Below are positions 1-64,000 of a DNA stretch of 64,000 nucleotides, one piece after another. Source of the DNA: an uncultured virus (IMG/VR IMGVR_UViG_2718218029_000001). Taxonomy: Duplodnaviria > Heunggongvirae > Uroviricota > Caudoviricetes. A program made the position numbers and the translations under genes. The stretch is from the IMG/VR virus record IMGVR_UViG_2718218029_000001, positions 1-64,000 of that record, one strand, 5' to 3'. The notes beneath the pieces are model-generated. The model saw nothing but the letters and a program-made list of their open reading frames with translations. It ran no database searches and was not told the DNA's origin. Every line of letters starts with the position of its first letter. The stretch's first letter is position 1.

Positions 1-951
1 TTAGAAGTCATAGTCGCCGCTACTCATAGCTTCAGCATTACCCATTAGATAGCCAGCACCAACTTGTGAGAAGAAATCATGATTGGCCGTTTCGGTTGAA
101 ATTCCGTTCATTACGATTGGGTTGATATCTTTAATCTCAGCATTGGGGAAGCGGGATTCAAAGCCCATATTTTGGAGCGCCTTGTTGGCGTTGTAGTGAA
201 CGAATTGTTTAACATCTTCCGCTAACCCAATCGGCGCGTAAACTTCTTCGGTGAACGCAAACTCGTTCTCAAGGAGATCGTCGAGCAACTCATCCATCCA
301 CTTTTTGAATGTTTTTTGTTCAGTCGCCGATAGCTCGTTATATCCCAATTGAAATTTGTAGCCGAGGTAAGTACCATGAACAGATTCATCGCGGATCACC
401 AGTTTGACGACTTCAGAAAGATTTGCCAGCTTATTGTTACCACGGTACCAAAGTGGGGTAAAAAAGTTGGTGTAGTACAAAATTCCTTCAAGAAAGACGC
501 TTGCAACTTTCTTTTCAAGGTTGTTTCCCGTTTGATAAATATCATTGATCCGTTTGGCTTTGTATTGCATTCTGGGATTATTGTTCATCCATTTGAATAC
601 TTCGTCAACAGTGGCTTGATCGTTCAAAGATGTCAAAATAGTGCCGTAGCTTTTGGCATGAATTGACTCCATCATCAAAAAGTCATTGAGGACTGCTGCT
701 TCTTTTCGTGTCCGAACGTCGGGCCGCATCACGTCGACTCCTTCTTCAGATTGGAGTGTGTCCAGCAAGGCTAATCCACCCACAACCCGATTGATAACCG
801 ATTTTTCGGTGCCAGAGAGTGTCCGCCAGTCCCGTAAATCATTAGAAACAGGTACTCGCGTATCCAGCCAGTATTGTGCCGTTGCTTTATCCCATACATA
901 TTCGTCAAGTTCGTCTTCGATGATGTCCCAATTAATTGTTTTATAGCTCAT
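1..951 (-). CDS. nrdF: Class Ib ribonucleotide reductase beta subunit (canonical)
   Basis: All metal ligands and the radical Tyr are present: LLDTLQ, MESIHAKSY, FLEG, IRDESVH; NHDFFS..GY motif and C-terminal DYDF tail. Confidence 0.95.
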   Translation of the reverse strand: MSYKTINWDIIEDELDEYVWDKATAQYWLDTRVPVSNDLRDWRTLSGTEKSVINRVVGGLALLDTLQSEEGVDVMRPDVRTRKEAAVLNDFLMMESIHAKSYGTILTSLNDQATVDEVFKWMNNNPRMQYKAKRINDIYQTGNNLEKKVASVFLEGILYYTNFFTPLWYRGNNKLANLSEVVKLVIRDESVHGTYLGYKFQLGYNELSATEQKTFKKWMDELLDDLLENEFAFTEEVYAPIGLAEDVKQFVHYNANKALQNMGFESRFPNAEIKDINPIVMNGISTETANHDFFSQVGAGYLMGNAEAMSSGDYDF

Positions 952-965
952 TAGTTGAATACTCC

Positions 966-1892
966 TTAAAAGTCGTAGTCGTCATCGGTCATTTTTTCAG
1001 TGTCCGATTCATTGTTTGCAGCCGTTACCTGTTGCAAAAATTGATTTTGATCAATCATCAGTTCTTTGAGTTGCGCCACTAGTGAAGACGGTTGAACTTC
1101 GTAGACAGCGTTAAAGCCAAGTGACATTAATGCATGATTGGCACCATAGGAGGCCAGATTGATGGCTTCGGTGGCATCGTCAAGGTTAGCTTCTAAGAAG
1201 TCTTTTTCAGTTTGCATGAGTTGATCAAACTGTGTATTAATCCAATACTGCAGTTCGGTTTGATCACTTACAGTGAGTTCTTCAAATCTGAGGCGAAATT
1301 TGTAACCAATATAAGCACTAAAAAGAGCGCTACCGCGGAGAATATTAGCCAACATTTGGTAAGTATTGACGAGAGCCTGTGTTTGAAGTATTGTCCAGTA
1401 TTTACCAAACGAGAGCCCAGTTTCAGTCAGAATAAAAAGGGCTTTTTTCTGTAAGGCCATATCGCTAGTGCTCATTTGGGCTAGTTGGTCAATTTCAGCT
1501 TGCAGATTGGCATTATCATCTGCCCAAGTAAAACTTTCACCGCCGTTACCCGGAATCAGAGCCCGGAAAATGGTCGTACAGCTTTTGGCATGGACTGATT
1601 TCATAAAGGTAATGGTGTTTAATACGGATTCTTCTTGTTGAGTTCGCCGATCGTGGCGAATAGCAGGGGTGCCAACTTCTGATTGGTAGACGGCTAACAT
1701 TGATGTACCTGCCAACATACGAGTAATGGCCTGTTGTTGAGTATCTGATAGCTGTTGCCAAGCCGTCTGATCATTCGTGATGGGAATCCGAATGTCCAAC
1801 CAAAAGTTAGTGGTGAGTCGTTCCCACATGTATTTATCGAAATTATCTTTAATATCATCCCAGTTAATTGCTTTGTAGTATAAGTAGTCCAT
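966..1892 (-). CDS. Degenerate NrdF-like beta subunit lacking most metal ligands and the radical Tyr
   Basis: Collinear with NrdF (YKAINW, NFWL, YIGYKF, DDDYDF tail), but LLDT->MLAV, MESIHAKSY->MKSVHAKSC, RDESVH->RGSALF. Confidence 0.85.
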   Translation of the reverse strand: MDYLYYKAINWDDIKDNFDKYMWERLTTNFWLDIRIPITNDQTAWQQLSDTQQQAITRMLAGTSMLAVYQSEVGTPAIRHDRRTQQEESVLNTITFMKSVHAKSCTTIFRALIPGNGGESFTWADDNANLQAEIDQLAQMSTSDMALQKKALFILTETGLSFGKYWTILQTQALVNTYQMLANILRGSALFSAYIGYKFRLRFEELTVSDQTELQYWINTQFDQLMQTEKDFLEANLDDATEAINLASYGANHALMSLGFNAVYEVQPSSLVAQLKELMIDQNQFLQQVTAANNESDTEKMTDDDYDF

Positions 1893-1998
1893 CGTTATTT
1901 GTTCGTCTCCTTAATTAGGATTCATGGGTATATGGGTCTTGTGACCCAATAACGTATGCCGGTGTGTTAAACGGACGATAAGACCCCAAGTGAATTTC

Positions 1999-4167
1999 CT
2001 AGATCATGCATGATTCACATTCATTTGCCGTTTTAATTTCATCGTCTTCTGTAAACGTTCGAATGTAATAAAGTGACTTAATGCCTTTTGTCCAGGCGTA
2101 ATTCCGTAACCGGTTAAGGTCTCGGGTTGTCATCTTTAAATTGTTATTGTCCTTCCACTCGTAAAGGTCAGGTTTCAAAACTGAACGCATAAATAGTGTC
2201 AGACTCATGCCTTGATCAATGTGCTTTTGAGCTACGGCATAGGTGTCAATAATTTTTCGTTGATCAATATCATATGCGGGTGTGTAGTAAGGCAAAGTTT
2301 CGTTAGACAGGTAAGGTGCTGGATAGAAGATTGAGCCTACCTTATTTTCCTGACGTTGTTCTACTAATTGTGTGATTGGATGAAGTGATGCACTTGTTTC
2401 ATTGACGTACGAAATTGACCCGTTCGGTGCCACAGCGAGTCTATTACGATGATAAAGGCCGCCAGTAATCACAGCTTGCTTGAGTGCCTTCCAATCTGTA
2501 ACAGATGGTAATTTAATATTTTTGAAGATTTTTGCAACTTTGGTACTCTTAAATTTAAAGTCTGCGTTCAAGTATTGATCGAAGTAACTGCCATCAGCGT
2601 ACTTTGATTGGTCAAATTTAGCGAAGGTTTCGTGGCGTTCACGGGCAATTCGATTGCTCGTAACGAGTGAATAGTAGTTTAAAGCTAGGAAGTAGGCATC
2701 AGTAAATTCAAGGGCCTCTGGTGAGCCATACTCAATTTGGTGGCGTGCAAGGGCAGTATGCAGACCCATAGCCCCTAATCCAATCGTGTGGTAAAGTTCG
2801 TTACCATGTTTAACAGTCGGTACTTCCTTAACGTCGGTTGTGTCAGTTACGAGGGTGAGCGCACGAACAGCAACCTCAACTGAGTGACCGAAGTCCGGCG
2901 AGTCAATCATATTCATGATATTAGTTGATCCGAGATTACATGAAATATCGGTGCCAATTGTCTTGTACGATAGGTCATCATCAAGTTTTGACGGTTCTTG
3001 AGGCTGTAAGATCTCACTACAAAGGTTACTCATAATAATTTTGCCATCGACAGGGTTAGTTTGGTTGGCCGTATCAATGTTCAAGATGTAAGGATAACCA
3101 GATTCTTGTTGGAGTTGAGAAATCTTTTGTTCTAGTTTCCGCGCGTTAAAAACTGACTTCTTAATATTGGGGTTAGCGACCATGTTGTTATATTCTTTGG
3201 TGATATCGATGTAAGCAAATGGCGTACGATATTCACGTTCGACATCATAGGGGCTAAAAAGATACATTGGTTCGTTAGTCTTGAGTAATTCATAATATTT
3301 ATCAGGAACAATCAAACCGAGGGACAAGGTCTTCACCCGAATTTTTTCGTCCGCATTTTCTTTTTTGGTATCCAGAAAATGTAAGATGTCAGGATGGAAG
3401 ACGTTGAGATAAACCACTCCGGCGCCGTTCCGTTGCCCAAGTTGGTTACTGTAGCTAAATGAGTCTTCAAGTAACTTCATCACTGGTACAACGCCAGACG
3501 AGGCGTTGGAAATCTGCTTAATAGGATCACCTGAGGCGCGCAAGTTTGACAGGTTAACGCCGACGCCCCCACCGATTCGAGATAGTTGAAGGGCAGAATT
3601 AACGCCGCGTCCAATTGAGAGCATGGAGTCGGCCACATCGATTAAAAAACATGATACCATTTCACCGCGCCGTTTTTTACCCGCGTTGAGAAACATGGGG
3701 GTGGCAGGCTGATAACGTTGTGAAATCAATTCATCGGCAACGTCATTGGCAAGTTGTTCATCACCATTAGCGAGATAGAGGGCATTGAAGACGACGCGAT
3801 CGACAAAGTCTTCCAAAAATTGCTGGCCATCATTAGTTTTCATGGCATATTGTGTGTAGAACTTGTAGGCACCGAGAAAGCTGCGAAAACGAAAGTGATG
3901 GTCTCTCATTTGGTCGAACAAGGACTGCACAAACTTGTGAGAGTATTGTTCCAGGATACTTGGATCGATATAATCTTCGTCAACCAAGTAATTTAACTTG
4001 GCATTTAACGAATCAAATTGCTTGGTCTTCGGTTTAACTGTCTCTTCGAAATAAGCCTTTAGGGCTTCTTGATCATAATGTAGCGGAATTTCTCCGTTGC
4101 TTGGGATATTTACGAGGTTATTTAAGTAAAAATAGGTATTTTCCATTTCTGGGGTGCTAGTTACCAT
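1999..4167 (-). CDS. nrdE: Class Ib ribonucleotide reductase alpha subunit
   Basis: QPATP, VSCFL, SNLCSEI, KSLYYIRT and C-terminal ECESC motifs. Confidence 0.97.
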   Translation of the reverse strand: MVTSTPEMENTYFYLNNLVNIPSNGEIPLHYDQEALKAYFEETVKPKTKQFDSLNAKLNYLVDEDYIDPSILEQYSHKFVQSLFDQMRDHHFRFRSFLGAYKFYTQYAMKTNDGQQFLEDFVDRVVFNALYLANGDEQLANDVADELISQRYQPATPMFLNAGKKRRGEMVSCFLIDVADSMLSIGRGVNSALQLSRIGGGVGVNLSNLRASGDPIKQISNASSGVVPVMKLLEDSFSYSNQLGQRNGAGVVYLNVFHPDILHFLDTKKENADEKIRVKTLSLGLIVPDKYYELLKTNEPMYLFSPYDVEREYRTPFAYIDITKEYNNMVANPNIKKSVFNARKLEQKISQLQQESGYPYILNIDTANQTNPVDGKIIMSNLCSEILQPQEPSKLDDDLSYKTIGTDISCNLGSTNIMNMIDSPDFGHSVEVAVRALTLVTDTTDVKEVPTVKHGNELYHTIGLGAMGLHTALARHQIEYGSPEALEFTDAYFLALNYYSLVTSNRIARERHETFAKFDQSKYADGSYFDQYLNADFKFKSTKVAKIFKNIKLPSVTDWKALKQAVITGGLYHRNRLAVAPNGSISYVNETSASLHPITQLVEQRQENKVGSIFYPAPYLSNETLPYYTPAYDIDQRKIIDTYAVAQKHIDQGMSLTLFMRSVLKPDLYEWKDNNNLKMTTRDLNRLRNYAWTKGIKSLYYIRTFTEDDEIKTANECESCMI

Positions 4168-4173
4168 TAGGGA

Positions 4174-4641
4174 TTACTCCTTCGTTGTTTGAAAACAAAA
4201 TTGATTGCGATAGGTTAAGATGGCATCGGCAATGCGAGGAATGTCGTGTGCGGTGCCACGTAGCTCAAAATCGGTAATGTAAGGAAAATCGAAGCGTTTA
4301 GCATATTGTTTAGCCGTGAGTGCAAACTGCTTATTAAAATTACGATTACCGCTACCGATAATACCGTAGCAATGCTGGTAATTGCCTTCGTACGCGAGGT
4401 AATCTCCCAAAATAGTGGTTAATATTTCAGTATAACCGTTATTAACCCCATTACCACCTTTAAGAAAGGCTGGTAGGAAGGTAACAAACGGCTGGTCAAG
4501 AGTGGTGAATTCAGGGTGTTCTTTAACATTAATTGAACTAACCCGAACATGACGTTCTTTCTCAAAGTATGTTGTCAGTCTGCTAATAAAATATTTCGTG
4601 TTGCCACTCAAACTGATGTAGAGAATATTTATGGTTTCCGT
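4174..4641 (-). CDS. nrdI: Flavodoxin-like NrdI
   Basis: (T)ETINILYISLSGNT...GSGNRNF...FELRGT; the frame extends to an ACG codon at 4639-4641 downstream of an AAAAGGA SD-like sequence. Confidence 0.9.
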   Translation of the reverse strand, partial: TETINILYISLSGNTKYFISRLTTYFEKERHVRVSSINVKEHPEFTTLDQPFVTFLPAFLKGGNGVNNGYTEILTTILGDYLAYEGNYQHCYGIIGSGNRNFNKQFALTAKQYAKRFDFPYITDFELRGTAHDIPRIADAILTYRNQFCFQTTKE

Positions 4642-4658
4642 AACTAATCATCGTCCTT

Positions 4659-4706
4659 TTTCTATATATAGTGGTTAGGCAATCATCATAGCACTATATG
4701 TGGTGT
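4659..4706. promoter_or_regulatory. Tandem NrdR boxes upstream of the nrd operon
   Basis: tttctatatatagtgg (4659-4674) and gcactatatgtggtgt (4691-4706) match acaCwAtATaTwGtg and are 32 bp apart. Confidence 0.8.
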
Positions 4707-5059
4707 CTATGCAAATTGGTGGACGATCTGATTGATCTAAAAATTGTGTTGAATATAAAGATTCATGCGAGGTGGCTAAAATGGGCCCACCGTTGGTATT
4801 TTAAGTTGCACTAAGAGACGATAAACGGGACTTTTAATGAATGGAAGCAAGCTCCCAGGACCTAGCTCACAGTTTGCACCAAAGGCCTTGTTATCAATTG
4901 AGAAGAGCACACTGTACGGTTCATGATCAAAAAATATTTTGATTATGTCTACTAGTTTTTACCTTTGTTTTAGTACAAAAAAACGTGCGTCCCCTAGAAC
5001 TATTAGAAAGTTAATTTAAAATAGTCGAAGGATAATTAAAGGCATGCTATAATGCGGGG

Positions 5060-5182
5060 AAGAAAAAGAAGCCCTGCGTGAACGGAGCTTCTCAGACAAG
5101 CCGCTTTAAAGGCGGTGGTCTAGATTACAAAATACATTGTCGCCTTGTAACCGACCAAAGTTACGCAGGGCGGGTTTTTATT
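5060..5182 (+). ncRNA. Putative type I antitoxin RNA (locus 1)
   Basis: TGcTATAAT at 5045-5053; converges on a holin-like toxin ORF; ends in a hairpin plus U-tract; homologous to the loci at 14.4-14.6 kb and 20.0-20.1 kb. Confidence 0.6.
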
Positions 5183-5267
5183 TGTGGTGCTTGTCGATAT
5201 AGCTGAGGAGTGCGATTAAAAACGGGCCAAACAGCAATATCAACGAGCGTGTCTGGAAGGCGCTCAT
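5178..5267 (-). CDS. Putative holin-like type I toxin, 29 aa (MSAFQTRSLILLFGPFLIALLSYIDKHHK), possibly attenuated
   Basis: Hand-translated; GGAAGG SD; near-identical to 19888-19977 but with R and P substitutions in the hydrophobic helix. Confidence 0.7.
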   Translation of the reverse strand: MSAFQTRSLILLFGPFLIALLSYIDKHHK

Positions 5268-5324
5268 TGGCTGTTAAACCTTCCTGAAGATTATTCCATG
5301 TTCACATGGCCTCAACTAGCAGGG

Positions 5325-6042
5325 GATCAGACTGTCATTTATTAAAAAGTGCAGCGACTTTTTCGAAATACGATTTATCTAATAGATGCTCATTATGTTT
5401 CATCTTTTACACCTGTTTCCATTTGGAATTCAGATAAGAAATCATGCATATACTTTGTTCGACGACTGGCTTCTTGCTTTCCCGTTCTGGTATTCATTGA
5501 ACTTGCTAATTTCAGCAGCTTTTCATAAAAGTGATTGATGGTTGTACTTTTGTGATGGCGATAATCATCGTGTGTTTTGATTTTCTTCACTGATATTTTG
5601 GAATCATATATTTCCTGTCCAGCGTGCCCGCCGTAAGCAAATGCACGTGCTATGCCGATTGCACCTAGTGCATCAAGTCTATCAGCGTCCTGAACACATT
5701 TACCTTCGTTAGAAAGCTGATAATGGTGTTCAATGTTGTCAGCATATGACATATGTTGGATAATATCTAAAATGTCTTCTCTAGCCGGAGTTGTAATATT
5801 CTCATGGCTAAGTATAATTCGTACTCCTCTCAGTCTATTCTTTTTATCTGCAGTGACTTTTTAGTCTATGGTGTCATGCAAATAGCTAGCTGCTTTCACA
5901 ACATACAGACCAATATCAGTTTCATTTTTTTTAAAATCTTCTATATATTTTTTTTGAGCTAGCTTAGACACTCTTTGGGCATGAAGAAAATCATGCCCAG
6001 TTGGATCAAAGGCCATATTTTCTTTAGAAAATGATTTTATAT
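5325..6042 (-). pseudogene. Truncated, frameshifted duplicate of the HD phosphohydrolase gene plus the 5' end of the SAH-hydrolase-like gene
   Basis: Near-identical reverse complement of ~16140-16860; start codon missing; frameshifted. Confidence 0.85.
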
Positions 6043-6594
6043 ACTATATTTAATCTATTTCGTTTAGTATCCTTTACTATATATAATAAGGAGGCCTCTA
6101 ATGCTAGTTTTTCTGTCAACATCATTCATACCATCCAATGATAAGATGTGGTCGCGAGTTGGCATAAATAAAAATCAACAATTCCCGCCATTGGCAATAG
6201 ATTTAGGATGACGTTCCCTTAATTTTAAATGGTGTCCATGGTCTTAGTTAAATTTTTCTTGTTTCTGCCCAATTGATTCAATTCAGTAACTATGACAACA
6301 CCACCTTAACAAATCATAATTTGGATAATAGTATGTTCCATTTGAAAGCTAAGCCTTATAATTAGCATAGGGTTAATAGCTCTAATCAAAATACCCACAA
6401 AAGGCCTGCTCAACTAACAATTGAGTAGGCCCTTTGTAGTACAAATTAATCCTTATCACAACTAACCTCAATAGCACAACAGGTATAAATAGTGCTTAAA
6501 ATCCCTAAATAAATTTCTCTCACAACTGTTTAATAAAGCGGCAATCCCCGTCGTACGTGATTAATTAAACATTCAATTCTTAAAACACCTATTT

Positions 6595-7149
6595 TTAAAT
6601 CGACTTAAACCGTCGCTGTTGCGTGCGTTTACTAATCCCCGTCTTTCGTTCAATCATCTTATAAGTCATGCCTTGTTTTCGCAACTCATAAGCAAATCTG
6701 ATCTGTTCATCAGAATACGTTTTCGGTCGCCCTTCCCGAAACAACGGATCATGTTGCTTGGCATACAATTTACCTTCTTGTGTGCGCGTGACAATCATAT
6801 CGCGTTCAAACTGCGCAAAGGCGCTAAATATTGTAAAGACTAATTGGCCAGTCGGCGTATTATCAATTAAGCCCATGTTCAAAATATTAACTTTGACATT
6901 TTCTTTAAACAACTCTTGGATAATGGCTAAGGCCTCGCGCGTGTTCCGTGCAAACCGATCCAACTTAGTGACAATCAAAGTATCGCCTGTTTTTAGAACG
7001 CGCAACAGTTTTTGAAACTCCGGTCGTTCGGTAGTTGTGCCGGTAAACTTTTCTTGAAAGATTTTTTCTGCTCCTGCCAATTTTAGTAACTCAATTTGAT
7101 TTGCTAATTTTTGATCAGTGGTACTGACCCGCGCATAGCCATATTTCAT
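6595..7149 (-). CDS. Serine recombinase (resolvase/invertase)
   Basis: YGYARVST catalytic Ser motif, KLDRFAR, C-terminal HTH. Confidence 0.95.
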
Positions 7150-7526
7150 CTTTTTATCTCCTTATTTATGTCATTAAGTAATGACATGGTTCTAACCCTT
7201 TAATTATACAGCATCAAAAAAGAGGCCACAACTGTTAAGTTGTGACCTGTTTCGTTCCATTTAAACACTTTAATTATCACATATTCAAAACGTCAAAAAA
7301 TTTGTATCTAAATATATCTAAGCTTTTTTAATGGTGAGAAACTTTGCCACTTGCAATGCTCGATTAATTACTTAGGTATACAAAATGATTATTGTCACGA
7401 GACTAAAATAATCTTAATGTTTAAATTTTCTTCACTTCAATAAAAGACCGGCCTGCTCAAACCCAAGGGTTTTAACGGACCGATCTTTATTTACATTAAG
7501 GCATCTTTACTTACTTTGAAAAACTT

Positions 7527-7964
7527 TTAATTTATCTTAGCCAGTTGTTGTGACAAAGTTTCCACTTGTTTAGCCAACTTCTCCAGATTGTGACTCTGGT
7601 CGAAAGTTTTTAAGTTCGCTTGCACTTGCCGAAAAACCTTTTGGACTCTTTCTTGGCCATTAACAGTCAAAGTTAGCCGAACAATTCGTCGATCATTTGG
7701 ATTCACTTGTGATTGAATTAAATTATCTTGAATCAATCGCCAAGTATTCCTGGAAATTAGTGTGCGCGTAACCATGAATGCATCAGCTAATTCACTAGCA
7801 GTAGCTTGCCCATGTTGTTCAAGATAGACTAATATTCTCCACTCACGCATTGAAAATTCAGTTTTGGCCAGTCCTTGCACTAACATCTGGTATGCCTGTT
7901 TCTGAATAGCTTGCAGGGTTGTTAAGCTCTCAAACTGGTTCTTAATTTGCTGATGATTTACCAT
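7527..7964 (-). CDS. MarR-family transcriptional regulator
   Basis: wHTH with DRRIVRLTLT motif. Confidence 0.85.
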   Translation of the reverse strand: MVNHQQIKNQFESLTTLQAIQKQAYQMLVQGLAKTEFSMREWRILVYLEQHGQATASELADAFMVTRTLISRNTWRLIQDNLIQSQVNPNDRRIVRLTLTVNGQERVQKVFRQVQANLKTFDQSHNLEKLAKQVETLSQQLAKIN

Positions 7965-8347
7965 ATAATATCATCCTATTCTTTGTACTGCCGCTTAGTC
8001 ATTCCGAAGAGTTATAACAAACTACTCATGGCTAATAGTAATAAGCCCCTCAGTGTCATATGTCGTTGGTCAGTTTCATCAGTTCGAGGCAACCATTGAT
8101 CTACAAAATTAGTAGCCTCTGTTTGACCAGCCTGAACCGGCTTAGCAGCATCGTTGATTGGCTCGGGTTAATAGAAACTCTAAAATCTGTCGATAAACTA
8201 TTTATAATTCTTATTATAATAAATTGATTCAAACTCATTATGAACGTTAGAAATATTATTAATATGCATTGAAGGTTAATTTTACAATCTACCTAAAACT
8301 AAATATAATTTTTCTAACTTAGTTGTTGCACTTAAACTACTGCATAC

Positions 8348-10384
8348 TCATTTTTCAGTCTTACTTAAGCTACCTCGATGATAAATTTTCTTTTGGATTA
8401 AGTATTGATCCTGATATTGAGTAATAAATAACGGAGAACTTTCTTCTATGACATTGCTAAACTCCAAACCATACCATGAAATAGGTGAGGCCGTAATTTT
8501 CTGCAAATAGATGCGCCCGCCAATCAATCTTCTATCTAACGAGCTTAACTGATCATTGGCAATTAAATCTGCTGGTTGTTCCTTTATAATAACAAACTTA
8601 AAGTCGCCGACTTTCCGTTGTCGCTCTGTTGAATACGTGGGTATTTGTGGTTCTAAAATACCTTGTTCCACTAGATGATTTACAATTTGATGTAAATAGA
8701 CACTAACGGATTGAGATTTCTTAAACCCTAAGTACAATTGAACGTTAACAACATTATGCGTCTCAAGTAAATCAACTGTATAATTACTTTCATAAGGTGC
8801 ATTGGTTTCATTGACTGTAACAAACCAATAAACTTTAGCTCTTTTAGGTTGTCTGTCGAGAATAGAATACATGGTACTACGCTTAATTTGGTAATCACCC
8901 TTAATTTTAGTCATATACACTAAGTTAGTCGTGAACAAAGGTACTGTATTGTCTGCGCTTAATTTAGAGAGTTGATCACGATAGTCAAGAAGTGAAACAT
9001 ACTCGCTTTCTTTCTCATAATGTTCTCTTCGTTTATTTCCAAAGTACCAAAGCCACATAATATAAAGAATGCCCAACATGATTGTTAACGTAACATAACC
9101 GCCATGAATAAACTTAACCAAACTTGAAATTAGAAAGATTAACTCAATAAAACCAAAAAACAAGGCAATTATAAGTGCTGTTCCCTTAGCCAGGTGTTTC
9201 TTTAAGAATTCATGCAAAAGCACAGTAGTCATAAGCATGGTAATAGTGATCGCTAAACCATACGCGGCCTCCATTTTTTGTGAACTACCAAAGAACCAGA
9301 CTGCACTAATTGTTATTATACATAGTATCCAGTTAACAGTTGCAATATAAATTTGATTTTTTATATTACTTGGATGTCTAATAACCATTCTAGGTAAAAA
9401 TTTTAAGCCAATTGCTTCATCGGCTAAAGTGTAAGAACCCGTAATCAACGCTTGAGAGGCAATAATTGCAGCGAGTGTGGCTAGCACAATGCCAACTAGG
9501 CGCCAAGTTCCGGGGAGCATTTCATAAAAGGGATTTAAGTTCGATAAGTTCCTGTAAGCAGTGTCACCTGCATGTCTAATTATCCAAGCCCCCTGACCTA
9601 AGTAATTTAAAAATAGGGTGCTATATACTAGTGGCCAGGTTACATAAATATTCTTCTTGCCAACGTGACCCATATCGGAATATAAAGCCTCTGCTCCTGT
9701 GGTTGCCAAAAAGATACTTCCAAGTATAAAGATTCCCACTTTGTTAACTGGACTGAATAGTATCCTAATTGCATAATAAGGAGAAATAGCCTTCAATATC
9801 ATTGGATAATTGATTAGATTAACGATTCCAAAGACAGCCAAAAAGCCAAACCATAAAATCATCACTGGTCCAAAGGATTTCCCAATCACACCTGTTCCAA
9901 AACGTTGAATCATAAATAATACGAGTAGAACAACTGTTGTGATAATCAAGACGTTATGTTGAGAATTACTAAACACCACAGGGCCAAGGTGTTGTTTTTT
10001 TAATCCCTCAATGGCTGAGGTCACGGTTACTGCAGGTGTTAATGTTCCATCGGCCAAAATAGCTGCCCCACCAATCAAAGCTGGCCAAATTAACCATTTT
10101 GCATTTTTTCGAACTAAGGCATATAAAGCAAAAATACCGCCTTCATGCTTGTTGTCGGCTTGCATTGCAATGACAACATACTTCAACGTTGTAATAATCA
10201 TTAATGTCCAAAATATCAAAGAAACTGACCCAATGACGTATTCTGGAGAAATATTTCCCATTTTACCGGCGTCACCAATCAATGCATTCATAACATACAA
10301 TGGTGAAGTGCCAATATCACCGTACACAATTCCTAAAGTAACAAGTGCCCCCGCAAAAGAAACACGTTCTAGTTGCTTATTCAT
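8348..10384 (-). CDS. kup: KUP/HAK/KT potassium transporter
   Basis: [17 protein letters not shown]-like [15 protein letters not shown] motifs. Confidence 0.95.
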
Positions 10385-10549
10385 ATTTGCTTGCCCCCAA
10401 CGCTAATTATTGAAATATAGCACTGCAAAATAGTAAGCCTAAACACTAAGAAAAGCAACTATGCCATATACATCATAATGAAATCACTTTAAAGAAGTTC
10501 ATAATTTACGATATACTGATTGAAACCATAAATTATGGGTCTTCTATTC

Positions 10550-11251
10550 TTAACTATCTAGTTGAACCATCTGATAACCGACTCCAATGTGTGTTTTAAT
10601 ATACTGATTCTGAGTATTAACTTCAATCTTTTTTCGCAAAGTTGCAATGGTCACTCGAAGAGAAGATGTATCTTCAACCGATTCTGTCCCCCAGACCTCT
10701 TTCAACAGATAGCGGTGTGTCAACACGCGGGAAGTGTTTTCAGCAAGAATAATCAAAACCTTATATTCGATTGGTGTTAAATGGATTTCATTTTGGTTTA
10801 CTTTGACCGTTTGTGAATCAAAGTTGATAGTCAATTCTCCATTACAATAATTATTAATATTGGTTTTTCCGTTGTTATATATTATGTTAGTCCTTCTCAA
10901 GGAAACACGAATTCTAGCCAGTAATTCATCAATAGAAAAGGGTTTTGTTAAATAATCATCAGCACCCAAATCTAGAGCCTGCACTTTGTCGGCGTCCTCA
11001 TCACGTGCTGAAATAACAATAATAGGTATATTATTGTTGGCAGCTCGTATTTGCTTAATAATGTCCATCCCATCCATATCGGGTAACATTAGATCAAGTA
11101 AAAGTACATCTGGTTGAAAAATTGGAATAAATTGGAGCGTTTTATTGCCATTTCTAGCTATGCCATACTTATAATCTGCGGATCTTAATGTCATTTGTAT
11201 TAATCGAGCTACTTCTGGATCATCTTCGACAATCAAAATTCTATTTTTCAT
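10550..11251 (-). CDS. KdpE-like OmpR-family response regulator; upstream region and cognate kinase gene missing
   Basis: MKNRILIVEDD, LLDLMLPD, GADDYLTKPF; the IS256 end lies 6 bp upstream of the ATG. Confidence 0.85.
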   Translation of the reverse strand: MKNRILIVEDDPEVARLIQMTLRSADYKYGIARNGNKTLQFIPIFQPDVLLLDLMLPDMDGMDIIKQIRAANNNIPIIVISARDEDADKVQALDLGADDYLTKPFSIDELLARIRVSLRRTNIIYNNGKTNINNYCNGELTINFDSQTVKVNQNEIHLTPIEYKVLIILAENTSRVLTHRYLLKEVWGTESVEDTSSLRVTIATLRKKIEVNTQNQYIKTHIGVGYQMVQLDS

Positions 11252-11257
11252 TTTTTT

Positions 11258-12609
11258 GAGAGCGTAAAATATCTTGTGTAAATGCATAAAAGATTTCTGA
11301 ATTGTATAGAAATAGGGAATGCCTTCCCTTATGATATTTAGTAACCACAGAAAACATCACAGGAGGCATTCCCCATGAATGAACTTACCACAGAAATTAT
11401 CGCTGCACTAGCCCAAAAGCAAGATTTGGACGAAGTTTTTCGTCACCACCTCGAAATTGCGATTAACCAGCTGCTTCAAACCGAATTGGCAGGGTTTTTG
11501 GGTTACGAACGCTACTCATACGCTGGAATTAACACTGGTAATAACCGCAACGGCAGTTATGAGCGCTCGTTTGATACGAAGTACGGCCAACTTAACTTAA
11601 CCATTCCTCGAGATCGCAATGGCCGGTTTGAAAATCATACCTTGCCAGCCTACGGTCGGCACAGTGATAATTTAGAAACAACGGTCATTCAATTGTATAC
11701 CAAGGGAATTACCACTGCTGAAATTGCCGAACTCATTGAGAAAATGTACGGTGCTCACTACTCCAAAGCCACGGTTTCCAACATGACTAAAGCCGTCAAT
11801 GAACAGGTTCAAGCTTTCCAGCAACGTCGACTGGCTTCACAATATGCGGCCATCTTCTTAGATGCCACTTACTTGCCGTTAAAGCGGGATACCGTTCAAA
11901 AAGAAGCCGTTCATATTGCGATTGGCATTCGTCCAGATGGTACGAAAGAAGTGCTGAACTACCAAGTGGCGCCAACGGAATCGACTGGAATCTGGACTGA
12001 ACTGCTGGGAACCTTGATCAAGCAGGGCGTTAAAGATGTGCTGTTGTTTGTGGCCGATGGGTTAGTTGGTTTGGATGAAGGCTTGAATCGGCATTTCCCC
12101 AAAGCCAAACGACAACGTTGCCTGGTTCATGTTGGGCGGAATCTGATGAACAAAGTTCGCGTAAAAGACCGCAAGGCCGTGATCAGTGACTTTAAACAAG
12201 TTCATCGGGCCGCCAACCGTGAAGCAGCCGAACTGAAACTGAATGAGTTCGCCAACAACTGGCATCAGACCTATCCCAAATTAATCAAAGATCTGCTTAA
12301 AATGCCGAATTTACTCACTTTCATGGACTTTCCACCAGCTATCCGGCAATCACTATACTCCACTAACCTGATTGAGAACTTTAATAAGCACCTCAAGCGC
12401 ACCACCCACCACAAAGAACAATTTCCAACGGAAGATTCACTGGATCGCTTTCTGGTTTCTCAGTTTAATGTTTATAACGAGAAGTCTCTGAGGCGGATCC
12501 ACCGAGGGTTCAAAGGACTCCAGGACACCTTGGAAGCATCATTTATTTAAGTTAGATACATATTATATGTACGAAGGCATTTCATTTACACAAGATTCTT
12601 GACGCTACC
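11258..12609 (+). mobile_element. IS256-family insertion sequence (transposase 11375-12550)
   Basis: RNGSYER..IPRDRNG, DGL, QRCLVH, STNLIE motifs; imperfect TIRs gagagcgtaaaatatcttgtgtaaatg / catttacacaagattcttgacgctacc; no flanking duplication. Confidence 0.93.
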
Positions 12610-12985
12610 AAAAATTTTGACCGATAGTAAATCAATGGTTAATCAGACTAGCAGCAATAAAAAAGGTAGGAAAGAATTATGCGCCATTCTTTCCTACCTT
12701 CTATTAGCTTTATACTGTTATGATAATGATTGCTGTCTACACAATTAAACCACTGTCATTCATAAGTATATTTCCACCTTATGTTGCTTAACCTATCCAT
12801 AATAGTTTATCGAAGAATTTCACTGCCAATCTAAACGTTGCTCTTGGGAGATCAAGAGAGCGTTACGAATCTAGTCTCAACGTTTCCTTTTTTAACAGTC
12901 CTAATGCACGTCTATAACTCCTAGTGTAGTGTAAAAGTGCGAATGACTATTAGGGTATACCCTAATGGCCTTTAAACATTTTTTA

Positions 12986-14092
12986 TTAAAAATTATTTTT
13001 TATATAACTAGCCACATTTTCTTTGTCTGGAAATAAAGTAGCCTGGTTTATTTCCAATGATTGATTTAATTCGTTTAAAATTTGTTGCTTTTTTTCACCA
13101 GGAATTACTAATCTAATTGGCTCATTGTGTCCATTGTACAGAGATACTTTGTTATCAATATCATCATGAATATTTTCCAAGCTACATGATGTACCATCAT
13201 AAGGTTCAAAAAGGAAAAAACCACTTTGAGCTCGTAAGCGTTCATTATTAATTGAAGGTTCGACGAAAAATGGGTGAAGTAAAGTTCTAAAGTTGATTAG
13301 ATCAGCAAAATAACCAGTATCTCTTTTAATATCATGATACAGGCATTGCATTTCATAAGACTGATTTATTTCTTTATAGAAATCATTTAGTGAGTCATAT
13401 ACTTTTTGGTTTTCCTCAGAAAGTTGTTCATAATAGCCCTCTGGGAACTGCTTGACCAGATCCATGTACCAACTTTGGTATAAATGATTTTCATCTTCTT
13501 TCAACAAATCATCAATATTTTTGTTGAAAGAAGATATTTTTCTATAAATACTTTTCTTTTTTTCTTCGTCCATCAATGCTAATGTTGATAAGACTTCCAC
13601 GGTGTCACTGCGACTACTATAGTATGTGAAATCATCAATATTTTGTGTCTTGTTAGAAAAAAACATGGTAACTATCCCGTCTGTTTCATGTCTTTCAGAA
13701 TCAAGATGAGATTGACAGGCAAAATAAAGAGCGACAAGAGCATTGGTCGTTACATCTAATAACCTAGTTGGCAAGCCAAAATGTTGCATATAAGACAGGC
13801 GAGAAAAATTGTTTTCTAAATTGTTAAAATCGTTTGCGTACCTACGCATGTACTCATTAGTAAATGAATATTCATGGGTATATCCGGAGAGCTCTTTTTG
13901 TCTAAAGATGCTAGCAACGTTATTACTACTTTTGAAGTCATTTGACTGTCCTCTATAGAAAAATCGTGGTAGCAAACCTCTTCCATCAACTGTTACATTA
14001 GCTTTTATAGACTTTAGGGATTCTGCTTTTTTGCTTAAAAAACTATTTACAGATTGAATATTCAAAATAGAACCTCCTATAGATATAAGCAA
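12986..14092 (-). CDS. FRG-domain protein
   Basis: FYRGQS, MQHFGLPTRLLDVT..ALYFAC, NERLRAQSGFF motifs; low GC. Confidence 0.85.
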   Translation of the reverse strand: MLISIGGSILNIQSVNSFLSKKAESLKSIKANVTVDGRGLLPRFFYRGQSNDFKSSNNVASIFRQKELSGYTHEYSFTNEYMRRYANDFNNLENNFSRLSYMQHFGLPTRLLDVTTNALVALYFACQSHLDSERHETDGIVTMFFSNKTQNIDDFTYYSSRSDTVEVLSTLALMDEEKKKSIYRKISSFNKNIDDLLKEDENHLYQSWYMDLVKQFPEGYYEQLSEENQKVYDSLNDFYKEINQSYEMQCLYHDIKRDTGYFADLINFRTLLHPFFVEPSINNERLRAQSGFFLFEPYDGTSCSLENIHDDIDNKVSLYNGHNEPIRLVIPGEKKQQILNELNQSLEINQATLFPDKENVASYIKNNF

Positions 14093-14343
14093 GCACTCTG
14101 ATAAAATGAATCAATTACCGTATTTTTATGCTCAATGTTCTTACTAAGATGACTTACGTTAATACACTAATCCAGGTTAGAATGAAGTACACTACTGATT
14201 TAAAAATATGTTTCTAAAAGAATTATATCTCTGTATAATGAATCAAGTAGAGAAGTTAAGGCGGTGGCTATTTCCGATCGGAGGCGGTGCTTATGGTGTT
14301 AAACCTTTAAAGCCCATAAATCCTAACGAAAGGAGTAGCCTAA

Positions 14344-14448
14344 GTGTCCGTTTCGGACGCTTTACAATTAATGCTAGCTTTCGGTACATTTATCGTGGCC
14401 TTGATTGCATTAATTGTTGAGCTGATCAAAAGTCAGCAAAAAAAATAA
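14344..14448 (+). CDS. Putative holin-like type I toxin, 34 aa (MSVSDALQLMLAFGTFIVALIALIVELIKSQQKK)
   Basis: GTG start after AAAGGAG; single TM helix with basic tail; convergent antisense promoter. Confidence 0.75.
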   Translation: MSVSDALQLMLAFGTFIVALIALIVELIKSQQKK

Positions 14449-14561
14449 TCCGTCTTAGCTTTTGGCAGGGCTAACGGATTATTTAATCTATTATTAAACT
14501 TTGCCACCGTCTTAAACGGCTCTACATGGGAAGCCCTGTTCTAGCGGGGCTTCCTTTTTCT
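14440..14561 (-). ncRNA. Putative type I antitoxin RNA (locus 2)
   Basis: Minus-strand TGcTATAAT (-10 at 14568-14573); bidirectional terminator at ~14445-14485; homologous to the other two loci. Confidence 0.6.
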
Positions 14562-14672
14562 GTTTACATTATAGCATGGCTATAACGGACTTGCGACTAT
14601 TTTAAGTGTAGTTTCTCAAAGGCTAGAGAAACTATTGTTCGTTCTTGAAAATATGTAGGAGCAACGGCCTAA

Positions 14673-14719
14673 GAACCATATATAGTGGTATAATATGTAA
14701 TAAAAACTATATGTAGTGT
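14673..14719 (+). promoter_or_regulatory. Extended -10 promoter flanked by tandem NrdR-like boxes
   Basis: gaaccatatatagtgg (14673-14688), TGgTATAAT (14686-14694), aaactatatgtagtgt (14704-14719); boxes 31 bp apart. Confidence 0.7.
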
Positions 14720-14726
14720 TTGGAAG

Positions 14727-16127
14727 GTGCAATTCTTGGTTCAAGAGAAACACAACAAACTATTGAGCGCAATAATTTCGATTGGTCTTTTAAGCTTTTT
14801 AGGAATAGTGGTTGAAACAGCGTTAAACATAACCTTCCCACAATTAACAACGTATTTTTCTATACCTATCAGTCAAGTTCAATGGTTGACTACTGGATAT
14901 ATGCTAGTCTCAACTAGTTTGATTCCATTGGGTTCATTCTTTTTAAGACGGTTTCGTGTGGTAACTTTATTTAGAGTTTCGTGCTTAAGCTTTTTAGTCG
15001 GTACGTTGGTTGCAAGCTTTTCCAACAGCTTTAATTTAGTTTTGCTAGGCCGCTTATGTCAAGGCATTGCTGATGGAATCGCGTTACCGTTGATGTTTGC
15101 TGTCATACTAGATCAAGTGCCAAAGAAAAAAGTTGGCACTTTTATGGGGCTAGGTAGCTTAGTTATTGCCTTTGCACCAGCAGTGGGTCCCATATATGGT
15201 GGCATAATTCAGGACACATTCAATTGGCATTTTCTATTTATAATTTTAATACCAATTATTATGGTTACCTGGCTGCTTGGTGAGCTTAGCATTGAACAAA
15301 GTTCACCGGTTCATTACGTTCCCTTTGATGTCCGTGGGGGCATTTTCTTGGCCATTTTTTTGACAACGACGTTGATGTTTATTGTTAACTTGACTGCTAA
15401 CAGTAGCTCTTTTAAATTGTATTTATTTTTACTAGGAACAGCTTTTTTTAGTGGCTTACTTTTCCTTCTTAATGAGAAGCATAAGAGCCATAAATTGTTG
15501 GAATTAAGTCTCTTTAAAAACAAACGCTTTTTGCAGTTGTTAAGTGCTTTTTTTCTATTGCAATTCAGTTCTTTGAGTATGTCATACTTAATCCCTAATG
15601 TGCTACAAATACTTTTTGCCCAGTCACCTGGTTTGGTAGGTTTTCTAATTGCTCCTGCCGCTGTGATTGATGCAGTGCTATCGGTGGTTGCTGGTATTAT
15701 TTACGATAAAACTGCACCCCGCTTACCCATTATAAGTGGCTGTATAATCATTGGACTGACCTTTTTGGGCGCCAACCTATTTACACCAAGTATTGGCGGG
15801 CTGGTTTTAATATATATGCTTTTTATGGTGGGATTGAGCTTTAGCTACAGTAACATCATGACCTATAGTTTGTCTCAATTACCTGCTGGGTTAGTAAATG
15901 ATGGTAATTCGATTTATATGACGGTTCAAGCTTATTCAGGAGCAGTTGGAATTGCAATATCGTCCTCTATTGTTTCTTTATTGCAGAAACAACAAGGGAG
16001 TGTAATTTCAGGGACAAAATGGGGGTTAGCAATCAATTTCTTGATTTTGTTTTTTGTTGCCGTATTCACAATTTCTCTATGCTTGATAGCTTTACGAAAT
16101 AAAGTAATTAAAGGAGATAAAGAGTAA
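14727..16127 (+). CDS. MFS transporter, DHA2/LmrB-like
   Basis: ~14 TM; QWLTTGYML, GRLCQG, APAVGP motifs. Confidence 0.9.
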   Translation: MQFLVQEKHNKLLSAIISIGLLSFLGIVVETALNITFPQLTTYFSIPISQVQWLTTGYMLVSTSLIPLGSFFLRRFRVVTLFRVSCLSFLVGTLVASFSNSFNLVLLGRLCQGIADGIALPLMFAVILDQVPKKKVGTFMGLGSLVIAFAPAVGPIYGGIIQDTFNWHFLFIILIPIIMVTWLLGELSIEQSSPVHYVPFDVRGGIFLAIFLTTTLMFIVNLTANSSSFKLYLFLLGTAFFSGLLFLLNEKHKSHKLLELSLFKNKRFLQLLSAFFLLQFSSLSMSYLIPNVLQILFAQSPGLVGFLIAPAAVIDAVLSVVAGIIYDKTAPRLPIISGCIIIGLTFLGANLFTPSIGGLVLIYMLFMVGLSFSYSNIMTYSLSQLPAGLVNDGNSIYMTVQAYSGAVGIAISSSIVSLLQKQQGSVISGTKWGLAINFLILFFVAVFTISLCLIALRNKVIKGDKE

Positions 16128-16789
16128 TGAGTTTAGATGATATAAAATCATTTTCTAAAGAAAATATGGCCTTTGATCCAACTGGGCATGATTTTCTTCA
16201 TGCCCAAAGAGTGGCTAAGTTAGCTCAAAAAATATATACAGAAGATTTTAAAAAAGATGAAACTGATATTGGTCTGTATGTTGTGAAAGCAGCTAGCTAT
16301 TTGCATGACACCATAGACGAAAAAGTCACTGCAGATAAAAAGAATAGACTGAGAGAAGTACGAATTATACTTAGCCATGAGAATATTGCAACTCCGGCTA
16401 GAGAAGACATTTTAGATATTATCCAACATATGTCATATTCTGACAACATTGAACACCATTACCAGCTTTCTAACGAAGGTAAATGTGTTCAGGACGCTGA
16501 TAGACTTGATGCACTAGGTGCAATCGGCATAGCACGTGCATTTGCTTACGGCGGGCACGCTGGACAGGAAATATACGATCCCAAAATATCAGTGAAGGAA
16601 ATCAAAACACACGATGATTATCGCCATCACAAAAGTACAACCATCAATCACTTTTATGAAAAGCTACTGAAATTAGCAAGTTCAATGAATACCAGAACGG
16701 GAAAGCAAGAAGCCAGTCGTCGAACAAAGTATATGCGTGATTTCTTATCTGAATTCCAAATGGAAACAGGTGTAAAAGATGAGACATAA
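16127..16789 (+). CDS. HD-domain phosphohydrolase
   Basis: GHDFLH...LHD...QDADRLDALGAIGIARAF...NHFYEKLLKL; translationally coupled to neighbours. Confidence 0.92.
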   Translation: MSLDDIKSFSKENMAFDPTGHDFLHAQRVAKLAQKIYTEDFKKDETDIGLYVVKAASYLHDTIDEKVTADKKNRLREVRIILSHENIATPAREDILDIIQHMSYSDNIEHHYQLSNEGKCVQDADRLDALGAIGIARAFAYGGHAGQEIYDPKISVKEIKTHDDYRHHKSTTINHFYEKLLKLASSMNTRTGKQEASRRTKYMRDFLSEFQMETGVKDET

Positions 16790-17933
16790 TGAGTATCTAT
16801 TAGATAAATCGTATTTCGAAAAAGTCGCTGCGCTTTTTAATAAAGGGCAGTCTGATCCCCAAAAAATCCTTGTCGTAGAGCACGCCGTGATTAACAGTTT
16901 GGATTTTATAGACTATTTATGTGAACACTACGAAGTGTACTTTATACCCAAGCCCAAAAGTATTGATCGTAAAGTCCTTAAACATTTATCAAAGACTTGT
17001 ACAATATTAGATGTTTCTAGGAAAGAATTAGCAGGCGTTGATACACCTAACTTGATAAAGGAAATTGTCGGACAGGACACGTTTGCAATTATTGATATTG
17101 GTGGGTATTTTGTACCAAGATTAAGTGACATTCAGAAACAGTTTAAAGGTCAATTGGTTAAAATAATCGAGGATACGGAAAATGGCTACCAAAAGTATGA
17201 AGATAAGCTGTCCAATAATTCAATATCAGTCCCAATACTATCAGTGGCAAGAAGTTCTTTAAAAATTGAGGAAGATTTTTTGGTTGGACATGAGATTGTA
17301 GTCAAATCCGAAATCTTTTTAGCAGATTATGGAACGACGCTTTTAGGCAAGAAAGTACTAGTTATTGGCTATGGTAAAGTTGGCTCCAGTATAGCGGGTA
17401 ATTTAAGAAAACGTGGTGCAATAGTCATAGTTGCTGATAAAAGGGCAATACGATTAGCTAACGCATTAGCCCATGGGTACCAAATAACTAATGATATATA
17501 TACTGAGCTAATTGACGTTGATATTGTGTATATAGCTAATGGAGAGAAGTCTATTGATACTCTTCAACTAAAAAAATTGGATTTGAAACATACTTTATAT
17601 AGCTTTTCTGTAACTTCAGCGGACGATACTTTTAAAAATAGTCAAATGATCAACAAATTACCCCACTATGGACACAATGGTGGGTATAAAATTTTAAAAA
17701 CTAAAAGCAATAGGACTGTTATTCTAGCAAATTCAGGAAACGCAATTAATTTCACATACTCTATATCAACATTAGCTTCCTACGTCCAATTAACACAGGC
17801 TGAAATGGCAGTTATACTACAAAAAGACATTTCAGGTGAAGAAAATCAGGGAATTGTTGAATTAAATGAAAACGACAGAGAAAAAATTGCTAAAGAATGG
17901 TTGGCAGAGATATTTGAAGTTGTTAAAAGTTGA
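16779..17933 (+). CDS. Divergent S-adenosylhomocysteine hydrolase-like NAD-binding protein
   Basis: EH, IDIGG, EDTENG (cf. EETTTG), SSLK, GKKVLVIGYGKVG Rossmann motif and GNAINF (cf. GRLVNL), in SAHH order. Confidence 0.7.
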   Translation: MRHNEYLLDKSYFEKVAALFNKGQSDPQKILVVEHAVINSLDFIDYLCEHYEVYFIPKPKSIDRKVLKHLSKTCTILDVSRKELAGVDTPNLIKEIVGQDTFAIIDIGGYFVPRLSDIQKQFKGQLVKIIEDTENGYQKYEDKLSNNSISVPILSVARSSLKIEEDFLVGHEIVVKSEIFLADYGTTLLGKKVLVIGYGKVGSSIAGNLRKRGAIVIVADKRAIRLANALAHGYQITNDIYTELIDVDIVYIANGEKSIDTLQLKKLDLKHTLYSFSVTSADDTFKNSQMINKLPHYGHNGGYKILKTKSNRTVILANSGNAINFTYSISTLASYVQLTQAEMAVILQKDISGEENQGIVELNENDREKIAKEWLAEIFEVVKS

Positions 17934-18302
17934 ATTAAATAAAAAAGCTTAAAGAATTATACAAATAAGCTCTGGTTGCTACCGACAAAGAGATTTTAAG
18001 CTGTTTTTAGTTGCTGCTAAACTTTGATCGTAGTATTAAACAAAAATACCTTATTAAGCGCAACTTTCACTGAAACAGTTGATAACAATATTAAGATGAA
18101 ATTTGGTTTCCTCGTCAAAGTTTCTGTATAATAGATTAAGCAGGAAGTTTTCTACGTAAAGTCAAGTATATTAGGACTCTAAAGTTTTAATTTATGACAT
18201 ATTTGGCATTATTGCTTTAATTGAGGCGTTTTTTTCTAAATTAGGAGCATCACAAAGGGCTTCAAAGAAATTACTTCTTTGAAGTTAACTTAGGCTATAA
18301 TG

Positions 18303-19804
18303 AACCTGATCAATTAATTACGACAAAAGTCTTTTTGATTATTGTTGGCTACGTTGTAATCATACATTTGATCAGTGATAATCAAAATATATATCGTTCT
18401 AAGCAGTTTATGGATTGAAGCAATGGCAATTTTCTTGAACCCCTTCGTTTGAGAAAATTGCTTTTTTCGTTCATAGTAATCTGCTATATGACATGGACTA
18501 GTCTTAGCCGCTAGATCGATTTGTCCAATTGCACGATAAAGAATCTTCCGCGCAACGGCATTGCCGTGCTTAGAAATCCTTAAACTAGAATCTTTTTCCC
18601 CTGATTGATATCTACCTGGATCAATACCAACAAAAGCATTTATCTTGTTTGGATTACTGAATCTTCTAATGTCGCCTAATTCGGCTAGAATTCGGACATC
18701 AGTTATTTCAGCGATACCAGGAATGCTCATTAAGATTTCTAGATCGCGATTAGGCAAAGTCTTAGCTAATTTAATCATTTCCTCTGATCTCCGCTCGCGA
18801 TCAGCTGTAAGCCGTAATAATCTATTGGCGTAATAAACCACTTCATCACGCTCCGGGTCGTCTTGATCAACTGCTGGATAAGCTAAATCCGCGAGATGCT
18901 TAAGTTTAATAGCTAGTTTTTGAGCACGGTTAATACCATAACCTTTAAAATCTTTAATTTGCTTAGCGATGGTTGATACTTCAAGATTTCTAACATCTTG
19001 GCAGTGCGGAAAGAGCTCAACTAAATACCAGTAATTAACACCTCTAGAGTTATTGAAAATGGTTTCTAATTCTGGAAAAGTTAACTGTAAATATTTATGA
19101 AGTCGATTCTTGGAAGAAATAATATCGTGAGTTAATTCCTCATAAGCCCGACTTAAAGACTGCAATTGATGATAAACATCAGGCTCTTTTCGATTAGGTT
19201 GATGCTGATTTTGATCTTGAGCTAGTGCCAAATGGTAAGCATCATTACGATCGGTTTTATTGCGACGTAAGCCCTGATTAATTTCTTTCTTAGCCTTTAA
19301 AGGATTAAGAAGAACATAATCATAATCGTATTCATCTAAAAATCTAGTAATTCTGCGTGAATAAACTCCAGTTGCTTCTAAGATGATTTGTGGATGTTCG
19401 GCGTATTCTTTTAGATCTATCAACAGAGTTTTAAAGCCGATAGTATCGTTAGTGATCTTATATTCTCGTGTGGCGCCACTCTGAAGTACACAAACACTGG
19501 AATCACGACTACTTACATCTATGCCAAAGACAATGCTCATTTTTAAACCCTCCTAAATAGCTGTTAGTGGTTGGAACGTATTTACTAAGGTAATTATTTC
19601 TAATTTTCTAAACTGGACATCAAGTGTCGACATTCTTCGAAGAGAATACTAATTACTAAGTAAAACTGCCTGTTTTAAGGACGACGTCAAGCGTCTAAAC
19701 TTCTTACGGCATATAGTTTCACCACTATTTAAAGTTTAGAACAAAACTAAAATAGTGAATCAACTATCCCGTCGGATAATCGATTCACTATAAAGCTTAG
19801 AATG
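18303..19804 (-). mobile_element. IS110-family element (recombinase 18314-19540) with a ~260 bp non-coding upstream end
   Basis: DEDD motif (GIDVS, LEATG, KTDRND) and YQSG Ser; flanked by AATG at 18299-18302 and 19801-19804; no TIRs. Confidence 0.9.
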
Positions 19805-19887
19805 TTTTAAGGGCGGTGGCTGTCTTTTCCCTTGCGAGGTGAGGCCCATGGGAACATGGAATAATCTTCAGGAAGGTTTCACAGTCA

Positions 19888-19977
19888 ATGAGCGTCTTCC
19901 AGACACTCTCGTTGATGTTGCTGTTTGGCACGTTTTTAATCGCGCTCCTCAGCTATATCGACAAGCACCACAAATAA
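19888..19977 (+). CDS. Putative holin-like type I toxin, 29 aa (MSVFQTLSLMLLFGTFLIALLSYIDKHHK)
   Basis: Hand-translated; GGAAGG SD; TM helix with basic tail; convergent antisense unit. Confidence 0.78.
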   Translation: MSVFQTLSLMLLFGTFLIALLSYIDKHHK

Positions 19978-20100
19978 AAAAGCCGCCCTGCGTAACTTTG
20001 GCCAGTTACAGGGTAGCTTAATGCTGTCTTATTAACTTCGCCACCGCCTTTGAAGCGGCTTGCGTGGGAAGTCCTGTTTTCGGCGGGGCTTCCTTTTTCT
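19972..20100 (-). ncRNA. Putative type I antitoxin RNA (locus 3)
   Basis: Minus-strand TGcTATAAT (-10 at 20107-20112); overlaps the 3' end of the toxin transcript. Confidence 0.6.
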
Positions 20101-20132
20101 GTCTCCATTATAGCATGTCCCTTAAAAACTGG

Positions 20133-20730
20133 CTAACGTTTTAGGCTTTGATCAGGTTCAGAATCTGGTTGTTTAATTTCTGGATTCTGTTTAGCAAATG
20201 CTTTCAGTTGTTTTTGAGTTCGATCACTAATTTCTTGGTGCACATCGTTTAACTGATTTTTTAATTGCGCTTTTTGTTGTGGACTAGTTGTTTGTTGAAT
20301 TTGTTGTTGCAAGCCTTGATAGGACTTATTCAGTGACTGGGCTGCTAGCTTTTTTAAATCGTGCTCAGGTCCTTCTTGTGCTTCTTGCAAGCCTAATTAT
20401 TTGGTTAAGCCATCGCTAAGCTCAATCACTTTGTTGCTAACTTGCTGGATTTCACTTAAAGCACTATGGATCACAGCTGTATCTTTAGCCCAGGTAGCCA
20501 CATAACCGAGTGAATAGTTACTGGTATCAACGCCAATATTTTGCATGGCAACATATGCGACCGCTTCGGCCTGGGTTTCCTGATAGGCTCGTGGCCGATC
20601 TTTAAAGGCTGATTTTAAGCCGTGTAGCTGGCTATGCGCATATTCATGATATAACGTCTTCAATTTTAAAGCATTATCGGATTCATCACCACCAATAACA
20701 ATTTCATTAGTGCTGGGTTGAAAATACCCT
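20133..20730 (-). pseudogene. C-terminal remnant of an LtrC/ArdC-like metallopeptidase-domain protein
   Basis: LYHEYAH..ETQAEAVAY..YSLGYV; in-frame stop at 20397-20399; 5' part deleted. Confidence 0.7.
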
Positions 20731-21430
20731 TAAAACCAGGTCATAGACTTGTTGCTGTAATTTAGGCAAGCTGGCTAGTTTCTCTTTCGTCGGCACGACT
20801 TTAGTCATAATAATGGCGTAGTGTTCTTCAACCTTCTTTCCATTAACATAGCGCTTATTCGGGGCGATATTGGTTAAAGCGACTGGCTTAGAGACTAACC
20901 CCAGATACTTAGGCAGATTAGCCCCTAAATAATCAAATTCTTCATCAGTGATATAAGCACAATCGGTGCGGGGATAACTGAGCAGTTTGTCTTCGTATAA
21001 ACTCTGAATGGCCGCCAAAGTCTGGCTGGCACTGGCATGATAACGTTTATTCATGGCACTCTGGAGACTGGATAGTGAGAATAGTTGGGGACTAGCACGC
21101 TTTTTAGCCTGGTTTTGAATGCCCTTGATTAAACCAGCCTGTGAGCCTTTCTGAACGTGTTTAGCTTGCATGAATGCCATTAGCCCTGTTTCGTCTTTAA
21201 ATCGCTGATAGGGGCCTAATTTTGCGACGAATTCTTGCTAATTAGCAAGAATTTCAGCATTTAGTTCAAAATAGGGTTTCGGATTAAAGGTTTTGTTTAC
21301 CTGGTCTCTTTGATAGACCATACACAAGGCTGGCAGCTATACGTAACTAATCGAGCATACCAAATTTTTCTCAATATAAAATACATTATGGGCTACCATT
21401 CATACCAATTAACCAGTCGCTAATTTTGTG
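20707..21430 (-). pseudogene. Internal fragment of a conjugative type IA topoisomerase (TopB-like)
   Basis: PQLFSLSSLQ, LYE.KLLSYPRTD, EHYAII motifs; truncated at both ends. Confidence 0.8.
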
Positions 21431-21431
21431 A

Positions 21432-23504
21432 TTACAAGTGCATGCCCCCATCTTCATGCCGGTTTCGAGTTTGGTGTTGCCGTTGCTTTTTCGTCATTTC
21501 CCACTCAGTCTTCTTTAAACCTTGCGCCTGTCTTTGTCGTTGGTAATCTTCATCACGAGCATATAGAACAGTCATGATCGCGTCACTAAAGGCCGTCTTT
21601 AAGTAATAGTCTGGACTAACTGGCTTGTAATTTAGCGGTTGATAATGTCCAATATTTACTTTTCTATACTGGTCGTCCTTGGCTTGTTGCCCTTTTAACT
21701 GCTTTTGGATTTTCTCGATCTGACTGTTCTTAATCGTCGGATCGGCTTTGCATTCGCCAAAAAAGAGTTGTTTAGTGCCATCATGCTTTAAAACCCGTTG
21801 TAAGTGATGATTTTCTAACTGATCTAAGCTCAGCCGTCCCGATAAATAAGCTAGTCCTTGTTGATGTTCTTGGGGACTGAACACCTGTGGTGGATTTGCT
21901 TGCCACTGTTCAATTGTTTCAGCCTGACATGGCTTTAAAACAGGATCATAGTACATCACGGCTGTATAGGCTTGTTCCTGTTTAATCAATGGCAATCCAT
22001 CTAAATCGCCTTTGGGAAAGGCCCTTTTTAATACTTCATGGTATTGCGTTTTAATGACTTGCTTAACGGCCATGATTGCCCGTAGGTCTTTGACTGCTCG
22101 AGTAATCTTTTGCTGCTCGGTTGGTGAATACTTTTCTAGTAGACCTTGATCAACGTGTTCTAAACTTTCTAAGCTATCATCATGAATCATCAGCGTATAT
22201 TTAAGCTTGATTTTGACTTCCTTTTCTTGTTGCATTAATAACTTCCAGCCAACGTATGGCCGTTTGGTAAAGGTCAATAATTGTCGGGTCAATAAATCAT
22301 CACGAATATTCATTAAACGTTCGTTTAATTCACTGCCTTTGAAAATCGTTTGTTCACTATTAGTTTCTTTAATCAATTCCCGTCGTTCAGCCGCGTTTGT
22401 CTGTTCAAAATCAAGCTCTGGATAAAGTTTTTTAGTCGTGCGATCAACTACTTTATTTAAGAGCTCATCTGCTTTTTTTAGTGAACTTTCTTGTTGGTTA
22501 ATTGTCAATAATTGCTTAGTGACATCTTCACCAACAGCGTGCTTAATTAAGGTACTGTTTTTCCAATTAAATAGCATGCGCCGCTTATCATCTAAACTTT
22601 CCAAACTAATATAAGTTTTCAGTCCGTGGCTTAACTCTTTGACCACTTTTTTCTCGTTAAACGAGAAGTGTTTACTTAGGCTATCCAAGTGGCCTCGATT
22701 AACTACTTTCTCCTGCATATTTTTATAGCCAGCTTTGGACTTACGATAGTTCTTAACTTGTTGATTAAATGCCTTTCTTTCATGCCGTTTGCTATTGATT
22801 CCCTCGTGTTGCATTGGTGTGTCAGCTATTCCCTGTTCCACAAATGATTTTTCACTGATCCGATCCGGAATATTTTTTTGCTCTAAAGCCTGATTGACAC
22901 TTGCCGCCCAATTGTGCCGCCATTCAGTTATTTTTTCTTTTTTATCCCAATCAACCAACCAAATTTTTCGGTTTCTCACATTCCCTGCAGGGGTCTTAGT
23001 TTTATTACCATGACTATCTAAAATGTATTTGGTTTTTGTTTTCTGTCCCCAAGTACCATCGGGGTTAAATGGGCGATTGGTTAACATCACGTGTGCGTGT
23101 GGATTATCTGGGTGATCACGATGAATCGCTACATCGGCTACCATGCCTTGATCAACAAAGTTTTCTTGCACGTATTTAGTTAATAATGTTTTTTGTTCAT
23201 CTTCACTTAACTCAATTGGTAAAGCCACGTTAAACTCTTTTGCATACCTTGAGTTTGATTTACGATCTTTCTTTTCAACTTCATTCCATAATTGTTCTCG
23301 ATTACTGGCCCATGCTGGTGCATTTTTTGGCGTCAAAATAAAGCTTTCTGGCATAACCGAGCGGGCATAAAAATAGTGGCGACCTTCCTTATCATCAAAT
23401 AGCTTTTCACCACTTCGATAAGCGGCACTGGCAATCGCACTTCGTCCTTTACCAGCACTAATATTACTAAAACTCATGTGAAAAATTGCCATGTCGGTCA
23501 CCAC
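21432..23504 (-). CDS. mobA: MobA/MobL (MOBQ) relaxase/nickase
   Basis: [32 protein letters not shown] motifs. Confidence 0.93.
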
Positions 23505-23535
23505 CTTTCTTTGGGTTTATGGGTTTGACTTTGTT

Positions 23536-23632
23536 GTCGCCATCGGCGACTTCTAATACAGGTTTTAATGGGTTTAGCACAACGTCATCAAAGATGACGT
23601 GTAAGTGCGCATTGACCTCGTTTCACTCGGTC
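23536..23632 (+). other. MOBQ-type origin of transfer (oriT)
   Basis: Inverted repeat acgtcatc-aaa-gatgacgt followed by GTAAGTGCGC nic core (23601-23610), immediately upstream of the relaxase. Confidence 0.8.
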
Positions 23633-23761
23633 TTCTGATTCTCTTAACTTTAATTTAGTGTATGCCTTCCGCTTCGCTATTTCAAATTTTATACTTTGAC
23701 TTAACGTTTCTTATATGATATAGTTTCGGTGATTATTTCTAATATGATTGGAGGGATCGTT

Positions 23762-23971
23762 ATGTCTCAAAGTAACTTAGAAAAACAAGAAGCTAAATTA
23801 AAAGCCCTCAATCAAAAAATTAAGGACGAAAAAAATAAGATTGAACAACGGCTAGGTAAACAAATCATCAGTCAAGCCAATTTAGATTATGCTAATTTGT
23901 CTAACGATCAGATTAAGCTTTTAGCCAAGCAATTTTCTGAATTTTTAAAGGTAAAGTCCGTAGATCATTAG
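23762..23971 (+). CDS. Small coiled-coil mobilization accessory protein (putative)
   Basis: GGAGGG SD; divergent from the relaxase across oriT. Confidence 0.6.
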   Translation: MSQSNLEKQEAKLKALNQKIKDEKNKIEQRLGKQIISQANLDYANLSNDQIKLLAKQFSEFLKVKSVDH

Positions 23972-23993
23972 CCATACGAGATGGGGAAATTCC

Positions 23994-24284
23994 ATGTCTA
24001 ATCAATATGAAAAACTAGTCGAGCAGCAAGCGCGTTTAAAACAAAAAATTGAGCGGGAAGATTTTAAATTACGGCAATCTAAATACTATGAAAATCGGCA
24101 AGCCCGCAAAGCCCGTTCTCGCCGACTAATTCAAAAAGGGGCTTTATTAGAAAAGTACTTTCAAGCTAATAACCTATCGGTCGAACAAACCGAAGAACTT
24201 TTAAAAACATTTGCTGACTATGTTAACACCCATAAACCGGATAAATTAAAAAACGATCAACCGGGACTGCTCCGAGTCAAGTAG
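23994..24284 (+). CDS. Small coiled-coil mobilization accessory protein (putative); last codons replaced by the IS3 insertion
   Basis: RKARSRRLIQKGALLEKYF motif; the native end PNN* resumes after the IS at 25966. Confidence 0.65.
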   Translation: MSNQYEKLVEQQARLKQKIEREDFKLRQSKYYENRQARKARSRRLIQKGALLEKYFQANNLSVEQTEELLKTFADYVNTHKPDKLKNDQPGLLRVK

Positions 24285-25965
24285 ACAGTTCAAATAATTA
24301 AAATAGCTATGCAGTTTTTAGAATGGCATGATTCCGAAATTCTTTCGGAGTCATGCCATTTAGTGTTTCTTGGCGACGCTTGTAGTTATACCAGTTAATA
24401 CATTTTTCGATAAGTTGAACCATTTCTTCTCGATTTAATGCATGGTGAAAATTAAAGAACTCGGTCTTCATATGACTCCAGAAGCTTTCCATAGGACTGT
24501 TATCTCCAGGGGTTCCTGGACGCGACATACTATGCTTAACCCCATTGCTAGCTAGATGTTTGTTAAATACTCCAGATGTATAGCTTGATCCCTGATCTGA
24601 GTGTAAAACCGTTGGTTTTGCACCATTGCTTATTGCTAATGCCTTATCAAATGTTCGAGTCACCAAATCGGCTGTCTCAGTTTCTTCAATGTCCCAAGCA
24701 ATGATACTGTGGTCGTTCAGGTCTTTAATCGCACTAAGTCTCAAACGTTCACTGAATTTCCAACCAAAACATAGCTCTGTACAATCAGTTACCCAGACCT
24801 GATTTGGCTTGTCTGGCTTAAAATTATGGCCTTCATCTGAAAGGAGGAGGTTATTGCTGATGTGCTCTTTCCGTTGAGCTTTTCGATCATGCTGTGCCAC
24901 GCGAATTGAAGCCACGATACCATTTTCACGCATGATCCGGCGCATTTTTCCAGCACTAGTTCGATATGTTGTATCGCAATGAAGATTCATCATTAATCTT
25001 CGTACTCCAAGGGTATATTCGTTCTCCTCTTCAATAATTTTGACGTACTTTAATATCTCTTTATCTTCCAGAGCACGTTTGCTTGGGGTTCGGTGTATCC
25101 ATTTGTAATATGCAGCACGTGAGACTTTCATAAAACGACACATAAAACTAATCCCATAAACTTGGTTTGTATCAGGGTTCACCGTAGTTGCTAAAGTTTG
25201 GATTGTTTCGTAGATGTGTGATGAGTGGCATCCAACCTTTCCAATTCTTGGAGTTTTTTTAGAACTGCATTCTCTGTCGATAAATGTTCAATTCGGGCCT
25301 TTAGACGCTTGACCTCCAGGTCACGCTTCTCGTTATCTGTAAGCTGGTCATGCACAGTCTTTCCCTTACCACGACGATCGACAAGGGCTTCTGGTCCACC
25401 TTGTTTAAACTTCCGAGTCCACGAGTAAACCTGACCATATGACACGTTGTACTTATTCATGGCGCGTGAGTAATCCATATCGTTTGCTATAATCCATTGA
25501 ACAATTTCTACACGTTCCAGCTGGGTTGTTTTCCGACCATCTTTCACTTGTTTCACACTCCTAGTGGTGAGTTGTTTACCACTAGTATACTGATGAACCC
25601 ATTGATAGATAGTACTAACGTTAGGAATATTATATTTATCGCATAATCGAGGATAAGAACTGTGTCCTTCTAGGTACTCCAGAACTATTTTTAATTTCAA
25701 TTCACTTGGATACTTTCCCATGAGTCGATGCCGCAGGCCATCGATCCCCTGTAATCCATAACGCTTTACCCATCGGCTTACTTGACTATGTTCAACTCCA
25801 TATTTTCTTTGAACGGCATTAGGAGCCATTCCCTGAGTAACTAGACCAATGTAAAACAACTTCTCTTTAATCGTATAGCGAGAACCTTTTCTGCCCATAG
25901 AAAAACTCCTCCTTAGGTAGGCAAGCTTTGATTATTTGCTTGTCTACCCAAAGAGGAGTATATCC
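24263..25965 (-). mobile_element. IS3-family (IS150-like) element; orfA 25191-25898, orfB 24307-25182
   Basis: WVTD..HSDQG..DNSPMESF DDE motif; A7 slippery run at ~25254-25260; imperfect TIRs; 3-bp target duplication ACC. Confidence 0.92.
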
Positions 25966-25967
25966 AC

Positions 25968-26474
25968 CTAATAACTAGGCCGATCGTTTTTATTTTCAGA
26001 ATTGTTTTTTGGCTTAATTTCTGGATTGTTTTTAGCAAAGTCTTTTAACTGTTTTTGAATTCTTTGTGTAAGCTCTGCTTTATTTTCTTTGTGCTTCCTT
26101 TTACTTGATCGCTGTTGAATTATCTTTTGATCCTTACCTCTTCTTTTTGATTTTAGGGCAAGCGTAAAATCTGAAATTTTATTTTGATCTAGCTTACTTA
26201 AATGACCGATTTCTTTAAAGTTTAAACCGGCTTTGGGAAAGCGATAAATATTACCAAGATCGACCCAGGAAGGTTTCTTCAACCCAGCGGATTGCCAATC
26301 TTGAATCGGATAATATTGTTGCTTGATATAAGCCGACTTCTTTTCATACTGACTAGTAATTTTAAAAGCCTCGACCGTCTGTTCTGATACCCGACGAATT
26401 AAAACTGGCCGAGACTTGCCACCGTTAGTTTCTACAAAACTAACGTATAGGCTGACTAAGTCATTAGTCCTCAT
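25968..26474 (-). CDS. PemK/MazF-like toxin with an extended basic C-terminal tail
   Basis: VSFVETNGGKSRPVLI..KITS..AGLKKPSWVD fold signature; overlaps the antitoxin gene. Confidence 0.7.
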   Translation of the reverse strand: MRTNDLVSLYVSFVETNGGKSRPVLIRRVSEQTVEAFKITSQYEKKSAYIKQQYYPIQDWQSAGLKKPSWVDLGNIYRFPKAGLNFKEIGHLSKLDQNKISDFTLALKSKRRGKDQKIIQQRSSKRKHKENKAELTQRIQKQLKDFAKNNPEIKPKNNSENKNDRPSY

Positions 26475-26745
26475 CTAGATCATTGAGCCAATCAGCGACT
26501 TCTTTGGCGTCTTTGAACTCTGTTACTGGTGTCCCTTCGGTCGCCTTTAAAAAGCGTAAATTAGCTTTTTCTTCTTCGCTTAAAGACGCATTAAAAGGTA
26601 AAGCACCATTAGCAACAATCCGCTTGTAAAACATGTTAATGGCCGTGGTTGGATTTAAGCCCAATTCGCTTAAAACTGCTTCGGTATCATCGGCCAAATC
26701 TTTATCAATCTTGACTTGGACCCGTTTTTTTTCCTTAACTGCCAT
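26464..26745 (-). CDS. RelB/DinJ-family antitoxin
   Basis: RHH N-terminus VQVKID..LGLNPTTAINMFYKRIV..ALPF. Confidence 0.88.
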   Translation of the reverse strand: MAVKEKKRVQVKIDKDLADDTEAVLSELGLNPTTAINMFYKRIVANGALPFNASLSEEEKANLRFLKATEGTPVTEFKDAKEVADWLNDLDED

Positions 26746-27412
26746 GATTGTCTCATCCCCTTTCTTTTGCTACTACCATTATACTACCTTTTAAGTACCT
26801 TATCAATAGATAAAGCCCTGGCCTCAAATCACTTGAGCTTGGCGTTGAGCTAAAGGCTGAACTTTTGAGCTGGTTAGCTCTGGCACTCATTTAAAAGCCC
26901 CTATTCTTCTGTTTAAGACATTTAAATCTAACTTAAGTATAAAGGGGGAGGTCGGCAAGCCTTAAAACTGCTTAGAAAGGATTTTGTAGCCTTTTAGGAT
27001 TAGTAGTACAACCCACTGTTGTCGTTGTCGGCCGGCTTTTCTTCTTCGGGGTGTTTGGCCACGTATTCTCTAGCCGCTTGTTTATTCCACCAAACAGCAA
27101 ATAGTACGACACCAAAAACTAAGCAGTATTCATCATGTTACAGCACCCAAGTAAAAGCTACAAAGATAAAAACATTCATCCTCAAAATATGTAACCTAGA
27201 AAAAAGGCCTCCAGTGTTAAACCGGGAGCCTTTTTTAGTATACCAATTTCTACTTCACACAAGGCGGCTTATCCCAAGTAACCTCATCACGCCCTGGCAC
27301 TTCCACATTCCGTTATTTTATCTTTGTGAACTTGCCCAAAAAAGAAGTGGTATAGGTTACAGATTGGCCTTAATTGGGGAAAATGAGTTTGTGAAATTCA
27401 CTGGGATTACTC

Positions 27413-27745
27413 CTAGACCATTCCCTTAAATTCAACTGTCTCATTCTTTGTATTAACCAAAAACTTACCAACACTCCCCTGATACTTCACGGATACTTTA
27501 AAAGAATACTTGTAATTTACCCGAGTATATCGAATACTACTAATTCTCCCCTGATACCCTTGCTTACGCAAAACTCTTTTTACTTGATCTCTCTGCTGAT
27601 TTGTAATTCTTGCAGAACTCCGATAGATTGTCTTCTTAACGATCACATCTGGATTCAATGGAACAATGTAATCCTTACATTCCAACAATTCCACCAACTT
27701 TCTTTTTTTCTTTGGAATTTGACTTGACGGGTTACGGTTTTCCAT
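27413..27745 (-). CDS. Hypothetical basic protein downstream of the structured RNA locus
   Basis: 110-aa K/R-rich ORF; no recognised motif; start overlaps the predicted RNA 3' helix. Confidence 0.4.
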   Translation of the reverse strand: MENRNPSSQIPKKKRKLVELLECKDYIVPLNPDVIVKKTIYRSSARITNQQRDQVKRVLRKQGYQGRISSIRYTRVNYKYSFKVSVKYQGSVGKFLVNTKNETVEFKGMV

Positions 27746-28385
27746 TCAGTTTAGAGGGAGTGACGTTTTGAGCGCAGAATTGTTCCCTGGAATCAGCTAT
27801 TTGGAATAACTGAACCAGAGTACAATTCTACTACTAAAAGTTTCCCCTTAGTTCGTCGGTCGTTAACGCCCGTCGCTTGTCTGTACAATTGCGGTATTGC
27901 TACCACCACTCATTATAAACCTACGTTTTCGGTTTAACCTACTAAAAAACGCCCTAGTAGGCGTTGGCAATACGTATTTATGTTTGTTCGATCACCAACT
28001 AATCAGTGGCACCAAGCCGAAGCTTCGTTTTACCACCCGCGCCGTTAATGGTCGCGCTCACCATTCACCACCCAGCCGTACAGATGACCTTGTTGTGGTA
28101 TAGCCAGACTTATTGAAGTCGCACTGGCAAACGTGTCCCCTTGGATTTAGACCCCAGCTTGTCCCCTAGGGCTTTAAAAATCGCACCGGCCATGATATAA
28201 TAGTCAGTAAATGAGTTGACTTTTGTGTGGCGCTCACCGATGCCAGTCGGTGGGTGTTTTTTTTTATGCAGTTTTTTAGGTATTACTTCTTTTGAACTAC
28301 TGACAGTGTCCCCCATGATTCACAGTTAGTACAGCAAACGGTGGAAATAATGTTAAAAACACATCATATAATAGGACTGTCAATA
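27720..28385 (-). ncRNA. Putative large structured replication-associated RNA (copy A)
   Basis: TTGACA (28416-28421)-18-TATAAT (28392-28397) promoter; GC-enriched and stem-rich; motif-level homology and covariation with 38224-38925. Confidence 0.6.
28208..28265 (+). ncRNA. Putative counter-transcribed antisense RNA (ctRNA A)
   Basis: TGaTATAAT at 28193-28201; terminator cgctcaccga..tcggtgggtg plus T9. Confidence 0.65.
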
Positions 28386-28434
28386 TCAATGATTATAGCC
28401 CTTTCATAGGATATCTGTCAACAATTATATTTAA

Positions 28435-28645
28435 TTTCCCTTTTTCCCTTTATCTATTTATCCCTAAATAGAATTATCCCTAAATAGAAATATCCCTAAA
28501 TCCCTTTTTCTATTTAGGGATATTTTTAATTCCCATTATAACAGTGTTCTCAGTCGATAAGTATCCCTTTTTCCCTTTATCCCAATTTCTATATATCCTT
28601 AATTCTATATATCTAAATAACTATTTAGGGAAATTTCCCTTTCAC
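28435..28645. repeat. Centromere-like (parS) repeats upstream of parA
   Basis: Multiple direct and inverted TATCCCTAAATAG / TTCCCTTT units. Confidence 0.7.
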
Positions 28646-28692
28646 TATTAAATTGTGGTATACTAATTAAAAATCAATTGGAGGTCGTTGTT

Positions 28693-29553
28693 ATGGATAT
28701 TCCAGACGTAGTAAAGGCTATACAGTCTCGTGATGAGGCATTAACCATTGTGATTGGTAATCAAAAGGGTGGCGTGGGAAAAACAACTAACACGTATCTC
28801 ATCGCTTATACCTTAGCTAAAATGGGAATACATACGTTGGTTGCAGACTTAGACCCACAAGCCAACGCCACTAAAACACTAATGTTAACGAAAAGTCAGC
28901 AGGAAGATACCGTGTACTCAATTAAAAAAACTCTGATGGTAGGCGTACAGGAGAAAGATCTAACAGACTTACCAGTTAAGATAATGGATAACCTTGACCT
29001 AATTCCTTCATATATTGATTTCCAAGATTTCACGAAATATTTATATCAGAATACGAATAATGAGTACGAAGAAACACATCTGTTGGAGCCCTTGTTTAAT
29101 CCATTGAAGAAGAAATATGATGTAATTCTGTTGGATGTGCCACCATTTAGTATTGAGATTACCCGTAATGCTGTTATCTTCTCAGACTTTGCACTTATCA
29201 GCTTGCAAACACACGATGATAGTCTATCCGGTGCAGAAGAGTATGTGAATACCCTTTCTAAACTTCAGCAAGAGTATCAGCTAGATATAGAGGTAATTGG
29301 TATCTTGCCAATGCTTCACGATGCCCGTAACGGTGTCGATCAGACAATCATACAATCTGCTAAGGATGAGTTTGGAGAAGAAAATGTATTCACAAATATT
29401 GTTACTCAAATGGCCCGGATTAAACGATTCCCAATTAATGGAATTACCGATAAGGACCGCTTCGATAAGCGAGTGTTAGACAAGTACCAGCAAGTTACCG
29501 ATGAGTTATTAAGCCGGATTGGCTTATTTATAGATGATAAGGAGGCCAAGTAA
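28693..29553 (+). CDS. parA: ParA/Soj Walker-type partition ATPase
   Basis: NQKGGVGKTT, DLDPQANAT, LLDVPP motifs. Confidence 0.93.
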   Translation: MDIPDVVKAIQSRDEALTIVIGNQKGGVGKTTNTYLIAYTLAKMGIHTLVADLDPQANATKTLMLTKSQQEDTVYSIKKTLMVGVQEKDLTDLPVKIMDNLDLIPSYIDFQDFTKYLYQNTNNEYEETHLLEPLFNPLKKKYDVILLDVPPFSIEITRNAVIFSDFALISLQTHDDSLSGAEEYVNTLSKLQQEYQLDIEVIGILPMLHDARNGVDQTIIQSAKDEFGEENVFTNIVTQMARIKRFPINGITDKDRFDKRVLDKYQQVTDELLSRIGLFIDDKEAK

Positions 29554-29554
29554 G

Positions 29555-29854
29555 ATGCCAAGTAAAAAGCCTAATATTCTTCAACGAAGGGTTACCGGAG
29601 CGGTAAAGCCATCAGAAGAGTACCATGCAACAGATAATGCTACGAAAAAAGAGAATAAATCTTCCTCTATGCCAAAAAATCAGAAAAAATCCCTTAAGGT
29701 ATCCGCAGAGACTTACAAGGATATGAAAGTCCTGAAGACAATTGAACATGTTAGCTTCGACTACGAGATTATCCAGCTTCTTATTGACCAGTATTACAAG
29801 GATATGACCGAGGAACAACAGCGCAGGTATACCGTATTGCGGGAGAATATGTAA
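29555..29854 (+). CDS. Small centromere-binding partner (type Ib par)
   Basis: Directly downstream of parA; flexible N-terminus and RHH-like C-terminus. Confidence 0.65.
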   Translation: MPSKKPNILQRRVTGAVKPSEEYHATDNATKKENKSSSMPKNQKKSLKVSAETYKDMKVLKTIEHVSFDYEIIQLLIDQYYKDMTEEQQRRYTVLRENM

Positions 29855-29877
29855 GCAGTGCTACATTAAAATAAAAG

Positions 29878-30920
29878 GGTAGATTGCAAATTTAATCCGA
29901 ATTTTTGGACAAATTTGTCAGTATAACCTGATACGGTGTTTGCCAGTCGAGTATTTTAAGCGGTCGCTGGTTAATTTGGAGTAACGTCGTCGTTAAATCT
30001 TGAGCACTAATGTGCTCAAAACGAGTCCCTTTAGGATAAAAATAACGTAAATTCCGATTAAAGCGTTCATTACTACCACGTTCAGCTGGCGTATAAGCAT
30101 GGCAGTAATAGGTCTTAATACCATATTGTGATTCAAGTGATACTAGCCCACTAAACTCAGTGCCACGGTCCACAGTAAAGCTGTGCACCGGACCATTAAA
30201 AGTGGTTAGGAACTTAGTTAGGGCTTCATTAACAGTCGCTGTCGTCCGATCTTTTAACCGGTATGCCCAAAGGAACCGTGATTGGCGATCGATTAAAGTT
30301 AATAAAACTGCCTTACTATGCCCACGAGGACCAACGACTGTATCTAGTTCAAAATCGCCGATGCGCTTACGTTGATTAATCATCATGGGACGCTGTTCAA
30401 TTGATCGCCCCAAAGATTGATTATATTTGGATCGTTGGTCAACGTTACGCCGTTGGCGTACGCCATGTTCAGGTAGATCATTCAAGGAGAAACCAATTCT
30501 CCCCTGATTTAGCCAATTATAAATAGATTTAGTAGCTAGTTTAAATTCGTGAGCAATCATTCCTGGTGACCAGCTTAGACGTAAATGGTTGAGAATTTTT
30601 TGCTTTAACTCATCGCTCAGCTTAGTTTTCCGACCACATCGTGATCGCTTGTATTCGGCATCTGTTTGTGCTAATTCAGCCTGATAAGGTTGACATCGAG
30701 ATAATTCATAAGAAATTGTTGACGGTGATCGGTTCAGCCGAACGCCCATTTGGATATTGGACAGCCCTAGTTCACAAAAGGTTTCGATTTTAATTCGTTC
30801 GGAATAGGTTATACTAGACAAAAGATCAGCTCCTAAAAGATGGGTTTGTGGTAAACACCATTTTAAAGGAAGCTGATCTTTTTTGTCCGAACAGCGTTCG
30901 GATTAATTTTACAATCTACC
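29878..30920 (-). mobile_element. IS30-family element (ISLpl1-like, 1043 bp; transposase 29892-30821)
   Basis: GDFELDTV, TVDRGTEF, ERGSNE motifs; TIRs ggtagattg..aatccgaa. Confidence 0.93.
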
Positions 30921-31960
30921 ATTTGTGATCAGCCTTTCTTTTGAGTGTCAAAATCAAAAGAAAGGCTGATCACAAATGACCTATACTCATCTTACTATAG
31001 ACGAACTTGCCACAATTTATTCTTTTTGGAAACTCGGTAAAAAGGCTTATCTAGTGGCCCCAGCGCTCCATCGGAGTGCTGAAACTGTGTATCGTATTTA
31101 TCGGTTTCTTGACGCTGGCGGTACGATTATTGATTACCAATGCCACTATCGAAAGCATAAACAACATTGTGGGCGTAAACCAATTCAACTACGCCCTGAT
31201 GAACTGGCCTATATTCAAGCCAAAACTCAAGCTGGTTGGCAACCAGATACCATTATTAATCGCCAAGAACGGGCTTTCAGCTGTGGGGTTCGAACCCTTT
31301 ACCGCCTTTTCAAACGCGGTGTTTTGGGGTTGTCGACCAAAGATTTACCGATGCACGGCAAACGGCACCCTAATGGTTACATTGAACGCCGTGGGAAAGC
31401 GGGTCAATTGGGCAGGGATTTAAAGAATCGTTATCAGGACTATCCTAATTTTAATCAAGAATTCGGCCATTTAGAAGGTGACACGGTTCAAGGTAAAAAC
31501 CATCAGGGTGCGGTAACCACGCTGGTTGAACGACAAACTAAGGTCGCAATTGTGCTGAATTCGCATACCAAGTCGGCACACGATGTCAATCGTAGTTTAG
31601 CAGGATGGCTTTCGAAGCTGCCACGACACCTATTTAAGTCAATTACGTTTGACAATGGTAAGGAGTTCGCCGGTTGGCGAACCATTGCTAACCAATTTGA
31701 TTTAAATATTTACTTTGCCGCTGTCGGAGCACCCAATCAACGTGGTTTAAATGAGAACACCAATGGTCTGCTGCGTAAAGATGGTTTACGTCACAATCTT
31801 ATTATGGACCAGCTATCAGATGGATTTGTTCAAGCAGTTGCCAGTCGACGAAACCACATCCCACGAAAAAGTTTGGGTTACCAGACACCTCTGGAAGCAT
31901 TCATCAGTCAGATTACAGATGAACAGTTAAAAAATTTCTAACTTAATTTGACAATTCGGG
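30921..31960 (+). mobile_element. Second IS30-family element (transposase 30976-31941); left end cut by the neighbouring IS
   Basis: GHLEGDTV, TFDNGKEF, QRGLNEN motifs; right end ttgacaattcggg. Confidence 0.88.
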
Positions 31961-32066
31961 AGATTAAAAACACTGCTTTTGGCTTCCGTAATTGGGAGAA
32001 CTTTGTCAACCGTATTAAGATTCAACGCCAATGGCTTCACCCAGCACGTCAAACTGTGACGGTATA
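31961..32066 (+). pseudogene. ISL3-family transposase C-terminal remnant
   Basis: Translates to IKNTAFGFRNWENFVNRIKI. Confidence 0.6.
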
Positions 32067-32186
32067 AAAAAGTACCTAGACCAATTAAGCTCCAGATACT
32101 TCATAAGGATTCCATCAACTTCACATGACAAATAACAAAAAAACTGGCATTGGTGTGGTCCAATGCCAGAAATTTTACAGCCAATA

Positions 32187-33104
32187 TCATTTGTTTTTTA
32201 GATCATCAACAGTATTAATATTCTTCATATATTTGGGAACTGCCAACCCTGTTTGAGCACCCTTCAAATTTTTGCGCAATTGAACATACTTACCTTTGTA
32301 CTTCTTGGCATACAAGCCATGGGTAACTGGTAACTCAGCAGTCACGGAAGCGTCAGAACTACCATTAGCTATCGAATTCCACATAACTCCCACGTCTAAC
32401 TGTTGCATTGTAGCTTTATATCCTTTTTGCTTCAACAAAGTCGTTACTAAAGTGGTTGTCGCAATTTCATAGTCATATGGTGTATAAACTAATTTAATTT
32501 TTTTGCCATGACCGTTTGGCACCCCCGCTGTCCATGCTTTGACTTGTTTAGGATGGTTTTTAATAAACTGATTGACAGCTTTTTGCTTATTCATGCCACC
32601 GTTTATGTTCAGCATTACTGGATTTGACATTGAAATTGTCCAATGGAAATTCTTTAGTAACTTAGTAGCACCTGGATTATCTTTTTCCAACCCTTTACGT
32701 GTAATGGTGCGCATTGATTCACCATTACCATAAACATGTTTTGGATCTTTTAAAAATTTCAACGAATATTTAGCAACCATCCAGTGTGGCTGCCAGCCAG
32801 TAACAACGATAGGCTGTTTATTTTTAACTGCCTTGGATAACGTGCTAATCATCGCAGCTGTAGAACTTGGCATGATCTGCCAGTTAGCCTGTTTCAACTT
32901 ATATTTTGACAACAATGTTTGTGTATTAGCCATTACACCCGCACCAGCTTCGATCCCTGTAATCGTATAATTGATTTGCGGTCCTAACTTTTTATGTGAG
33001 TCGTATTCAGCTGGTTTAGCACAAGCACTAACTATGGCTGTCAAACATATAATCACTGTGGCCATTTGCAAATAACGGAGAATTCTTTTCTTCAAACTAA
33101 TCAT
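32187..33104 (-). CDS. opuAC: Glycine betaine ABC transporter substrate-binding lipoprotein
   Basis: Lipobox VSAC; GIEAGAG, TGWQPHW, LKDPK motifs. Confidence 0.9.
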   Translation of the reverse strand: MISLKKRILRYLQMATVIICLTAIVSACAKPAEYDSHKKLGPQINYTITGIEAGAGVMANTQTLLSKYKLKQANWQIMPSSTAAMISTLSKAVKNKQPIVVTGWQPHWMVAKYSLKFLKDPKHVYGNGESMRTITRKGLEKDNPGATKLLKNFHWTISMSNPVMLNINGGMNKQKAVNQFIKNHPKQVKAWTAGVPNGHGKKIKLVYTPYDYEIATTTLVTTLLKQKGYKATMQQLDVGVMWNSIANGSSDASVTAELPVTHGLYAKKYKGKYVQLRKNLKGAQTGLAVPKYMKNINTVDDLKNK

Positions 33105-33111
33105 TCCCCCT

Positions 33112-33951
33112 TTATTTGGATGTTTTGTTGAACGATTGTGTGATTCGATCCAAAATAATAGCTACAATAACCACAGCAATTCCTGCGGCAAATCCTGCCC
33201 CGGCATCATTACGCCCCACAGCAAAGTAAACCTGAGTTCCTAAACCAAGGGCGCCAATCATTGATGCAATCACGACCATTGAAAGTCCAAGCATCATCGT
33301 TTGATTAATTCCGGACATTATTGTTGTTTTTGCTAGTGGTAACTGTAATTTGATTAGCTTTTGCCAGCTGGTCGAGCCAAAGGAATCCGCTACCTCGATC
33401 AAGTCACTTGGCACCTGCCGGATTCCCAAGTTTGTCATTCGCACTGTCGGTGGCGTCGCAAAAATCACTGAAGCCAACACCCCCGGTACCATCCCGATAC
33501 CAAAAAATGAAACGGCCGGTATTAGATAAACAAACGCTGGCAAGGTCTGCATGAAGTCAAGAATTGGTTTGATTACGATCTCAGCTCTTGAACTTTTTGC
33601 CATCCAAATTCCAAGTGGAATCCCAACAACGATTGCAATCAAACTAGACGACAAAACTAACGTCAAGGTCTGGGTCATATCACGCCAGTATCCTAAGTTC
33701 CAGATCAATAACAGCCCCAAAACTTCAAACACCATGAAACTAATTTTCTTTTGTCCTCGTTTAACCCAGTACGTGAGTGCTAAGACCACCAAGATAAAGA
33801 CCCATTGCGGCAAGAAGTCAAAAGCCCATTGAATACCGTCAATGATTACCTGGAAAAAGATCGTCACACTATTAAAAAATCCGGTAAATTGACTCAGCCA
33901 GTCAACACCTGAGTTGATCCAATCCGCTAAAGGTATTTGTCCAATATTCAT
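33112..33951 (-). CDS. opuAB: Glycine betaine ABC transporter permease
   Basis: PILDFMQTLPAFVYLIP and GINQTMML motifs. Confidence 0.92.
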   Translation of the reverse strand: MNIGQIPLADWINSGVDWLSQFTGFFNSVTIFFQVIIDGIQWAFDFLPQWVFILVVLALTYWVKRGQKKISFMVFEVLGLLLIWNLGYWRDMTQTLTLVLSSSLIAIVVGIPLGIWMAKSSRAEIVIKPILDFMQTLPAFVYLIPAVSFFGIGMVPGVLASVIFATPPTVRMTNLGIRQVPSDLIEVADSFGSTSWQKLIKLQLPLAKTTIMSGINQTMMLGLSMVVIASMIGALGLGTQVYFAVGRNDAGAGFAAGIAVVIVAIILDRITQSFNKTSK

Positions 33952-35146
33952 TAAGCACTCACCTCTTCCCCAGCGATAGCCGCCAAAACAGAACTCCGTA
34001 GAATGATGCCTAGTAGATGATCGTCATCATCCAACACGACATAAGGAATTGCTGCCTTCGAAATATCGTTAATCAATGCATTGATTGGCATATCCACACT
34101 TGTCTTAGGCACGTCTGTCCTAAGAACTGACTTCAGGTCTTCACTGCCCTTCTTAATCAGATCCGAAACATCATGCGCATCGGCAAAACCCACGAATTTG
34201 TTGTCATTATCAACCACGTATATTGAAGAGATATCGTTGGCTCGCATTCTCCGCAAAGCCACCCGTGGTCCAGCCTTTCCAATATTAACCACCTGGGCCT
34301 GCGTCATTACACTACTTGCCGTCAGGACCTTTGTCCGGTCGACCCCTTCGATGAAGCGTTCTACGTAATCATTAGCCGGGTGAGTCAAAATATCTTCCGG
34401 ATTATCAATTTGTTCGATATGGCCATCACGCATGATCATAATCCTATCCCCTAATTTCAAAGCTTCGTTCAGGTCATGGCCAATAAAAATGATCGTTTTA
34501 TGCATTTTTTCTTGAATTTGCAATAACAAATCCTGCATTTCTTTCCGATATAACGGATCCAAGGCCGAAAATGCCTCGTCCATCAACAGAATCTCGGCAT
34601 CATTGGCCAAAGCGCGCGCGAGACCAACCCGCTGCTGCATCCCGCCTGATAACTGATCTGGATATTGGTCGTCATACCCGGTCAAGCCGACTAGTGTCAA
34701 TGCTTCATGAGCTTTCCTGTTTCGTACATCTAACGGAAACTTTTTAAGCTCCAATCCATAAGCCGCATTTTGTAATACGGACTTATGCGGAAACAAGGCA
34801 AAATTTTGAAAAACCATGCCGATCTTATCTTGGCGCAAGTGACGTAATTCTTCCTTACTGAGGCCCATCACACCTTGTTCATCGATTTCAATATCCCCAT
34901 CAGTCGAATTTATCAAGCGGTTGATCATTCGGATAATCGTAGACTTTCCACTTCCAGACAGCCCCATGATTACAAACAGTTCACCTTCATTAACAGCAAA
35001 ACTAGCTTGATTAACTCCAACAGTACAACCTGTCTGCGAAAGGATCTCTGCTTTAGACTTTCCCTCACGCAACAATTTTTTGCTAGAGATATTTGCTTTC
35101 CAAAAATCTTAGTTACATTTTTAACTTTAACTTTTTCTACCAACAT
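33951..35146 (-). CDS. opuAA: Glycine betaine ABC transporter ATPase with CBS domains; -1 homopolymer frameshift near 35076-35081
   Basis: GLSGSGKS, LSGGMQQR, DEAFSALDP; N-terminus VEKVKVKNVTKIFG is in another frame upstream. Confidence 0.9.
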
Positions 35147-35162
35147 ACACCTCCATGTATTA

Positions 35163-35213
35163 GCATGTTACCCAGATTATTATTCATAAGGAATAATAAT
35201 CTGGGTAACATGC
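35163..35213. repeat. Perfect 23-bp inverted repeat in the opuA leader
   Basis: gcatgttacccagattattattc-ataag-gaataataatctgggtaacatgc. Confidence 0.9.
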
Positions 35214-35463
35214 GCCACGCGCTTGGGTAGACATGGTGTATAACGCTATGAATGAGTCAAAATAAAATTTACATTTTTTATATTCACCAATTTGTTCTAA
35301 ACCAAGAAATTAGCACCATATCCAACCAATTTCATCTTACTCAACCTTCATAAGGCGTTCAAAAACTTCTTGGTTACCTAAAAGTACTATAATCCACTAT
35401 ATCAAAATTTTGATTTTTTTAAAAGTCTCCAGCTTTAGAACGTGATTAGAATTTTTTTAATAG

Positions 35464-36558
35464 GGCGAATTTACAATTGAAATGCAACACAAAGTAAAAA
35501 AATAAACCCATACCGGGTAGAATATGTTTAACGACCAAATCAAACAATTCGAGGTATCCGGTATGAGCTATAAACATCTTACTATAAAAGAACGTGAAAT
35601 ACTTATGTTTTTACGAACTAAGGGGTTATCTATCCGGGCTGTTGCGTTACGGCTGGGGCGAAATCCAAGCACTATTTCACGGGAGTTAAAACGTTGTGCA
35701 GGTAATTATTCCCCAAGCAAAGCAGATAATGACTATCATCAAAAGCGGCAGAATTGTCACAAGAAGCGGCTATTAGACAGCCATCCACAATTACGCCGTC
35801 AAATTGTTCATTACATCTTAGATCTGCACTGGTCACCAGAGCAGATTACCGCTCTCTTTAATAAGGAACATCAATGGTGTGTTAGCTACAACACAATTTA
35901 CCGTCATATCTATCAACACAATTTAGGTGAGAAGTACTCCTCACGTGGTGATACCGGTATTCAGCGCCATCTCAGACATAAACATCGGACTCGGCATTCA
36001 AAGAATACTAGACGACATCGAGAAGTACAGACCGACTATATCTCGATCCATGAGCGCCCTGGTTTTATCAACCAGCGTCAACGTATAGGTGACTGGGAAA
36101 TTGATACTGTGATTGGTCGAACGGGTCACTCCATCCTTTAACGGTTGTCGATCGGCTTAGTCGGCTTACGCTTATCAAAAAGGTTGTGCAAAAGGACTTG
36201 CAGGAGATAAATAAAGGCTTAGTTGAAACTGTTAGGGGCCATTCCTAAAGAATTTGTTCATTCTATTACACCAGATCATGGGACCGAATTTCTTCATCTT
36301 GATGAAATCAGCGAAAGGTTAGGTGTTACTGTCTATTGGCCCGATCCATATTCGCCTGAACAGCGTGGAACAAATGAGAATACAAATGGATTAATCCGGG
36401 AATATTTTCCCAAGCGAACAGATATTGATAATTATACAGAACAGGACGTTGAACACTGCCAAAAGCAGTTAAATCAACGTCCTCGCAAAGTGTTAAACTA
36501 TGAAACCCCATATGAAGTATTTTTTGACAAACCGTTGCACTTAGTTTGACAATTCGCC
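35464..36558 (+). mobile_element. IS30-family element with frameshifted transposase
   Basis: GDWEIDTV / TPDHGTEF / QRGTNEN split at ~36135; TIRs ggcgaatt..tgcaac / gttgca..aattcgcc. Confidence 0.9.
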
Positions 36559-36931
36559 ATATATAATTAAGCAATGCACCTTAAAAATCGCTTAGAAGAC
36601 GTTTTAAAGGGTCTATACGGTGTGCTGTGTTGTGGTGTGTGATTGCTTGGTGTTGAACGTATAGATTTAGATACTATTTGGTCGTGAAATATTTATCCCG
36701 CTACTTTTATTCTAGTAATGTTGATACAATCTACCAAATATTACAATTCATTACAAAAACGGCCTTATATACAAGCACCCCCTAAAAACGTAATGTTCTG
36801 ATTATTGCACTGCAACACTCACTAGTTATACTAGTCACTGTTGATTGTTGAACAATCAACTGCTCGACCAATAGAAAATATATGTAAATAATCGAACACA
36901 CGCAAATTATAGGAGAGTGTTATTATTTATT

Positions 36932-37655
36932 ATGAAGATCAAAAACCTTGTATTATCATCAACTGCTGCATTAGCTTTATCGCTATCTCAACAACGTTGC
37001 CAACGCTGATACTTATACTGTTAAGGCCGCGATACTGTTTCAGCAATTGGCCCAAGCTCACAACACTTCAGTTTCAGCCATTGAAAAAGGCAAACAAGTT
37101 AGCTAATGTTAACTTAATCTTCATTGGTGATAAGCTTGAAGTCAATGGTACTACTACAAACAACCACGACTTCTGCTGCTACAAGTGCTGCACACAATCA
37201 GCAACTACCAAGCTACTTCTTCAGCTGCTTCAACAACCTCAACGACTTCAACACAGACGACTCAACAAACGACCACGACACAATCATCAGCTCAGACTAG
37301 TCAAACTCAAGCTCAACCGAGCCAAGCTAGCCAGACCCAATCAAGTCAAACACAAACTAGCAAACCTGCTGCTCAGACGACGACTCAAACTAGTTCAACA
37401 TCAAACTATAGCAACAATGGTTCTGATAGTGCTGCTAAGGCTTGGATTGCTGGTAAAGAATCTGGTGGTTCATATTCTGCTCGTAACGGTCAATACATCG
37501 GTAAGTACCAATTAAGTGCTTCATACTTAAACGGTGACTACTCCGCTGCCAACCAAGAACGTGTTGCTAACAGTTATGTTGCTTCACGTTATGGTTCATG
37601 GAGCAACGCCAAGAGTCACTGGCTTGCTAATGCTGGTACTAAAAAGCCACTCTAA
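36932..37655 (+). CDS. LysM / aggregation-promoting-factor-like secreted protein (several frameshifts, probably assembly errors)
   Basis: Signal peptide, LysM (NLIFIGDKL), S/T/Q-rich linker and Apf-like C-terminus AKAWIAGKESGGSY..GKYQL. Confidence 0.8.
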
Positions 37656-37774
37656 ATTAATAAACAAATGCAAAGTTGCGGATCATTTCTGATTCGCAAT
37701 CTTTTTTATACTATATTAAATCTGTGCTGAAGCACGTGTGTCCCCCACCAATACCCATTATAAAGTTACTCAGT

Positions 37775-37775
37775 T
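37775..37775. other. Contig junction (N)
   Basis: Single N with an abrupt change of content. Confidence 0.85.
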
Positions 37776-38178
37776 NTACGAAAAAACCCTCAAAAGACAG
37801 CAATGATAGATATGTAATTGACGATAGTGTTGTCAATGCTATTCGTAAATACTATGCAAACAGTAACACCAAGGCTAAACAAGAAAAAGCGTCACCAATT
37901 GACGATAAAGTTCTTGATATAATGCGACGTCAACTAGACGAAAAGGATAGACAAATTGAAAAGCTAACTCAATTACTTAACCAGCAACAACAACTTAATT
38001 TGTCTACTAACCGTCAAAACGAAAAACTACTTGGTACCACTACGAACAACCCCCTCTCACAGGACGATATCCCCTTAAAAGCGACGATACAGACGTTTTA
38101 AAGCCTACCGAGGGTAATTATAAGGGAGTAGACACTAAGACGCCTAAAAGGGGCTTGTTTGGTTGGTTAAGACGTTAA
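37776..38178 (+). CDS. C-terminal part of a DUF536-like (OrfX-type) HTH/coiled-coil plasmid protein; N-terminus at 49307-49392
   Basis: LDIMRRQLDEKDRQIEKLTQLLNQQQQL; frameshifted tail ending KGLFGWLRR. Confidence 0.7.
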
Positions 38179-38223
38179 AAATACCCCTTTGTCATATTAT
38201 CGGCAAAGGGGTATAATACTGTT

Positions 38224-38925
38224 TGTAACTAGATTAAATAGACAAAAAAATTCCCTCGGAGCCTAAACCGGGGGAACACAATAACTTCATCAAGTTTATG
38301 TGTTCATTTTACCTACTATTGTAAGATTTTTCAAGTAGGTAGAGTTGAATTTTTCTGGATCACGGGGAGCCAAGCCTCGTTACTAGAGTGGCAACATTCT
38401 AGCCAAGCCAACTAATCTTACCTTTCGAGGACTGACAGCCGGTTAGCGGAGCTAATGAAACAAGTCGACAGGTCAAGTGAGAGCCGCCGCTATAAACTCC
38501 CACTAGGAATTAACCTATACTTGTATTTAGGTTGGTTCCGAACGGTGGCCCCACGCACGGGCGGGCCGGTAAAGCAGTACGAAAGTACAGGGCTATTACG
38601 CAAGGCCAGTGATCCAAACAACTAAAAATAAATGATTGCTGGCACCTATAAAGGGTGCTTTTTTTATAGGCTAAATTAGTTAGGCTAATCTACAAGCGCA
38701 ATAGTAACAATACAAGTGTTTTTACGTGACGGTGATTCGTGACGAACAACAAAAAGTTTTCTTCTTCGCAAAACAAGGGGAAAACTATATCCCGCTCAGG
38801 TTCAAGCGTTCTGAACAGCAAAGGGCAAGTGCACTAAACTGGTTTGACCTTGAGGGTTAAGAGCACGTGATTGCGTGCAGATAGGTTAGACTAGGGTGTT
38901 ATTAATGTACTAGCCGTCACGTAGA
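38224..38925 (+). ncRNA. Putative large structured replication-associated RNA (copy B)
   Basis: TTGTCA (38189-38194)-17-TATAAT (38212-38217); no long ORF; many helices, e.g. tacgtgacgg/ccgtcacgta; homologous to copy A. Confidence 0.65.
38244..38299 (-). ncRNA. Putative counter-transcribed antisense RNA (ctRNA B)
   Basis: TTGAAA (38329-38334)-17-TAAAAT (38306-38311); terminator hairpin 38251-38276 plus U7. Confidence 0.7.
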
Positions 38926-39281
38926 CCACAAGACGTTAAGAACTAACTACTAACGACAGACACACTATCAATATTATATAGTCTCGGCCAGGCGGTTTCT
39001 AAGCCGACATATTTCGGACAATTATAAATAGAACGTCCTATCACAAAGTAACTTACATACGTAGAATAATACAATTTCACAAGTGTAAAATAATGGATAT
39101 ATTAACATTTACAATTTACTCTATTTTCACAAAGTATCGTTATCGCATGATATTGGTAAATATATAGCCTTATATCGTTGATATAACAACGTTTTTAACA
39201 CTTCACAAAGTTTAGCTTTGAATACTAAGCGTTATGTTAACTAGCATAAAATAGTGCTATAATGAAAACTGACTCTAGTGG

Positions 39282-39740
39282 TTGCAACTAACGTTAATAA
39301 TGCTATACTACGTTTGTGCTGTATGACATGACATTGCACACTACTTTCAGTAACATACCGCAAAATAAAAAGGGTCACCCTTAACTGGATAGGCCTTTTT
39401 ACTATGTCAATTTTAATGTTATTATAATAATATGTGCTATCTATATTATCTTGGGGGAGCGGCTATCTGTTTAGGTAGTCGCTTTTTAATATTGCAATTT
39501 AATTAGAATGATCTAAAATAAAGTTGTCCCATTAGTCGGGACTCATGGTATTCCGTTTCGAAGTGACAACTTCTTAGTGAGCACTTACCCGGGTGTTCAC
39601 TTTTTTAGTATTGCACCAAGTTTGCATAGTGCTATAATCATGCTTGTGTCTCCGACATGACACAAACACCTACTTCATAATAGTGTGACGATTCTAGCAA
39701 AATCATAAAGGCCCGTCATTAATTTGATAGGCCTTTTTGT
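39282..39740 (+). ncRNA. Tandem array of four promoter-sRNA-terminator units
   Basis: TTGCAN-16-TAnAnT promoters at 39282, 39492 and 39611, plus TATAAT at 39423; each followed by a hairpin and U-tract within 55-100 nt. Confidence 0.55.
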
Positions 39741-40002
39741 GTGCTAACAAGCAACCTAAGCAACTTTATACGCTAAAAGGTGTAAAAACTAGTTAAAAGC
39801 TGTCAATTCCTTATGCTCCCACGTTTTGCTCGTCCGCTACCATTGACAGCAAACAGTTAGTTTTTTTTGAATCTTAACAAGAATCTAACTGCTATATTCG
39901 TTTTTAAGGGCCTTATTTCTCGTTTCTAGTGATTTTGAGACTGTCTATATATAAATTTATACCAAAGCAAAAATAAAAAGCCCTTAGCAGGCTTTTAGAG
40001 GG

Positions 40003-40218
40003 CTAAATAACGAAGCCAGGACGATTAATAATATCTTCTTGTCTTTTTTGCAAAACATAAGTATACAGGGAATCATACAAATTCTTTTTGATCTCGTCAG
40101 GTTCATTGAAAGAAGCTTCAAACAATTCTTGAATATCAACTTGCCAAGGATCAGCAAGCATTTCATCAATTGGTTTTAATACTTTCTTTTCGTCCATCTT
40201 AATGACTCCTAACATCAA
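40003..40218 (-). CDS. Small hypothetical plasmid protein
   Basis: AGGAG SD before MDEKK (ATG near 40197); acidic, ~64 aa. Confidence 0.6.
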   Translation of the reverse strand: MMLGVIKMDEKKVLKPIDEMLADPWQVDIQELFEASFNEPDEIKKNLYDSLYTYVLQKRQEDIINRPGFVI

Positions 40219-40440
40219 AATAATGCTTTCAGTTTAAATTCACAGATCTTACAGCACCGTTATTCAAAATTTGTTACCAAGCTTATAAAGATTATCTGCA
40301 CAAAGCAATTAAACAATTTTGGCTTTAAAACAGCGTAATCTGCAACACTTTTTAAGTATTTAAAACATAACAATCTTAGTTTAGGTGCAAACAAATGCTC
40401 AATTAAATAACGAGAAAAATTGATTGTATGGTTATCAGCA

Positions 40441-40555
40441 GACCGAGTGAAACGAGGTCAATGCGCACTTACACATAGAATTTATTCTATGTTGTGCTAG
40501 GCCCATTTAAAATCCTGTATCAGAAGTCGCCGTTGGCGACAACAAAATCAAACCA
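40441..40555 (-). other. Orphan MOBQ-type oriT
   Basis: Reverse-complement homolog of 23520-23632 with the same GTAAGTGCGC core but a different inverted repeat. Confidence 0.75.
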
Positions 40556-41144
40556 ATTTACCCAAAATCAATTTGTTCAACATGTTTTCTGTACTTGCTT
40601 GATCCAAGCCCAAATAAGCTAAAGTCATTGATTCACTTGAGTGATTTAGTAAGTGCATTACTAGGTCAATATTGTAATTAGATTGCGTGTAAACGCGATA
40701 AGCCCCGGTTTTGCGCATCGTATGAGTACCTAGATAATTAATTCCTAACAGATTGCCAACTTTACTCATAATTTTGTAGAACTGTTTTTCAGTGATATGG
40801 CGTTCTGGGTGTTGACTGGAAGGAAAGAGCCATTCAGATTCAAGCTTATGATCAAGCAGCCATTGACGATACAATAAGAGCTCTGTTTGAACTGGTTTAA
40901 GATACAAGGTATTAGGCTTACCCGTTTTTCGGTCGTGAATGAGCGCATTTTGTTTAATAGAACCGTCCGGATTAAAAATATCGGTTTGTTTTAAGCGCAT
41001 GACATCACTGACTCGCAACAGTGTCGCTTTGCCAACTTGAAAAACTGTATAGTTACGCCGGCCAGCTTTAAAGTTGTTGAGTAAGGTATCTTGAACCTCC
41101 TTGAGAACATTTGAATCTTTGATGGGTAAGACAACTTGTTGCAT
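40548..41144 (-). CDS. Tyrosine recombinase (catalytic-domain-only, resolvase type)
   Basis: LLRVSD, GTHTMRKTG, LNHSS..TLAYLG (R-H-R-H-Y); start MQQVV at 41144. Confidence 0.9.
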   Translation of the reverse strand: MQQVVLPIKDSNVLKEVQDTLLNNFKAGRRNYTVFQVGKATLLRVSDVMRLKQTDIFNPDGSIKQNALIHDRKTGKPNTLYLKPVQTELLLYRQWLLDHKLESEWLFPSSQHPERHITEKQFYKIMSKVGNLLGINYLGTHTMRKTGAYRVYTQSNYNIDLVMHLLNHSSESMTLAYLGLDQASTENMLNKLILGKLV

Positions 41145-41229
41145 GTAAATGACCTCCAGTAAGAATATTTGCATTACGTATCTACATGGGATATACTTGG
41201 CTTGCAATAATAATTTAGGAGGGGAAAAT

Positions 41230-41502
41230 ATGGAACTTATTAAAGAACAAACACGCTTAGCAAAGTGGGGAAACTCGAAAGCTGCTAGAATTCCTAGCCA
41301 AATTATTAAACAACTGAAATTAGATGATAACCAAGATATGACAATAACCATTGAAAATGGATCAATTGTTTTAACACCAATAAAAAAGAACCCAACCAAT
41401 ATTCACGAACTATTTAAGGATTGGCAAGATGACGGGAAAAGGATCACGAGCTTGATTGGGGAAAGTCAGAAGGTAATGAACTTCAATGGTAAGCCAAGGT
41501 GA
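41230..41502 (+). CDS. pemI: AbrB/MazE-type antitoxin (PemI-like); C-terminal frameshift likely artefactual
   Basis: LAKWGNSKAARIP motif; the canonical end HELDWGKSEGNELQW is in a shifted frame. Confidence 0.85.
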   Translation: MELIKEQTRLAKWGNSKAARIPSQIIKQLKLDDNQDMTITIENGSIVLTPIKKNPTNIHELFKDWQDDGKRITSLIGESQKVMNFNGKPR

Positions 41503-41830
41503 TATATTTTATGTTAACTTTAATCCAAGCCGTGGTCATGAACAGATGAATAAGCGACCAGCGATTGCGCTAAGCAATGATCTAGTCTGTCAGACAAGTA
41601 ACATGACGATTGTGGCTCCAATTAGCAGTACCAAGCGTAATTTTCCAATGTATCATCGACTAACTAGTAGTCAAACAGTATATGGAAAAGTATTATTAGA
41701 TCAAACCATAGCCTTAGATTTACGGGCAAGACATGTCACTGATGAAACTATTGTCGATCATGTATCGCGTGAAGAACTAGAAGAAATAATCACTTTGTAC
41801 AAATTATTGTTTAGTATTGATGACAAATAG
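41486..41830 (+). CDS. pemK: PemK/MazF endoribonuclease toxin
   Basis: QGDIFYVNFNPSRGHEQ..RPAIALS motif. Confidence 0.92.
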   Translation: MVSQGDIFYVNFNPSRGHEQMNKRPAIALSNDLVCQTSNMTIVAPISSTKRNFPMYHRLTSSQTVYGKVLLDQTIALDLRARHVTDETIVDHVSREELEEIITLYKLLFSIDDK

Positions 41831-41966
41831 AAGAAGTTGTTTTTGGCATATAATGACAAATAACCCCCAATATCTACATTATAGATATTGGGGGTTATTC
41901 TTTCAACGTTTTCGAGGGGCGATTTGTAAGTTATAGGCCCTAAAATGCAACACATAGTTTTCTATA

Positions 41967-42401
41967 CTAGCTTCTCAATGGCCCTTTGTGTTTTTGTATT
42001 TTCTTGGCCTGGTGCAATTTATATCTTTTTTCTTGATCCAAGATCTTCTTAGTACGTCTATTATGTTGTCGAGTTACTTTTTGACATTCCAACTGTTTTT
42101 GGAGTGTTTGTTGTGCTTTAGTACCGACACCATACTGAATACTCTTTCTAGCTAACCTTTGAAGACGCTTAGGATTGATTTTTCGTTCAGAAACAGACGA
42201 AGCACAAACAGTTTGTTTGAAAAAGATAATTCTATTCCAATGATGAATAACCAGATCGTAAATCAAAGTTAATTTAGGTTCTGAAGGACCTAAGTTAATT
42301 TGGCTAACTTCATAAGTGGAATTAAAGCGTCTTTCGAAAATAGCTTTGTAAAACGGTGGTTCATAGACAATTGTTAATGATCCCTTGATAGTAGACATCA
42401 A
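41967..42401 (-). CDS. yjdF: YjdF/DUF2992 family protein
   Basis: LTIVYEPPFY..FER, GPSEP, KINPKRLQR, GTKAQQ, KHKG motifs. Confidence 0.88.
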   Translation of the reverse strand: MMSTIKGSLTIVYEPPFYKAIFERRFNSTYEVSQINLGPSEPKLTLIYDLVIHHWNRIIFFKQTVCASSVSERKINPKRLQRLARKSIQYGVGTKAQQTLQKQLECQKVTRQHNRRTKKILDQEKRYKLHQAKKIQKHKGPLRS

Positions 42402-42424
42402 ACATCCTCCTTAAAATTAATTAA

Positions 42425-42503
42425 GAAAGATGGACAACCAAGGAGGCAGGTTACTGATAGCTTCGCTATGTTCGGACTACCAACCGAACTGTGTTTTTAC
42501 TTT
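42425..42503 (-). promoter_or_regulatory. yjdF RNA motif (azaaromatic riboswitch)
   Basis: Minus strand aaaacacagttcggttggtagtccg...tcagtaacctgcctccttggttgtcc, directly upstream of yjdF. Confidence 0.85.
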
Positions 42504-42594
42504 CTACTGCTAGTTTAACTCAAATACCCCATTCAGAATAGTTTGCTTAAAACTCTGAATGGAATATTTGGTAATTATAGTTCCTAAAGGTTTC

Positions 42595-42933
42595 TTAACT
42601 AAAGACAGCGATAATCATTTTGGTGACTAAATAAATAATTGCAATTACCATCATCCAACCAGTACTGCGCATAAATTCCCAGACATTAGTTTGTGCCTTT
42701 GCGTTTTTGGTAATAACTATGCTTTTTTTTAGTGAATCATCGCCTTTGATCAAACTATCTAAGGTAATGTCGAATAAATTGCTGATTTGCACTAAACGAT
42801 CAATATCGGGATAAGTACTTCCGACTTCCCACTTAGAAATGGCCTGACGAGAAACATTAAGCGTTTCTGCAAGATAATCTTGTGTCCACTGCCTTTTTTC
42901 TCGTTCTTCTTTTATCCTTTGCCCTAAAATCAT
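42595..42933 (-). CDS. XRE-family HTH regulator with C-terminal TM helix
   Basis: TQDYLAETLNVSRQAISKWE motif. Confidence 0.88.
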   Translation of the reverse strand: MILGQRIKEEREKRQWTQDYLAETLNVSRQAISKWEVGSTYPDIDRLVQISNLFDITLDSLIKGDDSLKKSIVITKNAKAQTNVWEFMRSTGWMMVIAIIYLVTKMIIAVFS

Positions 42934-43091
42934 AAACGTAACCTCACTTTCAATAGATTAATTATCATATTGAAGCGAGAAAAAAGCACGCTAATTATTA
43001 GCGCACTAAAAGCAACTACTGGTTGCGAAGAATATTCTGGTGTAAATAGGGGGCTAAATGATAGTTATAGACCCTAACAGGGAAACAAGAT

Positions 43092-43553
43092 TTATTTAAG
43101 AACTTTTCTCAAACGTATCATGTCCCTTAAAACAAGACCATTTTCAGTAATTTCTTTATCATAGTGAATTGTAAAGAAATTTTGATCAACACCAACAACG
43201 CGGAAATCACATTTTTGATAAAGATAAAGTTGTCCGAAGCTAGTTGTACCAGTTCCAATTTCAAGACACTTGTAATTATTGTTTCGCGCATATTTTTCGG
43301 CAAAAGTAAGAAGTTGATGCCCAATTCCTTTGTTTCTTTGTGTTGAAATTACGGCAATGTTCACAACTTCTAGTGTTTCGGGGTGTGTAGGTAAAAGAAT
43401 CAACACTCCTAATAATTCATTGTTATAGGTTGCCTCAAAACAAAAAGAACGGTTCAAATACTTACTTATTAATTTTTCATTAGGATCTGCTTCAAGTAAC
43501 AGTTTATAATGCTGTTCTGTTAGTTTATTTAGTGTTTCAATATTTAGATTCAT
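43092..43553 (-). CDS. GNAT acetyltransferase
   Basis: LLLEADP, NIAV..QRNKGIG, LYLYQK motifs. Confidence 0.88.
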   Translation of the reverse strand: MNLNIETLNKLTEQHYKLLLEADPNEKLISKYLNRSFCFEATYNNELLGVLILLPTHPETLEVVNIAVISTQRNKGIGHQLLTFAEKYARNNNYKCLEIGTGTTSFGQLYLYQKCDFRVVGVDQNFFTIHYDKEITENGLVLRDMIRLRKVLK

Positions 43554-43829
43554 CTTTTCTCCTAATGGGAATGTGCCAATTGTTCTAAATCCCTGTCTGA
43601 AAAACTGCTTAATTTTGTAATCATTGTAGCCCCCTTTTTCCTAAAACAAGTTTAATAAAAAATAGGAGAGGATTCGATTATCTAAAACTAGGAAATAATA
43701 TTAATTAATCATATACTTTCATTTTACGGACTGAATAAAAATAGTCCATTTTTTTTGTATAAGATCAATTCCTTATGAGTTCTGAAAGATACTAGATTTA
43801 TAGTATACTATGTCAAAAGGAGGAGTTAG

Positions 43830-44326
43830 ATGAACAATCAAATCACACTAGCGTATTTAGATTATGATGATCTAGATGCTTTACAAGTTGTAAGTGTTGT
43901 CACTTTTTATGAATCGTTTATCGATGGCGCAGATCCACTTGATATGCAAGTATATTTACAGACACAATTGACAACTGAAATATTGGCAGTAGAATTGGCA
44001 CAGCCAACCAGTAAATTTATTGGTATTAAGGATCATCAAATACTCATTGGTTATATGAAAGTCAATGATGAAAAAGATGCTATAGAGATTCAACGGATCT
44101 ATCTGCTCAAAGATTATCAAAACAAAAGGTTAGGGCAACGGTTACTCGATGAAGCGAATCGTTATGCTAAAACGAACAAAAACGTTATTTACGTTTGACT
44201 GTTTATGAAAAAAATTATGCAGGTATTCGTTTTTATGAACGTCATGGATTTAAAAAAATCGGGATCAAACATTTTCCTTTAGGAAAACAAGATCGTATTT
44301 GTCCGATTTTAGAAAAAGAAATCTAA
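43830..44326 (+). CDS. GNAT acetyltransferase (PaiA-like), frameshifted near 44180
   Basis: EIQRIYL..YQNKRLG; continuation LTVYEKN..GIRFYERHGF in another frame. Confidence 0.8.
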
Positions 44327-44586
44327 AAAAACATCCTCACTTTTGATGCTGAGGACGTTTTTTTTCTTGTGTTAATCCTTTTGACTTTCTAATTAGTGTA
44401 ATACGCGTTTCGTGACTCATACATTTTTCTCTCTTTCACTAATGATTTTATAAATAATCATAGATATATGCTAAAAGTTAACACGTCAGTAGTCCGACAA
44501 TTAGGCGACAGGTTACTGACAATACTTAGTTATCATGCAAAATTCTACCCGTCTGGGATAATCTCGAGACGGTTTAACCACAATAA

Positions 44587-44979
44587 TTAATTTTTGAAGT
44601 TTCTGATGAATTCAACAATATAGTCACTAAAACTTATTATTGAAAATCCAAGCAAGAGACCTAACATAGATAACTCATTTGATAAAAAGATCATACTAGG
44701 CACAATAAATAAAGCGCCAATCAAAATAACAATATTTTGTAAATTATACTTGATAAGAGAGTTAGATCGAGGTGTGTATTTTTGTTCATCGCGCATAAGT
44801 TCATCGAGTGGAATATTAAATAGATTGGAAATCATAATGATATTTTCTTTGTCAGGGTAACTTTTATTCCTTTCCCAATTTGATATAGCTTGATAGGAAA
44901 CGTGTAAAGACTTAGCTAAGTCAGATTGCGACATTTTGTTAGATTGACGTAAATGTTTTATTTTTTCACCTAATTGCAT
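44587..44979 (-). CDS. XRE-family HTH regulator with TM helices
   Basis: SQSDLAKSLHVSYQAISNWE motif. Confidence 0.85.
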   Translation of the reverse strand: MQLGEKIKHLRQSNKMSQSDLAKSLHVSYQAISNWERNKSYPDKENIIMISNLFNIPLDELMRDEQKYTPRSNSLIKYNLQNIVILIGALFIVPSMIFLSNELSMLGLLLGFSIISFSDYIVEFIRNFKN

Positions 44980-45077
44980 ATGATCAACTCCCATTGCTTA
45001 TATATTTAATACATAGGTTAGCAAATTTTAGCTTGATCAGTCCCTAAAGTATTACTTGAGTCTAATTAGGGCATGAG

Positions 45078-45668
45078 TTTACCCAAAATCAATTTGATCT
45101 AACATGGTTTCACGACTTGCTTGATCTAAACCAAAGATAAGTCAGCGTCATAGCCTCACTAGAATGATTTAATAAATGCATGACTAGACCAATGTTGTAA
45201 TTTGATTGCGTATAAACACGATAGGCGCCTGTTTTACGCATGGTATGTGTGCCCAGATAGTTGATGCCTAAGAGATCACCAACGCGTGCCATCACCTTGT
45301 AAAACTGCTTCTCAGTGATATGACGATCTGGATGGGCCGTTGAGGGAAATAACCAGTCTGAATTGATATTCTGTTGGATTAGCCAATCATGATATTGCAG
45401 CAAGTCTTGTTGCACGGGCTTTAGATACAATGTATTCGCTTTACCTGTCTTTTATCATGAATAAAGGCTGTATTTTTGACCGAACCATCAAGATTGTAGA
45501 CGTCTGATTTCTTTAACGTCATGACATCACTCACACGTAGTAGGGTAGCTTGCCAACTTGAAAGATGGTGTAGTTACGACGACCAGCCCGAAAACTATCT
45601 AGTAAGGTATCTTGAACCATCTTTAAAACATTTGAGTCTTTGATCGGGAGTACGATTTGTTGAACCAT
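45078..45668 (-). pseudogene. Second tyrosine recombinase paralog, multiply frameshifted
   Basis: MVQQIVLPIKDS.. and GTHTMRKTG, LNHSS motifs; similar to 40548-41144. Confidence 0.8.
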
Positions 45669-45675
45669 AGTTAGA

Positions 45676-46509
45676 TTACCACCTTTCAAAGGTCACTTTA
45701 TTGTTAGTTAAATGAGCTAGTATTTGTATCTTTTTATATAATGCATCTTTAGAAAAATTAACGTAGACATGATATTTACTTGAGTCTATAGCTTTAGTTA
45801 ATTTAGTACCTTTCCCTGAGACGCGCTCTAGCGTCCCTAGTATTTGTACAGTATTTGGTTCAGTCGAATTTATTAAGTCCGTTAATTTAGCTATATCTGA
45901 TGACAGAACAAGTGTAGATACTAATTTAGTAAAGACGTCTCGGTAAGAGCTTCCTGTATAATGCTGTCCACCAAATAAAATCGATATAGTATCGTTGTTT
46001 GGAGTAGGGTCCACCCTATCAAATTTGGTATCATCACTAGCAAATAAGTTAATATTTGCGATATCTATCAAGACCCGTTCAACTTTCGATAACAATGATA
46101 AGGCAGAAAATTGGCTTAATTTATCAATATAGCTCTGATTACCTTGGGTATTATTATTATCTAGTTCGATTTCTGCTCGTTTCATTTTTTCAATTATTTT
46201 GCGTTCTAGCAGATCTAACTGTGCTTTTGATAAATGGCCATCTTCACGGCCAAAAAATATTAATTTATTCCACCAAGGCTTATTAATATAATGTTGCTGC
46301 AACCGATTAAAAATAGCATTTGATGCTTGACCTATATATCATTTATCATCACCTAACAATATATAGACACCAGGTTTTTTAGACTCATCAATCAACTGAA
46401 TGCTAGTTAGATCATCTTTATTCGCAATGACCACAAATGATGGTTCGTCATAGAATATTGAAATATTATCATTCCCGGACTCTCGATTGATAAATATGTG
46501 ATTGGGCAT
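45676..46509 (-). pseudogene. GIY-YIG nuclease-domain protein with an in-frame stop
   Basis: KKPGVYILLGDDK*YIGQAS..NRLQQH..KPWW; TGA at 46339-46341. Confidence 0.7.
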
Positions 46510-47736
46510 GTGATCATCGACCTCGTTTTTTAAGCACTATTATATCACCTAACAAAAAAACAGCCCCCATTATCTACTAGTCAGATAATGGGGGCTGTTT
46601 TAATAGTCTTTTCGAGGGGTCATTGAGTGACTTATAGACCCTAATTTTAGAGGAAGCCTTAAAACTGAATGTAAAACATTTTGACTACTCAAAATCTTTA
46701 AGACACTAGCAACCAAAAATACCAATTAAAATAATCATATATTTAAGCTTTCAAGTTTATTTGGGTTATTGATAAGCAGCTAATTTTCTGCTTACACGTC
46801 TATACTCAGTAGGAGTTTGTTGAAATTTTTTTTTAAATTGTTTAATGAAATATGTGTCAAGAAAATCCTACTGCATAAGCTATTTCATTTAAGCTAATCC
46901 CAGTATGCGTCAGCAAATTTTTTGCAATTTTTAGCCTATATAAGAGAAGATATTGCATTGCCGTACACCCATACTTTTCTCTAAAGCACCTATTCAAGGT
47001 ATCACGGTTTGAAAATGAGTTGGCTGTCAGATCATTTAATGTAATCTGTTGAGAATAATTAGTATAAAATAATCTAAAGCTTTATTTAAAGGTAATTCAT
47101 TATCCGCTTTTATTAAATCATCTCTACTAGTGAAAGTAATACAATTAGGTTCTTCTTAATCCTGCAAACCCAAAGCCTATCACTTTGTACTAAAACTTCA
47201 CTTCCAGCTACAAAAAATTTTTCAATGATTTTCGGATAAACCTCAGAAGTCAGTTTGTATGCTCCGCTTTTTTTTCTTACATTATCTCGTTTGAAAAGTT
47301 GCATTCCAACTTTGATACTGGAATTTTGGGATTTCACATAGTGTTTATCAGAAATTCTTAAAGTACGTAAAAAATCTTCGTCAAATTGAATAGTTGGTGC
47401 TACAACGTTTGCTTTTGGCTAACTAATAATTGGTCTTGATTCGTCAGACATAGAAGATAAGGAGCTTTAATTCGGATAGGGATTCCGTTAATGCACCAGA
47501 GAAAGCACCTGAGGTTATTAAGGTAAGCGTGTATTTATTTTTATGTGTCAGGTCTTTAAGACACTGTTAGGTATAAAATCAATTGACGATTCTATCTTTA
47601 AAATGATCCTTTTGTGACATGATTAGGCCTCCTATTTTCAAATAGTATAGTTAATATCTTCTTATTATGCATTATACTGCATTGTTTTTCGAGCTATACT
47701 TTTTGTGTAATGAAAATGAATAAGGGGGTATTCTCT

Positions 47737-48736
<1,000 letters not shown>

Positions 48737-48814
48737 TAATACAAGAGCAACATCTGAATTAAATACCCCATAATTGTTAGACAGATAAACTAACGGTTAT
48801 GGGGTATTTGTATA

Positions 48815-49159
48815 TTATAGTCCCTAAAGGTTTCTTAACTAAAGACAGCGATAATCATTTTGGTGACTAAATAAATAATTGCAATTACCATCATCCAACC
48901 AGTACTGCGCATAAATTCCCAGACATTAGTTTGTGCCTTTGCGTTTTTGGTAATAACTATGCTTTTTTTTAGTGAATCATCGCCCTTGATCAAACTATCT
49001 AAGGTAATGTCGAATAAATTGCTAATTTGCACTAAACGATCAATATCGGGATAAGTACTTCCGACTTCCCACTTAGAAATGGCCTGACGAGAAACATTAA
49101 GCGTTTCTGCAAGATAATCTTGTGTCCACTGCCTTTTTTCTCGTTCTTCTTTTATCCTT
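48815..49159 (-). repeat. Near-identical duplicate of the XRE-HTH cassette 42575-42919, 5'-truncated
   Basis: Sequence identity starts at the repeated site. Confidence 0.9.
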
Positions 49160-49306
49160 ATCGAGCCAAAACAGCCACTATCCTTAAAATCTCCACGATA
49201 GATATATATCATATGTTTGAGAGACGTGTTCTAAGCCCTCGTTCAGTGTTCACCTTGATTAACTATGTTAATATAAACGTATACTAACGTAAAAGGGTGA
49301 CGTAAA

Positions 49307-49392
49307 ATGGCAAATAAGACAATATCTTCAATAGCTAAAGATTTGAATATATCACGTGCAAGGGTTTATCAAATATTGACATGCTTGATGAC
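49307..49392 (+). CDS. N-terminal HTH of the DUF536-like protein (continues at 37776 if circular)
   Basis: MANKTISSIAKDLNISRARVYQI runs into the N at 49393. Confidence 0.65.
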
Positions 49393-49481
49393 ANTCAGTT
49401 TCTAGCATGGCTAATGGGTGTGCTAAGCCCTGAAGCGGTATTAGATAAAATTGGTTTTCAAGAAAAGGTGCGTGAATAAAT

Positions 49482-49799
49482 ATGAAATTCAGATATACAG
49501 AAGAAGTTTTAAACAGTTCAAATTGGATAGATGGTAATGGTGAGGTTCATTGTCCGGAAGAAATGTCAAATGAATATCTACACAGCGTTTTGCGATACAT
49601 CTATCGGTCACGTGACCGGTATTGGTTGAACTGCCGGCAAATTAATGTAATCGAAAATTTTGTGAATGGCGATGAGTTTTTCCATAAGGTTATTCGTACT
49701 TCAACTCTTTGGAAAACTATTATTAACCAGCTTAAAACCGAAAAAATTGGTTTTAATTTTGATTGGGAAACTGGTAGTCAAGAAACGTGCGAGTACTAG
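49482..49799 (+). CDS. Phage hypothetical protein
   Basis: ORF with SD in the early region. Confidence 0.6.
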   Translation: MKFRYTEEVLNSSNWIDGNGEVHCPEEMSNEYLHSVLRYIYRSRDRYWLNCRQINVIENFVNGDEFFHKVIRTSTLWKTIINQLKTEKIGFNFDWETGSQETCEY

Positions 49800-49902
49800 C
49801 TATGATTCCAGGATATGATGAATGGCTAGTGCCTCCGGAAGATGATGAGCGGCCTACTAAGGAAGAATTAATTGAATTAGGTGTGATTGGAGATGATGAA
49901 GA

Positions 49903-50382
49903 ATGAACTTATACGAAATGGCGACCAACTATCGCGACTTAACCAACCGTGATGATCTGAACCCAGATACCATTGCTGATACGCTCGATGCATTAACTGA
50001 CTCGATGAACGTGAAGGTCGATAACATTGCAAGCTGGATAGATGAGAACCAAGCGAATATTGATTTCTTGGATAAAAAAATGAAATTGTTCCGTGAAGAA
50101 AAGCAACGGTTAAAGAACTTGAACGGCCGGCTAAACCATTACGTCGCGGACACACTTGATCAGGCTGAAATTAAGAAACTAACCACTGACCAACACATTG
50201 TTTCAGTTCGAAATTATCGTGCGTCCACGGTGGTGAGTGAACCGGATAAACTCACAGCTGATTTTGTAAAAGAAATTCACGAATACCAGCCGGATAAGGC
50301 GGCAATCTATAAAGCTTTGTCAGCTGGCAAGAACGTTCCCGGCGCCCATCTGGAACCGAATCGGAAGGCAGTTATTAAATAA
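49903..50382 (+). CDS. Siphovirus Gp157-family protein
   Basis: MNLYE..DTLDAL..PDKAAIYKAL..VPGAHL pattern. Confidence 0.85.
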   Translation: MNLYEMATNYRDLTNRDDLNPDTIADTLDALTDSMNVKVDNIASWIDENQANIDFLDKKMKLFREEKQRLKNLNGRLNHYVADTLDQAEIKKLTTDQHIVSVRNYRASTVVSEPDKLTADFVKEIHEYQPDKAAIYKALSAGKNVPGAHLEPNRKAVIK

Positions 50383-50415
50383 TGCAACACACAGTGCGGA
50401 AAGGGGTGATTAGGG

Positions 50416-51793
50416 ATGTTTAAACTACGAGATTACCAGCAGGAAGCAGTGGATGCAGTTTATGATTCAACAATCCACGGGCATAAAGCCATTGTGGTTC
50501 AGTCCCCTCCCTCGAACCGGTAAAACAGTTTTAATGGCCGATATTGCACGCAGGGCAACGGCTAAAGGTAACCGGGTACTATTTATCGTTCATCGCCGTG
50601 AAATTCTAGAGCAGGCCGAGAACACGTTTAAAAGTGATGACGTTAACATGTCACTTTGCAAGATGGGTATGGTTCAGACCATTACCCGGCATATTGATGA
50701 GTTAACCAAACCAGCCATCATCATGATTGATGAAGCTCATCATGCACTGTCGAAGTCCTACCAGCGAATAATTCAAGCGTTTCCTGACGCGCTCAAATTG
50801 TTGTTCACTGCGACACCGTGGCGGATGGACGGCAAGGGCTTAAACGGGATTGCTGATGACCTAATTATGGGTAAGCCTATTAGTGAATTAATCAACCAAG
50901 GATTCCTAGCACCAGTTGACTATTACGCGCCGTCGGAAATTGACGTGACCCAACTTAGAACCAAACGCAATGGTGAATTTGATGAAGCTAGTATTGATCA
51001 AGCCGTGAAGCCAAAAATCTACGGCAACGCAGTCCGGCATTATTTGAAACTAGCACCAGGTAAGCAAGCTATTGCTTATGCGTACAATGTGGCGAGTGCC
51101 GAACGGTTAGCGGAGGCATTCAACCAAGCGGGCATAACGGCGCGCGCAGTGTCCGGAAAGACGGATAGAGCGGCACGTAAGCGAATTGTAGCGGATTATC
51201 GCGCCGGTAAGATTCAGGTGGTCACCAATGCGGAATTGTTCACAGAGGGCTTAGACTTGCCGAACGTCGACTGTGTAATCATGCTACGCCCAACGCAGTC
51301 ACTATCACTTTATTTACAGTTTGCCATGCGGTCAATGAATCCGCGTGAAGGTAAGCGGGCCATCATTATTGACCACGTTAACAACGTTGAACGGTTTGGA
51401 TTACCAACCATTGACCGGCAATGGATTCTTGGTGGCCGGGACAAGCACTCTAAGAGTAGTAATGGTACGCCCATTAAATCGGTTTCGGTTTGTCCGGAGT
51501 GCTTCGCAACCTTTTACCGCAAAGGTGAGACCTGTCCGTTTTGCGGTGCCGAACTAGGCGAAGAAAAGGTTATTGAGACCGACGAGTCCATCAAGCTTAA
51601 AAAGATAGAGGCTAACAAGCGGTTGGCATTAGCCAAAGAGATTGCAGAAAACAACGCTGCTAAAGCAGTAGCCGATAAGACGCCGGGAGAGTTAACCACG
51701 TACGCGGAGATTAAGGCCTATGCGAAACTGCATTCGTATAAACCGGGGTGGGTTTATTTTCAAGCAAAGACAAGGGGACTGATTAGAAAGTGA
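50416..51793 (+). CDS. SF2 DEAH helicase (+1 frameshift near 50510)
   Basis: LRDYQ Q-motif upstream, RTGKT, DEAHH, TATP, C-terminal Zn finger. Confidence 0.9.
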
Positions 51794-52011
51794 AAACAAG
51801 AATCCGAGAGTTACGCCGGTTCTATGGATACAATCAGACTGAATTAGCACGGTCAATTGGTAAGACAATGCAAGCAGTTAGCAAATATGAATTGGATCAA
51901 GTCGAACCAAACATTGCCACACTAATTAAGATGGCAAACCTATTTAATGTCACAATCGATTATTTAGTAAAAAGGAGTGATTACATCAATGTCAATTCTA
52001 CCAAAGAATGA
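51790..52011 (+). CDS. XRE-family HTH protein
   Basis: NQTELARSIGKTMQAVSKYE motif. Confidence 0.85.
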   Translation: MKTRIRELRRFYGYNQTELARSIGKTMQAVSKYELDQVEPNIATLIKMANLFNVTIDYLVKRSDYINVNSTKE

Positions 52012-52705
52012 ACCCCATAAACCAGCCGGCACCCCACGAAACTTCTTTATCTGGGGCGCCACGATGAGCGGTAAGAGTTACCTAGCTGAACATTTTCCAA
52101 ATGTATTAGTCTTGAATACTGATGGAAATAGCGCCATGGGAACGCGTCCAAGCATTCAATTACGAAACGTGCGCAACCCTGATGGCAGTTTGAAGAGTAG
52201 TGTCATTGATCAGTTACAAGAAGTAATTTTGGAGTTAGGAACTACCCAAAACACGTACGAGACGGTGACGCTAGATGTTATCGATGATGTTTGCCAGCTG
52301 ATTGAACAGGCAATTTGCCTAAAAGCGGGGGTCGAATCGTTAGCAGACATGGGGTATGGCCGAGGATATGCATTGTTCAATACTGTGCTTCAAAGTCTGG
52401 TAATGGATCTCAAGGCATTACCAATCAACGTCGTTTACATTAGTCGTGAGAATGACTTTACAGATGATGATGGTAATACCAAGACAGTTCCGTCACTCAA
52501 AACTAAGTATTACAACGTGGTCAACGGGAATTGTGACTTGGTTATCCATACTCAACACGTTGGCAAGAACTATTTACGAAACGTGACAGAAATTCGTCGC
52601 CGGTATAAAGCCAGTGAAATTAATGATTTAAAAATTCTCAGTATTTTGAAAGCTATTCCGAATGCATTAGCACAGGAAGTACAAACAACGAAAGCAGGTA
52701 AATAA
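51989..52705 (+). CDS. Phage AAA NTP-binding protein (Sak4-like)
   Basis: GATMSGKS Walker A; position before the SSB-like gene. Confidence 0.8.
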   Translation: MSILPKNEPHKPAGTPRNFFIWGATMSGKSYLAEHFPNVLVLNTDGNSAMGTRPSIQLRNVRNPDGSLKSSVIDQLQEVILELGTTQNTYETVTLDVIDDVCQLIEQAICLKAGVESLADMGYGRGYALFNTVLQSLVMDLKALPINVVYISRENDFTDDDGNTKTVPSLKTKYYNVVNGNCDLVIHTQHVGKNYLRNVTEIRRRYKASEINDLKILSILKAIPNALAQEVQTTKAGK

Positions 52706-52707
52706 AT

Positions 52708-53331
52708 ATGAGCTTATTAGATATTGCGGCAAACACTTTAGATAACTTTGATCCAAAGAACGATTCAGTCAACGCAGGTAGTACAGGGTTACCAGATGGA
52801 GACTACTTAACTGCTGTGGAAAGCATCGAACATCGATCATTCGATTCAGGTTGGGATTGCTTACAGATCGTGTTCACGGTTCTTGATGGTGACCACGCTG
52901 GTGAAAAAGAGTACGATCGCATTAGTTTTGCCACTAAGAGTAAAGCAGGAAAGGCGATTCCAGATTTCATTCTTAGTCGGAGTATTAAGTTTGTCATCAA
53001 GCTAGGTTCGCTACTAGGCATTGAGATGAAGCCAGAATACTTTGCCAGTGAGAATGAAACTGACACACACGAAATGCTGGCTAATGTACTTGCACCAGAA
53101 AAAGGTAAGTCGGTGATTTTACATGTCAAGCATCGGCCGAACAAGAAGGATCCCGACAACCCCTACGTTGAATATGACTTAGATGCAACTGAACAGCCTG
53201 AAACTGCAGACATCACGGATGCAGACTTACCTGGCGACTTAGGTGGTGCGCCAATGCCAACAGATGCGGATGCACCACTACCAACAGATGCAGACGCACC
53301 AGCAGAACCAACAAATGAAGCACCATTCTAA
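52708..53331 (+). CDS. Phage single-stranded DNA-binding-like protein (DUF669-like)
   Basis: LPDGDY motif; acidic tail ending APF. Confidence 0.7.
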   Translation: MSLLDIAANTLDNFDPKNDSVNAGSTGLPDGDYLTAVESIEHRSFDSGWDCLQIVFTVLDGDHAGEKEYDRISFATKSKAGKAIPDFILSRSIKFVIKLGSLLGIEMKPEYFASENETDTHEMLANVLAPEKGKSVILHVKHRPNKKDPDNPYVEYDLDATEQPETADITDADLPGDLGGAPMPTDADAPLPTDADAPAEPTNEAPF

Positions 53332-53401
53332 AGTAATAATGCAGTGCCATTAGACCACCGTGCGGGTGTAATGCCCGTTAATTAATAGAAGGAGGCCGGT
53401 C

Positions 53402-54196
53402 ATGCGTAATTTAGTTAATTATGCAGTTAGATACGCCAAAGCAGGGTTCAGCGTCCTGCCAATGATTGGCAAGAAACCGATGATTAAGTTCGCTGACCAG
53501 CCCGCCTTGACTGTTGATCAGATCCAAAGTTATTGGCGATCACACCCGTACGCACAATTAGCGCTACGGACAACTAATTTTTTTGTGATTGACATTGACG
53601 AGCATCCCGGCGGTGCGGACGGTTTTCAATCGTTCAAAGACTATGAGCACCCAGAGTATTTCCGTGAAACGTTATCCCAGAAGACAGCGGGCGGCGGCCG
53701 GCAACTATTTTATCTAAAGCGTGAAGATAGCACTGTTCAGCAGAATATCGGATGGCTACCGGGAATTGATATTAAGGCTCACGTTAACAATTATGTGATG
53801 GTCGCACCCAGTGAGCGGAATGGTAAGGCGTATCAATGGGAGAATCGCAATCCGATTGCTACGGGCACAGCAGAGTTAGTAGCAGCCATCAATGCCAAGG
53901 CAGCTACGGCAGAAGTAGACCTTAGCGGGTTGAAAACTGATTATTCAAAAAAGTCTGGCACCGCTGAGCTGTTTGAAACAGTTGTGGCCGGGCTTGGAGA
54001 TACTGGTGGACGTAATAATGCACTGGCAAGTTTCGCCGGTGGATTATTATTCCGAGGTGTTGATCCGCGAGCAGTTATCCAGCTAGGCTTACTGGCAAAT
54101 GCAAACACGGACGATTCACTGACTCAGCGAGAAGCCAAGACAACGATTGAGTCGATGATTAAGAAAGAAATTAGACGAAGGGAGGCTAACCAGTGA
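53402..54196 (+). CDS. Bifunctional primase-polymerase
   Basis: VIDID, TAGGG, GIDIK, VAPS, GGRNN motifs. Confidence 0.9.
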   Translation: MRNLVNYAVRYAKAGFSVLPMIGKKPMIKFADQPALTVDQIQSYWRSHPYAQLALRTTNFFVIDIDEHPGGADGFQSFKDYEHPEYFRETLSQKTAGGGRQLFYLKREDSTVQQNIGWLPGIDIKAHVNNYVMVAPSERNGKAYQWENRNPIATGTAELVAAINAKAATAEVDLSGLKTDYSKKSGTAELFETVVAGLGDTGGRNNALASFAGGLLFRGVDPRAVIQLGLLANANTDDSLTQREAKTTIESMIKKEIRRREANQ

Positions 54197-55467
54197 GTGC
54201 AGAGGAAGAGGCGGACAAGCTACGCAAGTTAGAGGAACAGCAGAAAGTTGTACCGCTGAAAAATAAAATTAATTTTATGGAAACGGCTAAAGGTGGCATC
54301 AAGGCGAACTCATTGGAAAATGTTTGTCTGATATTAGAACATGACCCGCTTCTTAAAGGCAAGTTCGCGTATAACGAATTTAGTTACGAAACTGAGTTCA
54401 TGGAAGATTCAGCCGAGCTAATGTTGGAACATGGACCACTGCAAGATGAGTTCACACCAGCAGTACAACGTTACATCGAACGTAAGTATAAAGTCATGTT
54501 TACGCCAAAGTTAATTGATGCGGCAGTTACCGAAGTGTCACGACGTAACGTATTCAATCCAGTTATTAATTATCTGAACGAATGTTACAAAAAATGGGAC
54601 GGCGTTACTAGGGTGGCTGACTTCTTGCCGGTCTATCTCGGCGTTGAAAAATCACCAGTTACAACATTACAGACCAAGCTATTCTTTGTCGGCGCAGTAG
54701 CCAAAGTATTCAAGCCAGAAACTAAATTTGATTTCGTTTTGGATTTAGTGGGTGGTCAAGGAACTGGTAAGACCACCTTGCTTAAGCGTATGTCAAATGG
54801 CTGGTATACCGACCAATTCACTGACTTTGAAAACAAAGACAACTATGGCAATATGATGCGGGCTTGGATCGTGAACGATGATGAAATGACCGCGACTAGT
54901 CATAGTAGCTTTGAAATCTTGAAAAAGTTTATCTCAGCTGAAATTGTTGAATACCGGCCAGCATATGGTCGCTATACCGTCCGGCGATACAAAAACTTCG
55001 TCATGGCCCGAACGACCAATGAAGTGACTTATCTGAAGGATAAAACCGGTGAGCGGCGTTTTATGCCGGTGATGGTCAATTCGATGTTACAGAAAAAATC
55101 ACCAATCAATGAGTTACCACAAAAAACGATTGATCAATTATGGGGTGAGTTCGCCAGCTATTATCGTGACGGTTTCCGGTTTGGGTTAACACAGGAGCAG
55201 GAGCAGATGATGGCGGATAACCGCGAGCAATTTATGTACATCGACGCCGAAGAGGACGCTATCGAACAATCACTAGCTCAAATTAAGGGTGATTTCGTTA
55301 CGAGTTCTGAGATTGCATTCAAGATGGGTGTTCCGGATATTGTTAAAAATCGAAAATTAGCCAATAAAATTAAGTACGTCATGGACAATAAAAAGGAATG
55401 GCACGCGACACAACGACGGATTAAGGGTGTTCCAAAACGTGGATACACCCGAGTGAAGTCAGAGTAG
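54193..55467 (+). CDS. VapE-family helicase
   Basis: GGQGTGKTT, TTN..YLKDKTGERRF motifs. Confidence 0.88.
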   Translation: MSAEEEADKLRKLEEQQKVVPLKNKINFMETAKGGIKANSLENVCLILEHDPLLKGKFAYNEFSYETEFMEDSAELMLEHGPLQDEFTPAVQRYIERKYKVMFTPKLIDAAVTEVSRRNVFNPVINYLNECYKKWDGVTRVADFLPVYLGVEKSPVTTLQTKLFFVGAVAKVFKPETKFDFVLDLVGGQGTGKTTLLKRMSNGWYTDQFTDFENKDNYGNMMRAWIVNDDEMTATSHSSFEILKKFISAEIVEYRPAYGRYTVRRYKNFVMARTTNEVTYLKDKTGERRFMPVMVNSMLQKKSPINELPQKTIDQLWGEFASYYRDGFRFGLTQEQEQMMADNREQFMYIDAEEDAIEQSLAQIKGDFVTSSEIAFKMGVPDIVKNRKLANKIKYVMDNKKEWHATQRRIKGVPKRGYTRVKSE

Positions 55468-55715
55468 TCATAGTGTAGCAAGTATAGAGACTACGCCCGA
55501 GCCTTACGGCCCCAACGTATACATTAATATGTATACTCTACTTATATATATTTATATATATATATATTATTTTATATAGGGTATAGGGAATAGGGGTACA
55601 CGACGGTGTGTGTTGGAAAAGTTGAAAACAAGTGACTACATGACTACACCTCGGTTAACTCGTTGGGACATAAGGGATAAGACGTATTCGGTTAGTTGAA
55701 GTGTAGTCACTAATT
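55468..55715. other. Putative phage replication origin
   Basis: Intergenic (TA)n tract with GACTAC/GTAGTC repeats, directly after the primase and helicase genes. Confidence 0.55.
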
Positions 55716-55726
55716 GAGGTGACACA

Positions 55727-56059
55727 ATGCGAGAGCAAGAAATACAAAATCAAATTCGGGTGGCGGTATCTAAAAATAAATGTACAATTTTCCGGGCGAA
55801 TGTCGGCAAAGTTAAAACCGAAGATGGTCGCTGGTTCGATGCAGGATTACCGCAAGGCTTTCCAGATTTATTTGGGTTTCGTCATTCGGATGGCAAGATA
55901 TTCTTTATTGAATGTAAAAATGAAACTGGACGGCCACGGGCTGATCAGATTAAATTTCATAATTTTTTGACAAAACAACACATGATTCACGGCATTGCAC
56001 GTAGTCAGGAAGATGCATTGAAGATTATTAATGAGGGACTGGTTGGATATGGATTCTAA
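55727..56059 (+). CDS. VRR-NUC domain nuclease
   Basis: EQEIQ..GFPDL..FIECK..Q motif. Confidence 0.88.
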   Translation: MREQEIQNQIRVAVSKNKCTIFRANVGKVKTEDGRWFDAGLPQGFPDLFGFRHSDGKIFFIECKNETGRPRADQIKFHNFLTKQHMIHGIARSQEDALKIINEGLVGYGF

Positions 56060-56258
56060 TTATTACGGAGGACAAAGATGCCTAAACACACTAAGAAGCA
56101 TTCAACGATTAAACGGAAGCACCGGCAAATGAATAGTGGAATGAAAGAGTTGCGTAGGAGATTGGCGAGGGACCGCAACCAGTGTTTGATGTTTGAGCTT
56201 AAAAGTGAGGCTGCTGGTGTTCAACAGGCCATTAATGAACTAGATGATTTGATAGGGG

Positions 56259-56597
56259 ATGGCGATGATGATTAAAATCGATAAATGTGTTGCTAAACCA
56301 ACAGAATTCAACGTAATTAAGGTTACCAGTGCATTGGGTGATGAAGTACAGCAAGCATTTAAGACTGCTGATAAGCTTGATAAAAAACTAGATAGGCCAA
56401 GAAACACTTGGAAAGCAATATTTCAATATCATGGGTTGATTTGGACTGATATATGGGGGTTTGAATTCATAGCAAATTATGGTAAGGAGAATCAGTGTAG
56501 ACGACAGCCAGTTTCACTTAATGATCGGATTGTCGAAGACCGTGATAGTGAGCAATTCTTAATACCTAATGAGCTATTTGAACGTTATTTTATGTAG
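56259..56597 (+). CDS. Phage hypothetical protein
   Basis: ORF in the co-oriented cluster. Confidence 0.55.
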   Translation: MAMMIKIDKCVAKPTEFNVIKVTSALGDEVQQAFKTADKLDKKLDRPRNTWKAIFQYHGLIWTDIWGFEFIANYGKENQCRRQPVSLNDRIVEDRDSEQFLIPNELFERYFM

Positions 56598-56600
56598 GAG

Positions 56601-56975
56601 ATGGCGACGATGATTAAGTTTAGAGCGTGGGACAAAGTTCAGAAAGTCATGATGGTTCCAAGAGACATTCAGACTGATTCAGATGGTAACATATTCTATG
56701 TTGAGGCTATGGGCCCAGACGGTGAATATGATGAAGGTGACCTGGATGTATTTAAGCTTGAACAGTTTACCGGCCTGAAAGACGTGAATGGCAAGGAAAT
56801 TTATGAAGGCGACATTTTAGAAAATTGGAAGTATCGTTCAATTGTTAAATTTGCTAACGGTAAATTTTTAGCTGATGTAGTTGGAACTATCAGCAGATTT
56901 GACCTTATAGGTGAAACTCACGGTTCAAAGGTTATTGGCAACGTGCACGAGAAACCGGAACTGCTGAAAGGCTGA
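56601..56975 (+). CDS. YopX-family phage protein
   Basis: IKFRAWD, QFTGLKDVNGKEIYEGDI, VIGNVHE motifs. Confidence 0.9.
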   Translation: MATMIKFRAWDKVQKVMMVPRDIQTDSDGNIFYVEAMGPDGEYDEGDLDVFKLEQFTGLKDVNGKEIYEGDILENWKYRSIVKFANGKFLADVVGTISRFDLIGETHGSKVIGNVHEKPELLKG

Positions 56976-57191
56976 TTTTAAGACATTTATAGAAAGCGAG
57001 CGTCAAATTTCCATTTTTACATCTTTTTTATAAAAACGTAAACAGGAGGAAGACAAATGACTGGCACCGAATACGCCAAAGCAAACCAAATCTTACAATA
57101 GTGCATGTATTTTGACAATAATAAATAATGCCACCATGATGATTGCAGGTGAAAATTATGCGATAGTTAGAATGGGAGCGAGGCACAGACT

Positions 57192-57500
57192 ATGAAACGT
57201 ATTGATCATGAAAAGCTTAACAGCCTAGTATGTGAAGTCGAAGATCGCCATGAAAATGGTATTCTTGACGCAAATGAAAAAGAGATGGCACCTATTTGGA
57301 ATATAACCAAGGCAACAATGAAGAGTGGTTATTTAGCAGTTTCGTTGCGACAATACAACTTAATTGAAGCATACGCAATCAAGAGTTCACATACAACAGA
57401 GGAGAAAGACAAAACGTTAAAACAGCTGCATAAAAAGTACAGCTGGCTAAACCGGCGAGTAACAGAATATCGCCATGGCAATTTAATTATTCGGAGTTGA
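57192..57500 (+). CDS. Phage hypothetical protein
   Basis: ORF with SD. Confidence 0.6.
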   Translation: MKRIDHEKLNSLVCEVEDRHENGILDANEKEMAPIWNITKATMKSGYLAVSLRQYNLIEAYAIKSSHTTEEKDKTLKQLHKKYSWLNRRVTEYRHGNLIIRS

Positions 57501-57501
57501 G

Positions 57502-57924
57502 GTGACGGTGGTGGGTGATTTTGAAACTAACAAGAAATTCTTGAGGCGTTACCGGCCTTACTTTAGACAAATCAAGCGGCTGGAAACTAAGCTGTTTGTC
57601 ATTGATGATCGTATTGAGTCGACACATTCACCTAGCATGACAGGACAACCGGGTGGTGGTAAGCGGCGAGAGCTGGCTGATGATTTAATTCAGCGAGAAG
57701 AGATTGAAGCGCGTATTAACAAGCTCATTAAGAAGAGTCGGCCTATCAAAGTTGAAATTACGGATTGTCTGGATGAACTAACTAATTCGCTAGAAGCTTC
57801 TATATTAGAGCAATATTTTATCGAAGATATTCAATTAGACACGATTGCGATTCAGATGTCCTATTCATTTAGGCAAGTCAAACGATTGTATGGCGATGGA
57901 GTTAGACACGTTAATATATTGTGA
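57502..57924 (+). CDS. ArpU/RinA-like late transcriptional activator
   Basis: SPSMTGQPGG; C-terminal sigma-like HTH; last gene before the packaging module. Confidence 0.75.
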   Translation: MTVVGDFETNKKFLRRYRPYFRQIKRLETKLFVIDDRIESTHSPSMTGQPGGGKRRELADDLIQREEIEARINKLIKKSRPIKVEITDCLDELTNSLEASILEQYFIEDIQLDTIAIQMSYSFRQVKRLYGDGVRHVNIL

Positions 57925-57998
57925 TTATGAGAGTCGTTGCAAAACTGCGACGGCTTTTTGTTATAATTATATTAAATTATTTTTTCAAGGAGATAATT

Positions 57999-58658
57999 AT
58001 GACAAAATCAGATGTAATCCAAAGACTGTTAGAGGAGTTGAATAATCAAAATCAAATATATATTGCAATCATTGGTGTAGTTCTTGTTTTCTTTGGTGTT
58101 ATGCAATGGCGCTTTTCTGATAAGCAAATTAAAAAGATGAAAGATGATTTTAAAAAGGATTTTAAAATCGAAGAAATTAACGACTTAATAGATGAAATAA
58201 AAAATACATTGGAGAAGTCACGTAAAAATGAACAAGCGCTAAAAAAGGAAATAGTTGAAGTAACTGATATGAACCTTGATAATGCATCATTTTTTCTGAC
58301 ATATGTAGCTGATGATAGTGCTAAAGTGTTAAGTAATGGAATAATAAATTTTGAACAAGCATTTAATAAATCAATTTCAACACATAATTTAAGCATAACA
58401 ACAGTGCAGCATGTTGTTGCTAATTTTACTATATGCATATCAAGAATGAATAAACTTGGTGTCAAACTCGATTATAAAACGAACGATAAAATGGAAGAAC
58501 TTGTAAGCATAATTACTGAGCAAGCAGCAATTAGTTCTAAAGAGAATACGGATTCAAATCTAATATTAGCTAAACAATCGTTGGCACAAGGAATTAAATT
58601 ATTAAAAGCTGAATTCAAAAAGTATGAAGATGCTATAAGCAACGGCCACCCAAAATAG
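57999..58658 (+). CDS. Low-GC moron: membrane-anchored coiled-coil protein
   Basis: AAGGAG SD; N-terminal TM; own promoter. Confidence 0.7.
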   Translation: MTKSDVIQRLLEELNNQNQIYIAIIGVVLVFFGVMQWRFSDKQIKKMKDDFKKDFKIEEINDLIDEIKNTLEKSRKNEQALKKEIVEVTDMNLDNASFFLTYVADDSAKVLSNGIINFEQAFNKSISTHNLSITTVQHVVANFTICISRMNKLGVKLDYKTNDKMEELVSIITEQAAISSKENTDSNLILAKQSLAQGIKLLKAEFKKYEDAISNGHPK

Positions 58659-58690
58659 ATTTATCTAGGAAATACGTTACCCAGCAAACC

Positions 58691-58734
58691 ATGTCCCCTG
58701 AATGTCACCAAAATGTCCCCTAGATGTCACTAAC
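58691..58734 (+). repeat. Four 11-bp ATGTCnC repeats upstream of the late promoter
   Basis: atgtcccctga atgtcaccaaa atgtcccctag atgtcactaac, then TGgTATATT. Confidence 0.75.
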
Positions 58735-58856
58735 ATGCCGGCAAATGCATGGTATATTTGTATAGTCGAATAGTTCCAAAGAGAAAGTCGTTGCAATTAT
58801 GCGGCGTCTTTTTCTGTTATGATGTTAAGCAATTAATATTTTGGAGGAATTATTTG

Positions 58857-59393
58857 ATGAAAATAACTGTGACTATGTTTACTACTATAATGACGGTATT
58901 AGGAACTTTATTAGGAATTTGCATAAAATCTGTACTTGATCATGTTTTTGATGAAAAATCAAGAAAGCGAGAGATATCAGACAAATTAACAATGGATCAA
59001 TTTAACCGATTAACTGATAATTTAGCAAGGCTTATTGAGAAATGTAGGGTCCAAATTCAAGAAGAACAGTACACTGTACATGGACCTTATTGGAAGAATC
59101 TGGGGAAAACAGATGCAGAGTTAAGTGAAGCTCAAAAAAATGTTGAAGAAAGATCTAGCGAAATCGTAGGACTAAAGGAGATTTGTACTAGTGCATCTTA
59201 TTTTTTACCGAATAATGATGAAAAAGTAAGAATTAAATTAAATGAAATTACTAACATTGTTGATGATGAAATTACTAGTTATTATGAAGCACATATTAGA
59301 TTTTCAGATGATGGTAAAAAGTTTTTAGATAAGCTAAATTTGATACGTCAAGAAAGTTTAATATTAATGCGCGATTCAATACAAATACATTGA
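58857..59393 (+). CDS. Low-GC moron with an N-terminal TM helix
   Basis: GGAGG SD; own promoter and terminator. Confidence 0.7.
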   Translation: MKITVTMFTTIMTVLGTLLGICIKSVLDHVFDEKSRKREISDKLTMDQFNRLTDNLARLIEKCRVQIQEEQYTVHGPYWKNLGKTDAELSEAQKNVEERSSEIVGLKEICTSASYFLPNNDEKVRIKLNEITNIVDDEITSYYEAHIRFSDDGKKFLDKLNLIRQESLILMRDSIQIH

Positions 59394-59430
59394 TAATAGT
59401 AGCGTCATACCAAACGGTGTGGCGTTTTTA

Positions 59431-59537
59431 TGTGCCGTGGCGGAATAGGTAGACGCATAGTCAGACGCGAGTAACGGGTATCGGGTGACACTGATATGAC
59501 CACACGTCATGTAAGGTGCAAATCCTTACCGGCACAT
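59431..59537 (+). ncRNA. tRNA-like RNA with Leu-type D arm and enlarged anticodon region
   Basis: Acceptor tgtgccg/cggcaca; TGGCGGAATAGGTAGACGC D arm; gtaagg-tgcaaat-ccttac T arm. Confidence 0.6.
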
Positions 59538-59611
59538 TGAGTGAACGACTCAGGGCGTAGCACAGCGTCTAAAATGTGAGTTAGCCATTAAGCTAAAAAT
59601 GGTAGTCGACG

Positions 59612-59703
59612 TGTGGTTGATCCTGAATAGGGTCTCTAAGATGAGACCGTCGGGAGTTGGCAAGCTTAGCAGCGGTGCGTGGTTCGATACCACGTCAATC
59701 ACA
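59612..59703 (+). ncRNA. Second tRNA-like RNA (acceptor and T arm only)
   Basis: tgtggttga/tcaatcaca stem; cgtgg-TTCGATA-ccacg T arm. Confidence 0.45.
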
Positions 59704-59914
59704 TTAAATAATTTATTGGAGGTAATACGAATGGAACAATCAGAGTTCAATACAACGCAAGCAATCAATGAGACTTGCTACGGATTAATCAAGCAGGGCT
59801 ATTCACTGCACGACATTTATGATGGTCTGGGTAACGTTATGGACGGGATCGAGCCTAAGCATGCATCTGTGCCAATCTTCTCTAATGGGAAAACATTCTG
59901 GAAAGATTTGCATC

Positions 59915-60253
59915 ATGGCTTGGACGACTGACCAGTGTCGGCAGTTCTATAGTTCCGTTGAGTGGGAACATCTGCGCGCTGCTATCCTTAAGCGTGATCA
60001 CTATGAATGCCAGTGGTGTAAGCGTGATGGTAAGGTCACACGGTATGGCGATGTAGACAGTCGTGGTCGGCCAGTAGTGTTAGAGGTTGACCACATCAAA
60101 GAGTTGGCTAAGTATCCTGAGTTGAAGACTGAGCCAAGCAACCTACGGACACTGTGCAAGGACTGTCACAACAAGCGACATCATCGCATGAACTATCGAA
60201 GCAAGCATGAGCATAAAGAGAACCGTTGGAGTAAAGATGAGAGGTGGGATTAA
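59915..60253 (+). CDS. Packaging-associated HNH endonuclease
   Basis: RDHYECQWC..VDHIK..NLRTLCKDCHNKRH motif. Confidence 0.92.
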   Translation: MAWTTDQCRQFYSSVEWEHLRAAILKRDHYECQWCKRDGKVTRYGDVDSRGRPVVLEVDHIKELAKYPELKTEPSNLRTLCKDCHNKRHHRMNYRSKHEHKENRWSKDERWD

Positions 60254-60495
60254 TGGTGGAACATAATATAACTTGGTCAATAAGCAACGGGCAAAAGATA
60301 CCTGAGATCTATGTTGACGGTGAGCAGGCTCAGGTAGTGTCGTGTAGTTATCAGTTTGTAACGGCTACAGATATTGATGAGTCAGGAGTTAGCATGATGA
60401 CTGCAACCATCTTCTTATTATCGGAGTGCGACTGTAAGCCCATTCAGCATGTGATCTTTATCAATCAACAGACTGGTAAGGTGTTCTATCAATAG
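60253..60495 (+). CDS. Phage hypothetical protein
   Basis: ORF coupled to the HNH gene. Confidence 0.55.
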   Translation: MVEHNITWSISNGQKIPEIYVDGEQAQVVSCSYQFVTATDIDESGVSMMTATIFLLSECDCKPIQHVIFINQQTGKVFYQ

Positions 60496-60512
60496 ACAAG
60501 GAGTGATGATTA

Positions 60513-60755
60513 ATGCGATCAAGAACCGATAACACTAAGCAAGTCGTGGTCTACGTAGTCATGCGTGACCAACAAGCGAATGTATTATTTGCGCATCGCG
60601 TTTATTTTAGTGAACGGCGAGCCAAGAACTATTGTAAACGGATGAATAATGCAGAAGAATTTACTGGATATTACTACGTTGAGAAATGTATCTTTTTTGA
60701 CTGGAAAGCATTTATTGCCAAGGCCCCCGGGGTCAAAAAAATTGGCGAAAAATAG
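60513..60755 (+). CDS. Phage hypothetical protein
   Basis: AAGGAG SD; its 3' end overlaps the GC-rich candidate cos region gcccccgggg (~60723-60732). Confidence 0.55.
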   Translation: MRSRTDNTKQVVVYVVMRDQQANVLFAHRVYFSERRAKNYCKRMNNAEEFTGYYYVEKCIFFDWKAFIAKAPGVKKIGEK

Positions 60756-60832
60756 AAAACTGGGAACCGGTGGGTAGGACTCGACTCCGGAAAAATATTG
60801 TTTTTTTATTCAATTTGAAAGGGGGTGGGGGT

Positions 60833-61150
60833 TTGGACCACCGTAAGATAAGAAGGGAATTGATGCAGCGAATCGATAAAAAATCAGCTGTTGAGAAAGA
60901 GAAGGTTGACCGATATATCAGCCTTTTAGACGTTTTTTATCAGCTTGACGAAAGCATACAAAAGCATGGCGTCATGTTAAAAGTTCAGAATGGCAGTCAA
61001 ACTTATTGGAAGCCAAATCCTGGAATTGCAGAAAAAAATAGAATTAATTCTGCATTAATTACGCTTGAAAAGGACTTTAAAATGCCAAAAATCACACAAA
61101 AAGTCGTAAAAAAGCCCCCTTCTCAATACGATTCAAGTGATTTGGTATGA
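60833..61150 (+). CDS. terS: Terminase small subunit (P27-like)
   Basis: EKVDRYISL..NGSQTYWKPNPGI; directly upstream of TerL. Confidence 0.85.
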   Translation: MDHRKIRRELMQRIDKKSAVEKEKVDRYISLLDVFYQLDESIQKHGVMLKVQNGSQTYWKPNPGIAEKNRINSALITLEKDFKMPKITQKVVKKPPSQYDSSDLV

Positions 61151-62826
61151 TTCACCAAAAGTATGTTGATGAGTATATCGATTTGTACGAGTCCGGAAAG
61201 ATATTACTCAATAAAGAACGGGTTATGCTGATAAATTACCTAAAGAAGTATGTTTTATCTAATGATAACTTGTACTTCGATGATAAAAAAATCGATAATC
61301 TAATTAAATTTACTGAAAAATGGTTCTTCCCAACCGCTGCGTTTCAGAGATTTCTGGACGCTTTTCTTTTTCTCTATGATTCAACGACTGGCACAGTTTA
61401 TTATGATGAGTTCCTGATAATTATGGGACGGGGGGCTGGTAAAAACGGTTGGATTTCATCGACTGGGGCGTTCTTGATAAGCGACTTGAATGGCATTCCT
61501 GGTTACAACGGCTCCATTGTGGCTAACTCGGAAGAACAGGCGAAGACATCTATTGAAGAGATTTATAACGTGGTTGGCAATAATCCAATTTTGCAGAATG
61601 CTTTTAGTGCTGCCAAGTCGTATATCACTTCGAAAGCAACTAATTCCACCCTGGTTTATCAGACTTCTAATGGCAAAACAAAAGATGGTTTGCGAGACGG
61701 GTTTGATGTGTTCGATGAAATCCATCAGTACCCAGATGATTCGGGTGTGTCGGTTTATGAATCGGGGCTTGGTAAACGTCCTGAGTCCCGCCAGTTTGAA
61801 ATTGGTTCTGATGGCTATGTTCGTGGTGGCTATTTGGACGAAAAAAAGAAGGTTGCTTTGAGTGTAATGAGTGGCAAGCTGCCACCTGACACTATGTTTC
61901 CATTTTGGTGTAAATTGGATTCTGCTGATCAGGTAGATGATGAGAAGTATTGGGAACTCGCGAATCCAATGCTATCCAAGCCACTCACGAAATATGGGCA
62001 GACACTTCACAATAAGATGCGAAAAATGTATGTCAAAATGCAATTTGAAACTTCTAAGCGTGAAGAGTTTATGACTAAACGGATGGACTTTCCAATTGAA
62101 GACTTGGAACGTTCAATTGCACCGTATGAACAAATCAAAGCTACTAATAAGCCGGTTCCTGATGATTTAGAGGGTATGGAAGCGATTGGCTCAGTGGATT
62201 TCGCGTCTATTCGCGACTTTACTGCAGATGGTTTAACCATCAAACGAGATGGCAAGCAATACTTTATCAGCCATCAATTTGCCCGCCGCCAATTTGTCGA
62301 TAAGTTCTATGCATATTCAGCTAAGCCACAAGATCGCCCCCAGTCTGCTCCTCCTATTGCTGAATGGGAAGAACGCGGGTTACTGACTGTGGTAGACACG
62401 CCAACAATTGACCCACAAGCCGTAGTTAATTGGTTTTTGGAACAGCGGAAACATTTCATCATTAAGAAAGTTGTCATGGATAACTTTCGTGCCGATCTTT
62501 TGCGTAAGTTTTTCGTAGACGCTGGATTTGAAGTCGCAGTCATTCGGAATCCAACTGCCATTGATGGCCTACTGGCACCGAGAATTGAGACTGGGTTTGC
62601 TAATCATCAATATATCTGGGGGGACAACCCGTTATTGCGGTGGAACACTCAAAACGTGTTGGTTTCGACCGATAGCCACGGTAACAAACGATACGGCAAG
62701 AAAGAAGAGATTCGGCGAAAAACTGATGGCTTTAAAGCGTTTGAATATGGCCAATATCTAGTTGACCAGTTACCCGACTACTCGGTAAATGAATCGCTAG
62801 ATATGTTAGCCGACATTGATTTCTAA
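61147..62826 (+). CDS. terL: Terminase large subunit
   Basis: MGRGAGKNG Walker A, FDEIH Walker B, ANP, KTDG motifs. Confidence 0.95.
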   Translation: MIHQKYVDEYIDLYESGKILLNKERVMLINYLKKYVLSNDNLYFDDKKIDNLIKFTEKWFFPTAAFQRFLDAFLFLYDSTTGTVYYDEFLIIMGRGAGKNGWISSTGAFLISDLNGIPGYNGSIVANSEEQAKTSIEEIYNVVGNNPILQNAFSAAKSYITSKATNSTLVYQTSNGKTKDGLRDGFDVFDEIHQYPDDSGVSVYESGLGKRPESRQFEIGSDGYVRGGYLDEKKKVALSVMSGKLPPDTMFPFWCKLDSADQVDDEKYWELANPMLSKPLTKYGQTLHNKMRKMYVKMQFETSKREEFMTKRMDFPIEDLERSIAPYEQIKATNKPVPDDLEGMEAIGSVDFASIRDFTADGLTIKRDGKQYFISHQFARRQFVDKFYAYSAKPQDRPQSAPPIAEWEERGLLTVVDTPTIDPQAVVNWFLEQRKHFIIKKVVMDNFRADLLRKFFVDAGFEVAVIRNPTAIDGLLAPRIETGFANHQYIWGDNPLLRWNTQNVLVSTDSHGNKRYGKKEEIRRKTDGFKAFEYGQYLVDQLPDYSVNESLDMLADIDF

Positions 62827-62844
62827 CGGAAGGGAGGTGAATAT

Positions 62845-63987
62845 ATGAGTGTAATTAATAGCTTCTTTGACCTGTTTACACGGCGAAAAGACTCCAGCTT
62901 TATTTATGATCTTGATTTGTTCCAGGATATTAAGAACCGAGCCTACTTAAAGCGCATGGCGATTGACACAGTAATCAATTACGTAGGCCGGGCAGTTAGC
63001 CAGTCGGAGTTTCGTGTGATGAACAAGGGGTTACCTGTTAAAGATGCGATGTATTACAAGCTCAATGTCCGACCAAATACTGACGAATCGGCCAGTGATT
63101 TTTGGCAGCATTTTATTTACCAATTGATTTATTACAACGAGGTGCTAGTGATTCAGGACGACGATGGTGATTTATTAATTGCTGATGATTTTAGTCGTCA
63201 CGAATATGCAGTATATGAAGATGTTTTCGACAATGTCACGGTCAAAGAATACACGTTTAAGCGTTCCTTCCCGATGTCTGATGTTATTTACCTGAGATAC
63301 TCCAATGACCAGCTAGAACACTATCTGACTGGTTTGTGGGGAGACTATGGCGAGTTGTTTGGGCGGATGTATGAGCTAGAATTGCGTAATAATCAGATTC
63401 GCGCGACTGTTAAGGCTGATATGACGGCTGGTGTTAATGACGATAAAGCGAACAAACTGCAGAAGTTTATTGACAAGATTTTCCAATCTTTCAGCAAGAA
63501 TTCTGTTGCACTAGTACCAATCACAAATGGCTTTGAATATAACGAAGTATCGAACGGGGTAGGCAAAAATCAGACGTTTGATGAAAGTAACGGCGTGTTA
63601 CTGGCATTCATTGACCATGTTGCCCGGCTGGTAGGAGTGCCACCAGCGTTAATTCATGGTGAAACTGCTGAAAGTGGTGAAAATCAGAAACTGTTCAATA
63701 AGCAGTGCTTGAGTTCGTTATTAAATAAGATTCAGTCAGAGCTTAACGCTAAGTCATTCAGCCAGCGAGATTACTTAAAAAATGGAAAACAAGTTGAAGT
63801 TATTGGCATTAATCGACCAACACTAATTGAACTAGCAGAACAAATCGACAAGCTTGGCTCGTCAGGTATGGTTACTCAAAACGAGGTTCGGTTAGCAGTT
63901 GGGTTGCCACCACGTGAAGACGGTGACCAGATAGTGATGACCAAGAATTATACAATGAAAGGTGGTGAGAATAATGAAGAAGATTAA
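62845..63987 (+). CDS. HK97-type portal protein
   Basis: LNVRPN, VARLVGVPP, TQNEVR..GLPP motifs. Confidence 0.92.
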   Translation: MSVINSFFDLFTRRKDSSFIYDLDLFQDIKNRAYLKRMAIDTVINYVGRAVSQSEFRVMNKGLPVKDAMYYKLNVRPNTDESASDFWQHFIYQLIYYNEVLVIQDDDGDLLIADDFSRHEYAVYEDVFDNVTVKEYTFKRSFPMSDVIYLRYSNDQLEHYLTGLWGDYGELFGRMYELELRNNQIRATVKADMTAGVNDDKANKLQKFIDKIFQSFSKNSVALVPITNGFEYNEVSNGVGKNQTFDESNGVLLAFIDHVARLVGVPPALIHGETAESGENQKLFNKQCLSSLLNKIQSELNAKSFSQRDYLKNGKQVEVIGINRPTLIELAEQIDKLGSSGMVTQNEVRLAVGLPPREDGDQIVMTKNYTMKGGENNEED

Positions 63988-64000
63988 CGTTAAGGGTCCG
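63974..64000 (+). CDS. Start of a Clp-type prohead protease (truncated by the window)
   Basis: MKKINVKGP directly after the portal gene. Confidence 0.6.

Follow-up and report, generated by a model that had tools for sequence, protein, structure and literature searches.

The window analysed here is a 64,000-nucleotide stretch of DNA, the first 35 kb of which match large plasmids of Lactiplantibacillus plantarum (L. plantarum). Over positions 27150-28450 it is 99.9% identical to NZ_CP032361.1 (L001), a complete circular plasmid of 48,575 bp. This part of the window carries a module, copy A, that lies between a toxin–antitoxin pair and a divergent parA gene and has a counterpart, copy B, further along the window. 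Copy A and the features around it are:

25968-26745, minus strand: toxin–antitoxin pair 3′ of copy A, a RelB antitoxin (Pfam RelB) and a 168-aa partner
27413-27745, minus strand: 110-aa ORF 3′ of copy A, outside the conserved module; no Pfam family
27713-28421, minus strand: copy A, whole module
28414-28649, no strand assigned: parS-like repeat region between parA and copy A (self-BLAST)
28678-29553, plus strand: parA, divergent from copy A; Pfam AAA_31, CbiA and ParA; "ParA family protein" in L001

Copy A is thus flanked on one side by the 110-aa ORF and the RelB-type toxin–antitoxin pair, which is annotated in L001 as a RelB/DinJ antitoxin and the mRNA interferase PemK, and on the other by the repeat region and parA. 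Self-BLAST places direct and inverted repeats within the parS-like region at 28414-28514, 28550-28649 and 28466-28531.

An earlier note on the window had proposed an RNA-based replicon in this slot, pointing to the lack of a Rep-sized ORF between parA and the toxin–antitoxin pair. The ORFs and their Pfam matches confirm this lack, and no Rep-family Pfam domain occurs among the window's 70 ORFs of at least 90 aa. The accompanying caveat, that a Rep might be encoded upstream of the window, falls away for the complete 48.5-kb plasmid that is 99.9% identical here: there is no Rep gene among its 42 annotated genes, and its remaining ORFs of at least 70 aa are all annotated as non-Rep. PLSDB lists the MOB-suite type rep_cluster_1465 for this plasmid, which we counted against reading the module as a replicon.

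From signals on its two strands, copy A is predicted to encode a structured sense RNA together with a short antisense RNA directed against the 5′ part of the sense RNA:

28421-28392, minus strand: sense promoter TTGACA-18-TATAAT, 12/12 consensus positions; outside the family-conserved block
28173-28266, plus strand: antisense RNA gene, with promoter and terminator
28173-28201, plus strand: antisense promoter TTTAAA-17-TATAAT, 10/12 consensus positions, TG upstream
~28208-28266, plus strand: predicted antisense transcript, ~57 nt
28229-28258, plus strand: antisense terminator hairpin, followed by a T-run
28145-28265, minus strand: 5′ domain of the sense RNA, comprising the antisense RNA target and a hairpin with loop GGGACAAG; from alignments
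27943-28144, minus strand: 3′ structured domain of the sense RNA, six helices; full-length match to covariance model R1
27965-27948 (element 27942-27965), minus strand: intrinsic terminator of the sense RNA
27713-27936, minus strand: conserved downstream region, candidate origin DNA; from the nhmmer profile

The consensus minus-strand promoter described in the earlier note is therefore present, but the extent that the note had assigned to the region from this promoter onwards holds only in part: the family-conserved block of copy A begins at the A-run 28265-28257, and the sequence upstream of 28265 differs among relatives. The antisense promoter and terminator that it had described are found as well. 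Six helices make up the 3′ structured domain: two hairpins come first, then a helix before GGGUGGUAAA, the GGUAAA hairpin, another hairpin whose loop is A-rich, and finally the terminator. Two mutually exclusive pairings are alternatives to the terminator, one a stem with the downstream TAGTAGG and the other a long-range GGU-AAAACG/CGUUUU pairing. The downstream region contains GTAGCAATAC, GACGG, GACGAAC, AAGGGGAAA, CTAAACTG and CCGTCAAGTCAA.

RNA-seq contigs from two studies, which show neither ends nor strand nor level, span 27477-28278 and 27263-28276 and stand apart at a depth of 3-6 times that of the flanks, a weak hint in favour of the replicon reading. Their boundary at ~28250-28284 coincides with the start of the conserved core, not with the consensus promoter, and they continue through the 110-aa ORF.

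Copy B lies in a part of the window that resembles small plasmids of 5-8 kb, and has the following features:

37676-38101, plus strand: DUF536 ORF directly 5′ of copy B (Pfam DUF536); carries an N at ~37777
38150-38880, plus strand: copy B, whole module; positional equivalent of the 688-bp p256 replicon (L008 5560-6247)
38189-38217, plus strand: sense promoter TTGTCA-17-TATAAT, within a 13-bp inverted repeat at 38181-38214
38244-38334, minus strand: antisense RNA gene, with promoter and terminator
38334-38306, minus strand: antisense promoter TTGAAA-17-TAAAAT
~38299-38244, minus strand: predicted antisense transcript, 55 nt
38460-38666, plus strand: 3′ structured domain of the sense RNA; covariance model R1, 218.9 bits
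38641-38659, plus strand: sense RNA terminator, followed by a T-run

The sense promoter and the arms of the palindrome around it are both conserved among B-type relatives. The inverted repeat looks operator-like and may serve the neighbouring HTH/DUF536 protein; the DUF536 ORF is a candidate accessory regulator rather than a demonstrated initiator. The main non-coding block conserved in a 5.3-kb B-type plasmid is the module, and its neighbours there are an integrase, a toxin–antitoxin pair, a DUF536 gene and a 119-aa ORF.

The homology between copies A and B extends across the entire module. They have in common the sense promoter, an antisense RNA of 55-57 nt with its promoter and terminator, a terminated structured sense RNA and ~220 nt downstream. 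The ordered motifs that had been noted as common to A (minus strand) and B (plus strand) are all present and in the same order: GGTAAA followed by a hairpin; GTGATC..AACAA..AAATA..ATTGC; a dual-pairing element; GTA-RCAA-TAC; GACGG; GACGAAC; AAGGGGAAA; CTAAACTG; and CCGTCA. Plain BLAST of copy A within the window does not retrieve copy B, so that profile and covariance models are needed to establish the relationship. Covariance model R1, built from 18 B-type sequences only (205 positions, 50 pairs), matches copy A at 27943-28144 on the minus strand with 70.6 bits (E = 1.2e-25), upholding the description of A and B as copies. It also matches L001 and all 18 other A-type loci with 60-75 bits, and has no match in four chance loci tested. 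An nhmmer profile of the 18 B-type segments downstream of the terminator matches copy A at E = 4.8e-14. Among 19 A-type sequences it matches 18, L009 being the exception, and it matches none of 95 shuffles. On the strength of these model and profile matches the homology of copy A extends from the A-run at 28265 to ~27713, in agreement with the block conserved in plasmid BLAST (27718-28263).

Relatives were gathered from plasmid BLAST matches and from one pattern scan of viral contigs (37 loci), of which five scan loci (L026, L028, L031, L033 and L043) proved on inspection to be chance matches in AT-rich DNA and were dropped. The family set comprises 40 oriented members, in ~16 clusters at 93% identity, that align as a single superfamily. 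Searches of PLSDB retrieve 432 records with the copy A query and 304 with copy B, some of the latter as partial matches only; nearly all are Lactobacillaceae plasmids. Small non-mobilizable plasmids of 5-8 kb are the typical carriers of the B-type module.

The antisense arrangement recurs across the family, with a promoter, always with a 17-nt spacer, and an intrinsic terminator in 35 of 38 assessable loci. The predicted antisense RNA is 52-59 nt long in 31 of these 35 and 93-102 nt in the other four, where a strict T-run rule picks a farther T-run; the three loci without a detected antisense set belong to the same subtype as two of the four long ones and have an interrupted T-run. The stems of the antisense terminator covary in the family alignments. 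In 36 of 38 loci the 200 nt preceding the core contain a sense promoter-like site, at differing distances. No ORF is conserved in frame inside the module among the family sequences, and two small ORFs that might have been coding, of 56 aa in the B-type and 68 aa in the A-type, were rejected because their frame is not conserved across subfamilies. Neither copy matches a plasmid RNA or any other family in a scan of Rfam 15, at the gathering threshold or at E values up to 10, as the earlier note's proposed comparison now stands. Judged by sequence, these loci are a large family of Lactobacillus-type plasmid modules that have no Rep gene and carry a conserved structured RNA and a small antisense RNA.

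The description of the sense region as stem-rich is not supported by single-sequence folding energy, which is not exceptional for copy A (z = -1.6 for the sense and -1.4 for the opposite strand); structure is shown only by comparison with relatives. The consensus fold of the 18 B-type sequences, tested on the very alignment that yielded it, has 119 pairs in 21 helices, with 93.8% of cells paired against 83.9% after shuffling, double changes in 49 of the 119 pairs against 33.2 ± 2.9 (attained in 0 of 500 shuffles) and a covariation score of 0.355 against 0.184 after shuffling and 0.05-0.09 with slid partners. Covariation is strong by these measures. G-U cells outnumber A-C cells in this fold by 327 to 34, which assigns the pairing to the sense strand. 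When 19 A-type sequences are placed on the B-derived structure by an alignment fitted to the model, 92.0% of cells are paired against 30-55% with slid partners, and 13 of 50 pairs are doubly changed against 3.5 ± 1.4. RNAalifold performs poorly on a mixed A-plus-B MAFFT alignment (A3), as A-type and B-type sequences are not in register at several helices; for this reason the B-type was analysed alone and the A-type tested through the model.

The 3′ strand of the terminator has three mutually exclusive partners: its own 5′ strand, the downstream sequence, and GGU-AAARCR. The pairing with the downstream sequence, helix 21, joins the terminator 3′ strand and U-run to the sequence immediately beyond and corresponds to the dual-pairing element of the motif list. 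The third partner is an invariant GGU-AAARCR motif ~90 nt upstream. In every one of 40 sequences its AAARCR part and the 3′ strand of the terminator covary, and the sequences fall into three haplotypes: AAAACG/GGCGU (n = 26), AAAGCA/GGUGC (n = 11) and AAAGCG/GGCGC (n = 3). As read from these alignments, three mutually exclusive conserved pairings at a terminator are the mark of a regulated RNA. The conserved ~220-nt downstream region shows no clear strand-specific RNA structure, which fits a role at the DNA level. No conserved ORF was found after the sense terminator, and neither module contains an iteron array.

A link to replication comes from p256. The p256 replicon, which is the 256rep or miniori of the pSIP and pCD256 vectors, was reportedly described by Sorvig et al. 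in 2005 (Microbiology 151:421). We used the p256 sequence NC_006278.1 (L008). The passages of PMC8346141 on p256 and the nearly identical pTC7 describe no replication-protein gene in either plasmid. According to a section of PMC3526553, pCD256dEc, a plasmid of 1,690 bp with nothing but cat and the minimal origin of p256, replicates in L. plantarum, and part of PMC8756648 has the origin functioning in L. plantarum and Pediococcus. Primers place the bounds of the replicon at L008 5560-6247, 688 bp (PMC8756648 supplement file 3). Excerpts of four papers give the origin a low copy number (2-5) and a narrow host range (PMC3526553, PMC3948729, PMC9934402, PMC8346141). Our own searches find no Rep families in 40 stop-to-stop frames of at least 55 aa of the 5,301-bp B-type plasmid and p256.

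Copy B is bordered on both sides by sequence homologous to p256 (38104-38180 against 5514-5590, 77%; 38841-39050 against 6207-6422, 83%), and copy B occupies, flank to flank, the exact slot of the p256 replicon. The two are alike in lacking a rep gene and in their flanks and position, with ~0.7 kb sufficient for replication in the case of p256. They differ in the 620-nt core of p256 (L008 5590-6207), which has no BLAST homology to A or B and lacks the GGUAAA domain. Model R1 has no match within L008 5560-6247, and its only match on p256 is a ~45-nt remnant at 4844-4994 (17.6 bits), outside the replicon. Copy A has no significant match to p256, with neither flank in common. Since the core is non-homologous, the functional link runs through position, flanks and architecture and not through sequence. 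The p256 slot also holds a strong antisense-strand promoter (11/12) and, by eye, an antisense terminator and a sense terminator. Cores of the p256 type are represented by 49 records. The primer p256miniori_for is absent from the window. An exact scan of genome contigs gave three matches in unrelated metagenome-assembled genomes (L005-L007), which we dismissed as chance.

Copy A, like copy B, is most probably the replication region of its plasmid, in a family of theta plasmids from Lactobacillaceae that lack an initiator gene. That the module works by priming with RNA or by activation of the origin, with the antisense RNA in control, we consider about as likely as not. The earlier reading of the locus as an RNA replicon is upheld in part, by its Rep-less slot, its conserved sense and antisense RNAs and the analogous p256 module; the primer role of the sense RNA and the setting of copy number by the antisense RNA are ones that we infer.

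We propose that the sense promoter would drive an RNA of ~330-440 nt with the conserved multi-helix fold, the first part of which would be complementary to a constitutive antisense RNA of 52-59 nt expressed from its own promoter and ended by its own terminator. The sense RNA would reach an intrinsic terminator with three competing pairings, beyond which lie ~220 nt of conserved DNA. Host enzymes would begin DNA synthesis in or beside this downstream region, using or needing the sense transcript, which could act as a primer or R-loop, or could open the origin by reading through the terminator. Binding of the antisense RNA to the 5′ domain would alter the fate of the sense RNA, either its fold or its choice between termination and read-through, and copy number and incompatibility would be set in this way. 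For B-type modules, the palindrome over the sense promoter may provide a second layer of control through the neighbouring HTH/DUF536 protein. Simple ColE1-style priming does not follow directly from the anatomy, because the conserved block continues for ~220 nt beyond the sense terminator. A broader version of the proposal, which we hold tentatively, is that these are widespread RNA-only, initiator-free theta replicons of Gram-positives, in which a ~400-nt replication RNA nucleates initiation at a downstream origin through a covarying GGU-AAARCR/YGY-UUU terminator switch gated by a 55-nt antisense RNA, an independent ColE1-like solution built on another RNA architecture.

ColE1-type (class B theta) plasmids encode no initiator and use the preprimer RNA II with the antisense RNA I; the persistent RNA hybrid is cut by RNase H and extended by Pol I. 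The module resembles them in having no initiator gene, a long structured sense RNA that runs towards the presumed origin, a short antisense RNA (recognized by its signals) against the 5′ part of that RNA, and alternative folds of the sense RNA. It differs in its Gram-positive hosts, in matching no plasmid RNA in Rfam, RNA I and RNA II included, in the length of the antisense RNA (55 nt against ~108 nt), and in that its sense RNA meets an intrinsic terminator. A Gram-positive theta origin without a plasmid Rep, the oriV of pLS20 from Bacillus subtilis, which lies between divergent genes, has reportedly been described by Meijer et al. in 1995. Rep_3/pUCL287-type theta replicons combine RepA and upstream iterons with RepB/DUF536; here there is no Rep_3 domain in the window, the 5.3-kb B-type plasmid or p256, neither module has an iteron array, and only the DUF536 ORF adjoins copy B.

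In pT181 and in the inc18 plasmids pIP501 and pAMbeta1, countertranscripts drive attenuation of the rep leader. These Gram-positive systems are like the module in placing a small antisense RNA on a leader that ends in a terminator with competing pairings, and possibly in having a repressor act on the sense promoter as a further control. They are unlike it in that no rep gene follows the module's terminator and in that its antisense target and terminator are 200-330 nt apart, separated by helices that fold independently. One alternative is that the module is a replication region in which a host or small plasmid protein, for example the DUF536/HTH protein, initiates on the downstream DNA, and the RNAs only regulate, by attenuation or by transcriptional origin activation as in inc18 and pAMbeta1 plasmids, and do not prime. 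The attenuator-typical alternative pairings of the sense terminator would suit such a scheme, as would the conservation of 220 nt downstream that have no strand-specific RNA fold, and B-type modules have a DUF536 gene just 5′ and an operator-like palindrome over the sense promoter. A 168-aa DUF536-type protein of pRC18 has moreover been named RepB′, a replicase, although the clone concerned is 3.47 kb and the protein's necessity was not assessed there (PMC7117683). Against a DUF536 initiator, the p256 replicon excludes this gene, of which p256 retains merely a broken remnant, and the A-type plasmids have none; the lack of iterons also speaks against protein initiation. We regard this alternative as unlikely.

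A second alternative, which we consider improbable, is that the module is no replicon and that the structured RNA and its antisense partner serve another plasmid function, such as an RNA toxin–antitoxin-like stabilizer or the control of partition or incompatibility, with an unrecognized origin elsewhere. The p256 core is homologous to neither A nor B, the predicted sense RNA is a discrete terminated transcript, and other plasmid RNAs (RatA, rli28 and Bacillus-plasmid RNA) occur in the window. It is difficult to reconcile this alternative with a module that is the main conserved non-coding block of a 5.3-kb plasmid, that as copy B fills the exact p256 slot, that in A-type plasmids adjoins parS–parA, the usual replicon site, and that holds no conserved peptide ORF.

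It is very improbable that the sense RNA is a mere leader of the 110-aa ORF regulated by countertranscript attenuation: this ORF does lie downstream in the same direction, with the terminator and its alternatives in between and with RNA contigs extending through it, but by tblastn it follows the module in just 3 of 40 family loci (copy A, L044 and L050, the last two being the two ends of a single contig), no such ORF follows B-type modules or p256, it has no visible ribosome-binding site or Pfam family, and family homology stops ~27 nt inside it.

Of these readings, a Rep-less replicon governed by RNA has the strongest support. The literature searched, which did not cover the 2005 p256 paper that may itself propose an RNA mechanism, contains no description of the mechanism of p256-type origins or of this RNA family, and 256rep is among the standard origins of Lactobacillus expression vectors. 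The family, a structured RNA family new to Rfam, offers a concrete model with testable base pairs, and a means for vector design to act on copy number and incompatibility. If RNA priming is true, initiator-free, RNA-driven theta replication would extend to Gram-positive plasmids.

The other plasmid RNAs within the window are RatA, rli28 and Bacillus-plasmid RNA. The last of these (RF01691) was considered as a part of the minimal replicon and set aside: although found close to copy B and in three small B-type plasmids, it does not occur in p256.

The window is a composite. A large-plasmid part is followed, between 35.5 and 64 kb, by IS30-type fragments, a p256-like small-plasmid segment and then phage genes coding for Gp157, a helicase, a primase, VRR-NUC, and terminase and portal proteins. 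The small-plasmid segment contains the DUF536 ORF (with an N at ~37777), copy B of the candidate replicon module, an integrase and MazE/PemK. This composite may be either a cointegrate or an assembly join. The following features belong to the surroundings of copy B, to p256 (NC_006278.1), a Lactiplantibacillus plantarum plasmid, or to small B-type plasmids.

Window 38181-38214: 13-bp inverted repeat flanking the copy B sense promoter, with the -35 and -10 boxes both inside
Window 39040-39240 and p256 6410-6530: recurring words of the TCACAAAGT type, along with a conserved stretch (CTTCACAAAGTTTAGCTTTGAATACT...ATGTTAACTAGC)
Window 39790-39850 (-): Bacillus-plasmid RNA (Rfam RF01691)
L002 4878-4938, L003 4846-4906 and L004 2111-2171: RF01691 in three small B-type L. 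plantarum plasmids
p256 4844-4994: ~45-nt remnant of a B-type RNA domain, beyond the 688-bp p256 replicon
p256 5021-5585: DUF536/HTH gene broken across two frames, likewise outside the 688-bp replicon

The arms of the inverted repeat are kept in B-type relatives, and the repeat is a possible operator for the neighbouring HTH/DUF536 protein. The TCACAAAGT-like repeats and the accompanying conserved segment lie downstream of B-type modules, of p256 and of some parA-linked relatives (L009, L011 and L013). In the window, the RF01691 match lies ~0.9 kb past the downstream end of copy B; the matches in the window and the three small plasmids score 69-73 bits, and p256 lacks this RNA. The family takes its name from Bacillus plasmids, and the plasmids matched here are from L. 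plantarum.

The RNA-domain remnant and the split DUF536/HTH gene of p256 are vestiges of an older B-type module, whose place was taken by the present core. Within the p256 replicon, ~100 nt (5930-6031) show 77-85% identity to segments of small plasmids from Latilactobacillus, Levilactobacillus, Limosilactobacillus and others, a similarity that may mark another related replicon family.

Further structured RNAs, a gene fragment and a split gene occur elsewhere in the window.

Window 14225-14571 and 20020-20110: Rfam matches to RatA, scoring 88 and 50 bits, and to rli28, scoring 67 bits
Window 20707-21180: topoisomerase gene fragment (157-aa ORF) adjoining the MobQ relaxase
Window 42414-42510 (-): azaaromatic (yjdF) riboswitch, 87 bits
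Window 47710-48736: glyceraldehyde-3-phosphate dehydrogenase gene in two ORFs

The dehydrogenase gene is probably broken, with the N-terminal domain encoded in one ORF and the C-terminal domain in the other, and the topoisomerase fragment covers only positions 102-245 of a 411-position domain. The RatA and rli28 matches adjoin genes annotated in the matching plasmid as 'putative holin-like toxin', and these sites are probably type I toxin-antitoxin loci. The riboswitch lies upstream of a DUF2992 ORF (41967-42401).

Follow-up and report, generated by a model that had tools for sequence, protein, structure and literature searches.

Genes and features of the locus

The DNA analysed here (the window) is a stretch of 64,000 nucleotides from an uncultured-virus record (IMG/VR IMGVR_UViG_2718218029_000001). 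The record is filed as a provirus; the genes near the element that concerns us are of the plasmid type and include IS transposases, ParA, RelB, PemI/PemK, an integrase and an OpuA transporter, and the best explanation is that the element sits in a plasmid cointegrate within the window. The element occurs twice, as copy B on the + strand and as a shorter copy A on the - strand. Copy B lies directly downstream of a DUF536 gene (37676-38101, + strand; Pfam PF04394, E 5.6e-6), in a segment (37973-41942) that a blastn comparison of p256 with the window finds colinear with this plasmid of L. plantarum. The 3' end of the DUF536 gene is 73% identical to p256 5397-5590 and, judging from this alignment, the gene is the counterpart of the one preceding the p256 origin; on the far side of the element, positions 38841-39050 (+) form a block in common with p256 (p256 6207-6422, 83% by blastn).

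Between these landmarks the DNA is GC-enriched and devoid of convincing genes, as the earlier note on this DNA had it: positions 38001-39000 have a GC content of 0.43 and 38538-38672 one of 0.50, compared with 0.34-0.40 in neighbouring DNA, and the copy B region has no ORF longer than 56 aa. The 56-aa ORF (38455-38625) was rejected as coding, being frameshifted or missing in relatives; among 14 family members no ORF, toxin-like or other, is conserved in or after the element. Further downstream, four TCACAA(A)GT repeats occupy an AT-rich stretch at 39040-39210, and an RF01691 RNA is found at 39790-39850; either of the two could be an origin or contribute to one.

Replication context

Which part of such a plasmid would direct its replication? 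The most compact carrier is NZ_CP065816.1, a complete circular plasmid of 2,863 bp, 2,278 bp of which match window 37782-40059 at 96%; this 2.3-kb common region holds the element, the AT-rich repeats and the RF01691 RNA, and the plasmid adds to it an HTH gene. Only two ORFs of at least 60 aa are present, encoding the DUF536 protein and a Cro/CI-type HTH regulator; neither matches a known Rep family above threshold, and a rolling-circle Rep is likewise missing from the 2,863 bp. In larger plasmids the element is divergent and adjoins ParA and iteron-like repeats. A 42.8-kb plasmid with the element has no Rep among its 31 listed features, though gaps in the PLSDB gene tables make "no Rep listed" a weaker statement than "no Rep". 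In plasmids of this sort, the element is the sole conserved feature beside ParA.

The order of parts in the window (DUF536 gene, element, p256-like 3' block) places the element at the position of the p256 origin. The p256 minimal replicon spans roughly 0.7 kb. A "miniori" primer (from PMC3526553) maps to p256 6229-6247, inside the counterpart of window block 38841-39050, and the same source describes a 1,690-bp plasmid, composed of the miniori and a cat gene only, that replicates (PMC3526553). Taken together, the primer site and the size of this plasmid would put the borders of the minimal origin at about p256 5560-6250, the positional equivalent of window 38150-38880. Autonomous replication of an approximately 0.7-kb fragment is reported there for p256 only (PMC3526553); p256 and its twin pTC7 are described as lacking a replication gene (PMC8346141).

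We lean towards the view that the element is a Rep-less theta replicon that depends on its RNA and is controlled by an antisense RNA. Its role in replication is read from the context: a 2.9-kb plasmid without a known Rep, the position of the p256 origin and the adjacency to ParA all point the same way.

Convergent promoters and a predicted antisense RNA

Transcription signals frame copy B. A near-consensus promoter on the + strand (TTGTCA-17-TATAAT, 38189-38217, scored 11/12) is predicted to start a long RNA near 38224 and has a counterpart at the same relative position in plasmid pLEUM1 and in six collected loci (L040, L044, L046, L060, L071 and L073), one of which, L073, has no blastn match in PLSDB. 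Facing it on the - strand is an antisense promoter (TTGAAA-17-TAAAAT, 38334-38306, 10/12); equivalent convergent promoters are present in copy A, as found by the scan, and in L004-type loci, L073 and pLEUM1, as recognized by eye. The scan returned nine promoter-like sites, compared with 3.6 +/- 1.9 in shuffled sequences. A 13-bp palindrome (ATACCCCTTTG...CAAAGGGGTAT, 38181-38214) spans the -35 box of the long-RNA promoter and may serve as an operator or terminate the DUF536 gene.

The antisense RNA, whose ends are predicted from the promoter and a T-run, would be about 57 nt long (38300 to 38244, - strand), with a predicted fold of -15.3 kcal/mol (z -2.1) that has a small hairpin at its 5' end and then a terminator hairpin and U-run; the simple terminator scan left this terminator unflagged because its stem carries one mismatch. 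Its predicted target comprises the first two of three hairpins in the 5' leader of the long RNA (38224-38345, +), which folds with -33 kcal/mol (z -4.0; none of 200 shuffles does as well). B-type leaders differ among themselves in the hairpin loops. The earlier note had proposed just such an arrangement, with convergent near-consensus promoters, a terminated antisense RNA of some 56 nt and a layout like that of ColE1 RNAII/RNAI; the promoters and the two-hairpin antisense RNA are recovered where it placed them, and the layout, a long RNA opposed in its 5' part by a short antisense RNA, is kept in divergent members of the family.

A covarying RNA core

Downstream of the leader lies the class I core RNA, which in its long form occupies 38353-38672 (+). 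Divergent members of the family were gathered from PLSDB, by a pattern scan of GTDB genomes and with R1, a covariance model of the 3' domain (38538-38672, composed of Pa, Pb, P-T and X; 135 positions, 28 pairs) that scores 156.6 bits on copy B. Independently, MAFFT alignment and RNAalifold folding of 11 full cores yield 78 pairs, with compensatory change in 44. The core opens with the P2 hairpin (38361-38381), universal in the family with the loop GGAGCCAAG or GGRGACAAG, and P3 (38383-38402), capped by GCAA here and by GCAA or GUAA in the family; then follow P4, which carries a UUCG loop or, in some members, a 35-nt insertion that extends it, P5, Pa and Pb, the latter with a GAAA loop that relatives exchange for UUCG or GUCA. 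The P5 loop (GCCRCY in the family) covaries with GGYGG just 5' of an invariant GGUAAA, and a pseudoknot between GCCGCC and GGCGG in copy B is likely.

Covariation is strongest in the 3' domain. Among 31 distinct sequences aligned to R1, 99.0% of the cells are paired and 24 of 28 pairs have changed on both sides, in an alignment that was fitted to R1 itself and thus favours the structure. The covariation score is 0.519, compared with 0.198 in shuffles (0 of 500 reach the observed value) and 0.04-0.12 when the partners are slid. By our own sum of pair-type counts, the same alignment holds about 71 G-U cells versus 8 non-pairs, and for this reason the fold is assigned to the strand of the long-RNA promoter. 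Covariation had to serve as the evidence because single-sequence folding energy is uninformative: the core reaches a z-score of just -1.8 whichever strand is folded, and energy was dropped as an argument for the fold. A closing helix suggested by the single-sequence fold, GGAUCAC/GUGAUCC, was also rejected, since it does not covary and is broken by changes in L013 and L037; the change in L037 improves the P-T helix.

In our assessment, comparative analysis identifies 38353-38672 as a real structured RNA, and the RNA family built on it is undescribed. Rfam 15 gave no match to it at the gathering cut-off in the scan over the window, only chance-level hits at E<=10 for copy B and none at E<=1 for copy A; the covariance models of ROOL, GOLLD, ARRPOF, GEBRO, PAGEV and the ctRNA families left the window, B and A unmatched. 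Thus the "many helices" of the earlier note are borne out by covariation and not by energy, and its suggestion of a structurally undescribed large ncRNA class, for which it had called for an Infernal/Rfam search to exclude motifs such as ROOL and ARRPOF, agrees with the strong covariation, the promoter strand, the tetraloops typical of RNA and the empty Rfam search.

Terminator and competing helices

The core runs into an intrinsic terminator, T (38641-38666, +; hairpin 38641-38659, GGCACCT/GGGTGCT plus 7 U), which the earlier note did not describe. In 30 of 31 distinct sequences of the family the U-run is directly preceded by a perfect hairpin, and the stem covaries (CACC/GGTG versus CGCC/GGCG). 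Two further conserved helices use the same RNA. The long-range helix P-T pairs 38605-38614 with 38634-38643, with 9 of 10 pairs changed on both sides; its 3' strand shares 3 nt with the stem of T, tying the core to the terminator. Helix X joins CCUAUAAA to UUUAUAGG (38645-38652 with 38663-38670; 5 of 8 pairs changed on both sides) and excludes T because it pairs the T loop with sequence beyond the U-run. Owing to the strand overlap with P-T and the pairing of the T loop in X, T on the one hand and P-T plus X on the other are mutually exclusive, conserved conformations, an arrangement that would act as a switch between termination and read-through.

Copy A and exchangeable modules

Copy A (28421-27725, - strand) has the same parts. 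Its long-RNA promoter (28421-28392) scores 12/12; the short-form core (28171-27936) is matched by R1 with 58.9 bits (E 1.5e-16), and a terminator found by the scan follows the core (27965-27948). On the opposite strand, the antisense unit (28173-28266, +) consists of a promoter with a TG-extended TATAAT (28173-28201) and a predicted 60-nt RNA (28207-28266) that contains a 13-bp terminator hairpin (28229-28258; fold z -3.4). Copy A retains P2 and the 3' domain and lacks about 70-100 nt of the middle; the comparison identifies it as a shorter form of the copy B RNA.

How similar are the two copies? The earlier note held that their antisense regions are unrelated and their cores conserved. The first part stands: the leader modules are 58% identical, which is background level. 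The second needs to be narrowed, as the cores are only 56% identical overall, with homology confirmed by R1 in the 3' domain and a P2 hairpin loop in common. Across the family, leader/antisense modules fall into three types that are freely combined with long and short cores. This shuffling, together with the confinement of differences within a type to hairpin loops, is the pattern expected of determinants of copy control and incompatibility; it fits the coexistence of two copies in one molecule and, with it, the view that these derive from two compatible plasmids of one family, as had been supposed.

The 3' region

Past the terminator, a conserved 3' region (38671-38840, +) was delimited by alignments with relatives. 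It contains GTGACGG, CGACGA, a pyrimidine run and then, at 38781-38796, the purine run AAAACAAGGGGAAAAC. For most relatives, AAAGTCAAG marks the end of the element, beyond which sequences and genes diverge; copy A ends at CCCGTCAAGTC, and in copy B the AAAGTCAAG end is replaced by the junction to the p256-like block.

This junction bears on a 10-bp long-range pair to which the earlier note gave much weight. The inverted repeat (TACGTGACGG at 38723-38732, +, and 38914-38923, -) is indeed exact, with 0.03 expected per window; its 3' arm sits in the p256-like block, which other B-type elements (L013, L018, L024, L037 and L043) lack. The counterpart proposed for copy A, gacggg/cccgtc, recurs only in L044 and L056, elements with A's 3' module, and is absent from L073, L071, L004 and L045. 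Since one arm of the B pair belongs to a block missing from these other B-type elements and the A pair is limited to one 3' module, the pair is not a conserved feature of the RNA; it had been overrated and was rejected as such.

Conservation of the 3' region raises an alternative, in which the RNA is only a regulator: the core with its terminator would act by attenuation and, jointly with the antisense RNA, control how much transcription reaches a DNA origin located in the 3' region, where host DnaA or PriA/DnaD/DnaB would initiate and the RNA would be neither primer nor scaffold. A canonical terminator with covarying competitor helices does resemble an expression platform, and the 3' region is conserved in sequence more than in structure; window 38753-38798 is 91% identical in Leuconostoc plasmids even though their cores have diverged from those of the L. 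plantarum elements. However, a 300-nt fold that spans genera and is furnished with tetraloops and a likely pseudoknot exceeds what antisense attenuation needs (the pT181 and pIP501 antisense systems use short leaders), and inspection by eye recognized no cluster of DnaA boxes. We consider this alternative unlikely and keep an RNA-dependent replicon as the preferred reading.

Is the core expressed?

RNA-seq was available as contigs only. Three of four runs yield one long contig and are uninformative; in the fourth, X6, contigs over 38304-38571 have depths of 14,000-21,000. Depth falls to 2,121 over 38516-38866; two contigs over 38202-38338 have 320-380 apiece, the DUF536 gene is covered at 86-282 and positions 39041-39375 at 5-26, contig depth being a poor measure of abundance. 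The gap in X6 coverage (38907-39040) carries no evidential weight. These values hint at an accumulation of the class I core in RNA form, perhaps after processing. The abundant species seems to be the core alone, and a stable RNA acting in trans would account for this no less well than a short-lived primer.

It is from the X6 data that another alternative draws: the structured RNA might be a stable plasmid ncRNA with some other role (in maintenance, in interaction with the host or as a target resembling those of type I toxin-antitoxin systems), leaving the origin to neighboring DNA such as the AT-rich 39000-39400. In its favor are, besides the seemingly high level of the core alone, the terminator that closes the core and the retention of 39000-40059 in the smallest natural plasmid. 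But the five B-type loci that lack the p256-like block nevertheless keep the element up to AAAGTCAAG, A-type elements are followed by different DNA and genes, a toxin-like conserved ORF is missing, and the element alone is conserved beside ParA in plasmids for which no Rep is listed. We therefore regard a role apart from replication as quite improbable, more so than a purely regulatory one.

The same data speak against a third alternative. Weinberg et al. (2017) remark that plasmid motifs may function as single-stranded DNA (PMC5737381). Could the conserved fold act in this form, as a single-strand origin, a primosome assembly site or a transfer origin? Mobilizable plasmids are frequent among the carriers (353 of the 432 found with the A query), in line with such a function. 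Yet promoter and terminator frame the fold on the very strand that folds, the GNRA and UUCG loops, like the many G-U pairs, are traits of RNA, depth in an RNA library is high (X6), a rolling-circle Rep is missing, and 134 of the 292 plasmids found with the B query are typed as non-mobilizable. Function as single-stranded DNA is thus very hard to credit.

Comparison with known systems

The p256 replicon of Lactiplantibacillus plantarum NC7 is reportedly due to Sorvig et al. 2005, and its origin is the basis of the pSIP and pCD256 vectors. It shares with the window the order of DUF536 gene, origin, common 3' block, integrase and PemI/PemK. The internal layout of the origin is alike as well, with a promoter faced by a convergent antisense unit and with some 300 nt of ORF-free, structured sequence. 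The p256 origin needs no plasmid protein (PMC3526553); the p256 type has a low copy number (PMC4247782), and literature up to 2026 cites p256 merely as a low-copy theta origin. Despite these likenesses, the class I core is unlike the p256 core in sequence and fold: blastn aligns the flanks only, and R1 finds no match in the p256 origin (5590-6250). A weak R1 match at p256 4884-4980 (23.7 bits) lies upstream of DUF536, outside the origin, and was rejected as a direct sequence link. The strong terminator is located before the core in p256 and after the core in copy B.

The p256 origin represents a second class. In class II, a promoter and a convergent antisense unit are combined with a terminator and some 330 nt of sequence in which 33 of 65 pairs are compensatory; this sequence is conserved in plasmids of L. 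brevis, L. reuteri, L. panis and L. fermentum, and none of five class II loci is matched by R1. A class II core is also carried by an L. reuteri plasmid, L082, which resembles pTE15 in repeats and motifs; a 23-nt part of the pTE15 "cer-like" motif has no exact match in the collected loci, with a near-match in L082 recognized by eye. Plasmid pTE15 of Limosilactobacillus reuteri has a Rep-less minireplicon of 1.3 kb that adjoins ParA-like repB and repC and is not amplified by chloramphenicol (PMC9743546). The ParA-type neighbors recall those of copy A, which lies beside ParA; the core of the pTE15-like L082 differs, being of class II (p256-type) and not of class I. Both pTE15 and pLS20 (Bacillus, "class E") have Rep-less minireplicons of 1.1-1.3 kb. 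As far as alignments and covariance models can tell, two unrelated folded RNAs, class I and class II, hold the same place in Rep-less replicons.

In layout the element is like ColE1, a replicon with no Rep protein; the smallest carrier of the element has no known Rep family. Here as there, a strong promoter sends a long RNA toward the origin (a putative one in the present case), a short antisense RNA (here of predicted ends and a presumed inhibitor) opposes its 5' end, and folding of the long RNA is presumably decisive. The differences are equally clear: there is no sequence or Rfam similarity to RNA I or RNA II (scan at E<=10), the host is Gram-positive, and the unit described here has a conserved fold with tetraloops and covariation and an intrinsic terminator inside it. 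Further differences from ColE1 are the low copy number of the p256 type (PMC4247782) and the lack of amplification of the related pTE15 by chloramphenicol (PMC9743546).

ARRPOF, GEBRO and PAGEV are described as long (223-349 nt) structured motifs in parts of plasmids that replication requires or is linked to, ARRPOF within a gene-free 1-kb region sufficient for replication (PMC5737381). Class I is likewise a long structured motif in a putative replication region of plasmids; it differs in that its covariance-model scans yield no match to these motifs, in its taxa and in the antisense unit and terminator switch defined here. Plasmids pT181, pIP501 and pAMbeta1 attenuate their rep mRNA by antisense RNA. 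These attenuators also direct a counter-transcript against a leader and have a terminator downstream, but no rep ORF follows in class I elements, in which the downstream genes are variable or missing, and the terminator is about 350 nt from the antisense target with a large conserved fold in between.

Proposed mechanism

The Rep-less theta replicons of lactic acid bacteria (p256, 2005; pTE15, 2022) have been termed "a new type of replicon", and the literature searched offers no mechanism for them; in the open papers searched, no RNA, antisense unit or fold is described for these replicons and no deletion analysis of the class I core was found. The present analysis supplies the anatomy of a probable sister replicon of p256: a promoter, an antisense RNA, a covariation-backed RNA some 300 nt long and a switch at the terminator.

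With the promoters, the antisense unit, the fold, the terminator and its competitor helices, the shuffling of modules and the family's distribution established, and with no known Rep gene found, the model adds that the element would be the origin, that its RNA would be required and how priming might proceed. In this model, (i) the near-consensus promoter would drive a long RNA that is the only plasmid-specific replication factor; (ii) the convergent antisense RNA of about 57 nt would bind the 5' hairpins (the first ~80 nt), lowering the yield of productive RNA and setting copy number and incompatibility; (iii) the next ~300 nt would fold into the conserved multi-helix class I RNA, the plasmid's contribution to initiation, serving either as a pre-primer that stays hybridized and is processed to a primer in the 3' region or as a recruiter of host replication proteins; (iv) the switch between T and P-T/X probably gates the outcome, a stop or read-through into the conserved 3' region; and (v) DNA synthesis would begin in the 3' region, which bears the purine-rich AAAACAAGGGGAAAAC tract. 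Why should a terminator stand between the core and the supposed initiation region? Its place there is unexpected for a simple pre-primer of the ColE1 type.

A broader and more speculative proposal, which we put forward only tentatively and hold to be doubtful, is that in plasmids of Lactobacillaceae an "initiator RNA" replaces the initiator protein. At least two unrelated classes of folded RNA, with exchangeable antisense modules, would perform this task; the folded RNA would recruit or position host enzymes, and read-through selected by P-T/X would leave an RNase H-resistant AAAACAAGGGGAAAAC primer, in the manner of a retroviral polypurine tract. If the RNA is an initiator, Gram-positive bacteria would have an equivalent of ColE1 whose RNA is far more elaborate, and the elements would provide natural origins that need no protein, are compatible with one another and carry exchangeable modules for copy control, of use in the engineering of food-grade bacteria. 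The layout may also explain how a widely used and poorly understood type of Lactobacillus plasmid is copied.

Distribution

The class I sister replicon is far commoner in PLSDB than p256: by blastn, the B query finds 292 plasmids, of which 154 cover at least 80% of the B region, and the A query finds 432, whereas the p256 core finds 49. Beyond PLSDB, R1 matches 23 of 151 sampled Lactobacillaceae genomes. The class I family ranges over Levilactobacillus, Pediococcus, Loigolactobacillus and Leuconostoc, and the Leuconostoc plasmid pLEUM1 is matched by R1 with 65.3 bits.

A second class of structured RNA and a possible class I trace in p256

The origin of the L. plantarum plasmid p256 carries a second class of structured RNA (class II; p256 5590-6250), which is also present in a pTE15-like L. 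reuteri plasmid (L082, 1640-2300) and at the further loci L084-L086. The p256 origin and the pTE15-like plasmid each have their own promoter and antisense unit, with a terminator preceding the core, and 33 of the 65 pairs predicted for the class II fold are compensatory (five sequences). p256 may in addition hold what is left of a class I element, the type to which copy B belongs: positions 4884-4980, upstream of the p256 DUF536 gene, match the class I 3' domain weakly (23.7 bits, E = 1.8e-5). Copy B itself reads GGGCGGGCC at window 38562-38566, whereas the majority of its relatives and all four RNA-seq assemblies compared have GGGGCGGGC; this difference moves the Pa stem by one base.

DNA flanking the two copies

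Within the p256-like block that lies 3' of copy B, some 70 bp (window 38881-38950, including the GTCACGTAGACCAC arm of the 10-bp inverted repeat) are 86-90% identical to stretches without annotation in phages of L. plantarum (LP65, Bacchae and ATCC 8014-B2). Farther on, an AT-rich segment in which TCACAA(A)GT occurs four times (window 39040-39210) shares 94% identity with p256 6409-6573; this segment is a possible protein-binding array close to the origin. On the minus strand at 39790-39850 lies a "Bacillus-plasmid RNA" (RF01691; Rfam, 69.2 bits), which is absent from p256 and recurs in a 2,863-bp plasmid (L001 207-267, 71.7 bits). Because it falls inside the 2.3 kb that the window shares with this small plasmid, the RNA may belong to a maintenance or replication unit.

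Upstream of copy A, iteron-like repeats (GGGATA / TATTTAGGGATA; window 28440-28640) separate its promoter from a divergent ParA gene (28678-29553) and a PrgO-like ORF (29534-29854). The repeats probably constitute a partition site; at the equivalent place, other family members carry repeats unlike those of copy A.

Nature of the record and other features

IMG/VR classes the record as a provirus; the gene content of the window (1-64000) is of the plasmid cointegrate type and includes IS elements and toxin-antitoxin pairs as well as two or more replicon modules. The Rfam scan also identified two RatA antitoxin RNAs and an rli28-like RNA (within 14225-14571 and 20020-20110) and, on the minus strand upstream of a DUF2992 gene, a yjdF (azaaromatic) riboswitch (42414-42510). 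Located 5' of the DUF536 gene that precedes copy B is an aggregation-promoting factor-like ORF (37185-37655, plus strand), whose score against NCBIfam NF052398, 164 bits, is slightly below the cut-off of 170.
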